Assembly (NCBI GenBank): GCA_021789945.1
Contig: JAJYIS010000003.1
Coordinates: forward strand, 1 to 55,616
Reading direction: 5' to 3'
Length of the DNA: 55,616 bases
Origin: Thermoplasmata archaeon
Lineage (GTDB): Archaea; Thermoplasmatota; Thermoplasmata; UBA10834
The notes below the pieces were generated by a model. The model was not told where the DNA came from, did not search any database, and saw only the letters and a list, made by a program, of their open reading frames with translations. This document shows positions 1 through 55,616 of this stretch, one piece after another (position 1 is the stretch's first letter; every line of letters begins with the position of its first letter). The position numbers and the translations under genes were made by a program.

Positions 1-101
1 ACGACCACCAGCTCGTCGCCGAGCTTCTTCGACTCTTCGAGATAGTGGAGATGGCCGAGATGGATGATGTCGAATACTCCTGTGGCCATGACGCGAACCA
101 T
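1..101 (-). CDS. ribL: FAD synthase (cytidylyltransferase family), partial, runs off window start
   Basis: Hand translation from ATG at 101: [33 protein letters not shown], with the HxGH nucleotidyltransferase motif; directly downstream of ribB. Not in ORF track. Confidence 0.88.
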
Positions 102-107
102 TGGCGC

Positions 108-815
108 TCACCAGCTTTTGAACTCCTTCCAGGCCTCTACGATTTCGGCCCCCTCGAGAAACACGAGCCCTCGGCGCTTGGCCCGGGCCTTGGCGTCCTC
201 CTTGGACAACGCCTTGCCGTCGTCGCCCATCATCTCGCACACCGTGGCCGACGGCACCATCCCCGCCATGATGACCAGCGCGGTCGCGAGCTCCGTGTGG
301 CCGAACCTCGTCTCGAGGATCCTCTCAGAAGTGTTGAGCAGATGCACGTGGCCCGGCGCCCTGAAGCTCTTGCCGAACTCCCGCTTCGCCCATCCGTCCT
401 CGGACGTTAGGGCCTTCTTCGCGAGAGACGAGAATTCCGATATCGTGAGCGCGCGGTCGTTGTCCGTGATCCCGGTGAAGGTCCTCCTGTGATTGATTGT
501 GATCCCGAAGGCAGACTTCACATCGTACGGGATGTCGTTAGGCATGAGGCCCTTCATGACGGGGTAGTGCTCCGCCATCCCGAGGAACAGCTCCGTCAGG
601 AACGGTAGGCCAAGCGCCTTCTGGATGCGAGTGTCCGCGGTCGTGCATATGAGCCCGCCCGCATCCTTCCGCAGGATCCTCACGGCCTCTGAAGTGACCT
701 TCTCGGACGCGATGACCATGTCCGTCTCCTCCTCGCGTCCGTCAGCATCATAGACGAGGACTATCTTGCCATCCTTGAGCTCCAGGAGGGCCCGCGTCAC
801 GGCTTCTGTGGCCAT
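108..815 (-). CDS. ribB: 3,4-dihydroxy-2-butanone 4-phosphate synthase
   Basis: Motifs D-x-DGREEETD, GITDNDRALT, FRAPGHV, GHTE, CEM; likely start MATEAV at 815 (ORF track 863). Confidence 0.93.
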   Translation of the reverse strand: MATEAVTRALLELKDGKIVLVYDADGREEETDMVIASEKVTSEAVRILRKDAGGLICTTADTRIQKALGLPFLTELFLGMAEHYPVMKGLMPNDIPYDVKSAFGITINHRRTFTGITDNDRALTISEFSSLAKKALTSEDGWAKREFGKSFRAPGHVHLLNTSERILETRFGHTELATALVIMAGMVPSATVCEMMGDDGKALSKEDAKARAKRRGLVFLEGAEIVEAWKEFKSW

Positions 816-873
816 TGTCGCGAAGATGCCGCATCGGAATATTATGAATGGTGTAGTTACCATCTCGAAGGTA

Positions 874-3765
874 TCAGTCGACCCTTCTTAAGGCCTCGGC
901 CGGAGCCAGTTTCGCGGCGCCTCTCGACGGAGGCAGCGTCGCTGCCAGGGTTATCAGGAAGGCGATTGCGACCAGCATCAGGAGGTCAACCCATGGGATC
1001 ACGAACGCGGAGTACTTGCTGAACCCGCCCCAGTCGTACAGCCTGTACGAGAGCGCCAGGCCCAGGAGCACGCCCATGACTATGCCCAGCAGGGAGACGT
1101 ACGAGGTCTCCAGCATGAACGTGCCGAGTATCATCCTCCTCTGGAAGCCGATCGCGCGCATCACGCCGATCTCCTGCCGTCTCTCGGCAACGCTCCTGAT
1201 CGTGATTATGCCAAGCCCGGATATGCCCACGACGAGCCCCATGCCGAGGAATATCTCCATCAGCTGCATCGTCGATGACACGATTCCCATGTACGACTGT
1301 ATCGTGTCCCTGGAGACGTAGACCCGCAGGCCGTAGGTCACGAACCTCTTCTCCAGCTCCTTTGCGACCTCGTCGTCCGTCCATCCGCTCTGATGGGCCG
1401 TGGCGATGTAGAACAGGTTCTGCTGGACGACGTACGTGTTGTTCTTGACGAAGTCGCTTGACGTGAAGACCGCCATGTTCATCGTCTGGTCCATTATGCC
1501 GATGACCTTGACATGGACCTGGTGCCCGTCGGACATGACCATCGTGAGGGTCTGCCCGAGGTCGACCCGCAACGTCCCGCTCGACGGCCCGTACGTCTGC
1601 CCCCTCACGGTCCCGTCGATCACCGCGACGCCCGGGTCGTGGGCCACCGCGTTCCACGCTTCGCTGTCCGAAGCGTAGTCCGAGGACCGCATCAGGAGCG
1701 AGAAGGCGTTCTGCTCCAGCATGGACTGGGACATGCCCAGCAACATATACGGCACAGTCTCGTTGGCGCCGTTCTTGATGATCGCGATGGGGGCGGTGAC
1801 GCTGGGCTCGACCCTGCTGATGACCCCCGAGTCCGTCAGGTCCTGGACCTGCGCGGAGAACGCGTTCGTCGGGATGTCCCTGATCGAGATGCCCATGAGC
1901 TCGAAGCCTCCCGAGAACTGCTGGGTCATCGCGTCCACGCTCTCCCTCTCGAACGAGGCTATCATGGCGAGCACGGTCACGGTGAACATGATCAGCGCGA
2001 AGATGAAGAGGCTCAGGCCGGTCCTGAACCTCTTGTTCATGGGGTAGCTGATGGCCACCCTGAACACCGGGAGTAGCGAGCGCTTCTTGCCGCCCGTGCG
2101 GACCAGCCCCCCGAGCAGGAGGTCGCTGTTGAAGACGGCGATGAGGACGCCGGCGATCACCAGCAGGATCCCTGTGAGAATGAACATCTCCATCCCGCTC
2201 TTCAGGGCTCCGAAGAGGTACGGGTGGAGGTTCGTCGGGTCGAGGGTCCACCAGATGATGAACATCCCTGACACGGTGAAGGTCCACCTGGGGTTCACGT
2301 TCTTCACCAGGGCCATCGAGATCCCGAGCAGTATGAGGGACGGACCTGCGTATATCCCGGCAGCCTGCTTCGACGATATCCCCGATGCGAAGATCAGCAG
2401 GCCCAGCGCGATGCTGAGGACGCCTGTCACGAGGTACTTCCTGCCGGACTTCGCCAGGATCGGCTCTGGGATGTCCCTGATGGCCCTGACGATGTTCAGC
2501 TTGCTGACTCTCCACGACGCCACCACAATCGTCAAGAGGGTGATCAGGAACCCCGCGCACGCCGCGACCAGGATGCTCGATGGCTCGAAGTGGAGAGTGA
2601 AGGCCAGCCCCCCGCCCGCGACCGACGAGAACAGGCCCATCATGACGCCGGCGATGGCGAGCCCCACTATCGAGCCTATGGCGGCAGCGAACAGCGCGTA
2701 CACCACACCCTCGAACAGGAAGGTCTGGGTCAAGTCCCCGCGCTGCATGCCTATGGCCCTCGAGATCCCCATCTCCGGCTTGCGCTCCTCCGCGAGCATC
2801 ACGAATATGTTGATTATCAGGGCGATCCCGGCTATGATCGTGAACGAGCTCATGATGATGAACAGCTGCGATATCTGGTCCGCCGTCGATTTCGCTGCGT
2901 CCACGCCGTCCTTCTTCACCTCGTCGAAAACATAGTCGTACCCTGGCGGCAGCAGTCCCTTGAGCTGGGTGACCGCCTGATCCGAGACGAGGTATCCCTC
3001 ATCTATCGACCCCGCGGCCGAGACGTCTATCCTGTTGATGTCGTTGGGCTGGAGCATCACGTCATTCTGGACGTAGCTCAGGTCGACAAAGACCAGCTTC
3101 TCGTTCTGCCAGCGGCCTAGCCCCGAGTTGTAGGCCACGTGCGAGACTACCGCGAACTCCGGGACATTCGTCGGACCTATGATCTCGATCGTGTCCCCCG
3201 GGTTCGCGTTCAGCTCGTCAGCAAGGCCCTGGTTGATCACGACGTTCCTGCCGGAGATGTCGTCCGGCGTGACGGGATTCCCGTTCTCGTCCAAGAGAGG
3301 GTCGAGGCTCTGGCTGAGATTGACCCCGAAGATCGTCGCAGATGGATATGGAAGGCCGTTCGCCTGGTCGAGGACAGAAACGGATTCTCGGACCGCCGGC
3401 GCTGCCCCGTCGAGGTAGTTGGCGTTCCCGCCGGCTATCGCGACCATCAGGTTCGTGGCAACAGACTGGTCGAAGTACACGTCCCTGCTCGTGTTGTCCT
3501 TCACGGAGATGACGATGTCGACCGCGCCTGTCGAATCGAAGGTGTCCTTCTTGATGAGGTAGCTGAGCGTGTCCGCCATCACGAGCGAGCCCGAGATCAT
3601 CGCGGTCGCGATGAGGAGGCCGGCCGTGATGATGACCGTGAACTTCCTCTTTCTCCAGACGTTCCTCACCGCCATCTTGGCGAGCGTCCTCCGCCTGAGC
3701 ACCAGGACGCCCACCACGGCCAAAACGAGGAGCACAATCAGAAGCAGCTGGGTCGCCGAGTTCAA
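874..3765 (-). CDS. ABC transporter permease, FtsX/MacB-like (duplicated, 963 aa)
   Basis: Two repeats of TM, large extracytoplasmic domain and FtsX motif (ERKPEMGISRAIG; ERRQEIGVMRAIG); adjacent to an ABC ATPase. Confidence 0.88.
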   Translation of the reverse strand: MNSATQLLLIVLLVLAVVGVLVLRRRTLAKMAVRNVWRKRKFTVIITAGLLIATAMISGSLVMADTLSYLIKKDTFDSTGAVDIVISVKDNTSRDVYFDQSVATNLMVAIAGGNANYLDGAAPAVRESVSVLDQANGLPYPSATIFGVNLSQSLDPLLDENGNPVTPDDISGRNVVINQGLADELNANPGDTIEIIGPTNVPEFAVVSHVAYNSGLGRWQNEKLVFVDLSYVQNDVMLQPNDINRIDVSAAGSIDEGYLVSDQAVTQLKGLLPPGYDYVFDEVKKDGVDAAKSTADQISQLFIIMSSFTIIAGIALIINIFVMLAEERKPEMGISRAIGMQRGDLTQTFLFEGVVYALFAAAIGSIVGLAIAGVMMGLFSSVAGGGLAFTLHFEPSSILVAACAGFLITLLTIVVASWRVSKLNIVRAIRDIPEPILAKSGRKYLVTGVLSIALGLLIFASGISSKQAAGIYAGPSLILLGISMALVKNVNPRWTFTVSGMFIIWWTLDPTNLHPYLFGALKSGMEMFILTGILLVIAGVLIAVFNSDLLLGGLVRTGGKKRSLLPVFRVAISYPMNKRFRTGLSLFIFALIMFTVTVLAMIASFERESVDAMTQQFSGGFELMGISIRDIPTNAFSAQVQDLTDSGVISRVEPSVTAPIAIIKNGANETVPYMLLGMSQSMLEQNAFSLLMRSSDYASDSEAWNAVAHDPGVAVIDGTVRGQTYGPSSGTLRVDLGQTLTMVMSDGHQVHVKVIGIMDQTMNMAVFTSSDFVKNNTYVVQQNLFYIATAHQSGWTDDEVAKELEKRFVTYGLRVYVSRDTIQSYMGIVSSTMQLMEIFLGMGLVVGISGLGIITIRSVAERRQEIGVMRAIGFQRRMILGTFMLETSYVSLLGIVMGVLLGLALSYRLYDWGGFSKYSAFVIPWVDLLMLVAIAFLITLAATLPPSRGAAKLAPAEALRRVD

Positions 3766-3774
3766 GGTCCCACC

Positions 3775-4491
3775 TCAGAACGGCTGCGGGGCGAAGTCCT
3801 TCTCGACCTTCCCGTCGCGCATCATGACTATCCGGTCCGCCAGCTTCCCGACGTTGTAGTCGTGGGTGACGATCACGAACGTCTGCCTGTTCTGCTTGTT
3901 CAGGTCCCGGAGCAGGACCATGATCTCCTTCGAGGACTCGCTGTCCAGATTCCCGGTGGGCTCGTCCCCGAAGACGATCTCCGGCTTGTTCACAAGGGAC
4001 CTAGCGATCGTCACGCGCTGCTGCTGTCCGCCGGAGAGCTCGGAGGGCTTGTGGTTCTGCCATTCCTCGAGGCCGACGGCCTTCAGGGCCTCCATGGCCT
4101 TCTTCCTCGCCTCTTTCGGAGGAGTGCCTGATATGAGCAGCGGAAGCTCGACGTTCTCGGCCGAGGTGAGCACGGGCAGGAGGTTGTACGCCTGGAATAT
4201 GAACCCGATCTTCTCCGCCCGGTAGCTGGTCCTCGTCCGGTCGTCCATGTCGGAGAGGCGGGTACCTCGTATGAAGATCTCGCCGCCAGTGATGTCGTCC
4301 AGCCCGGAGAGGCAGTTCAGCAGAGTCGTCTTGCCGCACCCAGATGGCCCCATGACCGCTATCATCTCGCCTTCCTTCACCGCGAGATTGACTCCTCTCA
4401 GCGCGTCGACCTTCACCTTGCCTGTGTCATAGGTCTTCTTGACTTCCTTCGCCAGGACGATGGCGTCCGTCCCAGTCACATCCGCACCCAC
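3775..4491 (-). CDS. ABC transporter ATP-binding protein (LolD/MacB-like)
   Basis: Walker A GPSGCGKT, signature LSGGQQQR, DEPTGNLD, H-loop VTHD. Confidence 0.95.
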   Translation of the reverse strand: MGADVTGTDAIVLAKEVKKTYDTGKVKVDALRGVNLAVKEGEMIAVMGPSGCGKTTLLNCLSGLDDITGGEIFIRGTRLSDMDDRTRTSYRAEKIGFIFQAYNLLPVLTSAENVELPLLISGTPPKEARKKAMEALKAVGLEEWQNHKPSELSGGQQQRVTIARSLVNKPEIVFGDEPTGNLDSESSKEIMVLLRDLNKQNRQTFVIVTHDYNVGKLADRIVMMRDGKVEKDFAPQPF

Positions 4492-4660
4492 AGCGCTCGC
4501 ATGGCCCTTGGTCTTCGGAATTGTCTTCCCCCCGGCAAATCCCAGTCTGTATCTGGATGGAAATAATACATCTTTCGGTCTTTGAGCGTTGCGCTTGCCG
4601 GAATTTCACGCGGCCAATCCAGGAGATGCATTAATATGCGCAATCCAATACAAGATTCGA

Positions 4661-5701
4661 ATGTTGGATTCGAGGGAAAGACTGGGCTCGCTCGACAAGA
4701 GAGGGATGCTCAGCACGATCGAGCAGATGCCGAAGAACCTCTCGGAAGGGGTCAGGCTGGGTACGCGCATGAGCCTGCTGAGGTTCTCGCCGTCGAAGGT
4801 GGTCGTCTGTGGCATGGGCGGCTCCGCCATAGGAGGGGACCTCCTCTGCGAATGGGTCTCCTCGATTTCCGAGGTCCCGTGCAGCGTCCATCGGTCGTAC
4901 TCGGTCCCGAGCCACATCGACAAGGACTCGTTGGTGATAGTCGCCAGCTACTCCGGGGACACTGAAGAGACCCTCAACATGTTCGAGGCCGCCCAGAAGA
5001 AGGGCGCGAGGATCGTGGCGATCGCATCCGGCGGCGAGCTCGCCCACAGCGCCGAGAAGCTGGGCATCCCGTGCGCGAAGATACCCACGGGGATGATGCC
5101 GAGAGCCTCCCTGGGCTTCATGATGGGGGCGATGATAGGCATTCTCGAGAGGACGCAGATGGTCTCGTCCGGCGAGCAGGTCGAGGAGACCGTCAGAGTG
5201 CTGAAGAGCGTCATCGACTCATGCAAGCCCTCGGTGAAGACGGCCGACAACCCCGCCAAACGCCTTGCGCACGAGCTCATGGGACATGTGCCGGTCGTCG
5301 TGGGATACGGTCTCTCGAGGCCTGTAGCCAAGAGGTGGGCGAACCAGCTGAACGAGAACGCGAAGTCGCTCGCGTTCAGCTCGGAGATACCCGAGCTGGA
5401 CCACAACGAGATCGTCGGCTGGATGAAGGACGGCCTGAGCAGGGGCTTCGCGGCCGTGATCCTGGACAACGAGCAGGGCAACAGCGCGCTCTCAAGAAGG
5501 GTCGAGGCGACGAAGAACATGCTCACGAGGGTCGCCTCTGTGCACCGCGTCAAGTCTCTCGGCCGCGGTCCGCTCGCGCAGATGTTCTCCCTTGTTCTTG
5601 TGGGGGACTACGTCAGCGTCTACCTGGGGATCCTGAGGGGCGAGGACCCTTCCGCGAACGAGCCCATCGACGAGCTCAAGTCCGTTCTCGCGAAAAAGTG
5701 A
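4661..5701 (+). CDS. Bifunctional phosphoglucose/phosphomannose isomerase (PGI/PMI)
   Basis: SIS motifs GMGGSAIGGD, SYSGDTEET, QLNENAK, PELDHNEIVG; ATG 4661 lies ~25 nt after TTAATAT. Confidence 0.92.
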   Translation: MLDSRERLGSLDKRGMLSTIEQMPKNLSEGVRLGTRMSLLRFSPSKVVVCGMGGSAIGGDLLCEWVSSISEVPCSVHRSYSVPSHIDKDSLVIVASYSGDTEETLNMFEAAQKKGARIVAIASGGELAHSAEKLGIPCAKIPTGMMPRASLGFMMGAMIGILERTQMVSSGEQVEETVRVLKSVIDSCKPSVKTADNPAKRLAHELMGHVPVVVGYGLSRPVAKRWANQLNENAKSLAFSSEIPELDHNEIVGWMKDGLSRGFAAVILDNEQGNSALSRRVEATKNMLTRVASVHRVKSLGRGPLAQMFSLVLVGDYVSVYLGILRGEDPSANEPIDELKSVLAKK

Positions 5702-5745
5702 TTATGATTCTCCCGTCAGACCGTCCGGTCGCCCCGACAAGAATG

Positions 5746-5777
5746 AAAAAAGAGCGTGAGAGGGCGTTCGCCCCCTC
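5746..5777 (-). terminator. Hairpin plus U-tract terminator downstream of the RHH gene
   Basis: Minus strand GAGGGGGCG-AA-CGCCCTCTC (one G-U pair), then ACGCTCTTTTTT. Confidence 0.55.
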
Positions 5778-5890
5778 CATGTTTCCCATCCCAATTGAGC
5801 TGCGTTGGCCAGCCCTTCCTTCCCTTTGTTCGTCAGAGTGCGGGCGCGGTGTCGTCCGCCTTCCGTCAAGGCATCCGTCCCCTCAGTGAA

Positions 5891-6289
5891 TCATTGGACT
5901 CTCATTCTGGACGCAGTGCGGGCCATCCCTTTCCGCGTGCCGCGGTCCTCGATCGCCTCAGCGACCTTCTGTCGAAGCTGCTCCTTGCCCTCGAGGTAGT
6001 ACCGCTTCTTCTCCTCGACCCACCCCGCAAGTGCCAGCGTCACGGCCTGAGATATGTCGGTGGCATCGCCGCTCGCTATGAACATTTCGACATCCTCTGC
6101 CAGAGCCGCGGGCACGATCGCCTGGATCTTCTCTCCGTTCCATGTGGCGACCTCGTCGTGCAGGTAGTGGTATAGCGCCTCCCTCACGACGTCCGAAAGG
6201 CTCTCCTGGCCGGTCCGCTCGCGTATCGCCTCGAGCTCCCGAAGGTCTTCGTCGGGCAACCGAATGTTGAGACGTGCTGTGCTTTTCAT
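5891..6289 (-). CDS. Ribbon-helix-helix (CopG-like) transcriptional regulator, probably two tandem RHH units
   Basis: N-terminal RLNIRLP...SLSDVVREAL; second unit KIQAIVP...DISQAVTLAL. Confidence 0.78.
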   Translation of the reverse strand: MKSTARLNIRLPDEDLRELEAIRERTGQESLSDVVREALYHYLHDEVATWNGEKIQAIVPAALAEDVEMFIASGDATDISQAVTLALAGWVEEKKRYYLEGKEQLRQKVAEAIEDRGTRKGMARTASRMRVQ

Positions 6290-6305
6290 CGTTATCGCGG
6301 TGCCT

Positions 6306-6336
6306 TGTATGACACATTGTCATACATTCTATAAAT
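6306..6336 (-). promoter_or_regulatory. Perfect palindromic operator next to the TATA box of the RHH gene
   Basis: TGTATGACA-CAT-TGTCATACA at 6306-6326; minus-strand TTTATAG box at ~6329-6335. Confidence 0.7.
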
Positions 6337-6513
6337 AGGTAACTGCAAGATTGTCGACCTGTGTTTCCACTGCAGCCGGTCCAAGAATCTCCACGAACGC
6401 TCCGGCCGAAAGGGCGGGCCACACGCGTCCGCACGAAGCGGGACGAGCGCACCAGGCTACACCTTCCTGGTCATGGGATAGATTTTTTACCTTTCAACGA
6501 ATTGCACGAGATT

Positions 6514-7812
6514 GTGGCATCCGCAAAGCAGCTTGCCCAGTCAGTCAGGGAGCTGACGAGGAAGCACAATTCTTGGTTCAAGGAATCGATCCCGCTGATC
6601 GCCTCCGAGAACGTGATGAGCCCAGTCGCGAGGGAGGTCCTCAACTCCGACCTGAACAACAGATACGCCGAGGGGCTGCCGTTCAAGAGATACTACCAGG
6701 GCAACATCTATGTCGACGAGATCGAGACCATCTGCGAGAACCTCGCCAAGGAAGTTTTCTCCTGCAAGTTCGCCGACGTCCGGTCGATTTCCGGAACTGT
6801 GTCGAACATGGCCGTCCTGATGGCCCTCACCAAGCCTCGGGACAAGATGACCACCGTCGCGCTCTCCGATGGGGGCCACATATCGCACGCGAAGATCGGC
6901 GCGACCGGTGTCAGGGGCGTCAGGACCTTCAACTACCCGTTCGACGAGAAGAACATGAACATAGATGTCGAAGGGGCGAAGAGGCTCATCAGGGAGGTGA
7001 AGCCCAAGGTCGCGCTGTTCGGCCAGTCCGTCTTCCTGTTCCCCACACCGCTCAAAGAGCTCAACGGCGTGTTCGAGGAGGTCGGATGCACCACGTGGTA
7101 CGACGCCGCGCACGTGCTCGGCCTCGTCGCGGGGAAGAGGTTCCAGGACCCGCTCAAGGAGGGCGTGGACGTAGTCTCGGGCAGCACGCACAAGACGCTC
7201 CCGGGGCCACAGCATGGCATGATCATCTCGGACCTGTCGAAGGACGGCCTCGAGACCTCCCTCAGGCGAGGGGTGTTCCCAGGCGTCACGAGCAACCATC
7301 ACCTGCACTCCGTGGCCGCGCTCGCGGTGACCCTTGCGGAGACCAAGGAGTTCGGTGAGGCCTACGCCGACCAGACCATCAAGGACGCGAAGGCGCTCGG
7401 AGGGGCCCTCCACGAACGCGGGTTCAACGTGCTCTGCGAGCACCTCGGGTTCACGGCTTCGCACACGATCGTCGTCGATGTCGAGGAGTACGGCGGCGGG
7501 GCGAAGGTGGCCAAGGCGCTCGAGAAGGCGAACATCATTCTGAACAAGAACCTGCTGCCGTGGGATTCCGACCCCGTCAGACCGAGCGGCATCAGGATAG
7601 GCGCCCAGGAGCTGGCGCGCCTGGGCATGAAGGAGAACCACATGGCGGACGTCTCCGAGCTCATCGCGCGAGTCGTGGTCAAGGGCGAGCCCCCGGAGAA
7701 GGTGAGGGAGGACGTGATCGAGTTCAAGCGCCAGTTCACGAAGGTCCACTACTGCTTCTACGAAGGCGAGGAGGCCTACGACTATCCCGCGTACGACGGC
7801 GACATCGTCTGA
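6514..7812 (+). CDS. glyA: Serine hydroxymethyltransferase
   Basis: LIASEN, RYAEG..KRYYQG, GGHISH, PLP-lysine motif STHKTLPGP; probable GTG start at 6514. Confidence 0.95.
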   Translation: MASAKQLAQSVRELTRKHNSWFKESIPLIASENVMSPVAREVLNSDLNNRYAEGLPFKRYYQGNIYVDEIETICENLAKEVFSCKFADVRSISGTVSNMAVLMALTKPRDKMTTVALSDGGHISHAKIGATGVRGVRTFNYPFDEKNMNIDVEGAKRLIREVKPKVALFGQSVFLFPTPLKELNGVFEEVGCTTWYDAAHVLGLVAGKRFQDPLKEGVDVVSGSTHKTLPGPQHGMIISDLSKDGLETSLRRGVFPGVTSNHHLHSVAALAVTLAETKEFGEAYADQTIKDAKALGGALHERGFNVLCEHLGFTASHTIVVDVEEYGGGAKVAKALEKANIILNKNLLPWDSDPVRPSGIRIGAQELARLGMKENHMADVSELIARVVVKGEPPEKVREDVIEFKRQFTKVHYCFYEGEEAYDYPAYDGDIV

Positions 7813-7869
7813 TTCTGCGAGACTCTACTTTTATTAGAACCCAACCTAATCTGACCCTGCAGGAATGGG

Positions 7870-8694
7870 ATGGCTGCTCGCAGAACGCTTCTTCAGGTGT
7901 CGATAGCGATCGTCAACCTCGTGATCGCAGCGCTGGTCTTCACCAGCATCTGGCCGTTCCCCAGCGGGGACTTCAAGGTAGATCTGCCGTCCGCGAGCGA
8001 GATCCATTGGACGTTCTCGAACGGCACCGTCCAGGTGGTCGCACCGTTCACTGTCGACAACAACTGGATATACGATGTCGACAACCTCGAAATCTCATAT
8101 CTCATCTCGAACGAGTCGAACAAACCTCTGGCTGGAGACACGCTGAGCGTGGGCTCGATCCCCGCCGGGAGGACCGTGTCCTCGCAGCTCGAGTTCGACA
8201 TCGACCTCGCCACGTTGTTCTCCCAGGGGATCGATTGGATGGTCTTCCACGACGACATGCTGTACTTCCGCTTGGAGGCCACGTGCTGGTACACCATGAA
8301 TCTCATCCACTTCGACGCGGTGTACGAGGTCAGCGTGCCGTGGGACGCTCTGATACAGGGCTATGGGATCTCGAACGTGACCTACCCGACGACTCTGCCC
8401 GCGCCCGGCACGCCGGTGTCCGTGACGGTCGACTACTGGCTGGCGACCTCGAACCTGCTCAGAAGTCTGCCCGCGGCCGCCGTCACCCTCTCGTACTACG
8501 GGAACGACACTCTGCTCGGCTCCGCCCAGACGACCGTCCAGCTCGGCGGCAACTACTCCAGCGTCGCCACCGTCGATGTGAACCCACAATACTACACTAG
8601 CTATTGGCTGGAGCTGCAGTTCCAGTTCGGCGGCTTCACGGTCTCGCAGCGGTGGAACGTGACTACGTCCACACCGTGGGGTATGCTCCCATGA
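7870..8694 (+). CDS. Hypothetical membrane-anchored/secreted beta-rich protein
   Basis: N-terminal hydrophobic helix, Ser/Thr/Val/Tyr-rich body, genome-like codon usage. Confidence 0.7.
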   Translation: MAARRTLLQVSIAIVNLVIAALVFTSIWPFPSGDFKVDLPSASEIHWTFSNGTVQVVAPFTVDNNWIYDVDNLEISYLISNESNKPLAGDTLSVGSIPAGRTVSSQLEFDIDLATLFSQGIDWMVFHDDMLYFRLEATCWYTMNLIHFDAVYEVSVPWDALIQGYGISNVTYPTTLPAPGTPVSVTVDYWLATSNLLRSLPAAAVTLSYYGNDTLLGSAQTTVQLGGNYSSVATVDVNPQYYTSYWLELQFQFGGFTVSQRWNVTTSTPWGMLP

Positions 8695-9440
8695 AGCCGC
8701 GCAACAGGCTGTCCGACTCCGTGTGGACCGCCTTCACCGAAGGCCTCAGGTTCGTCGTCGTGCCGATAGTCCTCATAGACCTCATCACCAGGAACTACCC
8801 GCTCCTGACGACGCCGTTCATGCCACAGATCCGGGAGTACATCCTGATCTTCGGTGGGATGATCGTGGCGGCGAGCTCCCTCGAGGTGATGAACAAGCCG
8901 GGCTCCTTCAAGCGGCTGCTCTTCGGCCTGTCATCGCTCGGGTTCGTGTGCATGTGGATGTTCGTGATCTTCGGGGGAGGGCTCGCAGAGTTCACATACG
9001 GGCCGTACCATTTCAGCTTCGACATCACCAAGGTCGTCTACATCATGCTGATAGGCATCGGACTGAAGGGCTTGCTGGTCGTCACGACCTACTCCGACAA
9101 CAGGCAGGGCCTGCTCGAGGAGGCCAGGGAGAAGGGGCTCGAGAAGGCCGCCGCAAGGGAGGTCAAGAGGTCCCGGCCCGCAACGAGGACGAGGGCCGCG
9201 AACCCGGAGTTCTCGGCGTACTCGCGCCTGGCCTATGAGGTCACGCACGACGAATCCGTGGGCTACGAGCCTCCTCCTCCGCCCCCGGCTGTGCCAGCTG
9301 CGCCGCAACGGACGATCAGGACGGTCAAGTTCAAGACCTGCCCGATATGCGGCGAGAAGGCCCTGTCGAACGAGACGGTCTGCAGGAACTGCGGCGCGTG
9401 GTTCTCGAGTGACTCGTTCAGGTTCGAGAAGAGTTCCTGA
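8691..9440 (+). CDS. Hypothetical membrane protein with Pro-rich linker and C-terminal zinc ribbon
   Basis: About 4 TM segments, PPPPPP linker, CPICG-x-CRNCG; ATGA overlap with the upstream gene. Confidence 0.72.
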   Translation: MKPRNRLSDSVWTAFTEGLRFVVVPIVLIDLITRNYPLLTTPFMPQIREYILIFGGMIVAASSLEVMNKPGSFKRLLFGLSSLGFVCMWMFVIFGGGLAEFTYGPYHFSFDITKVVYIMLIGIGLKGLLVVTTYSDNRQGLLEEAREKGLEKAAAREVKRSRPATRTRAANPEFSAYSRLAYEVTHDESVGYEPPPPPPAVPAAPQRTIRTVKFKTCPICGEKALSNETVCRNCGAWFSSDSFRFEKSS

Positions 9441-10341
9441 TCGAGTCGATGAGCTCGCAGGCCTTGCACTTCTTGGATATCGTGGGCTCTCCGCACTCGC
9501 ATGTCCTGAGCTCTGCCTGCTCGAAGGTGCTCTCGAGCGCCGGCAACAACTTGTCGTAGCTCCTAAGGATCGAATGCCTCGTCCCCGGGTACCTGTCCTC
9601 GAGCTCGAAGACTGCAGACCTGTAGGAGTTCCTGAGCGCCTCTGGAGCATACGGGCATTCGAGGTCATGGTACCGCAGCCCGTTGACAATGGCATAGAGC
9701 GTGGTCTCGCTCTCGGGTATCGACCTGAGGGGCTGGATCCGCGGCACCAAGCCTGGCTGGCCCCTCCGGTGCGGCCCGAGCCTCGCCAGCCGCTCCACGT
9801 CGCCTCGCGCGAAGTTCATCAGTATGGACTGGGCCGTGTCGTCTAGGTTCAGGCCGGTCGTGAGGTAGTCCGCCTTCCAGTCCCTCGCGGCCCTGTTCAT
9901 AGCGGACCGCCTGAGCACGCCGCAGTAGCTGCAAGTCGAGAGCTCGCGCTCCACAGCGGCGATCTCGTCCATGGTGACTCCGAACATCCCCTTGAAGGAG
10001 ACGATGATGTGCTCCGCGCCGATCTCCTTGCATTTGGCCGCGACAATCGGCAGGCTGGACTCGCGATATCCCGCGATGCCCTCGTCGACTGTGATCGCGC
10101 ATATCCCAGTATTGCGCCTCTTGCCAAGGATCTGGCTCACGAGATGGAGCGCGACGGTGCTGTCCTTTCCGCCCGAGACTGCGACCGCGATCCTCTCGCC
10201 GCCCCTGAGCTCCAGCTGCTGGCGCAGCTCATGCTTGACTCGCTTCTCAGCGAACGCTGAGAAGTGTTCGCTGCAGAGATGAGCTCCGCTGTACCTTATC
10301 AGGGTGATCGCTTTGCGGTTGCACTTGTCGCACTTGGGCAC
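9418..10341 (-). CDS. tRNA 2-thiolation protein (TtuA/NcsA/Ctu1, TIGR00269-like)
   Basis: N-terminal CDKC Zn finger, PP-loop SGGKDS, CSYCGVLRR, CPY, C-terminal CECG..CKAC; probable GTG start at 10341. Confidence 0.9.
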   Translation of the reverse strand: MPKCDKCNRKAITLIRYSGAHLCSEHFSAFAEKRVKHELRQQLELRGGERIAVAVSGGKDSTVALHLVSQILGKRRNTGICAITVDEGIAGYRESSLPIVAAKCKEIGAEHIIVSFKGMFGVTMDEIAAVERELSTCSYCGVLRRSAMNRAARDWKADYLTTGLNLDDTAQSILMNFARGDVERLARLGPHRRGQPGLVPRIQPLRSIPESETTLYAIVNGLRYHDLECPYAPEALRNSYRSAVFELEDRYPGTRHSILRSYDKLLPALESTFEQAELRTCECGEPTISKKCKACELIDSIRNSSRT

Positions 10342-10453
10342 GCTTGCAGGATGCCAGAGCCGCATATTTATTGCTTCTTTGACGGCGGCGGAGAAATGAT
10401 CCTCCTTCCCAGGGGCCACGTGGCTCTCGGCTCTGGCCAGCAGCGAGCGGAAG

Positions 10454-11029
10454 ATGGAACTATCCGAGACGCCTTCTCCGCTCAGATTTCAGATGGTTGA
10501 ATCACAGGTTCGCATCCGACCGGCAGAACGCGAGGATGTCCCGACCGTCGTGCTGATCTCCCGGACGTCCGTGACCGATGAGGAGGTCTCAGGGTTCGGC
10601 GTGCCCGTCACCGAGTCAAGGGCCGAAGAGGTGGACAGGATACTCTCCTCTTGGATTGGAAATGGCAGAGCGGGCGCCCAGGAGCTGTTGGTTGCGGAGA
10701 GGGACGGGCTTGTTGTGGGTTGCGTGAAGATCGAGGAGAGGGGGGACGATCTCGAGCTCGTCGACATCGACGTGCTTCGTCCGATGCAGGGCCAAGGGAT
10801 AGGGAAGTCTCTCGTCACCTACGTCGAAGAGTTGGCGAGAGAGCGGAGGAAGCGCGCGGTCACATTGGGCACGAGCAGGAACTCGGCAGGAGTCGCGTGG
10901 ATGTCGTTGCCTTGGTGGACCTCCATCGGCTACTCAGTCACTCATGAGGAAGAGAACGACTGGACCAGGTCAATCGCCCCCGGAGTGCGGGAGATCAGGA
11001 TGAGGAAGGGAATCTCACACCCTGACTGA
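10454..11029 (+). CDS. GNAT family N-acetyltransferase
   Basis: IRPA N-terminus and acetyl-CoA motif V-x-PMQGQGIGKSL; start may be ATG 10493. Confidence 0.8.
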   Translation: MELSETPSPLRFQMVESQVRIRPAEREDVPTVVLISRTSVTDEEVSGFGVPVTESRAEEVDRILSSWIGNGRAGAQELLVAERDGLVVGCVKIEERGDDLELVDIDVLRPMQGQGIGKSLVTYVEELARERRKRAVTLGTSRNSAGVAWMSLPWWTSIGYSVTHEEENDWTRSIAPGVREIRMRKGISHPD

Positions 11030-11134
11030 AGTCCGGTTCTTCTCAGCTGCTGCACGCATAATCGGACCGATCTTCAGGAATGTCCTGGCCCTTGGGTCCC
11101 TCGGGACCTCCCCATTGTTCTACCGTCTTTCCTC

Positions 11135-11154
11135 CTCAATGGTTCTCAATGGTT
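11135..11154. repeat. 10-bp tandem duplication CTCAATGGTT x2
   Basis: Seen directly in the intergenic region. Confidence 0.8.
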
Positions 11155-11170
11155 CCTTCCGAGACGGGAG

Positions 11171-11395
11171 TCAGACTCCTCTCAGCGCCTCTAGGTTGCG
11201 ACGGTGAAGAACCCACAGAAATATGAGAATCCCAACAATGATCAGCGCGATTCCAGGAACCGCGATCTCCCATTGGTAAATCACTCCTTCCGAGGACGAA
11301 AACACTATGTTACCCGCGAGATAGACGAGGAACAGACCGACTGCGACCAGGAGTGTCGATGCGAGCAGTCCAATGGTTCTTGCAGGACCAGACAT
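11171..11395 (-). CDS. Small two-TM membrane protein, hypothetical
   Basis: 74 aa, two hydrophobic helices and a basic tail. Confidence 0.6.
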   Translation of the reverse strand: MSGPARTIGLLASTLLVAVGLFLVYLAGNIVFSSSEGVIYQWEIAVPGIALIIVGILIFLWVLHRRNLEALRGV

Positions 11396-11534
11396 GGGAA
11401 GAGCATTGTCTTTCCACCCTTTGGGCTTTGCCGAGACGAGGTGTTCTTCTATCTACTACGCTCACATCCTTGCACTTCTGGCCACCCCTAGATAGTTATT
11501 TGTAAGGATAGCGCATTCGAGAAACGAGGGCAGA

Positions 11535-12494
11535 ATGCAGGACGTCTGGGTGGAGAAGTACAGGCCCAAGAAGCTCTCTGAGGTAATCGGCCAAAAGGCG
11601 ATTGTCGAGAGGCTCTCGGCCTACACGAGAACCAGGAGCATGCCTCACATGCTCTTCGCAGGTCCTGCAGGCTCCGGAAAGACGACCTGCGCGATTGCTC
11701 TTGCCCGCGAGCTGTTCGGTGAACACTGGCGGGACAGCCTGATCGAGCTCAACGCATCTGACGAGAGGGGAATCGACATCGTCCGCGGGAAGATCAAGGA
11801 CTTCGCCCGCGCGGCGTCGATCGGCGGGACCGACTTCAAGGTAATATTCCTGGACGAGGCGGACTCGCTCACGGCCGATGCCCAGGCAGCCCTGAGAAGG
11901 ACGATGGAGCGGTACACCCAGACCTGCAGGTTCATCCTCTCGTGCAACTACTCATCAAAGATCATCGAGCCGATCCAGTCGAGGTGCGCTGTGTTCAGGT
12001 TCCGGCCGCTCAGCGAGGACGACGTGAAGACCTATCTGAAGAACATCGCGAGCCAAGAGCATGTGCATGTCACCGACGACGGGCTCGATGCGATTTGCGA
12101 GCTGGCCGCAGGTGACCTCCGGAAGGCGACCAACATCCTGCAGGTCGCATCTTCCCTCGGCAAGAAAGTCGACCAGGATGTCGTGTTCGAGTCCACTGAG
12201 AGCATCCGCCCCTCCGAGATACAGGAACTTCTGAAGACCGCGCTCAGCGGTAACTTCACCGCCGCCCGCTCCAGGCTCGACGGGATCATCATAAGGCACG
12301 GGCTCTCGGGGGAGGACATCGTCCAGGGGATCCACAGGGCCGTCTTCGACCTGCCCGTGAGCGAGGACGCGAAGATCGTCCTCATCGACCGGGTCGGCGA
12401 GGCTGAGTTCCGCATGGTATCGGGCTCGAGCGACAGGATACAGCTCGAGGCCCTGCTGGCTCATTTCGCCAACGAAGGCCGGAAGATGAAGTAG
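11535..12494 (+). CDS. rfcS: Replication factor C small subunit
   Basis: [31 protein letters not shown]; no intein. Confidence 0.96.
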
Positions 12495-12562
12495 GCACCC
12501 GGAGGAGCAAGTGCACAAATGTTATATACGGTTTCGAGGCTTGGGGCGCCAGAGGACCCAAG

Positions 12563-12712
12563 ATGGCTAGATTCCCCGAGGCAGAGGCCCGGAACCTCGT
12601 GAAGAAGGTCTGCATGAACTGCAATGCCAGGAACGCCATACGCGCGACCAGATGCAGGAAGTGCGGGTACCACGGCCTGAGGATCAAGACGAGAGAGACG
12701 AAGAAAGCGTGA
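12563..12712 (+). CDS. rpl40e: 50S ribosomal protein L40e
   Basis: Hand translation [49 protein letters not shown] (49 aa). Not in ORF track. Confidence 0.95.
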
Positions 12713-12780
12713 TCGGCCACACCCGGTTCGTTTTGTCATTCCGAAGTTGCCTGCCTGCTGCAGGCTGACACTTCACCTAA

Positions 12781-12812
12781 TAGAAAAAGACGGGTGGAGG
12801 GGACTCCACCGC
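12781..12812 (-). terminator. Hairpin plus U-tract terminator with no upstream minus-strand gene
   Basis: Minus strand GGTGGAG-TCCC-CTCCACC, then CGTCTTTTTCTA. Confidence 0.5.
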
Positions 12813-13023
12813 AGTTGGGCATCACCCTTTGGTCACACCTCTCCTCTTCCTTCAAAAGAGCGTGTCTGCCAAAATGGCGATAGGGAATTCAGTCGCGTGA
12901 TTATAACCCTTTTGCCCACATTAGAGCATTGGCTCGCACTTAGGCAATGGAATTCTTAGGATTGAAAGCATTTGCGTGAATAGGATATGTTTATTTACAT
13001 TTTGCCAAATTCATGTAGTCGAA

Positions 13024-14088
13024 ATGTGGAAATTTCTCCGGAACGAGATGTTGGTCATCCTCGCGCTCGCCGAGGACGCGAACAGGACGGACGCTGAGAT
13101 CGCGGACATATACGACCTGAAGAAGGGCACCGTGTCGTCAGTGAGGAGAAGGCTGTTCGACGCGGGCGCCATCAACTTCGCCTATGTGCCGACGTTCAAC
13201 ATGCTCGGATGCGAGATGCTCGCGTTCCATTATGGTTCGACAGATCCTGCGACCCGACCCGACGTCAAGGCCAGCAACTACCTGGAGTTCTGCAATCGAG
13301 CCCCGCAGGTCTACTTCGGCATGATAGGCGGGAACTCCGTCGCGCTCTTCACGGCACTCAGGAACGCCACTGAGCTGGAGTCGTTCATGCTCTCCCACAA
13401 TAGGTTCTTCCTCGGTACCAGGCGGCCGTCCAAGGCAAGGCTGAACACCGTCGTCTTCCCATACTCGCTCTCGAGGGGGAAGTACGTGCCACACTTCGCC
13501 AACATCGTCTACGACTACTTCGAACTCGACGTCCCCCAGCCCAAGACCACGCCTCCGTTTCAATCCTCAAAGGAGCCCGTCGACCTCTCGAAGACGGAGA
13601 AGGCCGTGCTCGTGGACATGGTGGCGAACCCGACGAACACGGATCGCGAGATCGCGGAGTCCGTGAAGCTGTCCAGGCAGGCGGTGACGAGGATCCGCAA
13701 CAGGCTGACGGACGACGGGATGCTCACCAGGATCTGCGTGCCGAGGCTCTACCGATGGGGGTTCGAGATATGTGCAATCGCGCACCCGAAGTTCAGCCTC
13801 GATGTCCCCTGGGAGAAGCGTCTCCGGACCGAGCCGAAGGCCGCCGTCGAAACGTCGTTCTACTCCGTCTCGAAGGCCGATGAAGCGGTCTCATGCTACA
13901 TGGTGCCCAAGTTCACCCAGTACTCGGAGCGGCTCGAGAGCATCCTTGGATGGTACCACAAGGCGAAGGCCTTCGACGATGAGCTGGAAGTGACTCTGTT
14001 CTCCCTCGAGCGCACGAGCGAGCTGCGCAACTTCGACTTCGCTCCGGCGGTCCGCCACATCTTGGGCGCGGACTCGCGTCCGCAGTAG
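13024..14088 (+). CDS. Transcriptional regulator with two tandem Lrp/AsnC-like wHTH-effector modules
   Basis: Repeat 1 TDAEIA..KKGTVSSVRRRL..G; repeat 2 TDREIA..SRQAVTRIRNRL..G; each followed by P-x-GCE/GFE. Confidence 0.7.
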   Translation: MWKFLRNEMLVILALAEDANRTDAEIADIYDLKKGTVSSVRRRLFDAGAINFAYVPTFNMLGCEMLAFHYGSTDPATRPDVKASNYLEFCNRAPQVYFGMIGGNSVALFTALRNATELESFMLSHNRFFLGTRRPSKARLNTVVFPYSLSRGKYVPHFANIVYDYFELDVPQPKTTPPFQSSKEPVDLSKTEKAVLVDMVANPTNTDREIAESVKLSRQAVTRIRNRLTDDGMLTRICVPRLYRWGFEICAIAHPKFSLDVPWEKRLRTEPKAAVETSFYSVSKADEAVSCYMVPKFTQYSERLESILGWYHKAKAFDDELEVTLFSLERTSELRNFDFAPAVRHILGADSRPQ

Positions 14089-14164
14089 GCGCTCCGTTGG
14101 GCCAACCTGTAAATAGAATCCGGATGATATTGCACCCGGTGATCGCATCAGAGTCACAGCATAT

Positions 14165-14551
14165 GTGGCCAGCAGGTGGGTCAAGGCCGCATTCCTGGCC
14201 ATAATCGGCATCGTGATACTCTACTTCTCGGCCGGGCTCGTGGACGACCTCAGGCAGGTCGTCCAGCAGCACTCGAACTTCAACCTCACGTACACTTGGA
14301 GCCTTCTGACGATCCTGCTCTGGATACTCGTCGCCTGGCTGTTCATCGACGCGGCTTTGACCGTCGCCCTGAGCTTCTCGGAGCACAGGTACACATTGTA
14401 CGATGTGATGGTGAGGCTCCAGAAGATCGAGAAGAGGCTCGGCGTCCAGGAGCCAAGGTCGACCGGCCGGGGGTCGCGGACGGAGGCTGACGCCGAGGAG
14501 GTCGTGGAGGAGCCTGATGAGAACGAGGTGCCTCCTCCCCCGGTCGAATGA
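14165..14551 (+). CDS. Hypothetical two-TM membrane protein with acidic, Pro-rich tail
   Basis: Two hydrophobic helices, short coiled coil, EEPDENEVPPPPVE tail. Confidence 0.65.
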   Translation: MASRWVKAAFLAIIGIVILYFSAGLVDDLRQVVQQHSNFNLTYTWSLLTILLWILVAWLFIDAALTVALSFSEHRYTLYDVMVRLQKIEKRLGVQEPRSTGRGSRTEADAEEVVEEPDENEVPPPPVE

Positions 14552-14560
14552 GATCGCCCG

Positions 14561-16876
14561 CTACGCGGCCTTCTCCTTCTTCTCCTTGCCTTCCTTCTTC
14601 TGCGCCCTCTCGAGCTTCTTCGGGCAGCTCATGTTCAGGCAGAGCGTCCACTTCCCCCTGTTCGCGTTGAGCACATCGACCAGCGGGGCGCCGCACGCTT
14701 CGCAGGCCTGGTCCTTTGCGATAATCTTCCCCTGCTGCGGCAGAGGGTACATGACCTTGCAGTTCGGGTAGTTCGAGCATCCCGCGAACCTCTTGCCCTT
14801 CCTCGATTGGACGATCCTGACATCGCCTCCGCAGGACGGGCACTTGCCCAGGTGCCTCTCCTTGAGGGCCCCCGGGCATTTCGGGTCTATGCAGACGACT
14901 GTGGGGGCCTGCCCTCTGGCCACGGTCTTGATCTTCGGGGCGCCGCAGACCTCGCAGACCTGGTTCGTCGCCAGCACCAGGAGGCCCTGGGGGAGCGGGT
15001 ACGTGTTCTTGCATTCCGGGTAGTTCGAGCATCCGGCGAACGAGCCGGTCCTCCCGCGGATCTGCATCATGTGGCCCGTCCTGCACTTCGGGCACTGGCC
15101 GAGCGCGTGCTGCTCGCGGAGCGCCTTCTTTATCGCGTCCCCGACGTCGACCTTGTGCTTCTCCAGGACCTCCATGATGTCGTCCAGCATCGCCTGGCTC
15201 TCCTCCACGACCTCCGCCTGCTCGAGCTCGCCGTTCGCGATCATGTCCATGTCGCGCTCGAGGTGCGAGGTCATCTTGACGTTCGTGATGTCGTTCGCGT
15301 ACTGCTCGAGTGCCGTGACCACCGCCGTGCCGCTCTCCGTCGGCTCGATGATCCTCGACACCTTCACGAACCTCCTGTCGAACAGCTTCTGGATGGTCTC
15401 GTGCCTGGTGCTCTTCGTGCCCAGCCCGAGGTCCTCCATCTTCTTGACTAGCGTGCCCTGGGAGTATCTCTCGGGCGGGGCCGTCTTCTTCTCTGAGTTG
15501 TGGATCCTGAGGACGTCGGCCTCGTCGCCGACATTCAGGGCCGGAAGGGTGACCTCCTTGGCCCGGTAGTACGGATAGTACTTCCTCCATCCGGGGGAGA
15601 TGATGTTGTATCCCTCGCTCTCGAACTGCTCCCCGCCGATGTCGAGATCGACCTTGGTGGTCCTCGACACGCACGATGGTGCGAGCGTCGCGAGGAACCT
15701 CCTGGTCACGAGCTCGTAGACATCCCAGCTGTGCCCCTTGAGCTCGCCCTTCTTGGCCGCCTCCACGGGGTGTATCGGCGGGTGGTCTGTCGTGCTCCTC
15801 TTTCCCCTCGACGGCCTGAGGCTCTCCTGTTGCAGGATCTCTTCAGCCTCGGCGGCGAACTCCGATTTCCTCAGCTTCTCCAGGATCGACCTCAGGCTGA
15901 GCGACGGCGGATACACCGTGTTGTCGGTCCTCGGGTATGAGATGTATCCCGCGGTGTACAGGTCCTCCGCGACCTTCATGGCCTGCGACGCCGTGAGGCC
16001 GATCTTGTTCGCCTCCATGAGATAGATGGTCGTGCTGAACGGTACCGGAGGGTACTCGTCGTTCTGCTCCTCCTTCGCGTCCTTTACGATGGCCTTCTTC
16101 GCAAGCTTCGCCTTCGCCGCAGCGGATTGCGCCTCCTCCTTGACGGTGAACCGGCCGTGCATGTGCGACGCGCTGAAGCCGGTGTCCTTCATCAGGTCCG
16201 CGCTGACGAGCCAATAGGGCGTCGGCTGGAATGACTTGATCTCCCTGTCTCTGTCGACTATCAGGGCCAGAGTCGGGCTCTGGACCCTGCCCACAGAGAG
16301 GAAGTCCTTCCCCAGCTGGCCCGAGGCCAATGAGATGAATCTGGTGAGCGCGGCCCCCCAGGCGAGGTCGATGAGCTGCCTGGTCTCCGCGGACGCCGCG
16401 AGCTTGTAGTCCAGCTCCGTTAGCTCCGAGAACGCCCGCTCGATCTCTCCCTTGGTCAGCGCGCTGAACCTCGCCCTTCGGACCGTCTTCTTCACTTTCG
16501 CCTCCTCGAGCGCTTCCGCGCCTATGAGTTCCCCTTCGCGGTCGAAGTCCGTCGCGACGATGACCTCGTCCGCCCAGGTCGATAGGTCGACAAGGGCGTT
16601 CATGATCTTCTTCGCCGTCGGGTCGACCTTCTTCACAGGCTTGACATGGACGAGGTCCTTGGGCGGGATCGCGTCCCAGTTCCTCTGGTACTGCTCAGGG
16701 TAGTCGAGCTCGATGATGTGTCCTCTGAGGCCGAGGACCGCGTGCTCGTCGCCGCCCTTGTCGAAGAAGAACGTCTGGACACCGGCTACCGAGCGGCCCT
16801 TCTGAGTGAAGTCGGACAGTATGAGTGCGATCCTCCGCGCGGCGAGATTTTTCTCGGAGACTATTAGCCGGCGCAT
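14561..16876 (-). CDS. topA: DNA topoisomerase I (type IA)
   Basis: TOPRIM SEK and ATDFDREGE, SVGRVQSP, active-site ISYPRTD, GLGTKSTR, C-terminal C4 zinc ribbons. Confidence 0.96.
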   Translation of the reverse strand: MRRLIVSEKNLAARRIALILSDFTQKGRSVAGVQTFFFDKGGDEHAVLGLRGHIIELDYPEQYQRNWDAIPPKDLVHVKPVKKVDPTAKKIMNALVDLSTWADEVIVATDFDREGELIGAEALEEAKVKKTVRRARFSALTKGEIERAFSELTELDYKLAASAETRQLIDLAWGAALTRFISLASGQLGKDFLSVGRVQSPTLALIVDRDREIKSFQPTPYWLVSADLMKDTGFSASHMHGRFTVKEEAQSAAAKAKLAKKAIVKDAKEEQNDEYPPVPFSTTIYLMEANKIGLTASQAMKVAEDLYTAGYISYPRTDNTVYPPSLSLRSILEKLRKSEFAAEAEEILQQESLRPSRGKRSTTDHPPIHPVEAAKKGELKGHSWDVYELVTRRFLATLAPSCVSRTTKVDLDIGGEQFESEGYNIISPGWRKYYPYYRAKEVTLPALNVGDEADVLRIHNSEKKTAPPERYSQGTLVKKMEDLGLGTKSTRHETIQKLFDRRFVKVSRIIEPTESGTAVVTALEQYANDITNVKMTSHLERDMDMIANGELEQAEVVEESQAMLDDIMEVLEKHKVDVGDAIKKALREQHALGQCPKCRTGHMMQIRGRTGSFAGCSNYPECKNTYPLPQGLLVLATNQVCEVCGAPKIKTVARGQAPTVVCIDPKCPGALKERHLGKCPSCGGDVRIVQSRKGKRFAGCSNYPNCKVMYPLPQQGKIIAKDQACEACGAPLVDVLNANRGKWTLCLNMSCPKKLERAQKKEGKEKKEKAA

Positions 16877-16971
16877 TCAGGGTTGGATGATTGCCTGCTT
16901 ATTTAATGTTGATGGGGAGGCGCGGCGAGCTGGCCAGATCGAAGATCTGGCCGAGGCGGAGGTCCTTCGGC

Positions 16972-18276
16972 TCACCACATCCTCTTCCGGAGGTCGAGCA
17001 TCTCGTTCCTCCGTCTGCCGAGCCCAAGGAGGACCACGGGAAGCTCCATCTCCTTCTCGATGAACCTGATGTACCTCCTCATGTCCTCGGGGAGGGCGCC
17101 GAACCCCTTCGAGAGGATCCTCTTCATCCCTTCGTTGTCGATCTCTTCCCAGCCGTCCAGCGTCCTGTACCTGGGCTCGCACTTGTCCAAAAGCCTCAGG
17201 TCCGCGGGAATCGTCCTCATCTTCTTCCCGTCGAGCGAATAGTGAGTGCACACCTTGAGCTCGTCGAACCCTCCGAGGACATCGATCTTCGTTAGCGCGA
17301 TCCCGGTGAACCCGCTGAGTCTGCTCGTGTAGCCAGTCACTACAAGGTCGAGCCATCCGCACCTTCTCGGCCGTCCAGTCGTCGTCCCGAACTCCCCTCC
17401 CTTCTCCGCTATCTTCCTGCCCGTCTCGTCCGAGATCTCCGTCGGGAAGGGGCCGGCGCCGACCCTCGTCGTGTAAGCCTTCACGACGCCGAACACTTCG
17501 TCGAGCCAGAGCGGGGACACTCCGGAGCCTGATGCTGCGTTCCCAGACACCGTCTGGGACGATGTCACGAACGGGTACGTCCCGTGGTCGATGTCCAGCA
17601 TCGAGCCCTGGGCCCCCTCGAACAGAACCCTCTTCTTCGCCTCGAGCGCCTTCTCGACTATCGCCCCGGTGTCAGCCACGTACATCGAGAGCCTTCTGCC
17701 GTACTCGCAGTACTCCTTCAGGATGGCGGCCTGGTCCAGCTTCGTCGGGTCGCCGTACGCGTCCAGCATGAGCTGCTTGAGCGGGACAAGGAACTTGAGC
17801 TTCTCGGTGAGCGCGTCCTCGTCGACGAGGTCGCACATCCTCACTCCCAGCCGCGAGGCCTTGTCCGAGTAGGCCGGTCCTATGCCCCTTCCCGTCGTGC
17901 CGACCCTCGCGCCCTTCCTCATCCTCTCCTCGGCCCCGTCCAGGAGCCTGTGGTATGGCATGATGACGTTCGCCCGGTCGCTTATCCTCAGGTTCTTGGC
18001 GCTGATACCCCTGGACTCCAGCTTGTCAATCTCCTGGAGCAGTACTCCAGGGTCGATCACGACCCCGTTCCCTATCACCGCGAGCTTGCCGGGCCTGAGG
18101 ATGCCGGACGGAAGGTGGTGCAGCGCGAACAGCTCCTCCCCGATCTTGACGCTGTGGCCGGCGTTGTTCCCGCCCTGGAACCTCACGACCATGGCCGCTT
18201 CCTCGGCCAGGAAATCGACGATCTTCCCCTTGCCCTCATCTCCCCACTGAGAGCCGATGACGACCAGTGCAGGCAT
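16972..18276 (-). CDS. purA: Adenylosuccinate synthetase
   Basis: QWGDEGKGK, GGNNAGH, EGAQG, GTTTGRPRRCGW. Confidence 0.97.
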   Translation of the reverse strand: MPALVVIGSQWGDEGKGKIVDFLAEEAAMVVRFQGGNNAGHSVKIGEELFALHHLPSGILRPGKLAVIGNGVVIDPGVLLQEIDKLESRGISAKNLRISDRANVIMPYHRLLDGAEERMRKGARVGTTGRGIGPAYSDKASRLGVRMCDLVDEDALTEKLKFLVPLKQLMLDAYGDPTKLDQAAILKEYCEYGRRLSMYVADTGAIVEKALEAKKRVLFEGAQGSMLDIDHGTYPFVTSSQTVSGNAASGSGVSPLWLDEVFGVVKAYTTRVGAGPFPTEISDETGRKIAEKGGEFGTTTGRPRRCGWLDLVVTGYTSRLSGFTGIALTKIDVLGGFDELKVCTHYSLDGKKMRTIPADLRLLDKCEPRYRTLDGWEEIDNEGMKRILSKGFGALPEDMRRYIRFIEKEMELPVVLLGLGRRRNEMLDLRKRMW

Positions 18277-18333
18277 CTTCTCGCGGAGAGCATCCCCAGC
18301 TCCCGTATTAAAACATTCGAGTGTGACGGATTC

Positions 18334-19452
18334 TCAGGATTTCCTAGGGAATTTCTTGTATGCGTCGATGAGCCGTCTCCTGCTCATGTCCGTCTTGAAC
18401 CCCTTCGGGTCGAAATGCGTCCTCGAGGCCGTCGCGCCCTTTTTCCTCAGGAACTCCACGAAGTCCGCGAGCTTCGGCGGGGACACCTTGGTCCTCCGGG
18501 CGAGCTCGTCCATCGAGTAGAACAGCGCCGGCGTTGCGGCCTCCTCCATCCATGTCCCGAGGTACTTGCCGCTCCTGTTCGCCGTTCCGAGGTCGCCCGT
18601 GGCCCTCATCCGCTTGAGCAGGTCCTTCGAGAACAGCGGGCCGGTCCAGAGCGGGCCCGCGTCCTTGTCCGTCGACCTCGAGTCTGAGATCTCCCTGTCG
18701 AGAGTCTTGCCGTCGAAGCTGGCATAGCCCATCTTCCGTACGAGCGCGTCCGCCCTCGCGGCCCCGTTCCTCACCTGCAGGTAGCACCGGAAGTAGTGAT
18801 CCGCATGGTAGCACAGCAACGGCTGGGCCGCGCGGTCGTGGGCTGCCGCCTGGCGCATGATGAATCCGACCAGTATCCTCAGGCCGGTCTCATGAGCGAA
18901 CGGGGACCTCTGGGAGAGCGCGCCGTACCTCCTGAGGCATGTCTTCGGATAGACCCCGTAGAGGGGCGCGGTGTCCGTGGCTGTCACCGCTATGATCCCG
19001 TTGTTCTTGCAGCCCTGGACGGCCGGGTCGATGAAATCGATGGGCGTCCCGAACGGGTCGATGTCGATGTAGTCGAACTTCTCGTCCGCGAGGAGGCTCC
19101 TCAGGTCCCTGCACTCGATCCTCACATGGCCGAGGCTGTTCTGCTCCGCGTTCTGCTTCATCAGGACCGCAGCCGCGAGGTTGCTGTCGTTCAGGACGAA
19201 GTCTGCCTTCACGCCGCACTCGTTCGCGAGCCTCAGGCCCCGCGCGCCGGAGGCGGCCAGCCCGTCCAGGATCTTCTGGCCCTCCCTGAAGACTGCCCTG
19301 CCGACCATGACGGAGATGTCCCTGCCGAACTCCATCTGCCTGTTGTAGAACACCTCTCGCGAGCGGCTGCCGGGGCCGCTCGTGTTGTAGTTGCCCGGGA
19401 CGATCAGTTCCGTGGTGCCCTCACGGACAAGCGCGAGGTTCGACGTGCTCAA
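18334..19452 (-). CDS. trm1: tRNA (guanine26-N2)-dimethyltransferase
   Basis: VFYN..M...RD, ASGARGLR, DIDPFG, TATD, GPLW; TTG start at 19452 overlaps the NTPase stop. Confidence 0.92.
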   Translation of the reverse strand: MSTSNLALVREGTTELIVPGNYNTSGPGSRSREVFYNRQMEFGRDISVMVGRAVFREGQKILDGLAASGARGLRLANECGVKADFVLNDSNLAAAVLMKQNAEQNSLGHVRIECRDLRSLLADEKFDYIDIDPFGTPIDFIDPAVQGCKNNGIIAVTATDTAPLYGVYPKTCLRRYGALSQRSPFAHETGLRILVGFIMRQAAAHDRAAQPLLCYHADHYFRCYLQVRNGAARADALVRKMGYASFDGKTLDREISDSRSTDKDAGPLWTGPLFSKDLLKRMRATGDLGTANRSGKYLGTWMEEAATPALFYSMDELARRTKVSPPKLADFVEFLRKKGATASRTHFDPKGFKTDMSRRRLIDAYKKFPRKS

Positions 19453-19994
19453 ACGTACTCGCCCTTCATCAGTTTGATGATCTTGTAAGGCAGGAGGTTC
19501 CTGTTGATGGGCGTGACCTCGAGTATCCGGACATCGTCCCTCCTGCGGATGTCCTGGAGGAGAGGGTTCCTGGACTTCTTGTGCAGGGTGAGGATGATCG
19601 GCTTGTCGACGTCCATCGCGTCCTTGACCGCCTTGACGAACTTCTCGGACTCGACCTCCATCTTGCCGACCTCGTCGATCACGATTACATCGGCGTTCTT
19701 GCTCGCGTCCAGGAGCGCCTCGACGCCGACCGTGTCCAGGCTCTCCAGGTTGACGCCGAACTTGCCGACGTAGAACTTCGACTCGGTCTCTATGTGCGCG
19801 AACACGGCCTTCCGCTTGGTCCTCCAATCCATGACGTAGAACCCGACGCGCTTCCCGTTCTCGACGATGGGCTCCGTGACCATCCCGCCGACGACGAGGC
19901 TCTCCTCTTCTAGCATCTCGATGACCTTGACGAGGGCCTGCGTCTTGCCCGCGCCCGGAAGTCCTGTGATGCCTACCTTTATCCCCCTCGTCAT
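19449..19994 (-). CDS. Nucleoside triphosphatase, THEP1 family
   Basis: ITGLPGAGKT, VGKFGV, IDEVGKME. Confidence 0.92.
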   Translation of the reverse strand: MTRGIKVGITGLPGAGKTQALVKVIEMLEEESLVVGGMVTEPIVENGKRVGFYVMDWRTKRKAVFAHIETESKFYVGKFGVNLESLDTVGVEALLDASKNADVIVIDEVGKMEVESEKFVKAVKDAMDVDKPIILTLHKKSRNPLLQDIRRRDDVRILEVTPINRNLLPYKIIKLMKGEYV

Positions 19995-20093
19995 AGTATC
20001 ACCGGGCCGCCAGACAAACGGCACCTGTATGGTTTTTCATATATATGATGCATCTCATATAATCCTCATCCGCGCGTCCCGTCCAGGTTCCTC

Positions 20094-20489
20094 TCATCGC
20101 GCCGGGACCTTCGATGTCTCCTCGATGAACATGAGAGGGTAGTTCATCTTCTCAATGTACCTCATCGACGCCTTCACCCTGGCGGTCCTGTACCTCACGG
20201 TCATCCGGACGTCGAGCATCTCGCCCGTCAGGGAGACGTAGTCGTACTGCCCGCGCTTCTTCCGCAGCATCGACCGGTCGATCTTGACAGTCACCTTCTC
20301 GACGAACGGCTGGACGCCGCAGCCCGCCTCGATGGCCTTCTCGAGGGTCCTGACATTGTCCGCGCTCAGGGGGACCCCGACGAACTGGTGGTAGATGGTG
20401 CCCATCTTCACTCCGGCCTCGAAGGCCGCGCGCTCGGCGTCGGAGCATCGGAAGTAGCTGTCAGCTGTGGTTTCCCTTGACCCTCTCAT
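20094..20489 (-). CDS. mptD: Dihydroneopterin aldolase, archaeal MptD type
   Basis: ERAAFEAGVKMGTIYHQFVG and C-terminal NYPLM motifs. Confidence 0.85.
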   Translation of the reverse strand: MRGSRETTADSYFRCSDAERAAFEAGVKMGTIYHQFVGVPLSADNVRTLEKAIEAGCGVQPFVEKVTVKIDRSMLRKKRGQYDYVSLTGEMLDVRMTVRYRTARVKASMRYIEKMNYPLMFIEETSKVPAR

Positions 20490-21228
20490 ACATCGGCCCC
20501 CCTAAAACGTAGACGATCGTGAATGCCAGTGCGATGGCCGTGGCGGTACGTGAGAACGCTCTATATAAGGGTTGGTCGCCGACCAAGGCCAGGCCAGCTA
20601 TGAACGGAAGCACGGCCATCAGCACGGCGAGCACGCTCGCGCCCGCCATCCAACCGTGGATCTTGGGATAGGATATCTCGGAGGCCATGAGGAAGCTCGC
20701 CGCGAACCCCACGCCCAGCACCATCCACATCGACTTCTCGACCGCGAAGTAGTACTTAGGGTCCTCGGCACCAGCGGTGGAGCCGAACAGCAGCGCGACA
20801 AGAACGATGAACAATGCCGCCACGGGCGCCGGCATGCCGACGAAGTAGTTCAGCTGGTATCCGCTCGCGCTGAACCTCGCGAGCCTGAAAAGGCCGGTCG
20901 CGAGAACGGCGACGGAGCACGCGAGCACGACCGCGCTCTCGAGCTGGGTGCTCCCGGAGTCGTGGAACTCGGCGTAGATGAGCAGCGCGGGCGCGAACGC
21001 GAACGATATCGAGTCGGAGATCGAGTCGAGGACCTGGCCCATCGAGTGCTTGCTGCCGAACTTGCGTGCGATGGTTCCGTCCAAGCCGTCCATCATCATC
21101 GAGAGGAACAGGAGGCCCGTCGCCGAGAGGAACTTGCGGTCGAGTATGTAGGTTATCGCGATGAACCCCAGCACGCCGTTCGCGAGCGTGAACAAGTCTC
21201 CCCAGGAGATCCTATTCCAGGCCGCCAT
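20461..21228 (-). CDS. pssA: CDP-alcohol phosphatidyltransferase (archaetidylserine synthase, PssA-like)
   Basis: DGLDGTIAR..G..LDSISD motif, RLARF, FVGMPAP; adjacent to psd. Confidence 0.88.
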   Translation of the reverse strand: MAAWNRISWGDLFTLANGVLGFIAITYILDRKFLSATGLLFLSMMMDGLDGTIARKFGSKHSMGQVLDSISDSISFAFAPALLIYAEFHDSGSTQLESAVVLACSVAVLATGLFRLARFSASGYQLNYFVGMPAPVAALFIVLVALLFGSTAGAEDPKYYFAVEKSMWMVLGVGFAASFLMASEISYPKIHGWMAGASVLAVLMAVLPFIAGLALVGDQPLYRAFSRTATAIALAFTIVYVLGGPMYERVKGNHS

Positions 21229-21820
21229 TCCGGTCCTCCGCGATCCTTGTGATCCCGCCCTTGAGCCTGTCGCCCTTCTTGACGAGGATCCTCAGGCTCT
21301 CAGGGGGCAGGTAGATGTCGACCCTGGAACCGAACCTTATTAGGCTCATCCTGTCCCCCTTCGCGAGCTTCTGACCGACATCGATGTAGGGGACGATTCT
21401 CCTGGCAATCGCGCCCGTCATCTCGACTATGGACACCTCCCCGTGCCGGGTCATCAGCGAGATCTCCAGCCGCTCATTGTGCTCCGTGCTCCTCGAGAAC
21501 GCCGGGGAGTGCTTCCCGTGGGCCCGCTCCTTCCTGGTGACGGTCCCGTCGGCCGGGGCGCGAGTGACATGGACGTTCCTCAGGGCCAGATAGGTCGACA
21601 CGAGCCCCTTCTGCTCGTCTATCTCGCGAACCCTCCCGTCCGCTGGGGCGACTATCCCATCGCCTATAGTCCGCCTGGGATCCCTGAACACGAAGACGAA
21701 GAACAGCGCGAGGCCCGTGAACCCCGCGGCCGCATACAGCGTGAACGGGAGTGCGACGAGCGCGCCAGCAGCGCTCATGCCAACGAACATCCGGCCTCCC
21801 TTTGCAATCATCCGCCGCAC
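21212..21820 (-). CDS. psd: Phosphatidylserine/archaetidylserine decarboxylase proenzyme
   Basis: FRDP.R, APADG, NVHVTRAP, pyruvoyl self-cleavage motif RFGSRVD. Confidence 0.9.
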   Translation of the reverse strand: MRRMIAKGGRMFVGMSAAGALVALPFTLYAAAGFTGLALFFVFVFRDPRRTIGDGIVAPADGRVREIDEQKGLVSTYLALRNVHVTRAPADGTVTRKERAHGKHSPAFSRSTEHNERLEISLMTRHGEVSIVEMTGAIARRIVPYIDVGQKLAKGDRMSLIRFGSRVDIYLPPESLRILVKKGDRLKGGITRIAEDRNGGLE

Positions 21821-21854
21821 CTTCGGCTCCCTTGGATCTGCCCGGATTCCGGGC

Positions 21855-22517
21855 TCATCTCAGCAGCAACTTCGCGTCGACCACCACTGCGCCCTTCTCC
21901 TTCACGAAAACAGGGTTGAGGTCCATCTCCGCGATCTTGTCCATGTACTTCTCTCCGAGCGCCGACACCTTCATCATTACGTTGATAATCGCGTCGCGGT
22001 CGACCTTGATCTTCCTGTAGCCCTCGAGTATGGGCGCGGCCTTGATCTCCCTCAGCATCTCCTCCGCGTCCTCCTTCTTGATGGGCACGACCCTGAAGGT
22101 CACGTCCTTGTAGATCTCCGTGTAGATGCCCCCCAGGCCGAACATGATGGTGAGCCCGAAGGTCGGGTCGTTTATCAGGCCCACGATGACCTCCGCCCTC
22201 CTGTCCTGGTGCGACTCCACCAGGATGGATTCGCTCGGGAACCTCTCCCTCAGCTTCGAGAACTCGTGCTCGAGCTGGTCCCTTGCGACGTCCAGGATGA
22301 CCCCACCGACATCCGTCTTGTGGAGGATGTTCGGAGAGCACACCTTCAGGACGACCGGAAACTTCAGCTTCTTCTGGTCGATGTCCTCGACCTTAGTTAC
22401 GACCTGGAAGTCGGTGGTGGGTATCCCCGCCTCGCGCATAAGCTCCTTGACCTCGTTCTCTGCGAGGGACTTCCTGCCTTCCTTCAGCACGGATTCGATT
22501 ATCATTGTCAAGGCCAC
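21855..22517 (-). CDS. ADP-forming acyl-CoA synthetase, beta (ATP-grasp) subunit
   Basis: PVVLKV.S..ILHKTDVGGV, DPTFG...MFGLGG, EMDLNPV, VVDA. Confidence 0.9.
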   Translation of the reverse strand: MALTMIIESVLKEGRKSLAENEVKELMREAGIPTTDFQVVTKVEDIDQKKLKFPVVLKVCSPNILHKTDVGGVILDVARDQLEHEFSKLRERFPSESILVESHQDRRAEVIVGLINDPTFGLTIMFGLGGIYTEIYKDVTFRVVPIKKEDAEEMLREIKAAPILEGYRKIKVDRDAIINVMMKVSALGEKYMDKIAEMDLNPVFVKEKGAVVVDAKLLLR

Positions 22518-22542
22518 CGACTGCCAAACGCCGTCGCCATCT

Positions 22543-23124
22543 TTAACCCTTGCTCCTCTTCTCTACGGCCTCGCTGGCCAGCTTCGCGCCCAGCTTCAGG
22601 GCCGACCGGTTGAGGTCGTGGGTCGGCTTCGGGACGGACTCGAGAAGCGCCCTCTCCAAGGACTCAAGGCTGACGATGTCCGATATCTCACGGAAGGCGC
22701 CCAGCATCACAACGTTCGCGACGATCCTCGTGCCCACGGTTTCCTCGGCTGCGGTCGTGGCTGAGATGTGGTACACGTCCCCCTTGGGCCTGTCGAAGAC
22801 TAGGTCGGGGTCGATGATGATCTTGGTGTCCGGCTTCCTCTCCTGGATGTACTTCGCGTAGGCCTGCTGGGACATTATCACGAGATAGTCCGGGACCTCG
22901 ACGAACGGATAGAGCATCTCGGCGTCCGATATCTTGACATCGCACTTCGAGTGGCCGCCCCTGGCCGATGGCCCGTACGACTGCGTCTGGATCGCGCTCT
23001 TCCGGACCTCCTTTCCGTCCCCGCCCACTCTGCGGTCGTAGAGCGCCGCCGCCCTGGCGAGCACTATGCCCATGAGGATGACCCCTTGGCCGCCGAATCC
23101 AGAGAACCTGACCTGGCTATCCAT
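22543..23124 (-). CDS. 2-oxoacid:ferredoxin oxidoreductase gamma subunit
   Basis: GFGGQG, TQSYGPSARGG, ANVVMLGA. Confidence 0.92.
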   Translation of the reverse strand: MDSQVRFSGFGGQGVILMGIVLARAAALYDRRVGGDGKEVRKSAIQTQSYGPSARGGHSKCDVKISDAEMLYPFVEVPDYLVIMSQQAYAKYIQERKPDTKIIIDPDLVFDRPKGDVYHISATTAAEETVGTRIVANVVMLGAFREISDIVSLESLERALLESVPKPTHDLNRSALKLGAKLASEAVEKRSKG

Positions 23125-23926
23125 GCTTAGACACCCCGATCAGCTCCTCATAGCATTCCCTGTTCCTGTCGACGAACTCGCCGACGGTGATCTTCCCCTC
23201 GAGGTTGAGGTCGACATGGTCCACCGCGTTCGCCTTCGCCTTGTCCCTCCGGATGGAGCTCTCCCTCATCCATTCGAGCATCTGGGTCGGGTCGGCCATC
23301 CTGTTCCTGCGGCCGAAGTTCGTCGGGCACTGGGCGACGACCTCGACGAACGTGAACCCCTTCTTCTGGAGCGCTGCCTTGATCGACTTGGTGAGCTCGT
23401 GCACGTGCCTTGTGGTCCATCGGGCCACGTAGTTCGCTCCTGCCGCGACGGCGATCTCAGCGAGGTCGAAGGGGTACTCCTTGTTCCCGCGGGGCGTGGT
23501 GGTCGAGAGGAACTCGTGAGGGGTGGTTATGGACGCCTGGCCGCCGGTCATGCCGTAGATGTTGTTGTTTATGCAGATGACCGTCATGTCGACGTTGCGC
23601 CTGCACCCGTTGATGAAGTGGTTGCCGCCAATGGCCCCGAGGTCCCCGTCACCCGTGAAGACGACCACCTTGAGCTCCGGCTTCGCGAGCTTCAGCCCGG
23701 TCGCGAACGCGATCGCCCTGCCATGGGTCGTGTGCAGCGCGTCGGAATTGATGTAGAGCGGTATCCTGGACGAGCATCCGATCCCGCCAACGAACGCCGT
23801 CTTATCGAGCTCAAGCCCGAGCTCGTTGAAAGCCCTGTAGAAGCAGTTCATGACGGCGCCGTTCCCGCACCCTGGACAGAACACATGGGGCCATCTGTCC
23901 TTCCTGTAGAAGTCGAAGATCTCCAT
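23117..23926 (-). CDS. korB: 2-oxoacid:ferredoxin oxidoreductase beta subunit (TPP-binding)
   Basis: FCPGCG, GIGC, HGRA, GDGD...NN..YGMTGGQ. Confidence 0.93.
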   Translation of the reverse strand: MEIFDFYRKDRWPHVFCPGCGNGAVMNCFYRAFNELGLELDKTAFVGGIGCSSRIPLYINSDALHTTHGRAIAFATGLKLAKPELKVVVFTGDGDLGAIGGNHFINGCRRNVDMTVICINNNIYGMTGGQASITTPHEFLSTTTPRGNKEYPFDLAEIAVAAGANYVARWTTRHVHELTKSIKAALQKKGFTFVEVVAQCPTNFGRRNRMADPTQMLEWMRESSIRRDKAKANAVDHVDLNLEGKITVGEFVDRNRECYEELIGVSKHG

Positions 23927-25056
23927 CAGATCACCCCCATCTCTCTCAGCTTGTGCCTGAACTCGCTCGGGGTCGGCGGGTCCCCGCCGATCTTTGAGAG
24001 CAGCTCGACCTTCTTGCAGCCGTTCTCCAGGGCGACCCTCTTGATCTCAGAGTACATCATGCCCAGGTTCATCTCGCTCACGAGTATACGGTCGCAGTTC
24101 CTCGCGACCTCGGCGATTGGCTCCTCGGGGAACGGCCAGAGGCTCTTGAGCCTGAGCAGCCCGACCTTGTCGTCGCTGGCCGCGACCTCCTTGGCCCCGA
24201 GCGCGGCCGAGCCGTACGACACTATCATCGTCTTGGACCCCGGGCACATGAGCTCCCACTTGTTGATGTCCTTCCGGTTCCTCAGGACCTTCTCCGACAG
24301 GCGTTTCACGAGTTCCTGGTGGACCTTGACGTCCTCCGGCTCGATCCAGGAATTGTCCGTATGGGTCATGCCTGTGACCATCGTCCTGTGGCCCTTTCCG
24401 AAGACAGGGAATGGTCGGACAAGCTCGTCGGGGACGTCGTACGCCTCGTCGGACCTCCGGATTCCCTTCTCCTTCCTGCCGATGATGTCCAGCTTGTCAG
24501 GGATGGTGAGCAGGCCCCTCATGTGGCCCACCTCCGCGTCCGAGAGCAGGAACGCCGGCACGCGGTACTTCTCGGAATAGTTGAACGCCGCGACAGTGAG
24601 GTCGAACATCTCCTGCACTGAGGCCGGCGCGAAAGCGATTACCTGGTAGTCCCCGTGGGAGCCGTACCTGGTCTGCATCACATCGCCCTGCGATGCGCGC
24701 GTGGGCTGTCCGGTGGATGGCCCGCCGCGCATCACGTCGACGATGACTATCGGGGTCTCGGACATCGCGGCGTACCCGATGGCCTCCTGCATCAGGGAGA
24801 ATCCTGGACCAGAGGTCGCGGTCATGGACTTCACGCCTCCCCACGAGGCCCCTATGACCGCGGATATGCAGGCGATTTCGTCCTCCATCTGGAGGAACAC
24901 GCCCTCCTTGCCGTCGAGTTTCGCCGCAAGCCCTTCGGCAATCTCGGTCGACGGTGTTATGGGGTATCCTGCGAAGAACCGCACGCCCGAGGCCAGTGCA
25001 CCCTGCACGCACGCCTCGTTCCCCTGAAGGAAGAACTCTCCCGGAGCGACCTTCAT
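23926..25056 (-). CDS. korA: 2-oxoacid:ferredoxin oxidoreductase alpha subunit
   Basis: GNEA, YPITPSTE, QMEDE, TSGPGFSLMQE, RGGPSTG; ATG start at 25056. Confidence 0.93.
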   Translation of the reverse strand: MKVAPGEFFLQGNEACVQGALASGVRFFAGYPITPSTEIAEGLAAKLDGKEGVFLQMEDEIACISAVIGASWGGVKSMTATSGPGFSLMQEAIGYAAMSETPIVIVDVMRGGPSTGQPTRASQGDVMQTRYGSHGDYQVIAFAPASVQEMFDLTVAAFNYSEKYRVPAFLLSDAEVGHMRGLLTIPDKLDIIGRKEKGIRRSDEAYDVPDELVRPFPVFGKGHRTMVTGMTHTDNSWIEPEDVKVHQELVKRLSEKVLRNRKDINKWELMCPGSKTMIVSYGSAALGAKEVAASDDKVGLLRLKSLWPFPEEPIAEVARNCDRILVSEMNLGMMYSEIKRVALENGCKKVELLSKIGGDPPTPSEFRHKLREMGVI

Positions 25057-25301
25057 TTCTTCTTCTCCTCCTCGGTCTCCTCGTGCCACGAGATCGCCTG
25101 GTCGGGACAGCTCAGTATGCAGAGCTCGCACAGCAGCTTGCCCTCGCGGTTGTGGTTGTAGCACTTCTCCGCCGCGCTGACGACTGCCGTGAAGTACCCG
25201 GTCTCGCCGATGCCGCTGCCCTTCGAATAGCACTTCTTGGGACAGATGTAGACGCAGATGTTGCACGCCTTGCAGAACTTCGGGTCGATGACCGGCTTCA
25301 T
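25053..25301 (-). CDS. 2[4Fe-4S] ferredoxin (oxidoreductase delta subunit)
   Basis: CKACNICVYICP and C-x10-CELCILSCP; first gene of the operon. Confidence 0.88.
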   Translation of the reverse strand: MKPVIDPKFCKACNICVYICPKKCYSKGSGIGETGYFTAVVSAAEKCYNHNREGKLLCELCILSCPDQAISWHEETEEEKKK

Positions 25302-25503
25302 CTACACACTTTCGATGCCATCGAGAGGTCGATATTTAAATCTATTTGAAGTAAAGAAATTCGTCTAGCGTCTCCTGGATTGTCCATTTCACGGACCGCT
25401 GTGTCGTCATTCGACACGCGGACGGCGAATCCTGCGGACACATTGCCAAGAGTTTAGTCGAAAGGATTAATACGGAATCGTCGTTAACTCGGCGCACGAG
25501 AAC

Positions 25504-26409
25504 TTGAACGCCCTCCAGGAGAAGATCCTCAAGCTGAAGTCTGAGAAGCACGCGATATTCCTCGTGCACAACTATCAGCGCAAGGAGATACAGGAGCTGG
25601 CCGACTTCCTGGGAGACTCCTACGGGTTGTCCGTGCAGGCCAGCAAGACCGACGCGAAGGTGATAGTCTTCTGCGGGGTCGATTTCATGGCGGAGTCGGC
25701 CAAGATACTCAACCCTGAGAAGACCGTGCTGCACCCGAACCCCAAGGCGAGATGCCCGATGGCCGCGATGGTCGACGTCAAGTCCCTCAAGGAGCTGAAG
25801 GCGGAGCATCCTGGCGCTCCCGTCGTGTCGTACGTGAACACTACCGCGGACGTCAAGGCGGAGAGCGACATCTGCTGCACGTCCGCGAACGCGGTCAAGA
25901 TAGTCCAGTCGCTGCCCGACAAGAAGATCATATTCGTCCCCGACACGAACCTGGGGCTATATGTCCAGAGGTTCGTGAAGGACAAGGAGATCGTGCTCTG
26001 GCCAGGGTTCTGCCCTACCCACGTGAACATCAAGGTGGAGGACCTCAAGGAGCTCAAGAGGAAGCATCCTGACGCCGAGGTCCTGGTGCACCCCGAGTGC
26101 ACGCCCGACGTGATCGATTTCGCCGACCACGCATATTCCACAGAAGGCATCATCAAGCATGTCGTGTCGTCCCCGAAGAAGGAGTTCATCATCGGGACGG
26201 AGTCCAACATGCTCCACAGGCTCAGGAAGGAGGCCCCTGGCAAGGAGTTCTACGCGGTCGAGCACGCGACCTGCCCGAACATGAGAGAGATCACGCTCGA
26301 GGACGTGTACAACTCACTTCTGAAGATGCAGTACAAGGTCGAGCTCTCGGCCGACATCATCAAGAGGGCCAGGCTGCCGCTCGAGCGGATGATCGCGGCC
26401 GGCCGGTGA
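25504..26409 (+). CDS. nadA: Quinolinate synthase
   Basis: HNYQ, GDS, FCGVDFMAE, CPMA, YVNT, CCTSAN, HPEC, CPNM. Confidence 0.95.
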   Translation: MNALQEKILKLKSEKHAIFLVHNYQRKEIQELADFLGDSYGLSVQASKTDAKVIVFCGVDFMAESAKILNPEKTVLHPNPKARCPMAAMVDVKSLKELKAEHPGAPVVSYVNTTADVKAESDICCTSANAVKIVQSLPDKKIIFVPDTNLGLYVQRFVKDKEIVLWPGFCPTHVNIKVEDLKELKRKHPDAEVLVHPECTPDVIDFADHAYSTEGIIKHVVSSPKKEFIIGTESNMLHRLRKEAPGKEFYAVEHATCPNMREITLEDVYNSLLKMQYKVELSADIIKRARLPLERMIAAGR

Positions 26410-26425
26410 TTCCGAGCGGCGTCCG

Positions 26426-27061
26426 TCATTTCAGGAGGTCCATCGCCGGGCCCACGAGGAAGTACGCTCCGAAGACCATCATGAGCGCTCCGCAGATCCC
26501 GAAGATCGCCTCGTGGACGAGCGGGGTCCAGAGATGCTTCGTCCTGAACACGACAACCGAGGTCAGCGTGTACCACCCGAGATCGCAGCTCCAGTGGACC
26601 AGTGCGAACACCACCACGATCATCGGGCCGAAGAACTGGGCGTTCAGGACGAGCACCGCGCCTATCGTGGCCCACCAGAGGAGGAAGTATGGGTTGCCCG
26701 CCGTCGTGAGCGCGCCCGCGGTCACCGGCCCGTACGAAATGAGGTCATGCTCGGGGTCCGCGGACATCTTCCTCGATCGTATCATGGACGCCCCCAGATA
26801 GAGCAGGAGCGTGCCCCCGACCAGTCCGATTCCAAGCTTCACGAAGCTGTTCTCGAAAACATAGTCGAGGCTGACGATTATCAGGGCCATGAGCGGAAAT
26901 TCGACCAGGCCGTGGCCGATGGCTATCTTGACCCCGGCTGTCTCGTCCTTGTACCCCTTGGCGACCGCGGCCGCGAAGACCGGGCCCGGGGTCATCACGC
27001 CCGACAGCGAGATGACGACCGTCGATGCGAAGAACACCCAGATGTCGGTGAACTCGACCAC
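26426..27061 (-). CDS. LysE family translocator
   Basis: SGVMTPGP, GHGLVE, NPYFLLWW; about 6 TM segments. Confidence 0.88.
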   Translation of the reverse strand: MVEFTDIWVFFASTVVISLSGVMTPGPVFAAAVAKGYKDETAGVKIAIGHGLVEFPLMALIIVSLDYVFENSFVKLGIGLVGGTLLLYLGASMIRSRKMSADPEHDLISYGPVTAGALTTAGNPYFLLWWATIGAVLVLNAQFFGPMIVVVFALVHWSCDLGWYTLTSVVVFRTKHLWTPLVHEAIFGICGALMMVFGAYFLVGPAMDLLK

Positions 27062-27224
27062 GGAAAGATAACCGGAGGGCGTCTATTTAACCAGTGCTCT
27101 TCGTCTCATTGGCAAGCGTATCAAATAGCCGTATTGAGATAACACGGAATCGTGATGACAAGAGGGTCAGCTGAGGTCCTCCGGGATCCGTGATGAGCCC
27201 TATGAGTGCTGAATCGGCCTCGGA

Positions 27225-27683
27225 TTGTCAGGGAGGGTGAACATGTCGCGCCCAGCGGCCTCTGGACTCCCTCCCCGCCCATTGGGCGTCATCCTGCTCG
27301 CGCTGCTGCAAATCTGGCACGGCCTATGGTACATCGTTCTCTCGCTCGTCTTCCTTGCCGTGTCCGCCGCGACCTCGACCTTGAGCGGCGCGATCAGCGC
27401 CCTCGCCACATTGATCGCGCTCGTGTTCTTCGTCCTCGGCATATACGCACTCTTGCTCGCGAGGGGATATGTAAAGGGCTATGAGCGGGCCAGGCGACGC
27501 GGGATCGGCGTCGCCCTCTTCGCGATTTTCCTGGTCGCGGTGGAGATCGTGATCACGAAGCTCCAGGTCTTCCTGCCCGACTCGCCCTTCTGGACGGTCG
27601 TGGGCAACATCATCATAATATGGTACCTGAGACGCGATGCGACCAGGCGATACTTCACGGCCAGGACCGCCGCGAGGAGATAG
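27225..27683 (+). CDS. Hypothetical four-TM membrane protein
   Basis: RPLGV.ILA N-terminus and YL....R.YF C-terminus; start may be ATG 27243. Confidence 0.7.
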   Translation: MSGRVNMSRPAASGLPPRPLGVILLALLQIWHGLWYIVLSLVFLAVSAATSTLSGAISALATLIALVFFVLGIYALLLARGYVKGYERARRRGIGVALFAIFLVAVEIVITKLQVFLPDSPFWTVVGNIIIIWYLRRDATRRYFTARTAARR

Positions 27684-27694
27684 GAAGGGCAGTG

Positions 27695-28210
27695 TCAGCT
27701 GTATATGCTGACGAGATAGTCGATGAACTTGCTCAGGGGCATCCCGTCGTTCCAGCGCATGATGAGGTTGCCCTCCTTGGATGGGCATATCTTCGGGAGC
27801 CTCTGGTATACCACCCTGAGCCTGCCGTTGATGGGCCCGACATCGAGGGTGAACACCCTCCACGCGTCGCCTCTCTGCCTCTTGTACCGGAAGGCGTAGA
27901 TCGGCATCAGTCCGACCCTCCTGCAGTCGTCCATCATCTCCTGGGCCTGGACCGCCAGCTTCTCGCTCCTGCTGAATCTCAGGACGTCGTTGACTGAGCT
28001 CTTGACCTCGATCGGCAGCGACAGGTCGGACCGGATCGCGACGAGGTCCACGCCGAGCGACCCAGCGCCCCTCACGACCATGAATGGCCTGTCGCGGATC
28101 CTGTAGTATCCCTCGCGCTCGTCGTCGTCGCAGGTCTTCGTCACGCGGGCGAGCATGTCCTCGTCGGCCTTGAGGATCCCCTTGAGCTCGCGCTCAAAAA
28201 TGCGTCCCAT
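27695..28210 (-). CDS. hjc: Holliday junction resolvase Hjc-like PD-(D/E)xK nuclease
   Basis: G..FERE, R.AGS.GVDLVA, IEVKS. Confidence 0.82.
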   Translation of the reverse strand: MGRIFERELKGILKADEDMLARVTKTCDDDEREGYYRIRDRPFMVVRGAGSLGVDLVAIRSDLSLPIEVKSSVNDVLRFSRSEKLAVQAQEMMDDCRRVGLMPIYAFRYKRQRGDAWRVFTLDVGPINGRLRVVYQRLPKICPSKEGNLIMRWNDGMPLSKFIDYLVSIYS

Positions 28211-28245
28211 CGCCTTCGGCCAGGATATTGACGGCAACCGTTAAA

Positions 28246-28776
28246 TCATTTTTCACTGCAGTCAGAGACTGCAAAAAGGCCTATGTCGTCCTTCAGCGCA
28301 GTCGAGGGGATCTGCCTGAAGAACCTGGCCTCGTCGACTCCCGTGGCCTTGTCTGGCTGGCATGAGCAGTCGTCCGTTTCCGCCGCGAACACGAAGTGAA
28401 GCCTCTTGATCGAGACGTTGGAGTAGTGCCAAACGACATCGTAGATCCCCGCGAGCTCGAGGCTCTTGATCGCCAAGCCGCACTGCTCTGACCCTATCCT
28501 CTTCACAGACTTCTGGATGTCCTCGTTCGGCCCTATCCTGTCGGAGGGGAAGACCCAGTCAGCCGACCCGCGCCTGCGCACGAGCGCTGTCCCGTCCTCG
28601 CCCCGGATGAGGACCAAAGCCTGACCTTTGCAGGGCGAGTAGTCCAGGTCGGCCCTCTTCTCGCCCATCTCGAAGGCGATGTTCCGCACCTCGAACCTGG
28701 GCGTGGTTATCGCCAGCTGGTCGATCTCGTCCGCCGTCGGCAGCTCGATCAGCATGTGCTTCGGAGGCTTCCTCAC
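28246..28776 (-). CDS. Nudix-fold protein with a degenerate Nudix box
   Basis: WVFPSDRIGPNE-x7-RIGSEQCGL, followed by Nudix-like strands; GTGA overlap with aspS. Confidence 0.65.
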   Translation of the reverse strand: MRKPPKHMLIELPTADEIDQLAITTPRFEVRNIAFEMGEKRADLDYSPCKGQALVLIRGEDGTALVRRRGSADWVFPSDRIGPNEDIQKSVKRIGSEQCGLAIKSLELAGIYDVVWHYSNVSIKRLHFVFAAETDDCSCQPDKATGVDEARFFRQIPSTALKDDIGLFAVSDCSEK

Positions 28777-30101
28777 GGGATGAGCCTTGACCTGTCTCTG
28801 GGGTATAGGACGGCCTCCCTGACGTTCGGCAGGTCCAGCATCTTCTGGACATATCTCTCGACCCCGAACCCGAACCCTCCGTGCGGCGGCATGCCGAACC
28901 TGAACGCCTTCAGATAGAACTCGAACGAGTCGAGGTTGAGGTTGTTCTCCCTCATCTGCTCGGTGAGCACGTCGTACCTGTGCTCCCTCTGTCCCCCCGA
29001 GACGATCTCCTGTCCGCGGTAGTCGAGGTCGAAGTACCCCGTGGTCTCAGGGTCCTCATCGTACCTCTTGGCGTAGAAAGTGCCTCTCTTCAGGGATGTC
29101 GGGAACTCGGTGATGAAATAAAGTTCGGACCTCTTCTCGCGCTTCATGACGTCTCCGAGGGCCTTCTCGCCCTCCGTCCCGAGGTCGTCCCCCGGCCTGA
29201 TCTTGAGGCCTTCCCCGCACACCATCTCCACCGCTTCCTTGTACTTCACGCGCGGGAACGGTGCTGCGGGCAGATCGACAGTGACGCCCAGCTTCTCTAG
29301 CTCGGCCCTCGCGTGCTCGCGCACGTGCTGGAGGCTGGCCATGACTATCCCCTCCGCGACGGCCATCACATCCTCTGACGATCGAATGAATGCGAGTTCG
29401 ACGTCGAGGGACATGAACTCGGCGATGTGCCTGATGGTGTCCGATGCCTCTGCCCGGTACGCGGGCGCGATCTCGAAGATCCTGTCAAGGCCGCTCGCCA
29501 TCAGGTTCTGTTTGTACAGCTGAGGGCTCTGGGCCAGGAACGCGCTCCTGTCGAAGTACTTGATGGGGAACAGGGTGGAGCCGCCCTCAGCTCCTGCGGC
29601 GACTATCTTCGGTGTGCTGACTTCCACGAACCCCTCCGAGGTCAGGTAGTTCCTGATGCCCGTGAGAGTCTTCGCCTTCACCTGGAAGATCGCCTTGACC
29701 TCGTCCTTCCTGAGGTCCATGAACCGGTTGTTGAGCCTCGTGTCGAGGTCCGCGCCCACCTTGTCAATGACGCCGAGCGGGAGCGGGGCCTCCGCCTTGC
29801 TCAGGATGTCGATCTTCTCCGGTATGATCTCGAAGCCCGCCCTCGCCTCTTTGCTCTCCTTCACTGTTCCGGAGACGAGGACCACGGACTCGCGCGGAAT
29901 GCCGGCTGCGAGATCGAACAGCTCCTTGCTCCGTTTCTTCAGGAGCGTCACCTGGATGACGCCGGACCGGTCTCTCAGCTGGAGGAATGATATCCCCCCT
30001 AGGTTCCTCAGGTCCTGGACCCAGCCTCCCACCGTCAGCTGCTTGCCGTAGTGCTCAGGGCCGATCTCGTTGGAGTAAGTGACGTGCTGCCATGAAGGCA
30101 A
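28773..30101 (-). CDS. aspS: Aspartate--tRNA ligase, archaeal type
   Basis: OB fold GWVQDLRNLGG..F..LRD, LAQSPQLYKQ, RAE, PPHGGFGFGVER; GGTGAT SD before TTG at 30101. Confidence 0.95.
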   Translation of the reverse strand: MPSWQHVTYSNEIGPEHYGKQLTVGGWVQDLRNLGGISFLQLRDRSGVIQVTLLKKRSKELFDLAAGIPRESVVLVSGTVKESKEARAGFEIIPEKIDILSKAEAPLPLGVIDKVGADLDTRLNNRFMDLRKDEVKAIFQVKAKTLTGIRNYLTSEGFVEVSTPKIVAAGAEGGSTLFPIKYFDRSAFLAQSPQLYKQNLMASGLDRIFEIAPAYRAEASDTIRHIAEFMSLDVELAFIRSSEDVMAVAEGIVMASLQHVREHARAELEKLGVTVDLPAAPFPRVKYKEAVEMVCGEGLKIRPGDDLGTEGEKALGDVMKREKRSELYFITEFPTSLKRGTFYAKRYDEDPETTGYFDLDYRGQEIVSGGQREHRYDVLTEQMRENNLNLDSFEFYLKAFRFGMPPHGGFGFGVERYVQKMLDLPNVREAVLYPRDRSRLIP

Positions 30102-30236
30102 GTGATCATCACCTTTCTTGCGTAACCTAGTGGAGGCTCTTAACGGTTTTCGTGCGCGGTCGCTCCATTCGCGGGCCGAGCGGGGCGCCTGACCGAAGGC
30201 CAAGCGTGAAATAAGCTGCACACCATCCATGACCCA

Positions 30237-31496
30237 ATGGACTTGATCATCCTTGTCTACGTCCTGCTCATGATCGCCTTCGCGAAGGCGGTCGGGGAGC
30301 TCGTGACAAGGGTGAGCCAGCCTGCGATAGTCGGCGAGCTCCTTGCGGGCATAGTCCTGGGGCCGTTCCTGCTGGGCGCTGTCTTCTCCGGGCTCTCGGA
30401 CATGTACACGACCGCGTCCGAGCCCGGGAAGTTCATCTCCGACCTGGGAGACCTCGGGATGCTCTTCCTGATGCTGTATTCCGGGCTCCAGTTCTCCCCG
30501 GGCGCCCTGCGCAGCTCCTCCAGGCTCGGCGGGAGCATAGCCGTCGTGGGCATGGTGCTCCCGATGGTGCTCGGCTATTTCGCAGGCGTGCTCCTCGGGA
30601 TGAGCGGCCTGCCTCTAGCGTTCCTCTCGCTCGCGGTGTCCGTCACGGCACTTCCGGTCACCCTCAGGATGCTCGTGGACCTGGAGGTGATGAGGACAGA
30701 GACCGCTGGCACGATAACCAGCGCCGCGCTCATCACCGACGCCGCCCTGATGCTCGGCCTGAGCCTCATCCTGGGAAGCACGACCGGGCCCATGACTCCC
30801 CTGGAGGCGACCGTGCTCTCCGGCGGCTTCATCATGTTCTTCGTCCTAGCGGTCGCGGTGGGCAGGTACGTCGTGCCCCATGTCTACCAGCTCTTGAAGT
30901 GGATGCGCACGGGGGAGGCCGCGTTCGCGGTCGCCATCGGGTTCGCGATCGCATTCGCCATACTCGCCGAGAGGCTCGGGCTGCCGACGGTCATAGGCGC
31001 GTTCATAGCAGGCCTGTTGCTCAGACAGGCGGGGAAGGGGCTGAAGGCCTGGGACAGGGTCGAGGACATCTTATCCGGGGTGACCATGGGGTTCCTCGCG
31101 CCGATATTCTTCGTGCTCATCGGGTTCACCGTGGACTTCAAGATCGTCATGAACGCATTGCCGATGCTCGCCGTCGTCACGCTCGTCGCCATCGTCGGGA
31201 AGATCGCGGGGTCGTACGTCCCGGGAAGGGCGTTCGGGCTGAAGGACAGGGAGGCAATGGCCGTCGGCTCGATGATGATGGCCAAGGGCGCCATGGAGCT
31301 GGTGTTCGCGAGGATTGCGCTCGAGCAGGGCATCATCGACGATAAGCTGTTCTCCGTGCTGGTGCTGATGGCTTTCGTCTCGACCATGCTCGCGCCAATC
31401 ATGTTCAAGTTCTTCTTCAACCGTGCTGTCGGGCGCGGGGAAATCAAGCGATCCGCAGAGCCCGCGGTCGACCTCGGGGACGCTGACCTGGCCTAG
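30237..31496 (+). CDS. Cation:proton antiporter (CPA2/KefB-like)
   Basis: P.IVGELLAGIVLGP, GAFIAGL, PIFFV.IG; about 12 TM segments. Confidence 0.9.
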   Translation: MDLIILVYVLLMIAFAKAVGELVTRVSQPAIVGELLAGIVLGPFLLGAVFSGLSDMYTTASEPGKFISDLGDLGMLFLMLYSGLQFSPGALRSSSRLGGSIAVVGMVLPMVLGYFAGVLLGMSGLPLAFLSLAVSVTALPVTLRMLVDLEVMRTETAGTITSAALITDAALMLGLSLILGSTTGPMTPLEATVLSGGFIMFFVLAVAVGRYVVPHVYQLLKWMRTGEAAFAVAIGFAIAFAILAERLGLPTVIGAFIAGLLLRQAGKGLKAWDRVEDILSGVTMGFLAPIFFVLIGFTVDFKIVMNALPMLAVVTLVAIVGKIAGSYVPGRAFGLKDREAMAVGSMMMAKGAMELVFARIALEQGIIDDKLFSVLVLMAFVSTMLAPIMFKFFFNRAVGRGEIKRSAEPAVDLGDADLA

Positions 31497-32413
31497 GCCG
31501 CTCCCGCGCGCTCCCGCCTCCGGGGGAGGCCTGTCTGGTTCGCGATGACGATGCCCAGCACGATGATGACCCCGCAGAGGACGGTCCAACTCTGCACGCC
31601 CTCGCTCCTCAGGATCCAAGCGAAGACGGATGCGAAGACGGGCATGAGGTAGATGAGGAACGCCATCCTCGAGACGTCCTGCTTCTCGAGCGAGCGGAGG
31701 TAGAGCACCGACGACAGTCCGGCGCACAGGACCCCCAGCACGACGAGGTTCGCAATCGAATTCGATGTGTAGACGGCCTCGGAGCCGGACTCGAGCGGGA
31801 CGGCCGCGCCCAGCATGAGAGTCCCGAGCGCCACGCCCAGGCCGATTATCAGCATGGGCGGGTTCCTCTCGAGCATCCTCTTCGCCGCCACCCATGCCAG
31901 CCCGTAGGAGGCCGCCGATACGAGGATCAGCACGTTGTCCACGAACTCCTGGTTGTCGAGGGATATCCCCCCGCTCGCGACCAGGAGGATCGTGCCGGTC
32001 ATCGCAATCAGGGTGCCGACCGCCTTGGCCCTCGTCAGCTCCTCCTTGAGGAGCAGGATCGCGAATGCGAGCGTCATCACCGGCCCGGACGACTGTATGA
32101 CGGACGCGATGGAGGATGTCCCGTGCTGGAGCCCGATGTTCTGAGCCACGTTCGGGAGCGCGACGTACAGGAACCCGAGGGCGAGGAGCATCTTCCACTC
32201 CTTCGCGATGGTGGACCTCATCTCCGCGGCCGAGTGCCGTAGCAGGACCGCGACCATCAGGACCGCCGATGCGAGGACGAACCTGACGAATCCGAGCATT
32301 ATCGGGGAGAAGTCCTCCAGACCGGTCTGGATGAGCGGGAATGCGAGGCCCCAGAGCACGACCGCTCCGAGCGCAGACGCGGAATCCAGCCAGAACCGCC
32401 TATCTTCTGCCAT
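31493..32413 (-). CDS. DMT/EamA family transporter
   Basis: LWG..F, two EamA repeats, LMPVFA; ATG at 32413. Confidence 0.88.
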   Translation of the reverse strand: MAEDRRFWLDSASALGAVVLWGLAFPLIQTGLEDFSPIMLGFVRFVLASAVLMVAVLLRHSAAEMRSTIAKEWKMLLALGFLYVALPNVAQNIGLQHGTSSIASVIQSSGPVMTLAFAILLLKEELTRAKAVGTLIAMTGTILLVASGGISLDNQEFVDNVLILVSAASYGLAWVAAKRMLERNPPMLIIGLGVALGTLMLGAAVPLESGSEAVYTSNSIANLVVLGVLCAGLSSVLYLRSLEKQDVSRMAFLIYLMPVFASVFAWILRSEGVQSWTVLCGVIIVLGIVIANQTGLPRRRERAGAA

Positions 32414-32487
32414 GAGCGGAGGGCGAATGCACTCAGGGATTTTAGTCTGTCTGTCCGGGACGCAGGTCCTAGCCCGAGGCTCAGCGG

Positions 32488-33900
32488 TCAATCCGCGCGG
32501 GGTTCCTTGGGCTTGCCCTTGCTCAAGAGCTCGAGCCGCCGGCCCTCGTCGTACAAGCAACGGACGGCCTTGGCCGCACGCATGGCGGAGGCGTAGACGG
32601 GTATGTTCTTGACCCTAAGCTCCTGGACGACCTCGTCTATCTCGGGGCCTCCCACCCAGCACGCCACGATAGGCTTCTTCAGGTTGCGCTTCTCCTCGAC
32701 GAGCTTGATGACAGCTCCCACGTACTCCCTGGGCCTGGCTATGCCGGCATGGACGCAGGTCATTATGAGGGAGTCCACGTTCGGGTCCGAGAGCATGATG
32801 CTCCCGGTCGCGTGATACCTATGAAACCTAGCGTCGCCGGTCACATCGAGCGGGTTCCTCGCGGTGGTTATCGGAGGCAGCTGGGGCTTCAGGGCCTCTA
32901 TGGTCCTCTTCGTGAGGTTCGGCACCTTGAGGCCGATGGATTCGCACCAGTCAGCCACCATGATGCCGGCGCCTCCGCCGTTGGATATGATTCCCACCCT
33001 GTTCCCGGGCGCCGGCGGCTGGTATGCGAGCGCCCTCGCGAAGTCGAAGAGCTCTATGACATCATAGGCCCTCTGGATGTGCACCTGCTTGAACGCGGAG
33101 TCGTAGACGGCGTCCGAGCCGCTCAGCGAACCGGTGTGCGTGGACGCCGCCGCCGAGCCCGCTGGCGTCCTGCCAGCCTTGATCGCCACGATCGGCTTCC
33201 TGCAGCGGCGTGCGGAGTCCAGGAACTTCTTGCCGTCCTTGATGCCCTCGATGTACATCGCGATGACCTTCGTGGCATCGTCCTGGTCCAGGTAGTCGAT
33301 GATGTCCGCGTCGTCGACATCGGCCTTGTTCCCGATGCTGATCACCCTCGAGAGCCCGATGTACTCCCCGTTCGCGTAGTAGATCATGCCTATGCAGAGC
33401 GCGCCGCTCTGGCTAATGAGCGCAATCTCCCCCGGCCTGGGCATGCCGAACACGAAAGCCGCGTCGAGGTTGTCGATCGGGTCCTTGTACCCCAGCGTGT
33501 TCGGCCCGATCAGTCTGATGCCGCCCTTCCGGGCGATCTGAAGGACCTCGTCCTCCAGCTCCTTCCCCTTCTCGCCTATCTCGCCGAATCCCGATGATAT
33601 CACGATCGCGCCCTTGACCTTCTTCTTGGCGCACTCGGTCATGACCTTGGGCACGAACTCGGCCGGCACGGCGATGATCGCGAGGTCGATGTCCTCCTTG
33701 ACCGCGAGGACGCTTGGCTGCGTCTTGAGCCCTATGATCTGCGGGGTCTCGGGGTTTATCGGGATCACCTTTCCCGTGTAACCGTTCACGAGAATGTTCT
33801 GGAGTATCTCGTATCCGACCTTCATCGGGTTCCTGGAAGCGCCGATCACCGCGATGGTCTTCGGCGAGAAAATCGGTCTTAGGTCCTCAACGGCGCCCAT
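32488..33900 (-). CDS. ADP-forming acyl-CoA synthetase, alpha (CoA-binding) subunit
   Basis: AVIGAS, GPNTLG, SQSGA, phospho-His motif STHTGSL, NPLD. Confidence 0.92.
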   Translation of the reverse strand: MGAVEDLRPIFSPKTIAVIGASRNPMKVGYEILQNILVNGYTGKVIPINPETPQIIGLKTQPSVLAVKEDIDLAIIAVPAEFVPKVMTECAKKKVKGAIVISSGFGEIGEKGKELEDEVLQIARKGGIRLIGPNTLGYKDPIDNLDAAFVFGMPRPGEIALISQSGALCIGMIYYANGEYIGLSRVISIGNKADVDDADIIDYLDQDDATKVIAMYIEGIKDGKKFLDSARRCRKPIVAIKAGRTPAGSAAASTHTGSLSGSDAVYDSAFKQVHIQRAYDVIELFDFARALAYQPPAPGNRVGIISNGGGAGIMVADWCESIGLKVPNLTKRTIEALKPQLPPITTARNPLDVTGDARFHRYHATGSIMLSDPNVDSLIMTCVHAGIARPREYVGAVIKLVEEKRNLKKPIVACWVGGPEIDEVVQELRVKNIPVYASAMRAAKAVRCLYDEGRRLELLSKGKPKEPRAD

Positions 33901-34169
33901 CGGTCAATCACTAGCGGACGCAAGAGAGGTGTAGGCTCAATTAAGTCTTTCCGACGCACTAGTGCCGGTGTCACGCCGGTGGCCTCGCACGCGGACGCCT
34001 GCTTTCGGTTCGACCGCCCCGGACTCCCGGCCTATGAGATAGGACCATCTGGACGCGCTAGTGGACTTGCTGGAGGCTCCGTGCGAACCCCAGGAACGGT
34101 TAATATACGATGAATATCTTATCCATCGAAGCCGCGCTGGGCGAACGCATTCCCACGGGGGAAATTGAG

Positions 34170-35306
34170 ATGCCAGAAAAGATAACCGTGTCGCTGATAA
34201 AGGCCGATGTCGGATCGATCGCGGGACACTCGAGACCGCACCCCAAGATGATGGAGGTGGCATCGGACACTTTGAGAAAGGCCGTACGGGACGGTCTGCT
34301 GATCGACTACTACGTCACCAGATGCGGGGACGACATACAGCTTCTGATGACACACAGGGAGGGCGAGAACAACAGACAGGTGCACGAGCTCGCATGGAAC
34401 GCCTTCATGGCCGCGTCCAAGGAGGCGAAGAAGATGCACCTGTACGCCGCCGGCCAGGACCTGCTCTCAGACGCGTTCTCCGGGAACGTGAGGGGCCAAG
34501 GCCCGGGTGCCGCCGAGATGGAGTTCGAGGAGCGCCCGACAGAGCCGATGCTGGTCTTCATGGCGGACAAGTGCGGCCCTGCCGCGTACTCGTTACCCAT
34601 ATCCAAGATCTTCATGGACCCGTTCACGACGACCGGGCTCGTGATCGACCCGCGGGCGCACCTCGGGTACGACCTCGAGATAGTCGACGTCGTAGACCAC
34701 AAGAAGGTCCTCATGAGCTCCCCGGCCGAGCTGTACGACATCCTCGCGCTCATAGGCGACACGACCAGGTACGCGGTCAAGAGGGTCATCCACAGGACGC
34801 TCGGGATATCCGCTGTCGTGTCGACCGAGAAGCTGAACATCCTGGCAGGGAAGTACGTTGGGAAGGACGACCCCGTGATGCTCGTAAGATGCCAGTCCGG
34901 CTTCCCGGCCGTCGGGGAGGTCCTGCAGCCGTTCGCGTTCCCGCAGCTGGTCGCTGGCTGGATGCGCGGGTCCCACTACGGCGCATGGTACCCCTGCGGG
35001 GTCGACGATTCCGATCCTTCGTACTTCGACGGCCCGCCGAGGGTGTGCTCGCTCGGCATCCAGATCAATGGCGGCAAGATACAGGGCGCTGAGCCACCGG
35101 GCGGCAAGCCGGGCGACCACAAGCCGGTCGACTACTTCTCGGGCAAGGAGTGGGACCACGTCAGGGACAAGGCGATGAGGATCTCCATCTACATGCGCGG
35201 GCACGGCCCGTTCATGCCGGGCATCGTCTCTCCAGAGGACCTCGAGTACACGACGAGGCCGGAGATCCTGAAGAAGCTCGAGCCCAGGATGAAGCCTCTC
35301 GAATGA
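34170..35306 (+). CDS. fbp: Fructose-1,6-bisphosphate aldolase/phosphatase (class V), divergent
   Basis: IKADVGS..GH, GDD, GQDLL.DAFSGN, GKYVGKDDP, GWMRGSH, EYTT. Confidence 0.92.
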   Translation: MPEKITVSLIKADVGSIAGHSRPHPKMMEVASDTLRKAVRDGLLIDYYVTRCGDDIQLLMTHREGENNRQVHELAWNAFMAASKEAKKMHLYAAGQDLLSDAFSGNVRGQGPGAAEMEFEERPTEPMLVFMADKCGPAAYSLPISKIFMDPFTTTGLVIDPRAHLGYDLEIVDVVDHKKVLMSSPAELYDILALIGDTTRYAVKRVIHRTLGISAVVSTEKLNILAGKYVGKDDPVMLVRCQSGFPAVGEVLQPFAFPQLVAGWMRGSHYGAWYPCGVDDSDPSYFDGPPRVCSLGIQINGGKIQGAEPPGGKPGDHKPVDYFSGKEWDHVRDKAMRISIYMRGHGPFMPGIVSPEDLEYTTRPEILKKLEPRMKPLE

Positions 35307-35316
35307 GGGCGTTGCC

Positions 35317-35994
35317 GTGAGCATCCGCATGCCCGCCATCGTGATCAACTTCAAGACCTATCTGGAGGCCAGCGGGAGCGCCGCCCTCGAGCTCGCGAAG
35401 CTGTGCGACCATGTCTCGTCAGAGACCGGCGCGTCGATCGTCGTCGCGCCCCCGATGCTGGACCTCGCGGCGGTCGCTTCGGCCGTCGGCATACCGGTGT
35501 TCGCCCAGCATATCGACAGCGTCACGTCGGGCAGCACGACGGGCCATGTCACGATCGAGAACGCGAAGGCCTCGGGGGCCAAGGGGACGCTTGTGAACCA
35601 TTCGGAGCACAGGATCAGGATCGCGGAGATCCATGAGATCATCGACCGCGCCCGTCCGCTCGGGCTGTCGACGATAGTGTGCACGAACAACCTCGCGGTC
35701 AGCAAGGCGTGCGCCGCCATGGACCCGGACTTCGTCGCGATCGAGCCTCCAGAGCTGATAGGCGGCGAGGTGTCCGTCACGACGGCCAACCCGAGGATAG
35801 TCTCGGACACCGTCCAGTCGATCCGGAAGATCAGCGGCAGCGTTGGAGTGCTCTGCGGAGCCGGCGTGAAGAACGGCCGCGACGTGGCTGCCGCGCTCGC
35901 GCTCGGCACGGACGGGGTGCTCTTGGCGAGCGGGGTCGTGAAGGCCAAGGATCGGCGCGCGACCCTCATGGACCTCGTGTCGGGGCTGGGATAG
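35317..35994 (+). CDS. tpiA: Triosephosphate isomerase, archaeal type
   Basis: INFKTY, NHSE, EPPELIG, LCGAG, GVLLAS. Confidence 0.95.
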   Translation: MSIRMPAIVINFKTYLEASGSAALELAKLCDHVSSETGASIVVAPPMLDLAAVASAVGIPVFAQHIDSVTSGSTTGHVTIENAKASGAKGTLVNHSEHRIRIAEIHEIIDRARPLGLSTIVCTNNLAVSKACAAMDPDFVAIEPPELIGGEVSVTTANPRIVSDTVQSIRKISGSVGVLCGAGVKNGRDVAAALALGTDGVLLASGVVKAKDRRATLMDLVSGLG

Positions 35995-36050
35995 CCGAAG
36001 ACTACCTGTAAGCAAGTTGTTCTTGACCGGGGGCCCGGCATACACTCCCG

Positions 36051-38225
36051 ATGCGGCGTGAACACATCCAGGCGGTGTCGTCGGCCTTGCTTCTAACCTT
36101 CGTTGTGTTCATCCCGCATCACGTCGACGACACCGCCATCGCCCCGAAGTCGGCCTCACTGGTCTCGTCTCCAGGCCTGCTGATCTCCGAGTTTTACCCC
36201 CGCGGGTTCTGCGACGACGAATACATCGTTCTGTCGAACCAGTGCGGGACCGCTATCGACCTGAAGGGCTGGAACCTGACGGACGGCGAAGGAGTGCTCA
36301 GTTTCGCCTCCGACGTATGGCTCACGGACGGGGAGTCCTTCTCCATCTCATGGAACCAGAGCTCGTTCTGGCAGGCGTATGGGAGACTGCCGGAGGTATC
36401 CATGGACTCGACGGAAGCCGCGAGCGTCATCCGTTCGTCCGGCAGCTTCAGGCTGGGGGATTCCGGAGACTCGATGGCCCTCAGCTCCCCCCAGGGGCGC
36501 CTGGTCGACGCAGTGATCTACGGGTCCACGAGCGAGACCTCCCAAGGATGGTCGGGCGACCCGATGCCGGCGCTCAAGCAGGGCGAGGTCGCCAAGAGGG
36601 TCAGCTCCGCGGGGGCGCTGCTCGACACCGACTCCATGCTTGACTGGATGCCGTTTCGAGAGTTCAGGTACGGCTATACGGACCTCCAGAGCGGCAGCAT
36701 CGACATCGCGGCCGGGAACATCACGACCTTCGTAAGCCCCGACAATTCGCAGGACATCGTGCTGTCAGGGATAGGGCATGCCAGCAAGAGCATCAGCGCA
36801 TGCTCGTACGAGTTCTCCTCGGCGCCGGTCACAAAGGCACTCATCGAGGCGAGGCAGCGCGGGACGGCGGTCCGGCTGCTCGTCGACGGCTCGCCCTCAG
36901 GGGGCATGTCCGAGGGCGAGCTCGCATGCCTTTCCGTCCTCTCGCGGTCCGGGATCGATGTCCGCGCCGTCAAGGGGAACACATCGTCTGGGGTGGTCCA
37001 GCACACCGGCGCTCTCCACGCGAAGTACATCGTCATCGACTCGCTCGTCACGATCGTCATGTCAGAGAACCTCGTCGAGCAGGGCATGCCGACCGACAGG
37101 GTCTTCGGCAACCGCGGCTGGGGTGTCGAGATCCGGGACTCAAGGGCCGCGAGGCTCGTCCTGGACGTGTTTGAGGCAGACTCAAGGCTCTCCAGGAGGG
37201 ACGTCGTCCTTTGGCCCAACTGCCCACTGTTCAACGGCTCTGCGGAGCTGCCCAAGGCCCCGGACCAGAACCACACGCAGGAACTGTTCGAGCCGCTGGT
37301 GAATTCAGAGCCTGCGCGCATCACTCTCTGTCTCTCCCCGGACATCTCGGTCCAGCGGCCGTATCTCGCGCCGCTGATCGAATGCTCCCGCAGGTTCGTC
37401 GGCGAGCAGTTCCAGGCCGACCTCTGGTGGAAGGAGAGATGGAACAACGAATCGATTGTCAGCCCACTCGTCTCGGCCCTGGAGTCATCGCTCAGGGCCG
37501 GCGGGAGCGCGAGGCTGCTGCTCGACTCCTCGTGGTACAACGTTCCAGGGAACGGCGCGGTCGCCGACAGTCTCAGGGAGAACACGACGTTCGCCGGGAT
37601 GGACGGCGAGTTCGCGCTCCTCAATCCCGCCAGCCCTATCACCGCCCTGCACAACAAGGGCGCCGTGATCGACGGGAGAACGACATTGATATCGAGCAAC
37701 AACTGGGTCTTCGCATCGTTTGCCAGGAACCGCGAGCTGGGCGTCCTGGTGTACTCCGTCGAGGTCGCAGACTACTTCACCACGGTCTTCGAATCTGACT
37801 GGAACCCGGACAGGACACCTCCCGTCGCGGACGCGGGGGAGGATATCGAGATGGCCGCGGGCGAGACCGTCATGATCACCTCTGGGCGGTCGTTCGACGA
37901 CCGCGTGATATCCTCAGTCGCATGGGACACGGACGGCGACGGGTTCGCGGAGTCCTGGAACCGGTCGATCGACTACACGGCGAGCGTCCCCGGAGACCAT
38001 CGGATCGTGCTCACCGTGGAAGATTCGTGGGGGAACGCCGCGACCGACGAAATCATCGTGAGCGTGATTGTCCCGGATGGCCCTGGGCGAGCAGGCCATG
38101 GCGGGCTCGTCGGCCTGGAATGGCTCGCTCCGATCGTCCTCGCCGCAGCATACGTCGCATTCAGGAGACGGCGGCCTGCCGGGGAGGCGCCTTCGCGGAA
38201 GCTTAATCATCGACCTAAGGCGTGA
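36051..38225 (+). CDS. Secreted/anchored phospholipase D-family protein (lamin-tail, 2x HKD, PKD, TM)
   Basis: Signal-like N-terminus, LLISE..P...DEYIVL.N (LTD-like), LHAKYIVID and LHNKGAVID, PVADAG PKD repeat, C-terminal TM plus RRRR. Confidence 0.82.
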   Translation: MRREHIQAVSSALLLTFVVFIPHHVDDTAIAPKSASLVSSPGLLISEFYPRGFCDDEYIVLSNQCGTAIDLKGWNLTDGEGVLSFASDVWLTDGESFSISWNQSSFWQAYGRLPEVSMDSTEAASVIRSSGSFRLGDSGDSMALSSPQGRLVDAVIYGSTSETSQGWSGDPMPALKQGEVAKRVSSAGALLDTDSMLDWMPFREFRYGYTDLQSGSIDIAAGNITTFVSPDNSQDIVLSGIGHASKSISACSYEFSSAPVTKALIEARQRGTAVRLLVDGSPSGGMSEGELACLSVLSRSGIDVRAVKGNTSSGVVQHTGALHAKYIVIDSLVTIVMSENLVEQGMPTDRVFGNRGWGVEIRDSRAARLVLDVFEADSRLSRRDVVLWPNCPLFNGSAELPKAPDQNHTQELFEPLVNSEPARITLCLSPDISVQRPYLAPLIECSRRFVGEQFQADLWWKERWNNESIVSPLVSALESSLRAGGSARLLLDSSWYNVPGNGAVADSLRENTTFAGMDGEFALLNPASPITALHNKGAVIDGRTTLISSNNWVFASFARNRELGVLVYSVEVADYFTTVFESDWNPDRTPPVADAGEDIEMAAGETVMITSGRSFDDRVISSVAWDTDGDGFAESWNRSIDYTASVPGDHRIVLTVEDSWGNAATDEIIVSVIVPDGPGRAGHGGLVGLEWLAPIVLAAAYVAFRRRRPAGEAPSRKLNHRPKA

Positions 38226-38235
38226 CGCCCCCGCG

Positions 38236-38679
38236 ATGATCGTCACCCGCCCGTTCGCCCCTCCAGACATACCTGAGGTCATCCGGATCGTCGAGGACTC
38301 GCTCAGGGAGAATTATCCTCCTTCCCTGTATCTCACGGTCCACAATCTGTGGAGGGAGGGCTTCATCGTGCTGATCCAGGACGGCAAGATGGCGGGTTTC
38401 GTCGCGGCCGTCCCAAACGGAAACAACGTTGCCAGGGTCCTCATGCTGGCCGTCCTGCGCCCGTACAGGAACCGGTCGTTCGGGAAGCGCCTCATGAACG
38501 AGCTCTTCTCGAGCTGTCGCGCGAAGGGTTTGGACACGGTCATCCTCGAGGTCCGGAAGAGCAACAGGGTGGCCATCGCGTTCTACGAGCGCCTGGGCTT
38601 CACGGTCTACGGGGAGATGAAGAAGTTCTACAGCAACGGTGAGGACGCCTACAAGATGATGCGCGTGCTCGAGACCTGA
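38236..38679 (+). CDS. RimI/Ard1-like N-acetyltransferase
   Basis: LAV..PYRNRSFG, LEVRKSN..A..FYE.LGF, YSNGEDA; ATG at 38236. Confidence 0.88.
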   Translation: MIVTRPFAPPDIPEVIRIVEDSLRENYPPSLYLTVHNLWREGFIVLIQDGKMAGFVAAVPNGNNVARVLMLAVLRPYRNRSFGKRLMNELFSSCRAKGLDTVILEVRKSNRVAIAFYERLGFTVYGEMKKFYSNGEDAYKMMRVLET

Positions 38680-38687
38680 ACGGGCGC

Positions 38688-40214
38688 CTACTGATAGCCC
38701 CTCTTGTCGTCGTAAACGTGATAGTTCCAGTACTGGTATGGCGAGGACTCCTTCTCGGAGGTGCTCATGTCGGAGGAGATGGCGCCCATGTAGCTGCCGT
38801 ACCTGTCCTTGATCTGCTCCTCGACCGGCCTCGCCCTCTTCAGCGCCTCCTTGATGTGCGCTGGCTCGATCAGTCTCGCCTGCTCGAGCACCGCGATGTC
38901 GCCCGCGGCCCGGATGAGCCCTCCGAGCTCCCTCAGCCTGAGGGTGAGCGACTTGTCCCTGTTGTCCACGAATTTGGCCCTTCTGCGCGCCTCGTCGATC
39001 AGCATCATGATGGAGTCCCTGGACGCGTGCGGTATCTTCGCGTCCATCGTGATCTCCTGAGCCACGAACTGCGCGAGCCTGGACCTGTTCTCCTCGGTGT
39101 CGGGCATGACGGTCTCCACGAGCACCTCGTACCCTCCGCCGTTTATCCTCGACCTGAGGGGCGAGAGTATGTGCGGCAGGTCCTGGATGTTGCACGCGCC
39201 GACGAATATGAAGTCGCATGGGACATTGTCCACCCTCACGCTCGCGCCCGCGCTCTGCGGGTTCCTCCCCGCTATCGGGAACCGCTTCTCCTGCATCGCC
39301 GTGAGCATGAACCTCTGGAGATGGCCAAGGTGCGGGAGCTCGTCTATGAAGAGGACGCCCTGGTGGGCGCTGTGGATCGCGCCCGCGACGACCCTGTCGT
39401 AGGGCTGGGTGCCCAGCTGCGGGTGGCCCCCGTACGGGTCGTGCCTCACGTCCCCGAGCAGCTCGACCTCGCTTGCCCCGGTTGCCAGGACAAACGGGTT
39501 GCGCGTGATCGGCACTATGACCTTCTTCGGGCTCTCCTTCTCCAGCTCGCGCCTCTTCTCGAGGGCCTGCTGGTCGAGGACCTTGATCATCTCGCCTGCG
39601 CGCTCGAAGACGACGACCTCCTCCTTGCCGAACCTCTTCCTCGTGGTCGTGACGCGCTCTCTCCCGACCATCTGGCCCATGGTGACCTCCATGAGCCCTC
39701 CCAGGAGGTCCCCGAACGGGTTGTTCGCGGTGGACTTCACCTGTGCCACCTTCGCCCTCGAGCACTTAGGGCAGAACCCTTCCTTGGGCGACGAGTATGT
39801 CCCGCAGTTCGAGCACCTGTAGCCCAGGCGCTCAGCGACGCTCACAGGGGCCTCCTTGGGGTCGATGTACTCCCCCTCGGCGTACCCCTTCGACTCGAGC
39901 TCCTTCTCGACCTCGTCGATGGACCTGACCTCGACTAGCGGGCGCTCCGGGTTCTCAGGGTTGTGGACGACCCTGATCTCCTCCGTCGGGCGGGCAAGGT
40001 GCAGCGAGAGCGCCTGTGCGATCATCGACTTGCCAGTGCCGGGAGGGCCCACGAGCAGGAAATGCCTCCTCTGGGACGCCGCGATCCTCGCCAGCCTGAC
40101 GGCTTCCTCTTGGCCTATGACCCTTTCAAGGGGGTCCGTCGGGACCTTGATGTCCTCTGAGGATTCGATGTCTTCCAGCAGACTAGCTGTCTTCTCGGGA
40201 GTCATGAAGTTCAA
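38688..40214 (-). CDS. LonB-related AAA+ ATPase lacking protease domain and TM insert, with C4 zinc finger
   Basis: VIGQEEA, GPPGTGKS, LLGDVRHDP, GAIH.AH.GVLFIDE, LRSRI..GYEV, LRLRELGGL; ends ~45 aa after the helical subdomain. Confidence 0.85.
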   Translation of the reverse strand: MNFMTPEKTASLLEDIESSEDIKVPTDPLERVIGQEEAVRLARIAASQRRHFLLVGPPGTGKSMIAQALSLHLARPTEEIRVVHNPENPERPLVEVRSIDEVEKELESKGYAEGEYIDPKEAPVSVAERLGYRCSNCGTYSSPKEGFCPKCSRAKVAQVKSTANNPFGDLLGGLMEVTMGQMVGRERVTTTRKRFGKEEVVVFERAGEMIKVLDQQALEKRRELEKESPKKVIVPITRNPFVLATGASEVELLGDVRHDPYGGHPQLGTQPYDRVVAGAIHSAHQGVLFIDELPHLGHLQRFMLTAMQEKRFPIAGRNPQSAGASVRVDNVPCDFIFVGACNIQDLPHILSPLRSRINGGGYEVLVETVMPDTEENRSRLAQFVAQEITMDAKIPHASRDSIMMLIDEARRRAKFVDNRDKSLTLRLRELGGLIRAAGDIAVLEQARLIEPAHIKEALKRARPVEEQIKDRYGSYMGAISSDMSTSEKESSPYQYWNYHVYDDKRGYQ

Positions 40215-40220
40215 CGGTGC

Positions 40221-41492
40221 TCAGCTGAGGTCTTCCTTCGTCAAGACCTCGACATTTGTCGGGAGCTTGGCGATGTTGCCCAACTTAACACCGACGACCG
40301 CGCTGATATTCTTTTCCACAGCGAGGTCGAGTATCCTCTGGGTGATGATCCCGTCGAGCACGACCGCGGTCACGACCTCGGTCGTCTCCTTGAGCGTGTC
40401 TGCGAGCAGGCTAACATGGACTTCCTTGATGACGTTCCCGGCCTCGCCCATCAGCTTCGCCTTCGACGTGTTGCTCAGCTCTTCAAGGACTCCCTTGTAC
40501 CTGAACTGGTCCGGGTTCAGCCTCTTCCCGGGCTTCTCCTCGACTGGCCTCGGCCTGGGCTGCTCCCTGTGCTTCCCACGGTCGTCCTCGTGCCTGTGCC
40601 TGTCCTGGCGGTCGTCCTCGCGTCTTACCATTTTTTCTCCATTCTTTGTCTGGCCGCCCTGGAGGTTGAGCATTTCTGCGAACTGGTCTCCCGGGACCTT
40701 GTTCCTCAGGCACTTCACGATCTGCTTCTGCGTGAGCTCCTCGACCTCTTGGCCTGCAGGAGCCCTCGAGATGAAGTCTATCTCTGCGACCTGAAGCAGC
40801 TCCCTCAGTATGAGCTCTCCGCCCCTGTCGCCGTCCACGAACGCCGTGACGACCTTCTCCTTCGCGAGGTCGATGATCGTCTGCGGGACGTTCGTCCCCT
40901 CGACCGCGATCACGTTCTTGATGCCGTACTTCAGGAGGTTGATCACATCGGACCGGCCCTCGAGGATTATGATGGCGTCTGAGTCGTCGATGTTCGGGCC
41001 CGCCGGCAGCCTCTCCTTTCCGTAGTGGACGACCTCCTCGATCTGCACGGACTGCCTCACGGAGTCCTCCAGGTCCAGCCCGCTCGTCTTCGAGGCCTTC
41101 AGCATCTCGTTCAGGAGCTTCTTCGCCCTCTCGATTATCTTGTTGCGCTTGGATATCCTGACATCCTCGATCTTCTCTACGGAGATCCTGGCCTTGCACG
41201 GCCCGACCCTGTCGATCGTCTCGAGGGACGATGCCAGGATTGCGGTCTCCACCTGGTCGAGGCTCGAGGGCACATACACCACTCCCTCGGACTTACCCTT
41301 GGTGGCTCCGACCTCCACCTCGATCCTCCCGATCCTTCCGCTCTTCTGAAGGTCCCTGAGGTCGAGCTCGTCGCCCAAAAGCCCTTCCGTCTGCCCGAAG
41401 ATGGCGCCTACGATATCTGGTTTCTCGACTATTCCGTCCGTCGCTAGCCTTGCCTGTATCAAGTATTTCGTTGTACTTGGATCTATGTCCAT
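40221..41492 (-). CDS. dnaG: Archaeal DnaG (TOPRIM; exosome-associated)
   Basis: VGAIFGQTEGLLG..LDLRDLQKSGRIGRI, EGRSDV, DGDRGG. Confidence 0.95.
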   Translation of the reverse strand: MDIDPSTTKYLIQARLATDGIVEKPDIVGAIFGQTEGLLGDELDLRDLQKSGRIGRIEVEVGATKGKSEGVVYVPSSLDQVETAILASSLETIDRVGPCKARISVEKIEDVRISKRNKIIERAKKLLNEMLKASKTSGLDLEDSVRQSVQIEEVVHYGKERLPAGPNIDDSDAIIILEGRSDVINLLKYGIKNVIAVEGTNVPQTIIDLAKEKVVTAFVDGDRGGELILRELLQVAEIDFISRAPAGQEVEELTQKQIVKCLRNKVPGDQFAEMLNLQGGQTKNGEKMVRREDDRQDRHRHEDDRGKHREQPRPRPVEEKPGKRLNPDQFRYKGVLEELSNTSKAKLMGEAGNVIKEVHVSLLADTLKETTEVVTAVVLDGIITQRILDLAVEKNISAVVGVKLGNIAKLPTNVEVLTKEDLS

Positions 41493-41745
41493 CGTACCTA
41501 CCTCTCTTCGAAAAACAGCGTTGCCAACTCCCTGCCGCTCCTTCGGCCGAATCGCCCTGCAGTGCCGGGCGCGTTCTGCCAGCGGCCGTTGACAGACATC
41601 TATTCAATGGAGACCTGGAGGCGCTCGACGAGCGGGGCCAGGGCCCCGAAGACACTCATTTGATACTTGGGATGATATGTCAGATTGAGATTTGATGCGC
41701 TGTTCTTCGGAACTATTATCGCGCCACTGATTAAATACTTTTCGA
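41493..41745 (-). promoter_or_regulatory. dnaG promoter and putative structured 5' leader RNA
   Basis: BRE/TATA CGAAAAGTATTTAA (~41744-41731); 12-bp closing helix 41709-41698 with 41520-41509; internal hairpins; GAGGT SD. Confidence 0.55.
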
Positions 41746-41809
41746 TACGCCCTATAAAATTCGAGAACGAGCCGGCCAGTATGTCGGAGCCGGCTGTCCG
41801 GCCGCCCTG

Positions 41810-42019
41810 TCAGCCCCCGGAGACCACGGCAACCAGTTTGACCTCGTCCCCGTCCTCCAGCACCTCGTCGAGTGGAATCGGTGCCCGGTCCTTGACCGCA
41901 ATCCATGCGTCCGGGAAGAGTTTGAGGGACCTGATTAGGCCCTCGACGGTCGTGCCCTCTTCGACCTCGACCGTCTCCGTCCTCTTCCTGGTGGGAAGCA
42001 TTTGGACCTTGATCCTCAT
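41810..42019 (-). CDS. Ubiquitin-like sulfur carrier (SAMP/ThiS/MoaD family)
   Basis: 69 aa beta-grasp-like sequence, L.DGDEV, C-terminal VSGG. Confidence 0.9.
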   Translation of the reverse strand: MRIKVQMLPTRKRTETVEVEEGTTVEGLIRSLKLFPDAWIAVKDRAPIPLDEVLEDGDEVKLVAVVSGG

Positions 42020-42129
42020 GTGATTCGCGGGGACGGTTATCAAATGGTTTGGGATAACTCTTTGCCAAGCAGACGGCGCGCCGTCCGCCGGGCTGCATCA
42101 TGGACCCATGAGTGCGGCCTTCGGGGCCT

Positions 42130-43473
42130 CTAGTGTCGCCTTAGCACGATGAACAGCGCCAATGCTACCAGGGCCGCCTCTGAAGAGCCGATGACGAGCC
42201 AGATCACAGAATCCGGGATCGGGTTGCTGGATGCTTGGGTTCCTAACACGGCGATCGTGACGGTGTCGTTATCCGACCTCGCCTCCGCATCCATCACGGT
42301 AAGGGTTATGACATACCTGCCTGGCGTGACGAAATGGAACATCGGCTTCTGGCCAAACATGAGCTCCCACGTTCCATTGTAACGGAACTTCCAGATGTAA
42401 CCCATATCTGCAATGTCACCAACGCTCCCCGAGCCGTTGAACCGGAACCACGTTCCGGAAGAGATAGTCTCGTCAGCTCCCGCCTCGGCCATCGGCAACC
42501 TGCCTCCAGGGCCAGTCACCTGGACTGTGAGTGAGTCCGACCCCAACGGATTCATCCACTCGTCCTTGATTGTCAGAATGACAACATAGGTTCCAGTCTT
42601 GTTGAACGTATAATTGGCGACCATTCCGGACAGAATGACGGGAGAATCGACCACCAACATCCACTCGCAGTACGCTGTCGGCACGTAGACATCCGATGCC
42701 GAGCCGTTGAACGTCACCGCCTCCCCGACTGCCACCGTCTGGTTGGGACCCGCTTCGATCAAGCCGGGCCATGGCATGCTCTCGACGTACACACACATCT
42801 GGTCGGAGGCGTTCAGTCCGCCTGAATCGGTCACGGTCAGGCTGACGACGTATGATCCGATGGTGCTGAAGACATAGCACGCCGTGCACCCCCAGAGTCT
42901 GACGGGAGTCCCGCAGTCCTCAAAGGTCCAGAGGTAGTCGATGATGCCGACATCATCCGAGGACATCGAGCCATCAAACACGATCGACTGGCCAACGGCA
43001 GTGCGACTGTCAGGCCCGGCTTCAACGATCGGAGGGGAGTTGGGGCCGGTCGATGGCAATACGGTAATCGTGACGGAAGTCGTGTTGGACGATCCCCAAC
43101 AGTTCCGGACTGTCAGCCAAACAACGTAGGTCCCCGTCTTGTTGAACATCTCGATGACAATCATGCCGAAGACATCTCTTGTCTCGTTGCTGACAATGTA
43201 GGACCATTCCCAAGATATGACGAAATACTCATCTGTCGAGGCCGATGCGTCAAGGGTGACCTTGTTCCCCACGATGACAGTAGTAGGGTTCGCAGAAGCG
43301 ACTGCCACTGGGGGGGAGTGCTCTGTTGTCTCCTGCGCGACACATCTCGACGGGACCGTGCCAGGGTCTCCTGGGATTCCGGCGATTCCCGGAAGGATGA
43401 ACGAGGACGCCATCATCAGGGCGAGCGAGGCCCTGATTACCCCAGCTGACTCCATGCCTCCGTCGCCCCCCAT
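42130..43473 (-). CDS. PKD-repeat cell-surface protein
   Basis: Four PKD-like repeats (e.g. AGPD..V..FDGS.S.D..W.F..G.Y.V.LTV.D), signal peptide, C-terminal TM plus RRH. Confidence 0.85.
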   Translation of the reverse strand: MGGDGGMESAGVIRASLALMMASSFILPGIAGIPGDPGTVPSRCVAQETTEHSPPVAVASANPTTVIVGNKVTLDASASTDEYFVISWEWSYIVSNETRDVFGMIVIEMFNKTGTYVVWLTVRNCWGSSNTTSVTITVLPSTGPNSPPIVEAGPDSRTAVGQSIVFDGSMSSDDVGIIDYLWTFEDCGTPVRLWGCTACYVFSTIGSYVVSLTVTDSGGLNASDQMCVYVESMPWPGLIEAGPNQTVAVGEAVTFNGSASDVYVPTAYCEWMLVVDSPVILSGMVANYTFNKTGTYVVILTIKDEWMNPLGSDSLTVQVTGPGGRLPMAEAGADETISSGTWFRFNGSGSVGDIADMGYIWKFRYNGTWELMFGQKPMFHFVTPGRYVITLTVMDAEARSDNDTVTIAVLGTQASSNPIPDSVIWLVIGSSEAALVALALFIVLRRH

Positions 43474-43669
43474 CGAGAAACATCATTCGCGCGCCTCCTA
43501 AAGAACTTGGTGGACCTGGACGACCGCGAGGGCTCTCCAGCCCGCGTTCCCTGATGTACTGTCAGGCACAGGGTCCGTCCTCTGATCATCGCATCTGACC
43601 TGCGATGTGAGTTGATGAAAATGAAATATACTTGGCCCGTAATCCTTGGCCAAACAATCCAGCAGCACT

Positions 43670-43756
43670 GCCGAGGTAGCTAAGCTCGGTTTAAGGCGGT
43701 AGCCTCGAGAGCTACTGGTGCTCGTCACCACGGGAGTTCAAATCTCCCCCTCGGCG
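43670..43756 (+). tRNA. tRNA-Ser (anticodon CGA), intronless, long variable arm
   Basis: Acceptor GCCGAGG/CCTCGGC, anticodon arm GTAGC-CTCGAGA-GCTAC, variable arm TGGTG-CTCGT-CACCA, T arm GGGAG-TTCAAAT-CTCCC, discriminator G. Confidence 0.95.
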
Positions 43757-43823
43757 CCTCGTCGTTCTCCCGCTCTTATTTGGCAGAGGTTAATTACGGG
43801 TCGGAGCATTCAACCTCGTTATA

Positions 43824-45050
43824 ATGGCCCCGAAGAAGATGCTGATGATCGTCTGCGACGGCCTCTCGGACAGGCAGGTCAAGCAGTTCGACATGAAGAC
43901 CCCGCTCCAGGCGGCCCGGAAGCCTGCCATGGACGCGCTAGCTAGGCACGGGATAAGCGGTCTCATGGACGTCATCGCCCCGGGGGTGATCCCGGGCAGC
44001 GACACCGCCCACTTGGCGCTCTTCGGGTACGACCCGTACAAGGTCTACACGGGTCGAGGGCCAATCGAGGCCGCGGGCGCCGGCATCCAGCTGAGGCCCG
44101 GCGATGTCGCCTTCAGGTGCAACTTCGCGACCGCGACGAGGGATCTCGTCGTGACGGACAGGCGCGCTGGACGTATCAGGACCGGTACTGCGGACCTCGC
44201 GAAGGCGCTCGATGGCATGAGCATTGAGGGCACATCCGTGATGTTCAAGGAGGGCTCCGAGCACAGGGGGGTCCTCGTGCTGCGAGGAGACGGGCTCGAC
44301 TACAGGGTGACGGATGTCGACCCTCACCAGGACGGCAAGATCCTGGAGTCCAGAGCGATGGTCCCGGAGGCCAAGAAGACAGCCGCCGCCCTGAACGAGT
44401 TCGTGAGGAGGTCGTACGGCGTTCTCTCGGGACATCCCGTGAACATCGAGCGGAAGAAGCAGGGCCTGCCTCCGGCGAACATAATCCTCCCGAGGGGCGC
44501 GGGGAGCACCAAGGACCTCGAGCCGATGTCCCAGAGATACGGCCTGAAGTGCGCGGCCGTCGCGGGCGTCGGGCTGGTCAAGGGCATCTGCCGGATGGTA
44601 GGCATGGACGTTCCGGACATAAAGGGGGCGACCGGCGGGCTCGACACGGACTACAAGGCGAAGGGAGAGGCCGCGATCAAGCTCATCGGGACGAACGACT
44701 TCGTTTTCATGAACATCAAGGCTGGGGACATCGCGAGCCATGACGGCGAATTCGGCATGAAGGTGAGCGTGGTCGAGAACATCGACATGATGCTCGGATA
44801 CGTCCTGAAGGACGCGCCCGAAGACCTCGTGATCGCGCTCACGTGCGACCACTCGACCCCGGTCTCCCTCAAGGACCACAGCGCGGACCCCGTCCCCGTG
44901 ACCATCTCTGGAGGAGGCGCAAGGGTGGACGGCGTCCGGGAATTCGACGAGGTGTCCGCAGCTTCCGGGGCGCTCGGCAGGATGAGGGGAATGGACCTCA
45001 TGCCCACATTGATGGGCATCGCGGACCGCGCGAAGAAGTTCGGGGCCTAG
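43824..45050 (+). CDS. apgM: 2,3-BPG-independent phosphoglycerate mutase, archaeal type
   Basis: DGL.DR, TPLQ.A..P, PGSDTAHL, GRGPIEA, D.ASHDG, DHSTP..HS.DPVP. Confidence 0.93.
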   Translation: MAPKKMLMIVCDGLSDRQVKQFDMKTPLQAARKPAMDALARHGISGLMDVIAPGVIPGSDTAHLALFGYDPYKVYTGRGPIEAAGAGIQLRPGDVAFRCNFATATRDLVVTDRRAGRIRTGTADLAKALDGMSIEGTSVMFKEGSEHRGVLVLRGDGLDYRVTDVDPHQDGKILESRAMVPEAKKTAAALNEFVRRSYGVLSGHPVNIERKKQGLPPANIILPRGAGSTKDLEPMSQRYGLKCAAVAGVGLVKGICRMVGMDVPDIKGATGGLDTDYKAKGEAAIKLIGTNDFVFMNIKAGDIASHDGEFGMKVSVVENIDMMLGYVLKDAPEDLVIALTCDHSTPVSLKDHSADPVPVTISGGGARVDGVREFDEVSAASGALGRMRGMDLMPTLMGIADRAKKFGA

Positions 45051-45065
45051 ACTCGAGTCGACCCT

Positions 45066-45344
45066 TCAGGCCGCTAGCGACTCGTTTATCATGTCTTCCT
45101 GGACATGTCCAATGATCCTTATGTCCGCCTTCTTGACCCCTGAGAGCTCCAGGACCCTGCGCTTGATGTTCATTGCCAAGTGGATGCCCAGCGGGCAGAA
45201 CGGGGAGGTCGGCCTGAAGGTGAGGCTGACCGTGTCCTTCGAGACCTTGAGCTCGGAGATGAGCCCCATGTCGTAGACGCTCACGTTGCTGTGTGGATCT
45301 ATTATCTCCTTCAGCGCTGAAATGACCTCTTGTTCGCTCGGCAT
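45066..45344 (-). CDS. DUF59/MIP18 (SufT-like) metal-sulfur cluster assembly factor
   Basis: ALKEIIDP, SVYDMGLI, PTSPFCP; ATG at 45344. Confidence 0.88.
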   Translation of the reverse strand: MPSEQEVISALKEIIDPHSNVSVYDMGLISELKVSKDTVSLTFRPTSPFCPLGIHLAMNIKRRVLELSGVKKADIRIIGHVQEDMINESLAA

Positions 45345-45456
45345 CTGCAGATCTCCTCTCTCTGTCCCCTCTTGTCCCAAGTGTCATCAAACACAGCTCT
45401 TGGTATGAATCTAGCGACTGATTCGGACGGTATCCAAGCCAGCTCTGACCCGGCCC

Positions 45457-46098
45457 TCATACTCCCTGCCTCTGTTTCTTGAAGTAGTCGAGGACGATCT
45501 TCCTCTGGCCCTTCCTGAGTATCTCGGACAGCGTCGAGGGCGAGACGTCGAACATCTTCGCCAGGTCCCTCAGGCTTATCCGCTTCGGGTAGTCGAAGTA
45601 GCCCCTCTCGAAGGCCACATGCGTGATCTTGTCCTGCCTGTCCGTGAGGGTCTCCTTGTCGTCGATCTTGGTGAGCTTCACGAGTTCGGTCTCGACCCCC
45701 TTGCTCTTCAGGTGGTCGAAGATGCCCTTCAGGACTTCCTTGTCGGACAACACCAGCGTCCACTCGACCTTGCCGTTCCCCTTCGTCTCGGCAGATATCA
45801 GGAAGACGTCAGCGTCCGTGAGGATTCTGCAGATCTCGCATCGCGAGGTGGTCACTGAACCGAAGACCTTCCCCTTGTTGGTGGTCGTGGCATCGACGTT
45901 GGAGACCAGCGGGTTCTTCTTGATGTCCTTGAGGACCTCTTCCATGACATCCTCAGGGCCGGCGATCTCCACGAGGTCCTTGACGCCTTTCTCGGAGTAT
46001 GGGATCCGCTCGATGACCTTGATCGTTACAGGATGCTTTTCTGGAATCTCGCTCATCCAATTCTGCGGGATCTTGAGCGAGATTACTGCTTCCATCAT
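45457..46098 (-). CDS. Transcriptional regulator with C-terminal Bat-like HTH_10 domain
   Basis: LTDRQ..AFERGYFDYPKRI.L.DLA....S.STLSE.LRKG. Confidence 0.88.
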   Translation of the reverse strand: MMEAVISLKIPQNWMSEIPEKHPVTIKVIERIPYSEKGVKDLVEIAGPEDVMEEVLKDIKKNPLVSNVDATTTNKGKVFGSVTTSRCEICRILTDADVFLISAETKGNGKVEWTLVLSDKEVLKGIFDHLKSKGVETELVKLTKIDDKETLTDRQDKITHVAFERGYFDYPKRISLRDLAKMFDVSPSTLSEILRKGQRKIVLDYFKKQRQGV

Positions 46099-46256
46099 AT
46101 GGATTCGCCCCGGGACGAATTGACCAGTTGCTGAGAAGGGGTATACCGTATATCAATATTGAGGTCTCGGGGTCCCTGCGTTCCCAGACCGCGTGGCACT
46201 TTCGCTCTGCCAACGAATCTCCTTATTAATGCAGTCGCAGATGACAATGGCCAAGG

Positions 46257-47570
46257 ATGGAGCTTTCTCAGTTCAGCCGCTCAGCCACGATGCTTGATTC
46301 GCCCGCGCTCTTCGACGAGATACTCTCGCTCGAGGACATCTCCAGGACTTCCTCTCGATGCGTGTACTGCAAGGGCTCGAAGATGCTCTGCGGGAAGGAG
46401 CGATGCTCGGTCATAGCCAGGTTCTACTCGACCTCCAGGGCCAGGGAGAGGATAGACCGGCTGAGCCTGGACGGCGCCTCTCCTCCCAGCGTGTTCGTGG
46501 GGAGGTTCGGGTACCCGAGCGTCTCCGTCGGTCCGATGATCCCCCCGTACCACGGCGACACCTCTCTGATGGATACCCCTGAGCGGTGGGTCGGCCTCGG
46601 AATCGACGACATAATCGACTTCAGGTCGAACCTCGTTCGGGGCATGCACAGCGTGGACATCCACGATGTGGACAACTCTAACAAGCTGATCGTCAAGACC
46701 AGAGAGCTCGCCCTCGCGAGGAACCCACCTGAGGCCGTGGCCGAGTTCAAGAAGAAGCCCGCAGGCAGGCTGACCGTGGACGACGACGTGCAGCCGTTCG
46801 GGCCATCCGCGCCGCTGGTCAAGTTCGACCTTTCGAACTTCAGGTTCGACCAGCGACTGGAGAAGGCCTTTTACGACACCGATCTCAAGGCCAGGGAAGC
46901 GCTGGTCTCACTCTACAAGGACGGCTCGCTCCTCTCCCAGATACAACGGGCGTTCAGCGTTGGCGCGTTCGGCGTCGGCAAGAGGAGGAAGTTCGTCCCC
47001 ACCAGGTGGAGCATAACCGCGGTCGACTCGAACCTCGGGCTCCACCTGCTCGAGACCACGAAGACCTTCCCGACCATCAACGAGTACCGGATCTACGAGG
47101 CCAATCATCTGGACAACAGGTGGGCGATTCTGATGATGCCTTCTTCCTGGAGGTACGAGCTGATCGAGGCATGGTACCCGAACACGGCCTGGAACCCTCA
47201 CAGCGACAGGATTGCCATCATGTCGGACCACGAGTTCTTCGACGGCCGGAAGGACTATGCCAGCATCGGAGGCTGCTACTACGCCGCTCGGCTGGCCGTG
47301 AACGAGCTCATGCAGAAGGAGCGCAGGCAGGCCGGAGTGTCGATCCTTCGGGAGGCCCATCCTGGGTACATACTTCCGGTGGGCGTGTGGAACGTCCGCG
47401 AGAACGTCCGCGCTGCGCTGAGGACTGAGCCAAGGAGGTTCCTCACGATGAAGGATGCGCTGACCCATGTGTCGACCATCATGGACATCCCCGTCTCGAG
47501 ATGGATCAGGAACAGCGCCATCCTCAAGGACGCCCTCTATCAGAGGCGCGTGGACGACGCATGGAGCTGA
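46257..47570 (+). CDS. nreA: Nre family DNA repair protein
   Basis: C..CKG.K.LCG...C, SPPSVFVGR.GYP, VPTRWSITAVD, GGCYYAARL, Y.LPVGVW..RE. Confidence 0.9.
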   Translation: MELSQFSRSATMLDSPALFDEILSLEDISRTSSRCVYCKGSKMLCGKERCSVIARFYSTSRARERIDRLSLDGASPPSVFVGRFGYPSVSVGPMIPPYHGDTSLMDTPERWVGLGIDDIIDFRSNLVRGMHSVDIHDVDNSNKLIVKTRELALARNPPEAVAEFKKKPAGRLTVDDDVQPFGPSAPLVKFDLSNFRFDQRLEKAFYDTDLKAREALVSLYKDGSLLSQIQRAFSVGAFGVGKRRKFVPTRWSITAVDSNLGLHLLETTKTFPTINEYRIYEANHLDNRWAILMMPSSWRYELIEAWYPNTAWNPHSDRIAIMSDHEFFDGRKDYASIGGCYYAARLAVNELMQKERRQAGVSILREAHPGYILPVGVWNVRENVRAALRTEPRRFLTMKDALTHVSTIMDIPVSRWIRNSAILKDALYQRRVDDAWS

Positions 47571-47574
47571 GCTC

Positions 47575-48366
47575 TTGCCGGTGAGATTGGTAGAGTGCAG
47601 CTCAGCGCTGTCGAGGTCTCGCCTTCCAGGCCTCGACTGGGCCCTCAACCCGTATCGAGGCTGTTCCCACGGCTGCGCCTACTGCTATGCCCAAGACGTC
47701 ACGCGGTTCGACACGAGCGTCCCCTGGGGGCAATCGGTCGAGGTGAAGGTGAACATCGTCCAGAGGCTGAAGAAGGAGCTGGACAAGGGCATCGAGGGGG
47801 TCGTCGGCGTAGGCACGGTGACGGACCCATACCAGCCGCTCGAGAGGAAGTACGAGCTGACCAGAGGCTGCCTCACCCTCATGAAGCGGCACGGCGTCCG
47901 GGCCAGCATCCTGACGAAGTCCTCACTGGTCCTCAGGGACCTCGATGTCCTCAGGTCGTGGCCGCACGTCGAGGTCGGGATCAGCGTATCGAGCCTGGAC
48001 GATTCTGTCGCTGGCCTCGTCGAGCCCGGCGCGAGCCCGCCGAGAGATAGGATGGACGCTTTGTCCGAGCTCGGAAGGAACGGGGTGAGCGCGTACCTGA
48101 TGGTCGCGCCCGTGATCCCCTCGGTCTCGGACGCGGACGAGAGCCTGAGACTCCTCGTGCGTGAGGCGTCCAAGGCGCGGGTGCGCTACGTCATGTGGGA
48201 CATGTACAACCCCAAGCCGCTCGCGTCCGCTAGGCTGAATGCGCGCCTATCAGCCATTGACGTTCACCCGACCTCGCGCGGTCCCGAGGAGCCCGTCAAT
48301 CGGGTCAGGAGGACGCTCGAGAAGGCCTGCTCGGCAGAGGGATTGAGGTTGGTCGACGCGTTCTGA
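47575..48366 (+). CDS. Radical SAM protein, spore photoproduct lyase-like family
   Basis: LNPYRGCSHGCAYCYA, TDPYQP.E, LTKS.LV.RD, EPGA.PP..R; start TTG 47575 or GTG 47581. Confidence 0.88.
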   Translation: MPVRLVECSSALSRSRLPGLDWALNPYRGCSHGCAYCYAQDVTRFDTSVPWGQSVEVKVNIVQRLKKELDKGIEGVVGVGTVTDPYQPLERKYELTRGCLTLMKRHGVRASILTKSSLVLRDLDVLRSWPHVEVGISVSSLDDSVAGLVEPGASPPRDRMDALSELGRNGVSAYLMVAPVIPSVSDADESLRLLVREASKARVRYVMWDMYNPKPLASARLNARLSAIDVHPTSRGPEEPVNRVRRTLEKACSAEGLRLVDAF

Positions 48367-48465
48367 GCCGAATGAGATATCCAGATGGCACGAAGATCGA
48401 GGACATTGTCCTGCACAATGGTTATATAGAAGTTCTATCATACTCGGCGCAGGTGAAGTGATTCT

Positions 48466-50115
48466 ATGTTGGGAGGCCAACCCGTTATTGTGCTCAAGGA
48501 AGGAACGGAATCCACCAAGGGCAAGACCGCTCACGACAACAACATCGCGGCGGCCAAGGCAGTGGCGGATGCCGTGCGCAGCACCCTGGGTCCGAAGGGC
48601 ATGGACAAGATGCTAGTGGACAGCATGGGCGACATCGTCATCACGAATGACGGCGCAACGATCTTGAAGGAACTGGATATCGAACACCCCGCGGCGAAGA
48701 TGGTCGTCGAGGTCTCGAAGACGCAGGACAACGAGTGCGGCGACGGCACGACGAGCGCGGTCGTCATCGCCGGCGAGCTGTTGAAGAAGTCCGAGGCGCT
48801 GATCGAGCAGAACGTCCATCCGACTGTGATCTCGAACGGATTCCGGCTCGCGGCCAACGAGGCCGTGAAGATCCTGAGGGGCATAGGTATAGAGGTGTCT
48901 CCGACCGACAAGAAGTCCCTCCGGCTCATCGCCATGACCGCGATGACTGGGAAGGGCGTCGGCGGGGAGCGCAACTCGCTCTCCGACATCGCTGTCGAGG
49001 CCGTGTCCTCGATAGCCGAGAAGGTGGACGGCAAGTGGGTGGCGGACATCGACAACATCCAGGTTGAGAAGAAGCACGGCGGCGCTGTCTCTGACACGAA
49101 GCTGATCAAGGGCCTCGTCCTCGACAAGGAGCGCGCTCACCCGAGGATGCCGAGGCTGCTGAAGGGCGCGAAGATCGCGCTGGTCGACTCGGCGCTCGAG
49201 ATCAAGAAGACCGAGGTCGAGGCGAAGATCCAGATCCGCGACCCGACCCAAATGCAGATGTTCCTGGACGAGGAGGAGAAGGCTCTCAGGACGATGGTCG
49301 AGAAGGTCAAGGCATCGGGCGCGAATGTGCTCATCTGCGAGAAGGGCATCGACGACCTGGCGCAGCACTATCTGGCCAAGGAAGGCATCTACGCCGTCAG
49401 GCGCGTGAAGAGGTCGGACATGGAGAAGCTCGCGAAGGCTACGGGAGGCAAGATTATTGCCAACCTCGACGACCTGAAGGCTTCCGAGCTCGGAGCCGCC
49501 GAGCAGGTCGAGGAGCTCAAGATATCCGACTCCGACATGACCTTCATAACCGGATGCAAGAACCCGAAGGCGGTGTCAATATTGATCAGGGGCGGCACCG
49601 AGCATGTCGTCGACGAGGTCGAGAGGGGCCTGCACGACGCGCTCAAGGTGGTCGCGGTCGCAATCGAAGATGGAATCGCAGTGCCGGGCGGAGGCGCGCC
49701 CGAGATCGAGGTCGCCCTGAAGCTCAGGGACTATGGTCAGAGCGTCGGCGGCCGGGAGCAGCTGGCAATCGAGGCCTTCGCAGAGGCCCTCGAGGTCATC
49801 CCTTGGACACTCGCGGAGAACGCGGGCATGGACTCGATCGACATAATGATCGAGCTCAAGAACGCCCACATGAAGAAGTCCGGGAAGAACGCCGGCGTCG
49901 ATGTCGAGAACAACAAGGTCTCCGACATGGTGAGCGCGAAGGTCATCGAGCCCCTGAGGGTCAAGACCCAGGCGATCCAGTCGGCGACCGAAGTGGCATC
50001 CATGATCCTGAGGATCGACGACGTCATCGCGTCCAAGAGGTCCGCCGCGCCAGAAGGCCCGCCACCCGGAGCAGGCATGGGCGGCATGGGCGGAATGCCC
50101 CCGGGCATGATGTGA
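48466..50115 (+). CDS. ths: Thermosome (group II chaperonin) subunit
   Basis: [27 protein letters not shown] tail; GGTGA SD. Confidence 0.97.
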
Positions 50116-50131
50116 GGATAATCAAACACCT

Positions 50132-50168
50132 TGGAGGCCCCGCGCCTCCATTATCGTCCTTTTTTTTC
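50132..50168 (+). terminator. Hairpin plus U8 terminator of the thermosome gene
   Basis: TGGAGGC-CCCGC-GCCTCCA followed by a T8 run at 50160-50167. Confidence 0.65.
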
Positions 50169-50242
50169 GCACTTTTGTGAAGCTAGCGCACGCTCGTCAT
50201 CGTCGTGAAAATGCACCATTTGTGGTCGGGCGGCCTTCTAGC

Positions 50243-50524
50243 TCATCTCTGATCTAGTATCTTGATGAGGTGGAACCCGAACTTCGTCTTGACGGGCCCG
50301 ACCACATTGCCCTTCTCTCCCTCGAACGCGGCCTTCTCGAACTCCTGGACCATCTGGCCTTTGCCGAACCAACCGAGGTCTCCGCCCTGCTTTCCGGACG
50401 GACAATCTGAGTGCTTCTTTGCGAGGTCTGCGAAGCTCACTCCAGCGTTCAACTTCGTGAGCAGATCCTTCGCCTGGTCTTCCGACTTCACAAGAATGTG
50501 CGCTGCGTGGACTTGCTTTGGCAT
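50243..50524 (-). CDS. Parvulin-type peptidyl-prolyl isomerase (PpiC-like)
   Basis: HILV, F..LA..HS.CPS...GGDLG.F..GQMV.EFE, T.FGFHLI. Confidence 0.93.
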   Translation of the reverse strand: MPKQVHAAHILVKSEDQAKDLLTKLNAGVSFADLAKKHSDCPSGKQGGDLGWFGKGQMVQEFEKAAFEGEKGNVVGPVKTKFGFHLIKILDQR

Positions 50525-51591
50525 ATGGCCTCGATAGGTCGCGTACGGGTTAAAATCTTCTGCATGGCGTGTCGTCTCGATTTTTCGTACTTTTTCCGGC
50601 GCGCGTCTGCATGTATGGCTGCCTTTCTGGATGTATTCCCAAGTGCCCTTGAACGCTGGATTTCACTAGCGCGGGCGGGTCAAATCTCCTCTTGATCTCG
50701 TTGCTCAATGCCCTCGATTCTGCAGTTAAATCCCCCTCAATTCTGCTGTGATTCTGTGCGTTTGATTTGGTCCGATTTTGCACCATAAGTCGGTGATTCC
50801 CAAGCGTGTACAGCATAGAGCTATATTCTTTGATGTATTATAGTTTCTAAGATTACTAGGTTGATATGGGCGCTATACATTCGTTCCCACGAGAAGAGAC
50901 CTGGCAGGATTCCCAGTCTGCGCCCAGACTGAGACTGTGGCTATCGCTCTTGCGTGCAGCCTAATGTGGCCAGTAGGGTCGTCCAGATGTTAACTAGATG
51001 GTCTTCAGAGGGCGTTCCAGATCTCATAGAACTGCGGATCTGAGCCTGGTCGCATCTGGGTCGGGGATGACGGAGCGCACGAGAAGCTGAAGGGCACGTA
51101 TGCGGAGTCTGCCACGTTATAGCATGACAAGGAACCCCACCGTGATATAACTTAGCACGCTGTCGGCTGCTGTCGGACGACATTATCGAATAATGATTCA
51201 ATAAGTGACTAGGTATCTAATGCGCATAAATTAGTATAGCTAATAAGTATAATGAATGCTGGTGTCTTGCCCCCGTAGGGGGCAAAGTGGGGAAGTAGCT
51301 CCTAGGATCGGGGGTTTTGCTGTTTCCTCATGGTGTTTTTCTGGTTTGCAGCTCTTCCGTGATACGAAATGTCATGCTCCTGAACTCGATCCCCTTCTGG
51401 TTGGCTCGTTCTATGGGGGCGGAAAAACCGTGACGTCAACAAATAGGGTATTTGTCGCCGTTTTCACGAGGGAAAGCAGGGGGCGGAGGCTGCTGAGGGC
51501 ATTTTGCAGCGAAAATGCGACATTTTAAATATGCTCAAAACTCATGCTTTTGTCGGACAATCGTCCGAAGCGAAGGGATGGGGAATCTAGC

Positions 51592-52248
51592 ATGCGCAAG
51601 TATCTCAAGCAGGATGAGCTAAGGGCCCTGCTCGAGGCTCCGAGACGGATGAGGGACCGTCTCATCATCAAACTTCTCTATGAAACGGGGATGAGGGTGG
51701 GCGAGCTCGTCGCCTTGACAATCGGTGACGTGGATCTCGAGGCGAGCGAGATCACGATACAGGAGGCGAAGAGGCACAAGGAGGGCAGGAAGGTCCCCCT
51801 TGTCAACAGCTGGACGAAGACGATGTTGCGTGACTACATCGGGACGAGGAAGGTCTGGAAGGACCCGCTTTTCGTCTCGAACAAGAGGATGCCGCTGTCC
51901 AGGCGCCAGGTGGAGAGGCTGATCTCCAACTACGGCGCCCAGATCGGCCTGGACAAGGACAAGAGGCACCCGCACGTGCTGCGCCACACGCATGCCGTCT
52001 ACTCCCTGAAGTCTGGCATCGACCTCAGGACGCTGCAGCAGAACCTCGGCCATTCCAGCATAGAGGTGACCGCCATCTACCTCACCATGGACATCGACGA
52101 CAGGAAGGAGGAGTACTCCAAGCACCCGCTGCCGTCGACCGAGAACGATTCTGAGGAAGTGGCCGAGCCCAAGGCCGAACACGAGAGCGATGGGCCAGCG
52201 GTGGCCTCGAATCACAGCACCTCGTTTGTGATCGGGAGCGGCGTATAG
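51592..52248 (+). CDS. Tyrosine recombinase, catalytic domain only (218 aa)
   Basis: TGMRVGE, K in AKRHK, HVLRH, LGH, TAIY; no N-terminal core-binding domain; acidic tail. Confidence 0.9.
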   Translation: MRKYLKQDELRALLEAPRRMRDRLIIKLLYETGMRVGELVALTIGDVDLEASEITIQEAKRHKEGRKVPLVNSWTKTMLRDYIGTRKVWKDPLFVSNKRMPLSRRQVERLISNYGAQIGLDKDKRHPHVLRHTHAVYSLKSGIDLRTLQQNLGHSSIEVTAIYLTMDIDDRKEEYSKHPLPSTENDSEEVAEPKAEHESDGPAVASNHSTSFVIGSGV

Positions 52249-52395
52249 TTTACGGCTATACTATTAAACTAGATAAACTATTTTCATATATTATTATATC
52301 AAATAACTAGAACGGCCCTGCCCCGAGGATTTTCGGGGCAGTTGTCCCTCGCGCACGATTAATCTATAATACGGGTCGGGCGATGTTGAAGAAGA

Positions 52396-53784
52396 ATGCA
52401 GGAACCGTGGACCGAGAAGTATCGTCCAAGGTCGCTCAGGGATATCATCGGTAATGAGATGGCCGTCCGTGCGATGAGGCGGTGGGCCGAATCCTGGACC
52501 TCTGGCATGCCGAGGAGGAAGGCGCTAGTGCTTATGGGGGAGCCCGGTATCGGGAAGACCAGCGCCGCCCTCGCCCTCGCGACCGACATGAGATGGGACC
52601 ACATCGAGATGAACGCCTCGGACCACAGGAACGCCTCGTCAATCCAGAGCGTCGCAGGCGCCGGCTCGGCGAACCAGACCTTCTCGGACTCGGGCGAGTT
52701 CATGTCGACCAGCCGGGGCATGAGGAAGCTGGTGATCCTCGACGAGGCGGACAACCTGTTCGGGAACCAGGACAGGGGAGGCGCGAAGGCCATATCGGAG
52801 ACGATAAGGGACTCCGGCCAGCCCATCATCCTGATCGTGAACGACTACAACGAGCTCGCGAGGAAGTCCCCCGCCGTGAAGACTCTCGCGGAGAAGGCGG
52901 TCTTCTCAAGGCTTTCTGCGGCGGAGGTGATGAGGGTGCTGAAATCCATCCTGGCGAGCGAGGACCTGACCGTCCCTGCGGCGGTCCTGGAGAGGATATC
53001 CGCCAACGCGGGCGGCGACCTCAGGGCCGCGATCAACGACCTCCAGATGATCACCGAGGGGAGGACCGATTTCGAGCACGTCGACGCTGACGCGCTCGGC
53101 AAGCGCAACCAGGACAAGGAGATGCAGGATGTCTTCAGGGCGATGTTCAGGTCGCAGAGCATCAGGGACGCGCGGGACTCTACTTTCGGCCTGGACATGA
53201 CCCCGGACGACCTCATCATGTGGATCGAGGAGAGCGCCCCCGCAGAGATCAGGGAGCCAGCCTGCCTGGCCGGAGCGTTCGACTCGATATCGAAGTCGGA
53301 CGTCTTCCTGGGCCGCACCAGGCAGCTCCAGCATTACGGCCTATGGGCGTACGCGAAGGAACTGATGACGGGCGGGGTCGCGCTCGCCAAGGCGGGAAGC
53401 CCGGGCCCGGGGCCTCCGGAGTACAGGTTCCCTGGCCAGTTCATCGTCATGTCGAGGGCGAAGGGCCCGCGCGCGGTCAGAAACGCGGTCGCGGACAAGG
53501 TCGCACAGTACACCCACACATCCAGGAGATGCGCTCTTGACTCCACTGTGCCGGTCCTATCGGTGATGGTCAAGAGGGACGACGAGTTGCTCCTCGAGAT
53601 GGGGAGGACCCTCGATCTGGACGATGCGGACGTCGGGTATCTCTTGGGGGTCGACCCCGACTCGAGCAGGGTCTCGCACGCGATGAACCGCATCAGGGGC
53701 GACGCTGCGCGGGCGGAGGATGCTGGCAAGGCCGAGAAGGGTCCTGGCCGGCCGAGGGGAAGGAAGGGACTGACTGAGTTCTGA
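52396..53784 (+). CDS. rfcL: Replication factor C large subunit
   Basis: WTEKYRP, GEPGIGKT, EMNASD, DEADN, GDLRAAINDLQ, Y.LW.YA. Confidence 0.94.
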   Translation: MQEPWTEKYRPRSLRDIIGNEMAVRAMRRWAESWTSGMPRRKALVLMGEPGIGKTSAALALATDMRWDHIEMNASDHRNASSIQSVAGAGSANQTFSDSGEFMSTSRGMRKLVILDEADNLFGNQDRGGAKAISETIRDSGQPIILIVNDYNELARKSPAVKTLAEKAVFSRLSAAEVMRVLKSILASEDLTVPAAVLERISANAGGDLRAAINDLQMITEGRTDFEHVDADALGKRNQDKEMQDVFRAMFRSQSIRDARDSTFGLDMTPDDLIMWIEESAPAEIREPACLAGAFDSISKSDVFLGRTRQLQHYGLWAYAKELMTGGVALAKAGSPGPGPPEYRFPGQFIVMSRAKGPRAVRNAVADKVAQYTHTSRRCALDSTVPVLSVMVKRDDELLLEMGRTLDLDDADVGYLLGVDPDSSRVSHAMNRIRGDAARAEDAGKAEKGPGRPRGRKGLTEF

Positions 53785-53797
53785 GAGGGTCGTCGCA

Positions 53798-54726
53798 TTG
53801 ACTTCGAGAACCGTTGAGCATCTGGAGAAGCAGCAGTACAGGCTCGTGGGGGAGAGCGGGGCGGTCAAGCTCTGCCACTGGATGCGCCAGAAGCTCTTGT
53901 ACGGGCGCCCGTGCTACAAGGAGGAGTTCTACGGGATCGAATGTCACCGCTGCCTCCAGATGACGCCCTCCGTGAATGTGTGCAACATGAGGTGCCTCTT
54001 CTGCTGGCGGTATCACGGGATGACAGGGTTCGAGGGAGCATCCCACACCGAGCCCGAGGCGCTCCTGGACGGATGCATCTCCGAGCAGAGGTTCCTCGTC
54101 TCGGGCTTCAAGGGGGATCCCAGGTGCGGCGAGAGGCTCTGGAATGAGGCGAGGGAGCCGAACCAGGTGGCCATATCGCTCTCCGGAGAGCCCACGCTGT
54201 ACCCGACCTCGGGGAGTTCATCGCGCTTTGCAAGAGGCGGGGCATGACGACCTTCCTTGTGACGAACGGCACCGTCCCAAAGGCGCTGGCCAACCTGTCG
54301 ACACTTCCCACTCAGCTCTATGTCACGGTCGCGGCCCCGAACAAGAAGCTGTTCGAGAGGCTCTGCGTCCCCCAGTCCTCCCGCGCTTGGGAGGGCCTGA
54401 TGGAGACTCTCGAGCTGCTGCCGTCACTATCCACCAGGACCGTCGTCAGGCACACGCTCGTGGACGGCTGGAACCTCGGCTGGGAGGACGAGTACGCAGA
54501 GCTGGACAGGCTGGCGGACCCGACCTTCGTCGAGCCCAAGGGGTACGTGTTCGTGGGAGACTCGCGCACTAGGATGACCGTCGGCAACATGCCCTCGCAC
54601 GCCTCCGTCAGGGAGTTCTCGGCGAGGCTCTCGAAGCGCTTGTCCCTAGACGTGCTCGGAGAGCGCGAGGATAGCAGGATCGTCCTGCTCGGCAGGAAGG
54701 GCGCGAAGCTCAGGGTGAGGGGCTAG
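53798..54726 (+). pseudogene. taw1: 4-demethylwyosine synthase Taw1/TYW1, split by an apparent 1-nt deletion near 54206 (or a sequencing error)
   Basis: Frame 1 has VKLCHW, CYK..FYGI..HRC.QMTP, CNMRCLFC, SLSGEPTLYP; the shifted frame continues LGEFIALCKRRGMTTFLVTNGT..PTQLY..EPKGYVFVG. Confidence 0.85.
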
Positions 54727-54731
54727 AATGC

Positions 54732-55616
54732 TCACTTCAGCCTGATGGTCTCGAGGTTCATCGGCGCCCGGGTCTCGATGCCGAACTTCTTGTACAGGGT
54801 GCTTGCCAGGTCCGCGCACTTGAAGTCCTCACCGTGGCAGATGATGATGCGCTCTGGCCTCGGCTCGAGGGTGCTCACGTAGTTCACGAGCTGCCTCCTG
54901 TCCGAGTGGCCGGAGAAGCCGTCGACGTTCTCCACATCCATCTTGAGGTGCAGGTTGAGGGGCTTCCCCTTCTCGGTGAGGGTTATGTCCGACCAGCCCT
55001 TCTGGATCTTCCGGCCCATGGTGCCGTCCCCCTGGTAGCCGACGAACACGAGCGAGTTCTTGTCGTCGTCGCACCAGGCCTTGAAGTACTCCATCACCGG
55101 GCCGCCGTTCATCATGCCGCTCGTAGCGAGGACGATGCACGGCTCAGGGTCGTGGCAGATGCGCTCCCTCATCTCGGAGCTGTCCACGCGCTTGAATATG
55201 TCCGACAGGAACGGGTTCTCGCCCATCTGGAATATCTGCGTCCGGAGCTGGCTGTTGAGGTACTCCGGATACGCCGTGTGAATGGCAGTCGCCTCCCAGA
55301 TCATCCCGTCCAGGTAGACCGGGGCCCTCGGTATCTGGTGGTTCCTCATCTGCTCTTCGAGGACCAGCATGACCTCCTGGGACCTCCCGACCGCGAAGAC
55401 GGGTACGAGCACCCTGCCTCCGCGGACGAGGGTGGTGCGAACGATCTCCTTCAGCTGGTTGCCCGCCTCCTGCCTGCTGGGCTGCATGTCGTGGTATCCG
55501 CCGTATGTCGACTCGATGACCAAGGTCTCGAGCCTCGGGAACTTGTTGACCGATGCGTTGAACAGCCAGGACTTCTCGAACTTTATGTCGCCCGTGAAGG
55601 CGATGTTGTACAACCC
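54732..55616 (-). CDS. fttA: Beta-CASP ribonuclease aCPSF1 (transcription termination factor), partial
   Basis: TGD, ESTYG, FAVGRSQE, TSGM.NGGP, GFSGHSD, HGE, NLETIRL. Confidence 0.93.
   Translation of the reverse strand, partial: GLYNIAFTGDIKFEKSWLFNASVNKFPRLETLVIESTYGGYHDMQPSRQEAGNQLKEIVRTTLVRGGRVLVPVFAVGRSQEVMLVLEEQMRNHQIPRAPVYLDGMIWEATAIHTAYPEYLNSQLRTQIFQMGENPFLSDIFKRVDSSEMRERICHDPEPCIVLATSGMMNGGPVMEYFKAWCDDDKNSLVFVGYQGDGTMGRKIQKGWSDITLTEKGKPLNLHLKMDVENVDGFSGHSDRRQLVNYVSTLEPRPERIIICHGEDFKCADLASTLYKKFGIETRAPMNLETIRLK

Follow-up and report, generated by a model that had tools for sequence, protein, structure and literature searches.

Results

The dnaG locus and its leader

The window, by which we mean the whole stretch of 55,616 nucleotides analysed here, carries on its minus strand a dnaG gene (40221-41492, ATG at 41492) that encodes a 423-residue protein with a Toprim domain. 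DnaG is encoded by a universal archaeal gene, and its role as a primase or as an exosome subunit is debated. A gap of 317 nt without a credible gene separates dnaG from a SAMP2/ThiS-like ubiquitin-like gene on the same strand (41810-42043), which ends in ...SGG and lies directly upstream of the leader described below. This C-terminal ...SGG followed by a stop codon precedes the leader throughout the order, and the gene order SAMP-leader-dnaG is thus conserved. On the other side, an AAA+ ATPase gene (Mg-chelatase/MCM-like P-loop with a zinc-ribbon match; 38688-40214, minus strand) starts a few bases past the dnaG stop codon. It is probably co-transcribed with dnaG and would therefore also stand under the leader. 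Farther out, secreted-type proteins with four PKD domains (42130-43473, minus strand) and with phospholipase-D, lamin-tail and PKD domains (36051-38225, plus strand) are encoded. On the plus strand, 42175-42254 resembles a C/D-box snoRNA weakly (SNORD15; E = 0.17, with 19.8 bits where the threshold is 75). This match lies opposite a gene with PKD domains and is most likely due to chance. The DNA sequencing run that best matches the locus is a mine-drainage metagenome. Two metatranscriptome runs from the same study gave no contigs over 40900-42200, a result that speaks neither for nor against transcription.

An earlier note on this DNA had proposed that the region upstream of dnaG folds into a structured leader closed by a 12-bp long-range helix and ending just before the Shine-Dalgarno (SD) sequence, and our analysis bears out this outline. 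All leader features lie on the minus strand. A promoter is predicted from the sequence at 41744-41730, with a purine-rich BRE-like element (CGAAAAG) and the TATA-like TATTTAAT (41737-41730). About 25 nt after the latter begins CGAAGAACAGCG (41709-41698), so that a transcript start near 41709, predicted from the TATA element only, is plausible. CGAAGAACAGCG forms the 5' strand of the closing helix, P1, and pairs with CGCTGTTTTTCG (41520-41509) in 11 Watson-Crick pairs and one G-U pair, which is an A-C mismatch on the opposite strand. P1 is present in the minimum-energy fold of the window leader, and its 3' strand, CGCUGUUUUUCG, contains a run of five U (41515-41511). The SD sequence GAGGT (41504-41500) follows 4 nt past P1 and 7 nt before the ATG, and is complementary to the 3' end of the 16S rRNA (GGAUCACCUCCU, contig C93).

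Taken by itself, the window sequence is marginal evidence for structure. The fold of the window leader has a z-score of -1.51, with 14 out of 200 shuffled sequences folding equally well. Scoring 5' against 3' regions in the manner of RNAduplex was uninformative because huge loops are allowed, and we used an ungapped helix score instead: P1 scores 29, compared with 21.0 ± 3.5 in shuffles (p = 0.04), and a helix as good as this one is found upstream of 5 out of 150 control open reading frames from the same genome. It is the comparative evidence, rather than the single sequence, that sets the leader apart from chance.

Conservation and linkage to dnaG

We located dnaG in 47 of the 49 genomes of the order and read 43 upstream regions; of the four left out, two sit at the edge of a contig and two belong to dnaG matches that are truncated at the N terminus. 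The 5' and 3' blocks are kept in 43/43 leaders (four of them recognized with a looser pattern), which share one layout: a TATA element, a block like CGAAGAACAGCG, conserved inner blocks, a block like GCUGUUUUUC and an SD sequence. The TATA-like heptamer is found in 43/43, its first base lying 27-32 nt before leader nucleotide 1 in 38 of them. P1 is the top-scoring long-range helix in 37/43 leaders, and its mean predicted probability is 0.84 in 45 leaders. Fold z-scores are negative throughout (mean -3.6; 38/43 below -2). A folding energy no better than that of shuffled controls, named in the earlier note as an argument against the structure, is therefore nearly what the window alone shows (z = -1.5), but not what the family shows.

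RNAalifold run on a plain MAFFT alignment found only P1, the variable arms being misaligned. In an alignment of 18 sequences made with a covariance model (R1), 90.2% of 1009 cells are paired, compared with 37-43% for slid partners, and 28/63 pairs change on both sides, a number reached by 0/500 shuffles; these figures are inflated by the fitting of the alignment to the model and by the predominance of one genus in it. Compensatory changes thus accompany the conservation of the collected dnaG upstream regions in this R1-fitted alignment. In 113 cells the pair is a G-U, which becomes a mismatch on the opposite strand, and the paired fraction drops from 90.2% on the dnaG strand to 79.0% there. 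The RNA therefore lies on the dnaG strand. Taken together, the gap upstream of dnaG holds more than chance structure, which confirms the original observation.

R1 was built from four sequences and is narrow. It misses genus g4 (0/12) and family f2 (0/3), although the leaders of both are plainly homologous by eye. Matches are returned from 24/49 genomes, one per genome, and from 17/18 members within the genus of the window, and every match lies 15-25 nt upstream of dnaG and on its strand. In its own genome the leader is single-copy, with one R1 match and no other or partial copies detected by BLAST. A search of genome contigs with a gapped 12+6-base pattern gave only chance matches in bacteria, and these loci (L034-L113) were set aside. 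The distance from P1 to the ATG is only 15-35 nt, which leaves no space for a second promoter together with an SD-bearing leader. This tight spacing, along with the strict same-strand association with dnaG, is our main reason for reading the element as a cis-acting leader, and the cis-regulatory interpretation offered in the earlier note is the best one available.

The same domain could in principle be a separate, stable small RNA of ∼200 nt that ends at the U5 run, with dnaG expressed only by read-through, and that acts in trans or as a terminator-type attenuator rather than through the SD. Its promoter is nearly invariant, stable RNAs typically have their 5' and 3' ends paired, and the U5 run ends the domain. 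Oligo-U ends archaeal transcripts, coding sequence seldom contains T5 runs (0.04 per kb), and a run of at least five T is kept at the domain end in 31/43 leaders. In 11/43 leaders, however, the run is broken (T4 in one further case), including 10/12 leaders of genus g4, and the pairing is kept or improved there by changes from G-U to G-C. It is thus the pairing rather than the U run that is preserved in these leaders. Within the 50 nt that follow ∼1450 predicted gene ends we find only 30 T5 runs, and gene starts are preceded by at least as many; T5 is therefore not clearly the terminator of this organism. The R1 search never found the element away from dnaG, and a trans-acting RNA would not need an anti-SD segment that tracks the dnaG SD (see below). 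We consider the small RNA rather unlikely and retain the reading as a leader of the dnaG mRNA.

Interior fold

Consensus folds of subsets of the genus converge on a three-way junction of P1, P2 and P3, which in the window lies only 1.6 kcal/mol above the minimum free energy. P2 (GCAUC, 41698-41694, with GAUGU, 41600-41596) encloses the helix P2a (41688-41684 with 41608-41604), a conserved hairpin (41683-41651; helices 5 and 6) made by block B (CUGACAUAUCAUC) and block C (AUGAGUGUC; GUGAAUGUC in relatives), and a variable hairpin with internal loops, H1 (41647-41609; helices 7 and 8). Block D (AGAUGUCUGUCAAC, 41601-41588) provides the 3' strand of P2 and the 5' strand of P3 at the junction. P3 (UGUCAA/UUGRCA; helix 9), formed in the window by UGUCAAC (41594-41588) and GUUGGCA (41528-41522), closes a long, irregular and variable hairpin arm, H2 (41587-41529; helices 10-13). 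Among the inner helices named in the earlier note, CGCTC/GAGCG, GCCGCT/AGCGGC and CGCCC/GGGCG are part of the predicted fold; CGGGGCC/GGCCCCG is absent from it and would leave a 2-nt loop, GGGG/CUCC and CCUGG/CCAGG forming there instead.

Changes on both sides of a pair fall in H1, P2a, P3 and H2. They are seen in 10/10 pairs of helices 7 and 8, in 10/13 pairs of helices 10-13 and in 4/9 pairs of helix 9, where, for example, an A-U pair becomes G-C in six sequences. Hardly any variation is seen within the order in P1, in P2 or in the hairpin of blocks B and C, and there they rest on conservation and not on covariation; the pairs of P2, being invariant within the genus, are accordingly not proven by covariation.

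The pattern of change also bears on a leader peptide, in which an AUG in block C would open a short frame whose translation controls dnaG. The window has a 19-codon frame (41659-41600, minus strand) that ends at a UAG in block D, and similar frames of 15-21 codons occur in nine further members of the genus. The frames range, however, from 9 codons to open-ended, their peptides are not conserved, and no ATG frame of at least 8 codons is found in 5/12 leaders of genus g4. Changes in H1 keep base pairs, not codons, and the block C AUG is not preceded by an SD sequence at a workable distance. A leader peptide is thus barely credible.

A box H/ACA guide RNA, which carries a K-turn or K-loop in the upper stem of a hairpin and an ACA box immediately 3' of that hairpin, was considered and rejected: alignment A1 has no conserved ACA after H1 or after H2/P3, its only conserved ACA sits in block B, 5' of the hairpins, and there is no match in Rfam. 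A K-turn needs GA after a 3-nt bulge; block B reads AUCAUC after UGACAU, and no K-turn was recognized.

Codons 1 to 8-10 of dnaG itself (ATGGACATAGATCC..., 41492-41463, minus strand) are nearly identical in nucleotides throughout the order and in much of the class, and this near-identity includes third positions (window and homologous codons, loci L002-L030). The GGACAU in these codons is complementary to the AUGUC that blocks C and D contain, and the first codons may therefore be involved in the leader structure.

An anti-Shine-Dalgarno segment enclosed by P1

Leader nucleotides 17-26 hold a short segment complementary to the SD sequence. In the window this anti-SD is AUCUC (41691-41687), which overlaps P2a and can pair with GAGGU. 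In the predicted fold of the full window leader the SD sequence is fully unpaired. When the 5' strand of P1 is deleted in silico, the SD pairs with the segment right after P1 and P2, and its accessibility falls from 1.0 to 0.12 in the window. Across leaders the same deletion lowers SD accessibility in 22/42 and raises it in 5, an effect partly built into the method, since nested folding cannot judge a pseudoknot. The pairing between anti-SD and SD crosses P1 and P2.

The best complement of the SD starts at leader nucleotides 17-20 in 28/43 leaders, the other 15 having no anti-SD there, and it changes with the type of SD. ACUUC is found with GAAGU, AUCUC or CAUCUC with GAGGU(G), UCGUCU with AGGCGA, GCCUC with GAGGC, and ACCC with GGGU. 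A leader's own anti-SD and SD score at least 11 in 22/35 unique pairs, compared with 19% of between-genus combinations (permutation p = 5e-5, ignoring relatedness); control windows at nucleotides 37-60 and 61-84 do not track the SD (p = 0.42 and 0.28). Two marks of an SD-sequestering element are thus seen in these leaders, a segment complementary to the downstream SD and, with relatedness ignored, joint change of the two. A different kind of pairing near the SD is possible in leaders of genera g2 and g4 (for example L162 and L164), where a small hairpin in the last ∼25 nt before the ATG can mask the SD. These hairpins, CUCAC-AAG-GUGAG or UCGCC-ACAGA-GGCGA, differ in sequence between genera.

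As only 4-11 nt lie between P1 and the SD, we infer, on general grounds of loop length, that the anti-SD:SD pairing and the closing helix, hereafter the clamp, cannot form together. Computed energies place the anti-SD state 5-14 kcal/mol above the clamp state, and it would therefore need a trigger.

The high stability of the clamp state over its alternative also suits a constitutive element, in which the 5'-terminal helix protects the dnaG mRNA from decay that depends on its 5' end, or fixes its rate of translation, with no switching. Helices at the 5' terminus stabilize mRNAs in bacteria, and P1 sits at the very 5' end with the high predicted probability given above. Protection would, however, not call for conserved junction blocks and a pair of maintained arms spanning ∼180 nt, and an anti-SD that follows the SD would be needless. 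A purely constitutive role thus seems distinctly improbable to us.

The leader beyond the order

The phylum, going by the taxa of the closest DnaG clusters, is Thermoplasmatota. From the remainder of the class we sampled 46 regions upstream of dnaG, and from other classes of the phylum 40, of which 31 were kept after removal of nine whose start was uncertain or whose sequence was too short. The clamp was sought as the best ungapped helix between positions -300 to -90 and -50 to -8. A clamp with p ≤ 0.05 is found in 18/43 regions of the order, 17/46 from the rest of the class and 6/31 from other classes, compared with 5/150 controls. A helix of the same make-up and placement is seen in families f2, f3, f4, f6, f7, f10, f12, f13, f14, f15, f16, f20, f21, f26 and f29, and outside the class in f36, f37, f39, f46 and f52; several of these assignments were made by eye, and a few automatic picks were wrong helices. 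Among the regions read, no clamp was found in about half of the sampled families, including f8, f9, f11, f17, f19 (0/4), f23 and f24.

Across families the 5' strand of the clamp is purine-rich and begins ∼25 nt after the TATA box, and the 3' strand is U-rich and lies 15-35 nt before the ATG. The pairs that flank the A/U run differ among families (GGGAAAAUGGUC/GGCUAUUUUCCC, GCAGAAAACUC/GAGUUUUCUGC and others); at one flanking position we counted 22 CG, 8 GC, 6 UA and 6 AU pairs and 4 non-pairs. In family f6 (L178-L181) the 5' strand of the clamp, GGGAA..., can also form a local hairpin with a nearby UUCCC in the first ∼20 nt of the leader (GGGAAAUGCGUUUCCC, GGGAAGCAUACUGUUCCC and others, with varying loops); judging from the sequences, this hairpin could be a built-in competitor of the clamp.

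Leader interiors outside the order differ and are often only 100-130 nt long, blocks B to D being confined to the order. They usually begin with a G-poor tract rich in UCAC/UCAU: clusters with p ≤ 0.05 are found in 57/121 regions, with a mean G content of 0.14 compared with 0.24 overall. The window, with one such motif, is a weak case. In nested full-leader folds the SD pairs only locally, and no pairing with the UCAY tract was seen. The anti-SD signal outside the order is weak, 12/18 cases beating interior control windows (mean 12.0 vs. 11.1); family f14 offers a clear case, with UCACCUC facing GAGGUGA.

These comparisons weigh on a riboswitch, in which the three-way junction with its invariant blocks B, C and D would bind a small molecule and P1 would be the switching helix. 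A three-way junction that P1 closes beside the SD, and in which the junction nucleotides are invariant while the arms vary, is the usual layout of an aptamer, and the anti-SD alternative resembles an expression platform. Yet blocks B to D are conserved only within the order, and other families keep the clamp and the G-poor, UCAY-rich tract with different interiors of often ∼100-130 nt. Because the interiors differ in this way between families outside the order, the interior is unlike an aptamer core. There is also no evident metabolic link for dnaG and no match to an Rfam riboswitch, and we regard ligand sensing by the leader as highly improbable.

Tests against known RNA families

A covariance-model scan of positions 40500-42800 against Rfam 15 returned no minus-strand match in 41493-41745, in line with the suggestion in the earlier note that the RNA is undescribed and shows no hallmark motifs of RNase P or SRP RNA. 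Twenty diverse leaders likewise had 0 matches at E ≤ 1 when all 4227 models were scanned. The archaeal RNase P RNA of this genome (RF00373, 187 bits) is on contig C127 and its archaeal SRP RNA (RF01857, 163.5 bits) on contig C144. A full-text literature search, which covered journals outside subscription, found no description of an archaeal dnaG leader. Judged by sequence comparison, the leader is a real, undescribed and phylogenetically broad RNA of dnaG.

Discussion

Our data are, on balance, best explained by a ∼200-nt structured 5' leader of the dnaG mRNA in which the clamp keeps the anti-SD off the SD, so that loss of the clamp stops translation, an explanation in which we place moderate confidence. 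It draws on what the comparisons show, namely a conserved and structured RNA that is linked to dnaG and an anti-SD that co-varies with the SD. The leader probably controls how much DnaG protein is made.

We propose that a strong TATA promoter of its own drives a leader transcript that would continue into dnaG. The first 11-12 purine-rich nucleotides would pair with a U-rich strand, the end of which is 4-11 nt from the SD, forming a clamp that closes the domain (a three-way junction in the order), with the short, pyrimidine-rich anti-SD just inside. With the clamp closed, the anti-SD would be held at the far end of a stack of ∼16 bp and partly locked in P2a, leaving the SD free for DnaG to be made. 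Should the 5' strand be occupied, melted or trimmed, the anti-SD could pair with the SD and translation would stop. Inferred in this scheme are where the transcript begins and stops, that the two pairings exclude each other, in which direction control runs and what sets it off.

As a first guess, the trigger might be the binding of a protein to the A-rich 5' strand, perhaps of DnaG together with the exosome. DnaG is a candidate because DnaG and Rrp4 are reported to confer a poly(A) preference on the exosome (PMC7667871). Taken to its limit, the idea becomes a pan-archaeal feedback, in which DnaG would open the clamp on its own mRNA, the anti-SD would close the SD, the exosome would perhaps be loaded, and today's leaders would be versions of one ancient circuit; we hold this to be unlikely and mention it as speculation. 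Were the trigger indeed DnaG or the exosome, no autoregulatory loop would have been described before this one for RNA decay in archaea.

Conservation of a leader before one gene across an order, with a recognizable core in many families of the phylum, suggests tight post-transcriptional control of DnaG dosage. The leader is a candidate new RNA family for annotation, and the nucleotides to mutate can be named: the two clamp strands, and AUCUC versus GAGGU.

To our knowledge, hardly any cis-regulatory mRNA structures have been described in archaea. Archaeal leaders that mediate autoregulation include those of L7Ae, which binds a K-turn in its own 5' untranslated region, and of ribosomal protein L1, and both control translation. 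The dnaG leader resembles them as an archaeal, cis-acting mRNA structure, for which translational control is our proposal, but it is much larger and we saw no rRNA mimicry. The 5' untranslated region of E. coli rne (Rfam RF00040) and the pnp leader are autoregulatory leaders of RNA-decay enzymes. Like these, the dnaG leader is long, structured and placed before a gene whose product belongs to the RNA-degradation machinery, and by analogy it would be a plausible platform for feedback by the product of its own gene; unlike these, it is archaeal, has no match to them in sequence or structure, and combines a 5'-3' clamp with an anti-SD. Another parallel is the SD sequestration by bacterial riboswitches and translational operators. 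There, as in the dnaG leader, an anti-SD is complementary to the SD, in our case changing with it, and in our model a competing helix, P1, would likewise decide whether the anti-SD gains access to the SD. In contrast to the bacterial platforms, the conserved core of the dnaG leader is not kept beyond the order, and its competing helix connects the 5' terminus with the stretch just before the SD. SD sequestration gated by a competing helix, the kind of control that we propose, is known from bacteria; the 5'-3' clamp layout and the gene that it serves are new.
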